From: a virus | Taxonomy: Duplodnaviria; Caudoviricetes | Strand: one strand, 5' to 3' | IMG/VR virus record: IMGVR_UViG_3300030376_007233 | Coordinates: 1 to 29,369 of that record | DNA: 29,369 bases | Part shown: in pieces, positions 1 through 29,369 of the stretch | Layout: each line of letters opens with the position of its first letter | Position numbering within the stretch: position 1 is the first letter of the stretch | Notes under the pieces: generated by a model | Told to the model about the DNA's origin: nothing | What the model saw: the letters and a program-made list of their open reading frames with translations, nothing else | Database searches by the model: none | Program-made: the position numbers and the translations under genes

Positions 1-80
1 CTATCTATGACCACGATAATTTCTCTCTATACATCAAAAACAATGCTTAATGAACTATGAAACCAACGGACAAATAACCA

Positions 81-617
81 ATGCCAAGACATCCAAAAGG
101 AAAAGCACCCCAACACAAGTTGACAGAAAGACAAAGACAAGAAATTGTTCGTCTTTGTCTAGCGGGTGAAATGACATACACAGCCATCGCCAAAAAGTTC
201 GGGTGTTCTCTTCCCAATGTTTCCAGGTTGATGAAAAAATATCGAACCGACAAGGAAAAGAATGAAGCCAAAGCCCAAGCCAGAAAGGAAGCCCAAAAGA
301 AAATCCATGAAAACTACGATACAGACCCAATCAGATTTCGTATAGGAAAACTATTGGAGATTGAATCGGATATCGAATTTGCCAGAGAAGAAAAAGTTAT
401 TCACACCTTGGGAAGTCTCCACAAATTACATCTGTCATTACATGATGATTTGAGAACACATATCGAAGCATCCAAAGAAGTACATGGAACTACACCCCAT
501 CAATTAAAGATTGAGATTGTCGATGCTATCCAATCTCTTCCACCCATTCTGAAGAAACAGATTATGGATGAACTACTGGTGGACAATTCTAATGTTGTGA
601 GATTGCAACAAAAATGA
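81..617 (+). CDS. terS: Terminase small subunit (N-terminal HTH)
   Basis: HTH-like MTYTAIAKKFGCSLPNVSRLMKKY; overlaps the terminase large start (ATGA). Confidence 0.7.
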   Translation: MPRHPKGKAPQHKLTERQRQEIVRLCLAGEMTYTAIAKKFGCSLPNVSRLMKKYRTDKEKNEAKAQARKEAQKKIHENYDTDPIRFRIGKLLEIESDIEFAREEKVIHTLGSLHKLHLSLHDDLRTHIEASKEVHGTTPHQLKIEIVDAIQSLPPILKKQIMDELLVDNSNVVRLQQK

Positions 618-2059
618 TTTCTCTTCTACAAGCAGCGAAAAAAACGAAACAGCTACAGGAATTGGCCAATGCCAAACCTCTAGATTTCTTCATGCCATCA
701 CCACCCCAGAAACGGGTCTTGGAATGTACGCATCCCATTACCCTATTTCGAGCGGCCAACCAATTAGGAAAAACTTTTGTGGGGGCGGCTGAATGTTTGT
801 ACATGATGAAAGGGTATTCACCTTGGAAAGATATCAGCCACATAAAACCACCTATCACGATATGGGCTATTGTCCATAGCTGGGAACAATCCAAAATCAT
901 CCAAGCAAAAATCCATTCACTGATTGGGGCTGATGAATATGCAGAAGATAGCCCAGAATATCAAGAAGGTAGAGGATACCGAGCAAAGAACCCATGGTTC
1001 AAACTGAAAAATGGTTCCATGTTGTTCTTCAAAACTGCAAACCAAGGAACTTTGGGGGCTGCCAGTGGTACGATTTCATTTTGTTGGGTGGATGAACCCT
1101 GTCCACAAGCTCTTTTTGGAGAATTGGCAGCTCGTCTTCTGAGAAATAGAGGTAGAATGTTGATGACCATGACCCCAATAGGGGGGGGTGATTTAACGTG
1201 GTTAAAAAAATTAACAGAAACCAATCCTCCAAAGGTTAGAGATATTCATGCTCCACTATCCGTAGCAAATACAACGCCCTTGGGGTGTTCACCTTTGTTA
1301 TCTCAAGAAGATGTGGATAGGGTGGCAGACACATATCTTTCTATCGATAAAGGGGCCAGATTTGAAGCCAGTTGGGATATTGGCGTACCCATGGATGGAA
1401 GGATATTTGAACATTTTGGAGAACAACATATTTCAGATGCTCCATGCCCAGTAGGTGAATATAAGTTTTCCATAGGAATAGACCATGGACACACCCCCAC
1501 TTCTCAATGTGCTTTATTGGTGGCGATTTCAGAGGATGATAAAACCATCTATGTTCTGGACGAATATTTCGCGGCTGGTGGTGAGAAAGAAAGAGGAACA
1601 GCTCGGAGACATGCCAGAGCAATGGTGTCAATGATAAGAAGAAACGGCTTGGAACCTTTGCAGATAAACAGATGGACAGGTGATAGACCTCACGGGGGTG
1701 GAAAACATGGTGGTAGAATGTCGAATTCCCTTCTTCGTTCAGCTCTGGAACATGTTCTGGATTATCCCCAAAATGCTTGTCCTTTTCGGATATACACAGC
1801 CCACAAACCAAGATGGTCTGTTTATTATGGATGCCAGCTAATTCATGAAGCCATGGTCCAAGGAAGATTTATTGTTCATCCAAAATGCAAGCGGCTAATT
1901 CGTTCTCTATCTTCTTGGACTTTGAAAAAAAGTGGGGCTATGGATAGACTATCTGAATGGAAACATATAATTGATGCATTACGATATGCAACCACCCCAA
2001 TTCTTGATGTAAAATACAGCCAGCCCAAGTTTTCAAAAATCCCCATCCACAGGAAATAA
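614..2059 (+). CDS. terL: Terminase large subunit
   Basis: Walker A RAANQLGKT, Walker B FCWVDE, motif III MTMTP, RNase H-like nuclease GIDHG and C-terminal HIIDALRY. Confidence 0.93.
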   Translation: MISLLQAAKKTKQLQELANAKPLDFFMPSPPQKRVLECTHPITLFRAANQLGKTFVGAAECLYMMKGYSPWKDISHIKPPITIWAIVHSWEQSKIIQAKIHSLIGADEYAEDSPEYQEGRGYRAKNPWFKLKNGSMLFFKTANQGTLGAASGTISFCWVDEPCPQALFGELAARLLRNRGRMLMTMTPIGGGDLTWLKKLTETNPPKVRDIHAPLSVANTTPLGCSPLLSQEDVDRVADTYLSIDKGARFEASWDIGVPMDGRIFEHFGEQHISDAPCPVGEYKFSIGIDHGHTPTSQCALLVAISEDDKTIYVLDEYFAAGGEKERGTARRHARAMVSMIRRNGLEPLQINRWTGDRPHGGGKHGGRMSNSLLRSALEHVLDYPQNACPFRIYTAHKPRWSVYYGCQLIHEAMVQGRFIVHPKCKRLIRSLSSWTLKKSGAMDRLSEWKHIIDALRYATTPILDVKYSQPKFSKIPIHRK

Positions 2060-2060
2060 T

Positions 2061-3509
2061 ATGTTAACCCAACCAGTGAAGCCAATCTTCCCAGATAAGG
2101 CCAGTAACGACAGAAGCGAGACAACAGCCAGAAGAAGAAGACTTTTGGAAGGTAATTGGGCTCCAGATTTGGAAGATTTTATCGAGGATTCTGTAGCATT
2201 GGATAGACGTGCTATTTGGGGTTCCTTGGATACGTCTTCCAATGTTTTCAAGAATGGATGTGAAGCCCTAGCCGTTTTGTATTCCAGAAAGCCCAATGTT
2301 GGCATCAAAAGAGACAAAGCCCAAGCGGCTTTTGATTTCATAGGCCCCCAAGGGGCTTTGGATAAAAGCCAATATTTCGAAATGATGTCTAGTGTACAAT
2401 TCAAGACTATTGGACTTCGTGAAATGTTGATGAGAATAGATATCAGTGACTCCAATCAGATAATGTTTCGTCCAGTGACACCAGATATGGTTTTTGCCAT
2501 GGCCCCAGCCGGGGACCCAATGAGAGCAAACTATATTTATGAATTGAGACTACGCCAAAATGATGAAACAGGTGAAATGTTTTGGACGGCTGATTGTTAT
2601 GATATCCGTGATATGTCCAATCCCAAATATGCAGTTCACAAAATAGAAAATGATGGAAAATTGGGTGATGATTTATCTGATATCTTCCTTGGTGGAAACC
2701 ATAGTGGGGAGAAATACCCATATCGTGATGGAACTGGAAAACCATTTCTTCCATGGGTCTTTTATCATGCCAGTATAGATGGGAAACTATTTTCACCTTA
2801 TCAACTATCAGAAGTAGTGTCAGGAAGCATGGTGGCTTCCACATATTACACATACCTTAAGCACCTTATGTTCGATAATTCGTTTCCTCAACGCTATACA
2901 GTATCTTGTTCTTTGGCTGGTCTGAATACTATGGATACCAATATGGCATCCCAAAGAATGAGTTTATCGGCTGACCCATCATCCATTCTTTGTTTTGTCT
3001 CAGACCCAGATAGTTCCACCCAACCAATGTTGGGACAATTCCAGGCGGGTATGTCAGACCCTTCCACAATGTTGGGGGCTATTGTTACTTATGAAAGGAG
3101 ATTGGCCACACAAATGGGAATAGACCCAGCCAGTGTACAAAAAGTATCTTCAGACCCAAGAAGTGGGTATTCTATCGCAATGAGTAAGGAGTCAATGAGG
3201 GATGCCCAGCAAAAATACGAATTCCAGTTTCGTGTTTCTGATATGGAAGCAATTTCCAAGGCTGCCATGATATCCAATGCTATTTTGAACACCAATTACC
3301 CAGAAGATGGGTATATAATCAGTTATGAGAGTATCGAGCTGTCAGAAATGGAAGCTAAAGCCCAAAGGGAAAATATCATTGCTCTTTTAGACAAGAATCT
3401 GATTGGACCAGTGGATGCCATAATGAAACTGTACCCAGATATCACCACTGAAGAACAAGCAGTTGAAAAATTACGAACCATAAGACAACAAAAAATTGAA
3501 TTTGCATAA
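2061..3509 (+). CDS. Portal protein
   Basis: 482 aa immediately after terL; portal-like C-terminal SGYSIAM helix region; synteny. Confidence 0.75.
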   Translation: MLTQPVKPIFPDKASNDRSETTARRRRLLEGNWAPDLEDFIEDSVALDRRAIWGSLDTSSNVFKNGCEALAVLYSRKPNVGIKRDKAQAAFDFIGPQGALDKSQYFEMMSSVQFKTIGLREMLMRIDISDSNQIMFRPVTPDMVFAMAPAGDPMRANYIYELRLRQNDETGEMFWTADCYDIRDMSNPKYAVHKIENDGKLGDDLSDIFLGGNHSGEKYPYRDGTGKPFLPWVFYHASIDGKLFSPYQLSEVVSGSMVASTYYTYLKHLMFDNSFPQRYTVSCSLAGLNTMDTNMASQRMSLSADPSSILCFVSDPDSSTQPMLGQFQAGMSDPSTMLGAIVTYERRLATQMGIDPASVQKVSSDPRSGYSIAMSKESMRDAQQKYEFQFRVSDMEAISKAAMISNAILNTNYPEDGYIISYESIELSEMEAKAQRENIIALLDKNLIGPVDAIMKLYPDITTEEQAVEKLRTIRQQKIEFA

Positions 3510-3525
3510 TACAGGAGAATGAACC

Positions 3526-4218
3526 ATGAAAACAATTGAACATGAAGGACAAGAATATATTCTGAAATCTGAAGTGGATGGAATAGTTAGAGAAAGACTA
3601 TCTAAAGTGGCTGAAGGAAAACGAATGGCAGAAGGAAAAGTTTCTGAATTGGAAGCCATGGTGGAAACTATGGCCGAAAAAGTTAAGGGTGTGGATGCCA
3701 TGGCTTCCCAACTTTCCCAATTACAGGATGAATTGGCTGTTTCCAATCAAAAATATGAACGTCATTCAGCCATTGCCAGCCATGGAATAACAGACCCAGA
3801 AATAAGGGACCTTATCGAGTGGCAATACTCCAAAGAGATGAACGGAAAAAGCACAAAGGATAAGAAATCGTTATCAGATTGGATAAGTGGAATGGGTGAA
3901 AGTGGAGAAATCCCCACTGTTTTACAACCATATTTCAGAATACAGGAAGAAGGACAAGAAGCCCAAGCCCCAGCCCAAGCCCAAGCCCCAGCCCAAGCCC
4001 CAGCCCAAGCCCAAAGCCAAGCCCCATCCAATTATCAATCTTCCAATCCAATGGGACAAAGACCTACAACCAATCAAGGTGTAGCCCCAACACAGGACCA
4101 TGCCACAAGTGAAGCCCTTTGGAAAAAAGCAGGAAATGATTTTGATTTTTACCGCCAAAATCGTGAAGAACTCAAAAAACAGTATTATCAGATGAGAAAC
4201 AACAGATTTAAGCAATGA
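3526..4218 (+). CDS. Capsid scaffolding protein (putative)
   Basis: IVRERL motif, coiled coil, Ala/Gln/Pro linker, short C-terminal helix; follows portal; RBS AGGAG. Confidence 0.65.
   Translation: MKTIEHEGQEYILKSEVDGIVRERLSKVAEGKRMAEGKVSELEAMVETMAEKVKGVDAMASQLSQLQDELAVSNQKYERHSAIASHGITDPEIRDLIEWQYSKEMNGKSTKDKKSLSDWISGMGESGEIPTVLQPYFRIQEEGQEAQAPAQAQAPAQAPAQAQSQAPSNYQSSNPMGQRPTTNQGVAPTQDHATSEALWKKAGNDFDFYRQNREELKKQYYQMRNNRFKQ
3961..4026 (+). repeat. In-frame 6-bp-period tandem repeat (GCCCAA/GCCCCA) encoding an AQAP linker
   Basis: Directly visible; about 11 hexamer units. Confidence 0.9.
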
Positions 4219-4463
4219 TAACCAATCTAACGGCCTATAATATAGGTGGTGAATACTATCTACATCCAGGAAAACCCAATGGCAACACAAAGAAAAAAAT
4301 ACAAAGGCTTATCCAAGAAAACAAAAAAGCCCAAAAGAAAATCGATTGCTATAGCTTTGTCGATGGCTGGGAAGAAGAAAAAAAAGACTTACACAAAGAA
4401 GAAAAAATAACCAATAAACTAAAGGAAAAAATATCATGGCAACAATTGACCTTACCACTTTAA
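4215..4463 (+). CDS. Hypothetical Lys-rich protein
   Basis: Fills the gap; ATGA overlap with the scaffold stop. Confidence 0.55.
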   Translation: MITNLTAYNIGGEYYLHPGKPNGNTKKKIQRLIQENKKAQKKIDCYSFVDGWEEEKKDLHKEEKITNKLKEKISWQQLTLPL

Positions 4464-4744
4464 ATTGGAAAAATGGTGGTGCAAATTATGTTCTAACAGG
4501 TGTTGGAACGGTAAACGAAGAAATAAAACTTCCAAAATGGGCCAAATTGGTGACTGTCCAAGCAGTTTCACAAGCAATCAAAGTATCTTATGAAGGAACA
4601 ATTAATTCTTCTCCAGTGGCAGCGGCTTTTCCACAAGCGGTGAACAGCATAATCCAATACAACCCAGTTCAGACCAGTTCAGACAGATTTATGTATCTTG
4701 CTGGCCAGGCATCCACAGCAACTATTTATTTGATATTCGAATAG
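4436..4744 (+). CDS. Hypothetical virion-associated beta-rich protein
   Basis: RBS AAGGA; structural-protein-like composition; within the head module. Confidence 0.6.
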   Translation: MATIDLTTLNWKNGGANYVLTGVGTVNEEIKLPKWAKLVTVQAVSQAIKVSYEGTINSSPVAAAFPQAVNSIIQYNPVQTSSDRFMYLAGQASTATIYLIFE

Positions 4745-4757
4745 AAAAAGGTGAACC

Positions 4758-4982
4758 ATGGCCATTCCAATATACAGCCCACCAGGCGATGGGCTAAGCC
4801 AAACCACAACTGATTTTGTAAATCAATCTAGTGTATCAATTTCCCATTCTTATAGTCACAAACCCAGAGTTTTGATAGTAAATTCAGATGGTTATCAGAT
4901 AATGGGAGATATCCAATTTTTCAGCAATTCCATAACGATTACATTTGTAGAGGCTATCTCTGGCACGGTTTATCTGACATAA
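4758..4982 (+). CDS. Small virion protein resembling the C-terminal domain of the adjacent fibre
   Basis: ISHSYSHKPRVLIVNSDG...GDIQF aligns by eye with ITHNLGKKLVHVSAMDSAG...LDVQY of 5013..6695. Confidence 0.6.
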   Translation: MAIPIYSPPGDGLSQTTTDFVNQSSVSISHSYSHKPRVLIVNSDGYQIMGDIQFFSNSITITFVEAISGTVYLT

Positions 4983-5012
4983 GATTTTTTAACCCCCAAC
5001 GGAGATATATCC

Positions 5013-6695
5013 ATGGATTTTTTTAACCCAGTAGTAAATTTTAAGGGTGCTGTAGAATGTGAAACAGCCCCAACAGCAAATAATCATATGGTACGGAAAC
5101 AAGATGTTTCTAGCCTATCTTTCATCAATGGAATCGCCAGTGGTTCTTCTTCGATGCTATCAGTATCAGGTGGAGAACTTTCCATTAATTCATTGGCAAT
5201 AACAGATGTACATGTTGACAATAGCCAAACCACCTTGGCTAATTTTGTATCCAATGAAAGTTCCACAGCGGCTAGCCTAAAAGAAGGTGATGTTCTTATT
5301 CTTACCGCTCCCAGTGATGGAACAGAAACATACATCATTTCTGGTGCTGATGGTTCTGTGGTTGGAAACTATACCCAGATTGAAAGCCCACTAACAGCGG
5401 CTGAAGTTGGTTCTGTTCTTGTTGCTGGTGATGGTGTATCTGTCAATGCTGCCAATGCAACCATTTCAGCAAATATCGCGGCTGGTTCTGGTCTTTCTTC
5501 TTCTGTAAACAGTGGACAAATTACCTTCGCATTCTCTGGAAACAGTGATATCGTGGCTGAAGGTTCTTCCAATCAATACTTCACCCAAGCGCGCGCGCGT
5601 GGAAGTGTCCAAGCCGATGGCGCGGCTGGAAACCTATTGACCTACACAAGTGGAACAGGTAATTTGGCTGTTTCCACTGCTAGTGTTCGTGGTGTTATTT
5701 CTGGTGGTGCTGGCCTTACATACAATAGTGGTACAGGTGCCATGTCTTTCAGTGGTGACAGTGATGTGGTGGCAGAAGGAAGCACCAATAAATATTATAC
5801 AGATGCCAGAAGTCGAGCTGCTATCAGTGGTGGAACTGGGATTTCATACAACAGTGGAACAGGTGCTTTGGCTATCAGCCTAACAGGTGGGGCGGCCATT
5901 GGTGTTTCTGGAAATACCATATCTTTCAATGGTGATACATCAGATGTGGCAGAAGGGTCCAATCAGTACTTCACCCAAGCGCGCGCGCGTGGTTCTGTCC
6001 AAGCCGACCCAGCGGCAGGAAACCTTTTATCATATACAAGTGGAAGTGGTGATTTGTTGGTTTCCACTGCCAGTGTTCGTGGTGCTTTTGCGGCTGGTGC
6101 TGCCATTGGAATTTCCAGTGGAACAATTTCTTTCAATGGTGATACATCAGATGTGGCAGAAGGGTCCAATCAGTACTTCACCCAAGCCCGTGCACGTGGT
6201 TCTGTCCAAGCCGACCCAGCATCTGGAAACCTTTTATCATACACTAGTGGAAGTGGTGATTTGTTGGTTTCCACTGCTAGTGTTCGCGGTGTTCTCAGTG
6301 CTGGAACTGGCATAGCATATAACAGTGGAACAGGTGCTATTTCTGTTAATGCCACCACATCCAATATTCCAGAAGGTTCCAATCAGTATTATACTGATGC
6401 TCGTGTTCGTGGTGCCATCGGTGCTGGTTCTTCTGCTGATGAATTGATTGTGTACAATGCTGGAAATGGTTCTTTCTCTTTGGAATTGCAAGCATTGCGA
6501 TTTGAAGCACAAAGCACTTTAACCGCAAACACAGCCCAAACCATCACCCATAATCTTGGGAAGAAACTGGTTCATGTATCCGCAATGGATTCGGCTGGAA
6601 ATCTTGTTCAGTTGGATGTCCAATACATTTCCACCAGTGCCTTGAAAGTTACAAGCGCGGTTGGTGTTACTGTTGATTTGGCTGTTTCTTTGTAG
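5013..6695 (+). CDS. Repetitive fibre/spike protein (possibly a head fibre)
   Basis: Gly/Ser/Thr/Ala rich; five copies of a V/I-x-EGSx(N)xY(F/Y)TxARxR repeat typical of phage fibres; RBS GGAG. Confidence 0.8.
   Translation: MDFFNPVVNFKGAVECETAPTANNHMVRKQDVSSLSFINGIASGSSSMLSVSGGELSINSLAITDVHVDNSQTTLANFVSNESSTAASLKEGDVLILTAPSDGTETYIISGADGSVVGNYTQIESPLTAAEVGSVLVAGDGVSVNAANATISANIAAGSGLSSSVNSGQITFAFSGNSDIVAEGSSNQYFTQARARGSVQADGAAGNLLTYTSGTGNLAVSTASVRGVISGGAGLTYNSGTGAMSFSGDSDVVAEGSTNKYYTDARSRAAISGGTGISYNSGTGALAISLTGGAAIGVSGNTISFNGDTSDVAEGSNQYFTQARARGSVQADPAAGNLLSYTSGSGDLLVSTASVRGAFAAGAAIGISSGTISFNGDTSDVAEGSNQYFTQARARGSVQADPASGNLLSYTSGSGDLLVSTASVRGVLSAGTGIAYNSGTGAISVNATTSNIPEGSNQYYTDARVRGAIGAGSSADELIVYNAGNGSFSLELQALRFEAQSTLTANTAQTITHNLGKKLVHVSAMDSAGNLVQLDVQYISTSALKVTSAVGVTVDLAVSL
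5922..6291 (+). repeat. Near-identical internal duplication with a 207-bp (69-aa) period in the fibre gene
   Basis: TCTTTCAATGGTGATACATCAGATGTGGCAGAAGGGTCCAATCAGTACTTCACCCAAGC starts at 5922 and again at 6129. Confidence 0.9.
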
Positions 6696-6713
6696 TCGAT
6701 TTCTCTCCACTAT

Positions 6714-6747
6714 GGGGGTGGGTATCCTCTACCCATCCCCTTTTTTT
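6714..6747 (+). terminator. Rho-independent terminator after the fibre gene
   Basis: Stem GGGGGTGGGTA / TACCCATCCCC, loop TCCTC, followed by T7. Confidence 0.85.
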
Positions 6748-6759
6748 ATGAGGTTATTT

Positions 6760-7137
6760 ATGGTAGAAATAATTATAGCGGCTGTGGTTGGTTTGGTCGT
6801 GGGTGGTTCTTTGACTTTTGGAATAATCCAAGGAACGAAATCCCCAGAAACCATAATCGTACCAAGTGACCCAGTAGCCAAAGAACTTGGCAAACTAGAT
6901 GTGGTTATTCCAATTTGTGAACCAGTATTCATAACCCAAAATGGGGATGGGCTTTGTCGAGAGCTGATGTGTATGACCCAAACCAATTCCGCAACGGGTG
7001 AGATATCTGGGGAGATGTGCAGCAACATAACCAATTTGAGGAATAAAAAAGACTTGATTGGATGGTGTAAAAAAAATCACCCAACCAAGGAGGATTTTGA
7101 AGAGTGTTTGGAAATCTTCCAGAAAAGAGGTATATAA
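6760..7137 (+). CDS. Membrane-anchored Cys-rich hypothetical protein
   Basis: RBS GAGG before ATG 6760; N-terminal TM IIIAAVVGLVVGGSLTFGII; six Cys downstream. Confidence 0.7.
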   Translation: MVEIIIAAVVGLVVGGSLTFGIIQGTKSPETIIVPSDPVAKELGKLDVVIPICEPVFITQNGDGLCRELMCMTQTNSATGEISGEMCSNITNLRNKKDLIGWCKKNHPTKEDFEECLEIFQKRGI

Positions 7138-7141
7138 TAAG

Positions 7142-7230
7142 TTATTCACAGGTTATACACAGCCTATGAATAACTTGTGTATAAAAAGTTCTACACAGGT
7201 TATACACAGTTATGAATAACTTGTGTATAA
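7142..7230. promoter_or_regulatory. Array of eight DnaA-box-like 9-mers in two tandem units
   Basis: Five perfect TTWTNCACA boxes (7142+, 7153+, 7176-, 7200+, 7222-) and three with one mismatch (7165-, 7189+, 7211-). Confidence 0.8.
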
Positions 7231-7231
7231 T
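7203..7231 (+). promoter_or_regulatory. Putative sigma70-type promoter for the major capsid gene, overlapping DnaA boxes
   Basis: TATAAT at 7226-7231; weak -35 TACACA at 17-bp spacing. Confidence 0.45.
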
Positions 7232-7238
7232 GTGAATG

Positions 7239-7276
7239 TGTGGTTAGGTTCGCAACCGTAAACAGCGTAGGCCACG
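7239..7276 (+). ncRNA. Candidate structured 5' leader (stem, inner hairpin, possible pseudoknot) of the capsid mRNA
   Basis: TGTGGTT/GGCCACG outer stem, GGT-TCGCA-ACC hairpin, loop CGC complementary to GCG at 7265-7267. Confidence 0.35.
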
Positions 7277-7305
7277 AAAAACCAATAACCATATAGGAAA
7301 AAAAA

Positions 7306-8241
7306 ATGGCTGAAATTAAATATTCGACGCTAATCAGTACAGGTACTAATCCTGGATTGCGTCTTGACAAAATGATAGAAAATGAAGTGCGTGCCCTTCT
7401 TTTTGACGCGGCTTCTATCCGTAATTCTGGGGCTTTGCTCTTTGCGGGCGATATTGCAGGTGCTGGTAGTGCTGCCCTTTCAATGCGTTACGCGGGTTTG
7501 GATGGGTATGAACCCATGAATACCGTGGCTGATGGTACTGAAATTGCAAACACCAACCTTACTTCTTCAATTGCAGATATCACAGTTGGTCGGATTGGTC
7601 TTCGTTACGACCTTACAGATTTGGCAGCTATGACCAAATTGGGCAATGATATAGATGTATTTCGTCTGGCTGGTTCTATGGCTGGGGCTTTTGAGTCTCG
7701 TTTCATGGAAATGATTTGCGCTTTGTTCTCTTCTGCTACTTCTTCCGCTGGAACCACTGGCGTGGATATGTCAGTGGACGATTTTATGGACGGGCTATAT
7801 CTTTTAGAAATTCAAAATAACCCATCTCAGCTTTTCGCCTGCCTCCACCCACGGCAAATTGCGGATTTGCAATCGTCGATTCGTAATGAAACCGCAAATG
7901 CAATAGCTTTTAACCCAGCCCACCACGACCTTATCAAGAGTCTTGGACAAGGTTTTGTAGGCGATTTTATGGGTGTCCAAATCCATAAATCTGCTTATGT
8001 TCCATCTGATGGAACTGACCGTTCTGGGGCTATGTTTTCAGCCGGTGCTATTGCCTATGCTTTGGGAACTCCTCTTCCATTGGCTGGTCCTGCTGGCGAA
8101 ATTCGCCCCGCTGGAACCCCCGTTTTGGTCGAGCTGGAACGTGATTCGGCCTACTCTTTGACAAAAGTAGTTGGTACAGCGTACACAGGTGCTGCAATTT
8201 GCGAACAAAGCCGAATTGTAGAGCTACTTTCAGACGCATAA
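7306..8241 (+). CDS. Major capsid protein (HK97-fold, putative)
   Basis: 311 aa; capsid-like LHPRQIADL, GFVGDFMGVQI and ELERD segments; codon usage visibly distinct from neighbours; RBS AGGA. Confidence 0.82.
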   Translation: MAEIKYSTLISTGTNPGLRLDKMIENEVRALLFDAASIRNSGALLFAGDIAGAGSAALSMRYAGLDGYEPMNTVADGTEIANTNLTSSIADITVGRIGLRYDLTDLAAMTKLGNDIDVFRLAGSMAGAFESRFMEMICALFSSATSSAGTTGVDMSVDDFMDGLYLLEIQNNPSQLFACLHPRQIADLQSSIRNETANAIAFNPAHHDLIKSLGQGFVGDFMGVQIHKSAYVPSDGTDRSGAMFSAGAIAYALGTPLPLAGPAGEIRPAGTPVLVELERDSAYSLTKVVGTAYTGAAICEQSRIVELLSDA

Positions 8242-8255
8242 TTATCTTGTTGGGT

Positions 8256-8337
8256 GGATGGGGATTGTCTTTTCATGGTTCCCATTCCCCATCCTTTGGG
8301 GGCTTCGGCCCCACCATTATATTTTTTGAACCATGAA
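8256..8337 (+). other. Structured 3' UTR after the capsid gene: 9-bp hairpin with a 21-nt loop, then a UUCG hairpin and T-run (probable partial terminator)
   Basis: GGATGGGGA/TCCCCATCC (8256-8294); GGGGC-TTCG-GCCCC (8299-8312); T6 at 8322-8327. Confidence 0.65.
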
Positions 8338-8357
8338 CAATAAACAACGAGGCAACC

Positions 8358-8999
8358 ATGAACAACCAACCTTGGACAGGAAACGATATAACTAGGGCAG
8401 ATTCCCTACCAATTAGACAAAATGCACCATTTTGGTATATGCACCATCCCAATACATGTTGGGAATTTATACAATACAAAGGGGCTTGGATGTTCCTCCC
8501 CAAATTCAGAAGACTTTTTGAAATCGCTGGGGTGAATGGTGTTCGGATGGTGCCAGGTGGTGGAACAGATAGCCAGATGGCCAGGGTGAAAATGATGGAT
8601 GATGGTTTTGAAGTACTGGATTGGGAAATGGGATATCAAACTCGCCACAGAACAAAATCTGGGGGCTGGTATTATTCATCAATCTGGGATACTCCAAAAA
8701 TCGTAGGAAATCGCGTAGTGTGGAAGAAAGACCAGGCATCTTATAATGATTGGAGATTTTCACTTTTGGATACTGGTGTAATTCAGATGCCAGATGTGGA
8801 CATTCTCGAATTCTTTGTAGATATGCAACAAAAGAGAGTCCAGAGAAATGAAGGGAAAAACATGACCCCAAGACTTCTTGGGCAATATGAAAAAGATGTA
8901 AAAAAACTGGAACTCATGCAAGCGTACATTCTGAATAATGGACCAGTGAACGACAATGGAAAACCACCAAAGAAAACAAAAGGAAAAAGAGATGTCTAG
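8358..8999 (+). CDS. Hypothetical protein
   Basis: 213-aa ORF with RBS GAGG, in the late operon. Confidence 0.75.
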   Translation: MNNQPWTGNDITRADSLPIRQNAPFWYMHHPNTCWEFIQYKGAWMFLPKFRRLFEIAGVNGVRMVPGGGTDSQMARVKMMDDGFEVLDWEMGYQTRHRTKSGGWYYSSIWDTPKIVGNRVVWKKDQASYNDWRFSLLDTGVIQMPDVDILEFFVDMQQKRVQRNEGKNMTPRLLGQYEKDVKKLELMQAYILNNGPVNDNGKPPKKTKGKRDV

Positions 9000-9138
9000 T
9001 AAAAGAGATGTATACGAAAGATTTGTTGGAAAAATTGTTGAACAACAAAGAAAAACTAGTGGTAAGATAGATGTGGATGCAGCTCGTGAAATAGCGCGAA
9101 ATGTAGCCAAACGTCATGACCATAAAAATGGGAAATAA
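8992..9138 (+). CDS. Small basic hypothetical protein
   Basis: ATG 8992 with AAGGA upstream; fills the gap. Confidence 0.55.
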   Translation: MSSKRDVYERFVGKIVEQQRKTSGKIDVDAAREIARNVAKRHDHKNGK

Positions 9139-9161
9139 CAACAAAATCAGGAGATTTCGAA

Positions 9162-9488
9162 ATGGCGAATTATAACGGAAAACAATCTTTCACAGTACCA
9201 CGTCAAATTGTACTAAAAAACGGTGTCAACGTAGAAACCTTAGCGGGTGCCAAAACATTGGATAAATCATCATCAATGGTACAGGTACTGAATACTGGTG
9301 GAAGTACTCGTGTTGTCAATCTTCCAGCCTTGAAAGATGGAATGGTTTTTTGGATTGCCAATAGCGGTTCAGGTGGACATGATTTAACAGTGACAAAACC
9401 AGATTCTACCACCATTCTTGTGGGTGATGGAAAAGGGCTGATGATAGCTTGTGACGGGTCACAATGGTATCAAGTAATTAACGCTTAG
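9162..9488 (+). CDS. Virion structural/decoration protein (putative)
   Basis: RBS AGGAG; VNLPA...G..FWIAN...CDGSQW pattern typical of phage fibre/decoration domains. Confidence 0.6.
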   Translation: MANYNGKQSFTVPRQIVLKNGVNVETLAGAKTLDKSSSMVQVLNTGGSTRVVNLPALKDGMVFWIANSGSGGHDLTVTKPDSTTILVGDGKGLMIACDGSQWYQVINA

Positions 9489-9497
9489 GATTGAAAA

Positions 9498-10274
9498 ATG
9501 GCTTTGTTGGGTGAATATTACGCACCACGGATAAGAGTTCCACAAATGATACAACGTGGGAAAACTCAAATTGTGGAATTGGCGATATATCGGGATGCTG
9601 CTATTGTGGTTCCCACATCAGCCACATATCAGCTATTGGCAGAAGATGGAACAGATATCATTGCTGTTTCATCTGCCACTATTGCTGATAGCAAATGCAA
9701 ATTCACCATTCCTTCTTCTTCTGTTCCAGATTCCATGTCCCTATCAGATGGACTTTTTGAATTATGGGAAGTTGAAATTGGTGGGGTTACATATACATTC
9801 CAAAGACCAGCCTATCTTTGTAGGCGGCCACTGTATCCATGCATATCAGATATTGATTTGGAAGCTACTTATAGCGATTTGGCCAATCTTCTTCCAGCCA
9901 GCTACACCGATGGATGGCAACGTTTTATTGATGAAGCGTGGGTTCGAATACTGGAAAGATTGAGACAACAAGGCAACCTTCCATATCTTATTACAGACCC
10001 ACAAAGTCTTCGTTCATCCCACTTGGAATTAACGCTGGCTTTGATATGGCGAAATATGCACAGTAGCCTCGGCCAATCTCAAGGAAGATATTTGGATTTG
10101 TATAGAGAATCCATCAAAAGCTATGAATATAACTGGAAAATGATATCCTTCAGATATGATATGGATGGGGATGGAATGGCTGATGATGTGGACAAAAGAA
10201 GAGCTGCTTTTCCAATGATTTCCACCAGTAATCCACCATCACGATATCATAGATTGAAGTATCGGAAATACTGA
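9498..10274 (+). CDS. Head-tail connector/adaptor (putative)
   Basis: Position after the head genes; beta-rich N-terminal half and helical C-terminal half (RFIDEAWVRILERL). Confidence 0.5.
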   Translation: MALLGEYYAPRIRVPQMIQRGKTQIVELAIYRDAAIVVPTSATYQLLAEDGTDIIAVSSATIADSKCKFTIPSSSVPDSMSLSDGLFELWEVEIGGVTYTFQRPAYLCRRPLYPCISDIDLEATYSDLANLLPASYTDGWQRFIDEAWVRILERLRQQGNLPYLITDPQSLRSSHLELTLALIWRNMHSSLGQSQGRYLDLYRESIKSYEYNWKMISFRYDMDGDGMADDVDKRRAAFPMISTSNPPSRYHRLKYRKY

Positions 10275-10275
10275 T

Positions 10276-10728
10276 ATGGCCACTGTAAAACTATCAATAA
10301 TCAGAGCACGGATAGCCACAGCATTGGAAGGAATTGTGGGGGCTGGTTTGAAACAATCACCCTTACCTTATGGGGGCTTTGGGAGAACACCCAATTCCAT
10401 AGCCCACAAAGCTTTCTCTGTTTCCATTGGTGGTTCTACTGCCCAAGATGATAGACAACGACCCACAGAAGGGGCGATGCTACAAACAGATATGGATATA
10501 AAGTTGGCCTATCGAATAAGACCATTGGCCCAATTGGTGGATGTGGATGGTTCTTTGGATTTGGAGAATACAATTATAGCCAATCTATTGGATAGGACCA
10601 ATACAACATTATATCAAAATCTACATATCAAATTACAATCTACAAATAGACAACTAACAGATAGTGGCGAATACATGATATCGACGCTATCTTTTGAACT
10701 TCTTAATTTTATACCTTTAACCACATAA
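10276..10728 (+). CDS. Tail terminator/completion protein (putative)
   Basis: 150 aa immediately before the tail tube; IRARIATAL N-terminal helix then beta strands. Confidence 0.5.
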   Translation: MATVKLSIIRARIATALEGIVGAGLKQSPLPYGGFGRTPNSIAHKAFSVSIGGSTAQDDRQRPTEGAMLQTDMDIKLAYRIRPLAQLVDVDGSLDLENTIIANLLDRTNTTLYQNLHIKLQSTNRQLTDSGEYMISTLSFELLNFIPLTT

Positions 10729-10745
10729 CCAAATAGGAGAATATC

Positions 10746-11228
10746 ATGAGTGAAAGCACCGTGGTTGCTGTCCCAAGGGATGGAACAATAACAATAACAA
10801 ATGGCGATGCTGTATCATATACAGTGGCTTATGAGGCAGGCGATTTCAATGCAAACTTTGACAAAGCCGAGAGAATCGTGATTTATGATAGGGCTACAAT
10901 TGTGGGCCTGAGAGCAGGAAATGACCCGATTCCATCAATTTCTTTTTCTGTCCATCTTCGAGAGTTGGCAGATAATACAGAAGATACGATTCTGGATTTT
11001 GTATACAAGACCAATAATTCTTCATCGGCTACTAGTACAGGTGGAACAGGATTTGAACAGTTCTTGGTAACTGTAGAATTCCAGGCTGATATGAGTGCTT
11101 TGGGTGGTTCCAATACAAAAGCAACCTTCCAAAAAGTTTTACTAACTGCCAGCGTGGCAGAAGGAAACCCCACAGCCGTTTCTTTCACTGGTGAAGTGTA
11201 TGGAAGCATTACACGAGCCACAGCATAA
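10746..11228 (+). CDS. Major tail (tube) protein (putative)
   Basis: Strong RBS AGGAG; 160 aa, beta/Thr-rich, C-terminal VSFTGEV; upstream of a frameshifting chaperone. Confidence 0.65.
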   Translation: MSESTVVAVPRDGTITITNGDAVSYTVAYEAGDFNANFDKAERIVIYDRATIVGLRAGNDPIPSISFSVHLRELADNTEDTILDFVYKTNNSSSATSTGGTGFEQFLVTVEFQADMSALGGSNTKATFQKVLLTASVAEGNPTAVSFTGEVYGSITRATA

Positions 11229-11243
11229 TTGGGGATATGAACC

Positions 11244-11597
11244 ATGAAAAAGAATATCTCTAATGTTGATTATGTGTTTGATATGCCAAAATCCATGTGC
11301 GTGGTTTGGGATGTGTTCTATATGATAAGCACAAACCCAAACCGTGCACAGTTGGGGCGGTTGTTCGCTGCTCTTTGGGGTTGTATGTTATCCAATCACC
11401 CATCCAAGCCCAAATATAATCTGGCTGATTGTGATTTATTGGCCTATGGTGGGAGGATGCAAGAATGGTTATCCACCAAAAAAGTGAACCCCATCCATGT
11501 TCTGAATATTGGAACTGAACTTTTCCATAAAATGTCAGAACATATAGCCACAGAACCCGAGGTAGAAACGGCTGAAAATTTTTCTACAGACCAGTAG
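11244..11597 (+). CDS. Tail assembly chaperone (gpG-like)
   Basis: Follows the tail tube; ends just after slippery heptamer A AAT TTT. Confidence 0.7.
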   Translation: MKKNISNVDYVFDMPKSMCVVWDVFYMISTNPNRAQLGRLFAALWGCMLSNHPSKPKYNLADCDLLAYGGRMQEWLSTKKVNPIHVLNIGTELFHKMSEHIATEPEVETAENFSTDQ

Positions 11598-11815
11598 GGG
11601 GGATAATCCGTACTGGTTTTCTGATATCCAGATTTTGGGGACAAGAACCAAATTGGTTTTTCAACCAGCCCAAAAATCTCCAGGCTGAACTTATAGCGGA
11701 TTATAAAATTTCCAACATGAAAAAGGCAGATATCGACAAGAAGAAGAAATCTTTCCAGTTGAATCGACTCAAAACAGAACATCAAAGATATAAAAGAAGA
11801 GGATGTGATGAGTAA
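11576..11815 (+). CDS. -1 frameshift extension of the tail assembly chaperone (gpGT-like, about 190 aa in total)
   Basis: Slippery AAATTTT 11576-11582; -1 frame open to TAA 11813-11815 (FYRPVGGIIRTGFLISRFWGQEPNWFF...KRRGCDE); downstream hairpin. Confidence 0.78.
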   Translation, partial: KFFYRPVGGIIRTGFLISRFWGQEPNWFFNQPKNLQAELIADYKISNMKKADIDKKKKSFQLNRLKTEHQRYKRRGCDE

Positions 11816-12302
11816 AAGATTACGATACGGAAAGGGAAAGGGTTCTATAGAAATCACTGGAACAATGAAGAAAATGTTAGAGGATGCCATAAGAGATGTG
11901 GCTCCTTTAACTCTTCATATTATTGAAACTGAATTGGATGATAGAATTGATTTTGCCAAAAAAAATTGGAATGTCAGATATGGCCAACCAGTAACAAAAG
12001 CCAGTGGAGAAACATATATCCAGAAAGAAACCAGTAAACGTTCCATTGACAAATTCCAATCTGGAATTCGTATCATCCAAGGTGGAAAAGCCATTGAAGG
12101 ATTTTTTCGAAATATGGCCCCATATGCCTACAATATAAAAGCGGCTGACTACTCCAAAAGAGAAAATGGAAGCCCATCCACAGTAGCCACAGGAAAATTG
12201 GTGGCAGATGTAACCATGTGGGAACCAGCCAAAGCGAATGTGGATAAAATCGTGAAAAAGTTGGCAGATGCATATATAATGGAACAGAAGAAGGTGAAAT
12301 AA
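11808..12302 (+). CDS. Neck/tail-completion protein (HK97 gp10-like, tentative)
   Basis: Basic 164-aa ORF with RNMAPYAYNI segment and C-terminal MWEPAK helix; RBS GAGG. Confidence 0.45.
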   Translation: MSKRLRYGKGKGSIEITGTMKKMLEDAIRDVAPLTLHIIETELDDRIDFAKKNWNVRYGQPVTKASGETYIQKETSKRSIDKFQSGIRIIQGGKAIEGFFRNMAPYAYNIKAADYSKRENGSPSTVATGKLVADVTMWEPAKANVDKIVKKLADAYIMEQKKVK

Positions 12303-14506
12303 TGGCTGATATAAATCGTACAATTCAGATAGCATATAGAGCTGAAGTTTCCAATCTGGTGAAGGGCTTGGAAAAAGTAGGCCAAGTTTCTGAGAAAGAA
12401 GCCAAAGAAATTGTGGATAATCTGGACAAGGCATATGAAAAAGCATCCAAAGAAGCCAAGAAATCAGCCAAAAAACAGAAAGATGCTTTGGAAGGAGTAT
12501 CCAAGAAAGCCAAGGGAGTAGGAAAAGACATAAAAGGTTCTTTTTCTGCCATTGCTGTGGGGGCGGCTGCGGCTGGGGCTGCTATTTTGATGTTTGGCCA
12601 AAAAATGGCCGATATGTCCAATCAGCTCGTGGATGCCAGTGCCAAAACAGGTGTGAATGTTGATACATTGAATGGGCTTCGATTGGCGGCTGAAGGAAGT
12701 GGATTGGCTTTTGAAGAACTCGAAATGGGTTTGATACGTCTTCCACAAATGATGAACCAGGCGGCCAATGGTTCCAAGAAAGCCAAAGAAGCATTTCAAA
12801 AACTGGGAGTGGCTACCACCCATACAGTGGATGGATTTGAACAGCTACGAACAGCGGATGAAGTATTAAAAGATGTTTTCCATTCTTTGCAAGCGGTGAC
12901 CAGCCAAGAAGAAAAAGCGGCTTTGGCGGCTGAAATATTTGGGAGAAATGCAGGCCCCAAATTCATCCAAAGTGGAGCCATAGATAATTTGGAAGCCTTT
13001 GTTTCATTGGCGGAAGATTTTGGGGTTTCCACTGGTCCCAACATGACAAACCAAATGGCCAATTTCCAAAGAGTATCTGCCACGGCTTCCAATGTTGTGA
13101 TGGGTGAGATGATGCGATTGGTGGATGTTCTCATGGGTGGAAGTGGAAGTGGTGGGAAGGGCTTGACCAATGCCATTCTGGGAGCCACTGAAGCGATTAT
13201 CTTCTTGGGTTCCATTGCTGGGGATGTATTTGGAACAGTTATATCGGCTGGAAATCTCCAATTGGCCACCATGGATTTTTTAATTCAGAAAATTGTTGGT
13301 TCCTCTTCAGATGCTGAACGTGCTTTTATCGTCATGAATGATGAATTTGAAAACTTTGGAAAAAGTGGTGGTGCTATTGTATCCTCTTTGGATACAGCCC
13401 AAGCCAAATTGGAGGATTTCAGAAAAAAAATGGCTGCCACTATGGCCAGTGGTGGAACTGGAACTGGAACCAGTGGTGGAACTGGAACCAGTGGTGGAAC
13501 AGGAACAGGAACAGGAACTGGAACTGTAACAAATATCCCAAAGGTGACCAAAGAAGTGAACGAATTGGCCCAAGCAGAAAGAATATTGGCCAATGTTCTC
13601 AAGGATATCAATAACAGCATTGAAAAACAAACTGATAGAAGGATAGACTCTCTCCCAACAGAAGAACAAATTCTGGCCAATCGAAATAAAGAAATCATCA
13701 ATTTACGAGAACAACAGAAAATATTGAATGATACGCTTGGACCAGAAATAGAAAGATTGTTTTTGAAAGAAAGGACAGTGGAAGAAGATGAAAAACTTTT
13801 GGAATTGGAAGAAGCATTTTCCAAAAGAAGCGAACAAATAACCACAGAAATCAAAGACGCAAAGATTGACGCTGAAAACGAATTGTTAGATTTACAGATG
13901 GAAAACTTTGATAAATTAGCTGCCAAAGATGCTGAAATTTTAGAAAAAAAATTGGAGGGTATAGAACTCAGAAAACAAGCAGAAGCCCAAGCAGCCCTTT
14001 TTATGGTTGACCAGATGGGGATGGGTTTCGAAGCAGCCGCCCAACTGGTGGAAACATTTGGAAATCAGACCAAAGAAACTGAAAAAATAGCCTTTGGGAT
14101 ACGAAAAGCGGCTTCTATGGCAGATGTGGTTATCGAAACTGCCAAAAATGTGGTGGCTGTGGCTCCACTTGGCCCCTTTGCTATGGGTGCCATGGGTGCT
14201 ATTGGTGCGGCCCAATTGGCTGTGATATCTGCCCAACAACCCAAATTCCACATGGGTGGTATGATTGGCGATGCCAGCCCATTGGCCCCAGATGAAACCA
14301 TGGTAAGAGCCAAACGAGGTGAAGCCATATTATCTACATCAGCAGTTTCCAAGATTGGGGCTGAAGGTGTAAGGGCAATTGAAAAAGGCCAGGGTTTGGA
14401 ACCCACTGTGATAGTGATGAATCCATTCAAACATTATGATAGATTTATAAAGGGAAGAACAGCCATGGGAATGGGTGGTTCATCCACTGGAAGAAAGGGA
14501 TATTGA
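12302..14506 (+). CDS. Tape measure protein
   Basis: 734 aa Ala/Gly-rich helical protein; AFQKLGV, AAEIFGR and C-terminal KFHMGG...AKRGEAIL segments typical of tape measure proteins. Confidence 0.88.
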   Translation: MADINRTIQIAYRAEVSNLVKGLEKVGQVSEKEAKEIVDNLDKAYEKASKEAKKSAKKQKDALEGVSKKAKGVGKDIKGSFSAIAVGAAAAGAAILMFGQKMADMSNQLVDASAKTGVNVDTLNGLRLAAEGSGLAFEELEMGLIRLPQMMNQAANGSKKAKEAFQKLGVATTHTVDGFEQLRTADEVLKDVFHSLQAVTSQEEKAALAAEIFGRNAGPKFIQSGAIDNLEAFVSLAEDFGVSTGPNMTNQMANFQRVSATASNVVMGEMMRLVDVLMGGSGSGGKGLTNAILGATEAIIFLGSIAGDVFGTVISAGNLQLATMDFLIQKIVGSSSDAERAFIVMNDEFENFGKSGGAIVSSLDTAQAKLEDFRKKMAATMASGGTGTGTSGGTGTSGGTGTGTGTGTVTNIPKVTKEVNELAQAERILANVLKDINNSIEKQTDRRIDSLPTEEQILANRNKEIINLREQQKILNDTLGPEIERLFLKERTVEEDEKLLELEEAFSKRSEQITTEIKDAKIDAENELLDLQMENFDKLAAKDAEILEKKLEGIELRKQAEAQAALFMVDQMGMGFEAAAQLVETFGNQTKETEKIAFGIRKAASMADVVIETAKNVVAVAPLGPFAMGAMGAIGAAQLAVISAQQPKFHMGGMIGDASPLAPDETMVRAKRGEAILSTSAVSKIGAEGVRAIEKGQGLEPTVIVMNPFKHYDRFIKGRTAMGMGGSSTGRKGY
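13448..13525 (+). repeat. In-frame Gly-Thr/Ser-Gly-Gly repeat in the tape measure gene
   Basis: GGAACT/GGAACA/AGTGGT hexamer repeats encoding SGGTGTGTSGGTGTSGGTGTGTGTGT. Confidence 0.85.
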
Positions 14507-14507
14507 T

Positions 14508-17500
14508 ATGGGAACGAATAAAACACCAGAATATATTAGAGGTTTCATACTCCCCATGGATTTGGGTGTTTCCAATATCTGGGAAAGCCAATCTAGTTTC
14601 ACCCAACAAAATCCCACGGCTGGGGACCCCTATCCACTGCAATCATCCAAAATGAGATTGTTGTCCAAGGGTGCCCAAAGTACAAATGGAAATATCACGA
14701 TTGTTTCCAGAAAGGCGGGTTCCGCTGGTTATGGTTCCCGATTTACATTCAAAGATAATATTGTATCCAATACTACGGAATATGGAAGAGATGCTTATAA
14801 CGCTATATCTGGGTTTCAGTATCGAGATATATCCACTGTGATTTCCAATAATTATTATGTCCAAGATAGCCTCGTAACGAGTGAAAACACATTATTGATA
14901 GCCATTTTCCAGGATTACACCAATGATATTGTGTTTGTACGTAGAATACCCCAAACGGGTGCCAGTACTACCCACACAATATATACATTTCCATCTTTCG
15001 CATCCAGAACACAACAGATAACTACTACCATGTGTGAATTGGAAGATGGTTCTATTCTTCTTGGACATCTTTTGGAAGATGATGGGAAAGCGAATATTCG
15101 TTTGTATCGTTCCACTGATGATGGTGTCACATGGTCCACAGTATCACGACAAGGATGGGAATTATCGATATCAGTGGGAACCAGTTCTGGGGCGGGTGTC
15201 ACCACATATGAAATTATCAGAATGAGAATGGTTTCCATCAGTGGTTCCATCGTTCTTTTGGTGGAAACAGAATACAACAATACATCCATTACAAAGAGAA
15301 ATCAGCTATTCCAATATGTATCCATAGATGGGGGTGGCACGTTTACATTATTGAGTACATCCACCAATCTGGAAAGCAATTCATTCAGAATGATAAACCT
15401 TGGAAAACGATTGGGGAGATATGTTTTCAGCTATATTGGTGATACAACACATGTACATTATATGGAACTCCCCAACCCATTCAGCAATATTCATCTACTT
15501 CGGGAAAGTTCGGCTTTTGTTGCTGTGACTGCCTTAAATGCCAGTACAGGGACAGATGATTACATGACAGGTGGAGATTTGGCAACCTTGATAAATGATG
15601 ATGGGAGCATCTATTTGTACATGTATAGTGGTGGCTCCAATGATTTTATCAATTGCAAATATTCCAGTGATGGAACGACATTTAGATACACCAATGGTAA
15701 TTATACAGTGGCCCAAGGGGTTGTATTGGATTGTGATGATAGCCTCACCAGATTATCCAATATTATGGCTGTTCATTGGCTTGGTCGTGGGGTGATTGTC
15801 TCCAATATGAACAGTTCCACCACCATGGATAATTCTGTACTCATGACATATTTGGGAGGTTATGCCACTGTCAATCTTCCACAAAATGATTACGCAGGGG
15901 ATGAAGCAGATTGGGGGCGGGTTGGATTTATCAGAAATTATCTTCCACTCGATGTTCCAAGCGATATCAGTGGATTGGGTGTTGTAGGTTCTGGAACAGA
16001 TTCAATAACTGGTGGAAAACTTCGAATTACATCCACTGGGGCTGGTTCCCAAGAAAGGGTGTATACTTGGAACAATCTCCCAACCAGTTTAACCAATACC
16101 GATTATGTGACCCAAGGTTTGATAATTCGTTGTTCTTTGATTGTTGTCAGTGGGGGCGATATTTCCACATCCCAAAGAGGATTCACTTTGGAAATTGATA
16201 ATGGAACCATCAGATATAGAGCTGGTGTCTATATTACTCCCACAGGAATAGTGGTGGATGATGATTTTGGTGGAATTCGATTGGCAACAAAAACCCATGA
16301 TAACACCCAAGGGGTGGATATTCTGTTTTCCATTGCCAATAATAAAGTTTCTGGATGGTATCGAAGCTTGGATTATGATGAAACACGAGAATGGACAGTT
16401 CTAATTGATGGTGGAACCGTTACTTCTTCGGGTTCATCCAGTGCAGGGCAGATAGTGAAATTTGGCCATCTCACTTATGCCAGTGCATATACAACAGATT
16501 GGAATGAATTCCATGTCTCCAATCTCACAGCCACAGGAAGACAATTGGCCACGGGGTTTGTAAATCCTGATGATTGTGCTTCCATGCCTTTTCCACCCCT
16601 TGGGCAATTTGCTTATGTGTATGATAATGTATCGATATCATCCACTGATGGTTCTACTTATGAGGGTGAACAATTCGATATCATCCCACAATATGATTAT
16701 CCGATTGGAAACACGTTCCAATCCACTAGCCCAAGCCCAAGAATACAGTGGAGAAGTACAGCCGTGGCCAGTGGTGCCGTGGCTGCCCAAACCATATCTT
16801 GGAAGTTATACAATGATATTGGTTCGACTTTGGTGGAACATATGCCCAATGATTTGGTGGGCTTCCATTTTGCCAATGTAAATTGGAGAAGTGGAGAATT
16901 GTTCTATCATAATGGCACCACTTGGGTTTCTTTGGCTACAATCCAAAATGAAATCAGATGCGGATGTTTGGTAAAAGGGAGAACTATCCGTGGTGATGCC
17001 ACTTTAACACAGCCATATTTCACACTGAATGAACTTGTGGGGTGGACGGCTTATTTTTCAGTGGGAGAAACAAACGTAGCACATAAAATAGTATCGAATA
17101 CAGAAGGAAAATTTGGTGGAACAGCTACTGGAACCAAACAGGCTACAATAACATTTGAAACCCCACCCCCATCCAGTGCCACCACTGTATATCTTATCCC
17201 CAATAATTTTTCCATGGTTATAAATTTCAATGGCATCCAAGCCAGTGGCTTCAAATTAGAGATTTCCAGCCAAGTCACCTATCATAACGATATCCGAATT
17301 GGTGAAGTTCTAATTGGACCAGTTATAGTTCCAGGTAGGCAATATGGAAGAGGAAGAACCATTTCAATGGAAAGTGGAACAGAAACGATTGAAACCCAAG
17401 ATGGAATGAGATATTCAAGAGAACTTAGACCACCACAAAGAATATATTCTTTGGCTTGGACAGATGGAATCGATATTTCCCAGCTACAAGGAGGAACCCC

Positions 17501-17813
17501 AGATATTGATTATTGGGTATCTTCTACCACTGCCAACGCGGAGCCCATAGCAGTAAACAATGAAGCCCCTGACTTGATGTTGGGTTTCCTCGATTATGTC
17601 CAAGGGCAATTAAAACATTTTGTGTATCTTCCCAACATAACCAAATCCACTTCTTCTTTTGAGGACAAACGATATTTGGGGCGGGTGGATGAACAAGTTT
17701 TGGTAACATTGGAAAGCAACATCCAGATAGAACACGTTGTGGGTGATGAACTCCAAACCCAAACCGGTGAAGTCTTCAGAATAGCCACAATCAACATGAA
17801 ACAGGTCACGTAA
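14508..17813 (+). CDS. Large tail-tip protein with Asp-box (BNR) repeats and a possible C-terminal distal-tail-like domain
   Basis: Asp-boxes YRSTDDGVTWS, YVSIDGGGTFT, KYSSDGTTFR; directly after the tape measure gene. Confidence 0.72.
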   Translation: MGTNKTPEYIRGFILPMDLGVSNIWESQSSFTQQNPTAGDPYPLQSSKMRLLSKGAQSTNGNITIVSRKAGSAGYGSRFTFKDNIVSNTTEYGRDAYNAISGFQYRDISTVISNNYYVQDSLVTSENTLLIAIFQDYTNDIVFVRRIPQTGASTTHTIYTFPSFASRTQQITTTMCELEDGSILLGHLLEDDGKANIRLYRSTDDGVTWSTVSRQGWELSISVGTSSGAGVTTYEIIRMRMVSISGSIVLLVETEYNNTSITKRNQLFQYVSIDGGGTFTLLSTSTNLESNSFRMINLGKRLGRYVFSYIGDTTHVHYMELPNPFSNIHLLRESSAFVAVTALNASTGTDDYMTGGDLATLINDDGSIYLYMYSGGSNDFINCKYSSDGTTFRYTNGNYTVAQGVVLDCDDSLTRLSNIMAVHWLGRGVIVSNMNSSTTMDNSVLMTYLGGYATVNLPQNDYAGDEADWGRVGFIRNYLPLDVPSDISGLGVVGSGTDSITGGKLRITSTGAGSQERVYTWNNLPTSLTNTDYVTQGLIIRCSLIVVSGGDISTSQRGFTLEIDNGTIRYRAGVYITPTGIVVDDDFGGIRLATKTHDNTQGVDILFSIANNKVSGWYRSLDYDETREWTVLIDGGTVTSSGSSSAGQIVKFGHLTYASAYTTDWNEFHVSNLTATGRQLATGFVNPDDCASMPFPPLGQFAYVYDNVSISSTDGSTYEGEQFDIIPQYDYPIGNTFQSTSPSPRIQWRSTAVASGAVAAQTISWKLYNDIGSTLVEHMPNDLVGFHFANVNWRSGELFYHNGTTWVSLATIQNEIRCGCLVKGRTIRGDATLTQPYFTLNELVGWTAYFSVGETNVAHKIVSNTEGKFGGTATGTKQATITFETPPPSSATTVYLIPNNFSMVINFNGIQASGFKLEISSQVTYHNDIRIGEVLIGPVIVPGRQYGRGRTISMESGTETIETQDGMRYSRELRPPQRIYSLAWTDGIDISQLQGGTPDIDYWVSSTTANAEPIAVNNEAPDLMLGFLDYVQGQLKHFVYLPNITKSTSSFEDKRYLGRVDEQVLVTLESNIQIEHVVGDELQTQTGEVFRIATINMKQVT

Positions 17814-19540
17814 TGTCATATGGTACAAAAAGAGATTGGGAAGATGTGGACATTGTATGGACAATGGAAATTGATTATCTTGGGGATAGCTACAGATTCG
17901 CTACTATAACCATGGATTTGGTGGATGGGGATGGGATAAGCTATCCATATTTTGGAGGATTGGAAGATATAGAACTTTCCCAATCACTGCAAAAAGTAGG
18001 GGATATCTCGATTGAAGCAGATTCAGTTTCCATTGCCATCACATTTCCAGATAGGAACATAGCACAGGACCAGATGAATGGAAAATTCATTGAGGGTTCC
18101 AAGGTGAAAATTGGATATGTTTTTGTCCAAAATGGCCAAATTCTAACAGATTATGATTTTCGTCCAATCGTTTTTAAGGGAATTGTAACCACCCCAGTAT
18201 ATGGGCATCCAGGCCAATCCACTGGATATGTGGAATTCAGTGTGGAAAATGAGGTTTTCATATCATCCCAAGGGCTTCTATCTACTGTGATTGGTGAAAA
18301 CATGTACATAGAAGATGTATCTTGTTCTTCTGCCCTATATGTGGAACCAGATTTTACGTATGAAAGGGGGCTTATTGAAGTCCAAGATATCCACAGAGGA
18401 AAGGCCATTCCTTGGGTATTTGGTGAATTGCATGGGGTGGAACATTCAAGCGGATTGGATGCCAGTATTCCAATAACCCCTGCCTATGTTATAGCCTATG
18501 ACCCATCAGCCCCAAATGGCCCTATATTCTTTCTAATTGCTGGACATGTCACCAATGCGGCTTCAGTGAATTTGTTTTCCAATACTGGACAAGTGGACAG
18601 TTCATTGACATTCACTTTTGTGAATATCGATAATCGTGTATATACATATGTGAAAATATTGGATACCAGTACTATCCCTGTTAGTGTAGCGGCCAATTCA
18701 GATAGACAAGTATGGGTTGAATGGGATGATGGTGGGGCTTATCCCAATCCAGTGGGAACAGGAAACCTTTCTGGGGCTGGTGATATCTGTCTTTGGTTAC
18801 TCAGTGAATTAACAGATGATGTTGATTATGAAGCATGGAATTCATTGAGGCCATATCTCAATCAATACGAATTTGCTGGATATGTCAATGATGACAAAAT
18901 CACAGTGTTTCAATGGCTCCAAAAGAATATTCTTGCCCATCTTCCCATCCATGTGGTGAATGGTCCCAATGGGCTGAAACCCGTTCTTGATATCCATCAG
19001 AGTGGATTGGTGTTGGCTCCCAGATTATCCATCTCAGAAAGTCCAGATTGGGAACGATATGGACCAGTAACAACAGAGAACACCCCAGAAGATGTATCCA
19101 ATGTTATCACTGTACGTTATGCCAGAAATGGGGTGGTGGATGATTTCACTACATTTGTACAGGTTTCCAATATTATCCCCGCTGGTGGAAACCTGGCAAG
19201 TACGGCATATATAGCCCATCCAAAATCCATGCTATCCATCCAAAGATATGGAAAGAAGAAAAAGGTTATTGAGTTGGATTATTGTTATTCCAATCTGACA
19301 GCCCAACGAATAGCCCAAGATATATTGGAACAAGAAGCCCTACCAATTCGAACTGTTCAATATAGTGTATCTATTCGATATGGTTATCTGGTTTTGGGTG
19401 ATATAGTGGAAATAACAGACAGTGAAATTGGACTCAATAACCAAAAATGCCAAATCATTCAAAAAGTCTTTTCTGCTGGTCGATGGCTGATAAACGTAAA
19501 AATTGATGAAAACCCCAATAGGTATGAAAGAAATGTATAA
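17813..19540 (+). CDS. Baseplate hub/tail-tip protein (putative)
   Basis: RGKAIPWVFG, NVITVRY, SIQRYG and LVLGDIVEITD segments typical of hub-like tail proteins; synteny. Confidence 0.7.
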   Translation: MSYGTKRDWEDVDIVWTMEIDYLGDSYRFATITMDLVDGDGISYPYFGGLEDIELSQSLQKVGDISIEADSVSIAITFPDRNIAQDQMNGKFIEGSKVKIGYVFVQNGQILTDYDFRPIVFKGIVTTPVYGHPGQSTGYVEFSVENEVFISSQGLLSTVIGENMYIEDVSCSSALYVEPDFTYERGLIEVQDIHRGKAIPWVFGELHGVEHSSGLDASIPITPAYVIAYDPSAPNGPIFFLIAGHVTNAASVNLFSNTGQVDSSLTFTFVNIDNRVYTYVKILDTSTIPVSVAANSDRQVWVEWDDGGAYPNPVGTGNLSGAGDICLWLLSELTDDVDYEAWNSLRPYLNQYEFAGYVNDDKITVFQWLQKNILAHLPIHVVNGPNGLKPVLDIHQSGLVLAPRLSISESPDWERYGPVTTENTPEDVSNVITVRYARNGVVDDFTTFVQVSNIIPAGGNLASTAYIAHPKSMLSIQRYGKKKKVIELDYCYSNLTAQRIAQDILEQEALPIRTVQYSVSIRYGYLVLGDIVEITDSEIGLNNQKCQIIQKVFSAGRWLINVKIDENPNRYERNV

Positions 19541-20393
19541 TCAAAATTCAGCCAGAAAATTCGGATGGAATCCCCAATGGTTTGGGGTGGACACGTTTGG
19601 AAAGATATTGGATGAAGCTATCATGGAATTCCAAAGAGAACATGGATTGGAAGATGATGGATTGTGTGGACCTTCCACATATAGACGTATCTTTGTAAAA
19701 AGAGAATCTGAAATATCGAAGTGGGAACCCCACGAGCTGGAACCAGGTACAAAGAAAATTGTATATGATGGAAACTTTTTTGATATCGAGTGGGAACGGG
19801 TTGTTCTTTGGGATGAACCCAATGGACACAAAGCCAAACATTATCGTAAGGAGATTGGAAAACCAAGGGAACCAAAAATATTTGTGAACCATTGGGATGT
19901 ATGCCTTTCTTCCTCGATATGCCAAAAAGTTTTGGACAATCGTGGTTTATCTGTCCACTTTCTTATTGATAATGATGGCACCATTTATCAAACTTGTGAC
20001 ATGCAACACATCACCTTCCACGCTGGCAATACAAATAAATTTGCCATTGGTGTGGAGATAGCAAACGCATATTATCCAAAATATCAATCATGGTATACAA
20101 AGAATGGATTTCCAGAAAGGCCAATGTGGGAAGGAACTGTTCGTGGCAAGAAGTTGAAACCACATATGGGGTTCTATCCCATTCAGATGGAAGCCTTACA
20201 GGCTTTGTGGAAGGCTGTGGCCAATGCATGCGATATTCCCATGAGGTGCCCAATCAAAGATGGAAAAATGTTGGATTGTCTGTACGAACCAGCCACCAAA
20301 GGAAAATGGAAAGGCTTTGTTCACCATTTCCATGTATCCAATAAGAAGATAGATTGTGGTGGGCTGGATATGATTGAATATTTGGGGTGTTGA
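19533..20393 (+). CDS. Endolysin: peptidoglycan-binding domain plus N-acetylmuramoyl-L-alanine amidase (Amidase_2-like)
   Basis: AIMEFQREHGLEDDGLCGPST binding motif; VNHWD, SVHFLIDNDGTIYQ, FHAG, IGVEI, HHFH, KIDCG amidase motifs. Confidence 0.9.
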   Translation: MYNQNSARKFGWNPQWFGVDTFGKILDEAIMEFQREHGLEDDGLCGPSTYRRIFVKRESEISKWEPHELEPGTKKIVYDGNFFDIEWERVVLWDEPNGHKAKHYRKEIGKPREPKIFVNHWDVCLSSSICQKVLDNRGLSVHFLIDNDGTIYQTCDMQHITFHAGNTNKFAIGVEIANAYYPKYQSWYTKNGFPERPMWEGTVRGKKLKPHMGFYPIQMEALQALWKAVANACDIPMRCPIKDGKMLDCLYEPATKGKWKGFVHHFHVSNKKIDCGGLDMIEYLGC

Positions 20394-20394
20394 T

Positions 20395-20784
20395 ATGTCT
20401 ATGGATAGTGGAACTTTTTTGGTGGATATGCTGTCTAACTTCCCATTCTTGGGATTTATCATCTGGCAATATCTGACAGCACAAAAAGACCTAAAAGAAC
20501 AACGTTCCAAAATGGAGGACATCAGAAAGGAACAGATGGACCAGATAAAGGAAATGAGAACAGAAGCAAAAGAAGAAGAGTTTCAATTAAGAAATCGCTT
20601 CGAATCTGTCATAAAAGAACTAAATGCAGATAGGGATGCTTTGGTCACTCAGTTGGAAACCAGAATACAAGCCCTCGAAAAGCAGATAAGAAAAATCTTC
20701 CATGCTTTGGAAGACCTGAAGAAGGTGAAAAGCAAGGTGGAAAAAATAGAACTAAAGGAAGAAATCCGAAAAGAAATCGGTTAA
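20395..20784 (+). CDS. Holin-like protein (single TM plus coiled coil)
   Basis: Hydrophobic NFPFLGFIIWQYL followed by a long coiled coil; adjacent to the endolysin. Confidence 0.5.
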   Translation: MSMDSGTFLVDMLSNFPFLGFIIWQYLTAQKDLKEQRSKMEDIRKEQMDQIKEMRTEAKEEEFQLRNRFESVIKELNADRDALVTQLETRIQALEKQIRKIFHALEDLKKVKSKVEKIELKEEIRKEIG

Positions 20785-20820
20785 AATAGAAGTGCCCAAG
20801 GATTGTCCAAGGGCACCTAT
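20783..20820 (-). terminator. Terminator hairpin between convergent operons
   Basis: GTGCCC (20792-20797) / GGGCAC (20811-20816) with inner GGA/TCC; TTCTATTTT tail on the minus strand. Confidence 0.55.
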
Positions 20821-20838
20821 AAATTGACTTGTGAAAGA

Positions 20839-21069
20839 TTAAGGGGTGGGATTATATCCCATCTCTTTTTTCATGGTGTCAATACCCATTTTCAGATGTT
20901 TACATGGTTTTCTATATTCAGCAGCTACACACGAACAATAGCCCCAAAATCCCTTGGATGGAATATATCGAACAGAAACCCAATATCCTTTGATATCCAG
21001 TTCCCAATAAACACATTTTCCATATTTTGGAATTTGGTATACTTTCTTATATATGGTCGTCAAAATCAT
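20839..21069 (-). CDS. SWIM-type zinc finger protein
   Basis: CSC...PCKH fits SWIM CxC-n-CxH; GGAG 7 nt before ATG 21069. Confidence 0.7.
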   Translation of the reverse strand: MILTTIYKKVYQIPKYGKCVYWELDIKGYWVSVRYIPSKGFWGYCSCVAAEYRKPCKHLKMGIDTMKKEMGYNPTP

Positions 21070-21385
21070 GGCAGTACTCCGGCTTTTCATATTCTTGTGG
21101 AATTAGATAGTGGGTTCCATGTTGCATTCTGTAGTCATGTACACAGGTAATTCCTCGAAGCATCCCATCCATTTCATCCAATGAATGATTGAGATAGAAT
21201 ATCGTTCCATTTTGCATGGTTACAGATGTGATATGTCTGTCTTTCTCTTTCCCATCCACCCATAATTCCATTGGGGTGATTGTGGAAATTTGTTGGACAT
21301 TGATGGCAATAGCCCCAACACTTCTTGGGCTTTGGGTTCTGGTGTATGTTTCAAAATCCTTGATTTGGTAACAAATGATTATCAT
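21047..21385 (-). CDS. Hypothetical protein
   Basis: 112-aa ORF in the leftward operon; GGAG RBS and GAACCATG start. Confidence 0.65.
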   Translation of the reverse strand: MIIICYQIKDFETYTRTQSPRSVGAIAINVQQISTITPMELWVDGKEKDRHITSVTMQNGTIFYLNHSLDEMDGMLRGITCVHDYRMQHGTHYLIPQEYEKPEYCHDFDDHI

Positions 21386-21389
21386 GGTT

Positions 21390-22007
21390 CTATATCTCCA
21401 ATGGTAGTTTTAATTGTCTTTGGTGGTTTTCCAATCTTTCTTTGGCTGCCAGATAATATTCCTTGTCCAGCTCGTACCCATGGAATTCATAGCCCATATT
21501 ATGGGCAGCTATGGCAGAAGAACCACTTCCCAGATGGGTATCCAGTATCTTCCATCCCTTCTTTGCGTACTTATCGAGAAGCCAGGTATATAAGGCCACA
21601 GGTTTCTGTGTAGGATGAATTTTTGATATAGGATTATAATCTGGTCTTGGTTTATCCCAACCAGAAACATTTCCATTATATGTTAAACCGATATATTTAG
21701 CTTTCTTTAGAAAGGAAGTCCACGCTAATTCAAATTCACTCTGTGTTCCTAATCCTCCTTTTAATCCTTTTAATTTATGCCAACAAAGCCAACCTTGTTT
21801 ATGAGGAAGATTAAAATAATTAGCTCCCCAAATAATCTGTTTTTTTGAAACTCTAAATAGTTCTAAAAAATATTCTGATTTCGGGATATTTTTATCCCAG
21901 TCTGCAATGTTTATCCCATATGGTGGGTCAACAATTGCCAAATCGAATTCGTTATCTTGCATGGATGCCATTGCTTCCATACAATCTTTGTTATACAGGT
22001 GTATCAT
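21390..22007 (-). CDS. DNA amino-methyltransferase (N6-adenine/N4-cytosine, beta class)
   Basis: IVDPPYG catalytic motif, HPTQKP, LDTHLGSGSS SAM-binding motif, GYELDKEYY. Confidence 0.93.
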   Translation of the reverse strand: MIHLYNKDCMEAMASMQDNEFDLAIVDPPYGINIADWDKNIPKSEYFLELFRVSKKQIIWGANYFNLPHKQGWLCWHKLKGLKGGLGTQSEFELAWTSFLKKAKYIGLTYNGNVSGWDKPRPDYNPISKIHPTQKPVALYTWLLDKYAKKGWKILDTHLGSGSSAIAAHNMGYEFHGYELDKEYYLAAKERLENHQRQLKLPLEI

Positions 22008-22021
22008 GGTTCTTTCCTTGT

Positions 22022-22336
22022 TTATTGTTGTTTCATGTGTTCGTTGGCTTCTTCTATAAGGTTTTCGATTATCACACGCCTGGTGGATAAATCACGAATT
22101 CCAGCACAAAATTTGAGAATAGCCCCATGGGTTGGGCGTTTCTTTTGTCGTTGTCTTCTCCATCTTGTAAGGGTTTGGGAGTTAAAGCCCCAATCTTCCA
22201 TCATTACAGTATTGACTTTGTGATATCTTTGGGTTTCCAGTACCCAAGCCCCAAATCGTATTGGGCAAAAATCAGTTTCTGATGGAATGGCTTTCCATGT
22301 TGTGGGTAGTAGATTGGAATTGAATTTCCTTCTCAT
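22022..22336 (-). CDS. Hypothetical protein, possible degenerate HTH
   Basis: WGFNSQTLTRWRR...RPT resembles an XRE recognition helix; operonic overlap. Confidence 0.55.
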   Translation of the reverse strand: MRRKFNSNLLPTTWKAIPSETDFCPIRFGAWVLETQRYHKVNTVMMEDWGFNSQTLTRWRRQRQKKRPTHGAILKFCAGIRDLSTRRVIIENLIEEANEHMKQQ

Positions 22337-22608
22337 GTTTTTTTCCTTGTTTTATGGTTGTAATCTTTGATAATCGGCTTCAATGCTTCATACCAAACCA
22401 CTTCTGTGGATTTGTTGGTGTGTATGGCTATGAATTCACACAGCCGATATAGTTTCATGGTTTGGGGATGGCTATAACCCTTGGCATAGTTATCCACCCC
22501 TTGGGTAGTGATATCCAGATGATTGGCCAAATCTTTCCATTTGAATTTTGTGGTTCTTTTCTGCCTACACAGCCACATGGAAAAATGTGGACTTCTCACT
22601 TTTTCCAT
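22333..22608 (-). CDS. XRE/Cro-like HTH protein
   Basis: WKDLANHLDITTQGVDNYAKGYSHP. Confidence 0.75.
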   Translation of the reverse strand: MEKVRSPHFSMWLCRQKRTTKFKWKDLANHLDITTQGVDNYAKGYSHPQTMKLYRLCEFIAIHTNKSTEVVWYEALKPIIKDYNHKTRKKT

Positions 22609-23201
22609 GGAAATCCCTTTGTAAAGAAACCCGTTATTTTTTTACATATAGATAAAATCTTCTTGCTGATAATCCAGGAATACAAAATAAATCTTCTATA
22701 TGATGTGAGGATTTCATATAGTTTTTTAACATCCTTGGTATCCTGGATAGCTGTGTGGATTTTGTGTTTCTTCCAGCCCAAAAACGTTCTGATGGCATCC
22801 ATGGATAAGCTTTTCAGCCCCCATGGAACCAGATAAACAAATGCCAATGTGATGGTGTCGATAGCCCGATGGGAAACTTTGCATTTAACTTGATGTCTCC
22901 AAAAGAGGTTTTCTATAAATCCCAAATCGAATTTGGGATTATGACCAACAATCACAGCCCTATCCAAAATCATCCCCAGTTCGTGGGCCATTTCATTTTG
23001 GGTGATAGCTGTATCCCAATCTTGTGGGGTGTAGCCATTTACAGCCACAGCCATATCATCTATATGGTCCGGCCAATCTGGGTTGGCTTTCCATGTCCAA
23101 ATTTTTCCATCTGATTTACGTATTACACAAACAGAAATAATCTCGTGATAATCACAATCCAATCCAGTGGTTTCAGTGTCCAGGTATACAATATTTTCCA
23201 T
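22596..23201 (-). CDS. DEDDh 3'-5' exonuclease (DnaQ/epsilon-like)
   Basis: ExoI YLDTETTGL, ExoII VGHNPKFDLGF, ExoIII HTAIQD. Confidence 0.92.
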   Translation of the reverse strand: MENIVYLDTETTGLDCDYHEIISVCVIRKSDGKIWTWKANPDWPDHIDDMAVAVNGYTPQDWDTAITQNEMAHELGMILDRAVIVGHNPKFDLGFIENLFWRHQVKCKVSHRAIDTITLAFVYLVPWGLKSLSMDAIRTFLGWKKHKIHTAIQDTKDVKKLYEILTSYRRFILYSWIISKKILSICKKITGFFTKGFPWKK

Positions 23202-23202
23202 G

Positions 23203-23334
23203 TTATTTTCCTATGTTCGATTCCCAAATCAAATATAGCATAATCCCCATTATAGAGGATGAGATAGACAGATTTTGGATGATGGGTTTGAGAGGTGCTA
23301 TCATCAAATGTAATTCATATACAAAAGCATACAT
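23203..23334 (-). CDS. Small hydrophobic peptide, first gene of the leftward operon
   Basis: AAGGA RBS; 43 aa MYAFVYELHLMIAP...; stop abuts the exonuclease start. Confidence 0.5.
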   Translation of the reverse strand: MYAFVYELHLMIAPLKPIIQNLSISSSIMGIMLYLIWESNIGK

Positions 23335-23358
23335 ATTTTTTTCCTTGTTTTTTTTCGC

Positions 23359-23412
23359 TTGACAGAATGACAAACGCAAAGTAATAATATGATTGTCAAT
23401 ATGACAAGTCAA
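23359..23412. promoter_or_regulatory. Overlapping divergent sigma70-type promoters with a palindromic operator
   Basis: Rightward TTGACA 23359-23364 with TAATAAT 23382-23388; leftward TTGACT (23412-23407), 17 bp, TATTAT (23389-23384); palindrome TTGTCA-ATA-TGACAA 23393-23407. Confidence 0.7.
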
Positions 23413-23439
23413 GACATTTTTAACAAGGAAGAATAAAAA

Positions 23440-23937
23440 ATGAAAATTGCACAGCAATACCCAAAAAATATTAGACATGTTCTTACAAAAATAAAGGAAC
23501 AAGACTTGATATTTAATTATGAAACAGATGTATCTACTCTATTGGATACTCTTTTTGAAATGGTCAATAATCAACAAAGAATAATAGAACAGATGCTAAA
23601 ACAACAATATCAAGCAATAGAGGTTCCAATTAACCCTGCTGGGGTTTATGCGGTTCCATTTGATTTTGAACAGTGGTTCACCTGTTCTTCAGAAATCATA
23701 ACAGATATGAAAGAAGGTGAAATAGTAATTGTTCGTAAATCATCACAAGAACATTATGAAGAAGATTTTGCTTTGAAGTGGATGACAGTAAATCACATGC
23801 AATATGAACATGACGACAAAGAAATATATGTAGCCACAACAGATAGCCCAACATGTACAAATTGGTTCCAAAAATATGATGGAACCATTGGAAACAAAAT
23901 TAAAATTATCAATAACTTTATCAAACAAGGAGAATAA
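23440..23937 (+). CDS. Hypothetical protein, first gene of the rightward early operon
   Basis: AAGGA RBS; 165-aa ORF. Confidence 0.7.
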   Translation: MKIAQQYPKNIRHVLTKIKEQDLIFNYETDVSTLLDTLFEMVNNQQRIIEQMLKQQYQAIEVPINPAGVYAVPFDFEQWFTCSSEIITDMKEGEIVIVRKSSQEHYEEDFALKWMTVNHMQYEHDDKEIYVATTDSPTCTNWFQKYDGTIGNKIKIINNFIKQGE

Positions 23938-23938
23938 A

Positions 23939-24229
23939 ATGGAAATCAAAGAACTAATGACATACAGACCTATCAGAAAACTAGTGCAAAAATATGGAAT
24001 GGTGGGAGCTGAAGAAAGAATTAAAAGTCCTACTTTCCCAATCTGGCTATGTCTCAAAATGAACGAATTTGGGCTATCACAAAGAGATTTGGCCAATAAG
24101 ATGAATATGGATGAGAGTCTTTTATCTCGTTTGGTGAATGGTGAAAGACCCCCAAATGTCAACCACATAAAAGCATTGTCAGATGCTTTGGAAGTGGAAC
24201 CATCTGAAATCTGGGATGTGATATTATGA
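23939..24229 (+). CDS. XRE-family HTH transcriptional regulator
   Basis: GLSQRDLANKMNMDESLLSRLVNGERPP...ALSDALEV; RBS AGGAG. Confidence 0.9.
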   Translation: MEIKELMTYRPIRKLVQKYGMVGAEERIKSPTFPIWLCLKMNEFGLSQRDLANKMNMDESLLSRLVNGERPPNVNHIKALSDALEVEPSEIWDVIL

Positions 24230-24969
24230 TAACCATTGGAAGTTTTTTCAGTGGAATCGGGGGTTATGAATTGGGTTTGGAAAATTCTATTCCCAATTCA
24301 TCAACCATCTGGCAGATTGAAAAAGACAAATATTGTCAATCAATTTTAAGAAAACACTGGCCCAAGGCCAAATTATATGATGATGTTACAAAAATAAATG
24401 GAAAAAACTTGGAACCACCCACAATCATATGTGGCGGTTTTCCGTGCCAATCCATTTCCATATCGGGAAAACAAGAGGGGTTATCCAATGAAAAAAAGTC
24501 GGGTCTTTGGTGGGAAATGTATAGGGTTATTAGCGAACTCAGAAGAAAACCACGGGTCATTGTGTTGGAAAACGTTGCAAATATCATTCGATTGGGGGGA
24601 CTCGAGGTTCTTGGCTCCCTTGCCCAAATCGGGTATGATTCAGAATGGACGGTTATACGAGCTTCGGATTTCGGGGCCAATCATAGAAGAGCCAGATGGT
24701 TCTGTATCTCGTATCTTGCCGACTCCCACAGCGAACGAACACAAATATCGTCTGAAAGGGAATACCCAAGCCAGCAAATGTTTGGAAGCGATGGCCAGAA
24801 ATGGAACTTTTGGCAAAAAGGCACGGCTGAATCCCCACTATGTTCAGTGGATGATGGGATTTCCCAAAGGGTGGCTAGATTGAAAGCCCTTGGAAATGCT
24901 ATCGTGCCACAATGTAGCCAGTGGATTGGTGAACAGATTTGGAACAGTGGAATATTGGAGGAAGAATAA
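24226..24969 (+). CDS. C5-cytosine DNA methyltransferase, alpha polypeptide (motifs I-VIII and X)
   Basis: FSGIGG (I), GGFPCQ (IV), LENV (VI), HRRARWF (VIII), LKALGNAIVPQ (X); no motif IX in frame. Confidence 0.92.
   Translation: MITIGSFFSGIGGYELGLENSIPNSSTIWQIEKDKYCQSILRKHWPKAKLYDDVTKINGKNLEPPTIICGGFPCQSISISGKQEGLSNEKKSGLWWEMYRVISELRRKPRVIVLENVANIIRLGGLEVLGSLAQIGYDSEWTVIRASDFGANHRRARWFCISYLADSHSERTQISSEREYPSQQMFGSDGQKWNFWQKGTAESPLCSVDDGISQRVARLKALGNAIVPQCSQWIGEQIWNSGILEEE
24398..24883 (+). CDS. Nested +1-frame ORF: putative beta polypeptide of the C5 methyltransferase (TRD plus motif IX); start uncertain
   Basis: LPTPTA and RLNPHYVQWMMGFPKGW match TRD/motif IX features missing from the alpha frame. 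Confidence 0.72.
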   Translation: MEKTWNHPQSYVAVFRANPFPYRENKRGYPMKKSRVFGGKCIGLLANSEENHGSLCWKTLQISFDWGDSRFLAPLPKSGMIQNGRLYELRISGPIIEEPDGSVSRILPTPTANEHKYRLKGNTQASKCLEAMARNGTFGKKARLNPHYVQWMMGFPKGWLD

Positions 24970-25562
24970 TGGAAACATTTGTACAATTATTGAGTCGTTT
25001 GGATTACGAATATCCAGCCATACGAAAAGTAACGAAAAAGGCTTTGTTTTATAAGTGGTTGGATGGTGAACGTATGCCAACCCATAAGCAGATGATGAAG
25101 ATTATCAAAGTCATCTCTCAAACACCCTATAAAATGGGCATATGGCAAAGAGTCATTTTAACCACCATTTTGGGAGATAAGAAGCATGATAATTATGATG
25201 ATATCTATTTATTCGATATTCATCCTGTACCATGCCCAAGGCCACGTTTCACCAAATATGGCCGTCCCTACATGCCCCCAAAATATGTCCTTTGGAAAAA
25301 AGAGTTAGTCAGGCAGATTGAAAAGAAGAATATCCCCAGATACGATAAACCCATATCAATGGATATTGAATTTTGGTTCTTCTCCGAAAATAAGCCATGG
25401 GGGCTACACATTCAAAAGCCAGATATCGACAATCTCCAAAAAGGTGTCCTCGATGCCTGGCAAGATGCGAAAATAATCCCAGATGATTGTATTGTACACA
25501 CCATCCAAGCCAAGAAGATTTGGGGATATGAACCCAAAATCATAGTAAAAATCAAAAAGTAA
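24969..25562 (+). CDS. rusA: RusA-family Holliday junction resolvase with an N-terminal HTH-like extension
   Basis: PVPCPRPR, KPDIDNLQKGVLDA, IPDDCIV motifs. Confidence 0.85.
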   Translation: METFVQLLSRLDYEYPAIRKVTKKALFYKWLDGERMPTHKQMMKIIKVISQTPYKMGIWQRVILTTILGDKKHDNYDDIYLFDIHPVPCPRPRFTKYGRPYMPPKYVLWKKELVRQIEKKNIPRYDKPISMDIEFWFFSENKPWGLHIQKPDIDNLQKGVLDAWQDAKIIPDDCIVHTIQAKKIWGYEPKIIVKIKK

Positions 25563-25592
25563 AAAAAAGGGGTGGGAAATCACTCCCACCCC
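25561..25592 (-). terminator. Intrinsic terminator oriented on the minus strand
   Basis: GGGGTGGGA/TCCCACCCC 9-bp stem preceded by A8 on the plus strand (T8 tail on minus). Confidence 0.6.
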
Positions 25593-25627
25593 ACAACACC
25601 TAATCATGCAAAACAAGGAAATTGCAC

Positions 25628-26524
25628 ATGTACACCATAACAGCATTACGCAAAATATACAACACAAAGAACTGGATACAATTGGATTATTCATGGGAAC
25701 AATTGGCAGCATTTATAACCAATCCCAGAAAACTAACAAAGAAAGAAGAACTCCCAGCCTTTTCACCTGCCATGTTTTCCCAAGGGCTGAAAAATTGCCA
25801 TGTTCAAAAAGTCTCTCTGGCTGTCTTTGATATAGATGAAGGATTGGATTTTGGATACCACAGAGCCTTCCAAGATTACAGATACATAGCTTATACATCA
25901 TTTTCCCACTCAGAAAAGAAGCACAAATGGCGGCTGGTTATCCCATTCTCTGAACCAGTGGGGTGTTTTGCCAATAGTGATAAATGGGAAGCGGCTTGGA
26001 TGCAATGCAAGAAGATGTTCTTTGAACATACAGGAAGAATAATGGATGAACAGTGTAAAGATGCCAGGCGCTTCTATTTTCTTCCCAATACTGGTTCCAA
26101 ATATCATGTCAATATCCCATCATCTGGGGATGGGCTGTTTTCCATAGATTTTGAAGCAGTTACCAAATATGTGGAAGACAAGAAGAAAGAACAGATGGAA
26201 AAGTTGGAACGAATGAGGAACAGAGCCAAATCCATAGAGAATATGCCATATTATCTACAAGACCCAAAAGAACATCTATCTATAAAGTTGGCCACAGAAG
26301 AAAGTTATCGTGTAGAACTGGGAAAAAAGATACAAGGAAGAAGCACTGGTGGAAATAACCCAAGAATAGTTGGATGGAAATGCCCAAATTGTGGGAAAAG
26401 TGACGCTACATATTTCTATGTATCACCCTTGGGAAATCGGACTTCTGCCCAATGTGGACATCTGAACAGTTGTGGACATTGGTGGACGTTGTTTGGTCTT
26501 GGTAGATTATTTGGTGTATGTTAG
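25628..26524 (+). CDS. AEP-family primase(-polymerase)-like protein with a C-terminal Zn-binding domain
   Basis: VFDID (DxD), YTSFSH, KWRLVIPFSEPV, DEQCKDARRFYFLP; CPNC...CGHLNSC. Confidence 0.8.
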   Translation: MYTITALRKIYNTKNWIQLDYSWEQLAAFITNPRKLTKKEELPAFSPAMFSQGLKNCHVQKVSLAVFDIDEGLDFGYHRAFQDYRYIAYTSFSHSEKKHKWRLVIPFSEPVGCFANSDKWEAAWMQCKKMFFEHTGRIMDEQCKDARRFYFLPNTGSKYHVNIPSSGDGLFSIDFEAVTKYVEDKKKEQMEKLERMRNRAKSIENMPYYLQDPKEHLSIKLATEESYRVELGKKIQGRSTGGNNPRIVGWKCPNCGKSDATYFYVSPLGNRTSAQCGHLNSCGHWWTLFGLGRLFGVC

Positions 26525-26535
26525 GAGATAGGAAA

Positions 26536-27789
26536 ATGATAGATATGAATATAAAAGATTATGTGGACCCAATCGAACTTGGGCTGAAAATGAATACACG
26601 CGTGATATCTGGACAGGTTGTCCAAACCGTGAAATCATCCAGATATAATGTGGTTCTTCTGTTGATGAAACATCCATACTTTTCACAGCTACGATTCAAC
26701 ACTTTTGATAAGACAGTGTATTGGAATGGAAAGGCATTGGATGATAATTCATTGGGTAGAATAGCCACATGGATGGAAGCGGTATACAATATCACCCCAT
26801 CCACCCAATTGGTGTTGGAAAGTGTTGGGCAAGTGGCAGAAGATAAGAAATATAACCCATTGAAGGAATATTTTGAAGGAAAAGAATGGGATGGAATTAA
26901 ACGATTGGAATTTCTTCTGGAAAGATATTTTGGGGCTGAACCCAGCAAATTAAACAGGGCATATTCACAAAAGTATTTTGTGGGCACCATAAAAAGGGCT
27001 ATGTTTTCCACTATTGACAACCCAATAAAACATGAAGCCTGTTTGGCTTTATTTGGCCGCCAAGGGCTTGGGAAAAGTACAGCCGTGGAAACATTGGCCA
27101 TTCTTCCAAGATGGTTTGGGGATACTCCCTTGGAAATGGGTTCCAAAGATGCGGTTATTCTTATTCAAGGCAAATTATTGTACGAGCTGAAGGAGATGGC
27201 CAAACGTGCCAAAGATAAGAAAGTCGAAAAGGCATTTATTGATGAAAAAGTGGATAGTCTCAGATTACCATATGGGAAGCTAAGGATAGACCTTCCCAGA
27301 AGATGTTCTTTCATTGCTACTACCAATCGATTGGACATTCTGACAGATGCCACGGGTTCCAGAAGATGGTGGCCAGTGATGTGTGGATATGATTGGGATA
27401 ATGGCGATATGACACCATGGCCCAAGGGAAGAATGATAGATATCAAAGGGTTGAAAAGAGATAGGGAACAATTGTGGTTGGAAGCTCTAGAATTGGCCCA
27501 AGATGAAACATTCCAATGGTGGTTATCTGATGATGAGGAACTACTCAGAGAGGGTGGAAGGGAAGCATTTACAGCCAATCACCCATGGACACCAACCATC
27601 CAAGTTCTTCTTCTCCAATTGCCACAATATTTCCAAGTGGATGATATTCTTTCCAGAATGGATATCCCAGTGGCCCAACGTGACCACAAAGCCAGAATAA
27701 TTACTGAGTCTATTTTGATGGAATTAGGGTATACTAAGGCCAGACGATATACCGAAAATGGAAGAAAATGGGCATGGGGTAGAGGATGA
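26536..27789 (+). CDS. VapE/VirE-family P-loop helicase
   Basis: YNPLKEY...WDGIKRL, Walker A GRQGLGKST, RLPYG, FIATTN...LTDATGSRRWWPV, REQLWLEA. Confidence 0.9.
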   Translation: MIDMNIKDYVDPIELGLKMNTRVISGQVVQTVKSSRYNVVLLLMKHPYFSQLRFNTFDKTVYWNGKALDDNSLGRIATWMEAVYNITPSTQLVLESVGQVAEDKKYNPLKEYFEGKEWDGIKRLEFLLERYFGAEPSKLNRAYSQKYFVGTIKRAMFSTIDNPIKHEACLALFGRQGLGKSTAVETLAILPRWFGDTPLEMGSKDAVILIQGKLLYELKEMAKRAKDKKVEKAFIDEKVDSLRLPYGKLRIDLPRRCSFIATTNRLDILTDATGSRRWWPVMCGYDWDNGDMTPWPKGRMIDIKGLKRDREQLWLEALELAQDETFQWWLSDDEELLREGGREAFTANHPWTPTIQVLLLQLPQYFQVDDILSRMDIPVAQRDHKARIITESILMELGYTKARRYTENGRKWAWGRG

Positions 27790-28028
27790 ACATTCCAAAC
27801 ATAGATGATAGAACACTTCAGCTATTGAGATTACACTATAAACTATTGGAACAGGGTGTGGAACCCATGGCCATAGCCAGAATGGGGATGTTTATAGCCA
27901 TTTTGGAGATGGATGCCCAAGGATGTACATATACCCAAATCATGAATTTATTCAAAGAGTTTCTTATCAAATTCCAAGGTGCCACATTCAATAAAGACGA
28001 ATTCACTATGGATTTTGGCAAAGAATAA
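27786..28028 (+). CDS. Hypothetical protein
   Basis: Coupled overlaps with both neighbours. Confidence 0.6.
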   Translation: MNIPNIDDRTLQLLRLHYKLLEQGVEPMAIARMGMFIAILEMDAQGCTYTQIMNLFKEFLIKFQGATFNKDEFTMDFGKE

Positions 28029-28591
28029 TGGATGAACGTTTCCAAAGGATGGCAAAAGAAGCCCAAGATAGTGAACAGCTCGTTTGTACATTCTTGGAAT
28101 GGAAACATGAATTGGGTTTCTTTTGTACTCCCCATGAGGAACAAAAAGCAGCAACTTCAAAAGGTTGGCATATACCAGATATACAGTGTGATAAAAGAAC
28201 CCCTACCACTATCGAAGTAAAAGAAGATTTGATGTCTGCCCAAACTGGGAACCTGGCGTTTGAAGAAGAAGGGCTAATCAGATTGAAGCGGTGGGCTGTT
28301 GCCCATGGAAAAACAAATATGTTCTTGGCATATGTCAACCATAGAGATTTTGGATTGGATATCTTCCAGATTGGAATGGGTGTGGATTATCTCATAAAAG
28401 AATTAGAGTGGATATGTGTGTTTCGTCCAGATTGCAAAGTCCTACAGGGTGGCGACCAAGGATTGAAGCTCTGGATTATTCCCATCAAAGTAGCCAGAAA
28501 TCTCCATTCTTGTGTCAATCATAATCTGTTCAAAGAACTGGATATGCAAGCTTTCCAGTATATGGCTGAAAAGAAACTCAAAAGAAAATAG
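28028..28591 (+). CDS. PD-(D/E)xK-family nuclease-like protein
   Basis: IPDIQC...TIEVKED...TGNLAFE. Confidence 0.7.
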   Translation: MDERFQRMAKEAQDSEQLVCTFLEWKHELGFFCTPHEEQKAATSKGWHIPDIQCDKRTPTTIEVKEDLMSAQTGNLAFEEEGLIRLKRWAVAHGKTNMFLAYVNHRDFGLDIFQIGMGVDYLIKELEWICVFRPDCKVLQGGDQGLKLWIIPIKVARNLHSCVNHNLFKELDMQAFQYMAEKKLKRK

Positions 28592-28688
28592 TTTATTTTT
28601 CTGTCTATATATATAGCTACAATGGACATATGGAAGAAATATCAAACTATTTCTTCTTTATCTGTTTTCATTACTCTTGACATATCAA

Positions 28689-28856
28689 GGGACAAGGCTT
28701 GTCCCACTCTGTCCCTTTACAGGTCAACAATAAACCACTGTTCTATGTAGCTGGAATGGTGGTTTTGTTACTAATGGGACAATGGGACAAGAAAAACCTT
28801 AAAAAAAGGATAGATATAATTACAGTATATATGTTGGGGCTTTTCGTTGTCCCATT
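28689..28856. repeat. Array of GGGACA(A) direct and inverted repeats with a central hairpin; candidate replication origin
   Basis: Copies at 28689+, 28698-28705-, 28709-28715-, 28776+, 28784+, 28847-28853-; hairpin 28732-28765. Confidence 0.6.
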
Positions 28857-28884
28857 GGGCTACAAATAATCTGATTAACTGGGA

Positions 28885-28915
28885 GTTTACAGTAAACAGA
28901 TATCATAGTATGATA
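28885..28915 (+). promoter_or_regulatory. Putative late-operon promoter with two perfect palindromes
   Basis: TTTACA (28886-28891), 17 bp, TATGAT (28909-28914); GTTTAC-A-GTAAAC and TATCATA-G-TATGATA. Confidence 0.6.
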
Positions 28916-28950
28916 GGATAGAGATATATCCATCTTTCCGAGGGGCTACG

Positions 28951-29328
28951 ATGGCCAAGAAGAGACAACAGATAACCATCCAAGGTACTGAAGCCAATAG
29001 ACGTATAGAACGCGCTATTCCCAAGCTACAATCTGATTTTGGATTTGGGAAGAAGCAAGCCACAGCCGTGGCCATAAGAATGGAAAGCGTTGGACAACTT
29101 GGGATGGGTGGAGGATTGCGAACAGTGGAACAAAGAAGAAGTGGAAAACTTTCTATGGCTGCCTTTGCTGTGGCTCAACTCCAAAGAAGAAGACAACCAA
29201 AAAGAACCATCCAGATTTCACAAGACCCACTCCCCACAGATACAGTGGCTGAATTCCAAAGGCAATATCTCAGAAACAATCCACTGATGTTTACAACCAA
29301 CAAGAAGAAGCCAAAGAAGAAGAAGTGA
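28951..29328 (+). CDS. Basic hypothetical protein upstream of terS (across the circular junction)
   Basis: RBS GAGG; KKQATAVAI resembles the KQAxAIA motif of small basic phage proteins; poly-Lys tail. Confidence 0.7.
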   Translation: MAKKRQQITIQGTEANRRIERAIPKLQSDFGFGKKQATAVAIRMESVGQLGMGGGLRTVEQRRSGKLSMAAFAVAQLQRRRQPKRTIQISQDPLPTDTVAEFQRQYLRNNPLMFTTNKKKPKKKK

Positions 29329-29358
29329 TGGGGTTGTCAGAACAGAAACACCCCCGTA

Positions 29359-29369
29359 CTATCTATGAC
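29359..29369 (+). repeat. 11-bp terminal direct repeat (copy of 1-11), probable circular-assembly overlap
   Basis: Exact match CTATCTATGAC at both ends of the window. Confidence 0.8.

Follow-up and report, generated by a model that had tools for sequence, protein, structure and literature searches.

The window analyzed here is the whole 29,369-nucleotide stretch of a phage record described as marine, with a GC content of 40% and ends that overlap by 11 bp only. This 29.4-kb record carries terminase, capsid, tail and endolysin genes, two methyltransferase genes, HTH genes, a primase gene and a VapE-type helicase gene, the last two in agreement with the initial annotation of this DNA, which had credited the phage with its own primase and helicase. 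Between a tail-fibre-like gene and the gene for the major capsid protein, a further gene is followed by an ordered array of DnaA boxes (F, forward; R, reverse), a predicted promoter and a predicted structured leader:

6714 to 6746, + strand: intrinsic-terminator-like hairpin and T run at the end of the upstream tail-fibre-like gene
6760 to 7137, + strand: upstream gene, 125 aa, with an N-terminal hydrophobic stretch and several Cys; its stop lies 4 bp before the first box
7142 to 7184, no strand given: array unit 1, with boxes F7142, F7153, R7165 (one mismatch) and R7176
7189 to 7230, no strand given: array unit 2, with boxes F7189 (one mismatch), F7200, R7211 (one mismatch) and R7222
7203 to 7208, + strand: predicted -35, TACACA, identical with the last six bases of the box at 7200-7208; 17-bp spacer to the -10
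7226 to 7231, + strand: predicted -10, TATAAT, overlapped by the last box (7222R)
7240 to 7275, + strand: covarying pseudoknot in the predicted capsid mRNA leader; outer stem 7240-44/7271-75, inner stem 7247-49/7255-57, loop 7251-53 with 7265-67
7306 to 8241, + strand: major capsid protein gene, 311 aa, assigned from weak matches and gene order

An RBS-like GAGG, together with the terminator, led us to place the start of the upstream gene at 6760, as against 6661 in the ORF calls. The matches behind the capsid assignment, both weak, are to PHROG 544 (E 5e-4) and to the HTVC026P capsid protein (E 1e-3), and comparison of the capsid ORF with PDB sequences gave 0 matches. Coding repeats are also present in the window, as 207-nt repeats in the fibre-like gene (5013-6695), AQAP repeats in a scaffold-like gene (3947-4035) and GT(S)G repeats in the tape measure gene (13446-13529).

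A motif scan of the window confirmed eight DnaA-box 9-mers within 89 bp of the 91-bp element at 7141-7231, and recovered the coordinates, the two FFRR units 46-47 bp apart and the 2-bp gaps within pairs that the initial annotation had described. Five boxes match TTWTNCACA exactly, as was also stated there (7142F, 7153F, 7176R, 7200F and 7222R), and three carry one mismatch (7165R, 7189F and 7211R). From unit 1 to unit 2, forward boxes are offset by 47 bp and reverse boxes by 46 bp; gaps are 2 bp between neighboring forward boxes and between neighboring reverse boxes, 3 bp (unit 1) or 2 bp (unit 2) at the forward-reverse junction, and 4 bp between units. The array begins 4 bp past the stop codon of the upstream gene and ends on the TATAAT. 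Exact boxes are in mild excess over the whole 29.4-kb record (10 versus a shuffle mean of 5.25, with at least 10 in 4 of 100 shuffles). For the array itself, 5 exact boxes per 91 bp compare with a maximum of 2 in 500 dinucleotide shuffles (0/500 above 2), and the clustering of boxes at 7141-7231 is not due to chance. The array contains the at least four closely spaced TTWTNCACA-type boxes that define a stable DnaA-box cluster in the available text of PMC2533591. An assembly artefact is unlikely, since the array is identical (0/91 differences) in two close strains whose flanking capsid gene differs (103/936 and 133/936). Hairpins predicted over the array as RNA were rejected as a product of the FFRR palindromes lying upstream of the predicted transcript start, and a search of Rfam gave no match near the gathering score for either the array or the capsid leader.

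The last box overlaps the TATAAT at 7226-7231, as initially annotated. Overlooked at that stage was that the box at 7200-7208 supplies the predicted -35, so that boxes overlap core promoter elements at the predicted capsid promoter, the arrangement that marks a DnaA-regulated promoter. The capsid promoter is a prediction from consensus and conservation: the TATAAT -10 is found in 40/40 tabulated clade loci, array-bearing or array-less, and the -35 position reads TTTACA in three kin that have no array (L131, L133 and L034). Downstream, the two helices of the leader pseudoknot are 97% paired and their covariation score was reached by 0/500 shuffles, in statistics that cover 47 of 81 distinct sequences and a structure derived from those same sequences. 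The pseudoknot is family-wide and independent of the array, and is kept, with compensatory changes, down to ~48% capsid identity. Its onset 9 nt past the -10 fits a transcript start there, predicted at about 7237-7240. Pseudoknot-like motifs also occur in relatives at 40-44% (L100-L102 and L324), and two copies are present in L066, L180 and L324.

The initial annotation had looked to box conservation upstream of related capsid genes, and such conservation is present. Three capsid-protein scans and one DNA-pattern scan gave 183 capsid-match loci with 114 distinct sequences upstream of the gene. At least four exact boxes lie within 400 nt upstream of the capsid gene at 36 loci, some of them near-copies, with 7-16 boxes each. 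All 36 belong to one 42-row clade of a quick tree of 69 rows, from which rows with <200 nt upstream were dropped and in which only 10 rows below 58% identity were kept. Six of the 42 clade members have no array or a remnant only, yet retain the -10 and the leader; array presence requires 3-4 changes on this tree, and array-less L034 has nearly the same capsid protein as array-bearing L125 and L126. In 36/36 capsid-promoter arrays the -35 position lies under a box, and the last forward box is at -25 to -27 from the -10 in 34/36. The other two, L025 and L145, are shifted in register by ~18 bp relative to the -10, and a reverse box, not a forward one, lies over the -35. Box number rises from 7 to 16 via tandem gain, with growth on the upstream side that reaches 170-180 bp upstream of the -10. 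At L124/L015, 250-330 nt upstream of the capsid gene, an ~850-bp insertion seen in G002 parts the array, cut to 7 boxes, from its usual upstream gene. A boxless sister clade (the L045-L054 group) has instead a conserved AT-rich palindromic block of ATATCAT/ATGATAT repeats at the capsid promoter, between divergent genes, which is possibly the site of another regulator.

To characterize the boxes, we compared 350 of them from the 36 arrays, selected at one mismatch or fewer. Positions 1, 2, 4 and 7 are invariant, position 3 is A or T, position 5 is T, A or C, and the permitted single mismatch is usually found at position 8; the counts lack independence, given the relatedness of the arrays and the duplications inside them. 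C at position 5 is found in 29/32 forward TTTT boxes versus 15/195 TTAT boxes, a rule that fails in reverse boxes (C in 4/14). E. coli DnaA is described as binding TTTT boxes well only with C at position 5 (available text of PMC5835720). G precedes the box in 279/350, as in R1, R2 and R4 of oriC. As judged from these patterns, the array boxes are under selection. Upstream of a bacterial dnaA gene (L351) we found F-GCC-R-CT-R, whose spacer letters are those most common in the phage units, and the exact box pair with a 2-bp gap is present in 28/401 genomes of one bacterial phylum, compared with 1 for a reversed-motif control. With 74 of 125 ORFs scanned, 8/25 of these bacterial loci were found to adjoin dnaA, dnaN, ribonucleotide reductase or parB. 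DnaA domain IV (PF08299) was detected in 0/5 and 0/14 phage records, tblastn with one DnaA C-terminus gave a best E of 0.65, and 15 ORFs searched against Pfam at E 10 gave no DnaA match. Gene-family clustering likewise found no family present in all 12 array-bearing records and absent from all 11 array-less ones. The variation rules, which are those of DnaA boxes, the spacer match at bacterial dnaA and the lack of a detected DnaA domain in the phage together make host DnaA the likely binder of the array. An N6/N4 methyltransferase family (window 21390-22007, - strand) is present in 10/12 array-bearing versus 2/11 array-less records, with a nominal p of 0.003 for an association picked post hoc among ~50 families in related genomes, some of them fragments.

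Arrays are not confined to the capsid promoter. Among 25 family genome records, 7 have an array at the capsid promoter, 7 have one elsewhere and 11 have none, and no record has both; several of the records are fragments, four were read over the first 20 kb only, and the 11 array-less ones comprise some fragments and several complete genomes. A reversed-motif control across the 25 records gave one cluster. The arrays elsewhere are as follows:

G010:C1:24065-24193, G020:C1:5139-5291 and G013:C1:24041-24160: downstream of the scaffold cluster
G015:C1:24384-24915, G019:C1:5783-5946, G021:C1:5923-6032 and G024:C1:13724-13875: in or near the replication module

A degraded box pair is found in G018. 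In G010 and G020 the array is inserted between the stop codon and the terminator of convergent genes; at this site 2/9 distinct sequences have the array, 7/9 have stop and terminator only, and a promoter scan found no promoter-like site overlapping the arrays. The array is therefore an accessory, position-flexible element gained at at least three sites in the family, as indicated by the 7/7/11 distribution and the promoterless insertions. Arrays at other sites are built of 12-bp pairs, and the strongest box type makes up 47/50 of their boxes versus 15/257 at capsid promoters. The weaker boxes at capsid promoters fit a releasable version, and a different host specificity would explain them too.

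We propose that the array is a DNA sink for host DnaA and that, at the capsid site, it also holds capsid transcription until release, a reading to which we give about an even chance. Titration of DnaA, already raised in the initial annotation, is the simplest common explanation, since a position-independent purpose suits arrays at differing sites. The relatives' arrays at promoterless sites lend it weight. Relocation likewise favors a sink as the role common to the family, to which capsid repression would be added locally. The capsid copy-number sensor put forward at the same time is plausible for this promoter, given the -35 box in 36/36 arrays and the weaker boxes; it cannot be the family-wide purpose, and 6/42 clade members have lost or degraded the array. 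In the proposed mechanism, DnaA would bind cooperatively to the 11-bp-spaced box pairs. One incoming genome would bring 8 sites only, which DnaA would saturate, in competition with sigma70 where box and -35 coincide, by analogy with dnaA and mioC of E. coli. The primase and helicase of the phage could then raise the number by replication to ~25 copies, or 200 sites (8 boxes x 25 copies), equal to the E. coli DnaA pool per origin; the figures are those of E. coli, and the DnaA level and specificity of the host may differ. As free DnaA fell, new host initiation would be delayed, occupancy of medium-affinity boxes would drop and capsid mRNA would rise. For E. coli, the available text of PMC5835720 counts 307 consensus boxes and puts DnaA at ~200 per origin; it describes box-bearing plasmids as titrating DnaA, derepressing DnaA-repressed promoters such as dnaA, and raising initiation mass. 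Against ~300 chromosomal boxes (the E. coli figure), eight medium boxes would be nil as a sink at entry and effective only late in infection.

A narrower explanation is promoter control only, whereby host DnaA represses the capsid promoter (or, at low occupancy, may activate it) according to the DnaA-ATP state, with negligible effect on host replication. Coverage of the -35 in every capsid-promoter array, growth on the upstream side and medium-affinity boxes all fit, as does the record of DnaA as a regulator, which represses dnaA and mioC, affects nrdAB in a dual manner and also influences transcription in lambda; moreover, a box pair over the -35 is the layout in about 22/41 viral stretches outside the capsid-array family. 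We nevertheless regard promoter control alone as unlikely, in that it gives no account of arrays between convergent genes before a terminator or of expansion to 16 boxes, 170-180 bp upstream of the -10. A site of DnaA-assisted origin firing or helicase loading, as an early or second origin, is improbable. It would fit the presence of at most one array region per genome and the free position of that region, and the arrays of G015, G019, G021 and G024 in or near the primase/helicase module keep it alive; in the wider viral sample, tandem pairs adjoin primase/helicase genes in at least 7 of 79 loci with scanned neighbors. However, the DnaA-dependent second origin suggested in the initial annotation fares poorly at the array itself. 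With boxes masked, a DnaA-trio run after a box was found in 0/36 capsid-promoter and 0/6 other arrays versus 2/2 dnaA-dnaN loci, using a search pattern fitted to those two loci. There is no GATC, and the interval 7001-7320 contains no exact match to the IHF consensus, one-mismatch matches coinciding with boxes. The flanks, at 47-75% AT, fall outside the most AT-rich windows, GC skew has no inflection at the array, 11/25 records, several of them complete, do without an array, and a primase and a helicase are encoded by the phage itself.

Two further explanations concern what the DNA binds and what a bound protein does there. That the array is the operator of a phage HTH protein that happens to resemble a DnaA box has, in our estimate, very little probability. 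The window does encode HTH proteins (81-617, 22022-22336, 22333-22608 and 23876-24229), the forward-reverse pairs are near-palindromic, and an XRE-like family is present in 12/12 array-bearing records. The same family is, however, present in 9/11 array-less records, and its matches share 26-53% identity while the motif is still at the bacterial consensus. In addition, the motif pair recurs in an estimated ~1,700 viral stretches and at bacterial dnaA/dnaN loci, many arrays consist mostly of direct repeats, and no DnaA-like domain was found in the phage. A suspected absence of HTH genes from array-less genomes was dismissed by gene-family clustering. Nor do we see much prospect for DnaA acting as a physical block or tether, either as a transcription roadblock at operon ends or as a membrane or nucleoid anchor of the kind proposed for T5. 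Such a role is possible because almost every array is in forward orientation and borders a stop codon, starting within a few bases of it at all inspected sites except L124 and G019. The available text of a B. subtilis study raises the possibility that DnaA acts as a roadblock (PMC2533591), and that of a T5 preprint proposes tethering by membrane-bound DnaA (10.1101/866236). Against it, the intrinsic terminator at the convergent site is present with or without the array, abutment on stop codons is expected in compact genomes, and the T5 model is itself a proposal, made for an injected genome end, whereas the window array is mid-genome. The sink with a capsid gate, which we prefer, faces objections of its own. 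Arrays elsewhere could each serve a local job, with those of G015, G019 and G021 lying in the replication module, and the array is dispensable, as 6/42 clade rows and 11/25 records are without a full one.

Comparison with known DnaA systems places the array closest to promoter-linked clusters. Like E. coli mioC and dnaA p2 and the B. subtilis dnaA, ywlC, yydA and sda clusters, it has at least four close boxes upstream of and overlapping a sigma70-type promoter, and a multicopy mioC region is described as titrating ~8 DnaA each (available texts of PMC5835720, PMC2533591 and PMC8203912). In contrast to these clusters, it is phage-borne, stands before a structural gene, is built of 45-47-bp FFRR units with 7-16 boxes, and has been moved between sites by the family. 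Like E. coli datA, the array is a non-coding cluster of boxes that becomes more abundant as DNA copies accumulate and would lower active DnaA (parts of PMC5742627 and PMC4585315). According to the accessible part of PMC5742627, ATP hydrolysis at datA depends on co-directional boxes that flank an IHF site, whereas the array is FFRR with no exact IHF site; given this mixed orientation and the lack of an exact IHF site, simple titration is the most that can be claimed. The DARS1/DARS2 cores share the order of one forward box then two reverse boxes (same source), but their gaps are 5 and 3 bp in both E. coli DARS versus 2-3 and 2 bp in the phage, where no IHF/Fis module was found. Features that define datA (DDAH), a DARS core, an oriC-type unwinding element, a phage PF08299 protein with its site or the T5 injection-stop boxes are absent from the array. 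By analogy, it is best classed as a phage-borne, relocatable DnaA-box array resembling a DnaA-titrating, DnaA-repressed promoter, with a putative function.

Among phages, T5-like genomes have eight conserved, paired, half-consensus DnaA boxes away from their own origin, in the first-step-transfer region (10.1101/866236, in the text available). The T5 pairs are instead 3 bp apart, split between inverted repeats of the terminal repeat and proposed as an injection stop (same text), as opposed to the mid-genome array with 2-bp gaps found here; the word 'promoter' does not occur in the available preprint text (10.1101/866236). At lambda pO/ori, host DnaA also binds phage DNA and affects phage transcription, but lambda has a few weak sites, which serve replication by stimulating transcription, with no dense array on a late promoter described in the sections available (PMC3985674 and PMC8203912). 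The initial annotation knew of no described example of this arrangement. That holds for the capsid promoter in the literature searched, which mostly excluded subscription journals and yielded neither a phage DnaA-box array on a capsid promoter nor a phage DNA sink for DnaA. It does not hold for ordered eight-box arrays, reported in T5-like phages (10.1101/866236, in part), or for DnaA control of a phage promoter, known from lambda (PMC3985674 and PMC8203912, in part). Routes by which phages block host initiation or couple late genes to replication use proteins in the literature we met, such as YfdR binding DnaA, and Mu C and T4 factors using the sliding clamp (available texts of PMC4776307 and PMC12867686), and DNA-only titration of DnaA would, if true, be a new logic of host takeover. 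More tentatively, and with a chance that we put somewhat below even, small aquatic phages may repeatedly have evolved a movable, protein-free host-takeover device, in which tandem DnaA boxes are placed behind stop codons at at least three sites and each new genome acts as a sponge. Here, on the capsid -35, one titration would both shut off host initiation and switch on capsid synthesis, tying late transcription to replication without a phage protein. A sink of this kind would also be a natural test of the long-debated initiator-titration model, for which the family offers matched genomes that have or lack the array at a given site, as well as strong and weak box versions.

The answer could apply widely, as tandem box pairs are estimated for ~1,700 IMG/VR stretches. 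This estimate derives from 121 viral loci with the exact tandem pair and flanks in 5 of 64 IMG/VR parts, and 64/121 have at least four exact boxes nearby. Neighboring ORFs are mostly unannotated, with primase/helicase and terminase/HNH recurring among the 144 ORFs. A box pair lies 16-18 bp before TAYAAT in 41 stretches, 18 of which have the capsid gene of the window's phage family. With respect to the host, distant high-GC relatives of the capsid protein are found in 11/401 genomes of the phylum of a 'delta proteobacterium' MAG, of which only one comes from the 13 genomes of the seed genome's order. Of the capsid-relative genomes tested, 5/5 carry MYXO-CTERM domains and 3/5 also a terminase relative. 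We tentatively place the host of the family loosely in the Myxococcota, from a survey of this single phylum and with a phage GC of 40% versus high-GC relatives. No tandem box pairs were found in the 13 genomes of the seed genome's order, and the search for a cultured relative returned none, with one match at 25%.

Several other loci came to light in these scans. The cultured phage MZ955867.1 (Pseudomonas Litunavirus; L439:803-824) carries this tandem box pair close to its genome end and is a possible tractable model. Five bacterial genomes (L343 and L345-L348) have a DnaA-box cluster that is distant from dnaA and flanked by a helicase gene and a UPF0102 gene. In six viral loci (L364, L366, L369, L190, L196 and L262) a DnaA-box pair is followed by GTGGAG repeats resembling published MraZ binding repeats, possibly a mimic of the host mra promoter; L364, L366 and L369, which also have a TATAAT, were rejected as mraZ promoters themselves, since no long ORF stands close behind. 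In the window, four TGTCCCA/TGGGACA motifs, the separate origin candidate of the initial annotation, are indeed present in a gene-free gap after the helicase module (28700-28855), and similar clusters in G001 and G014 accompany this candidate phage origin.
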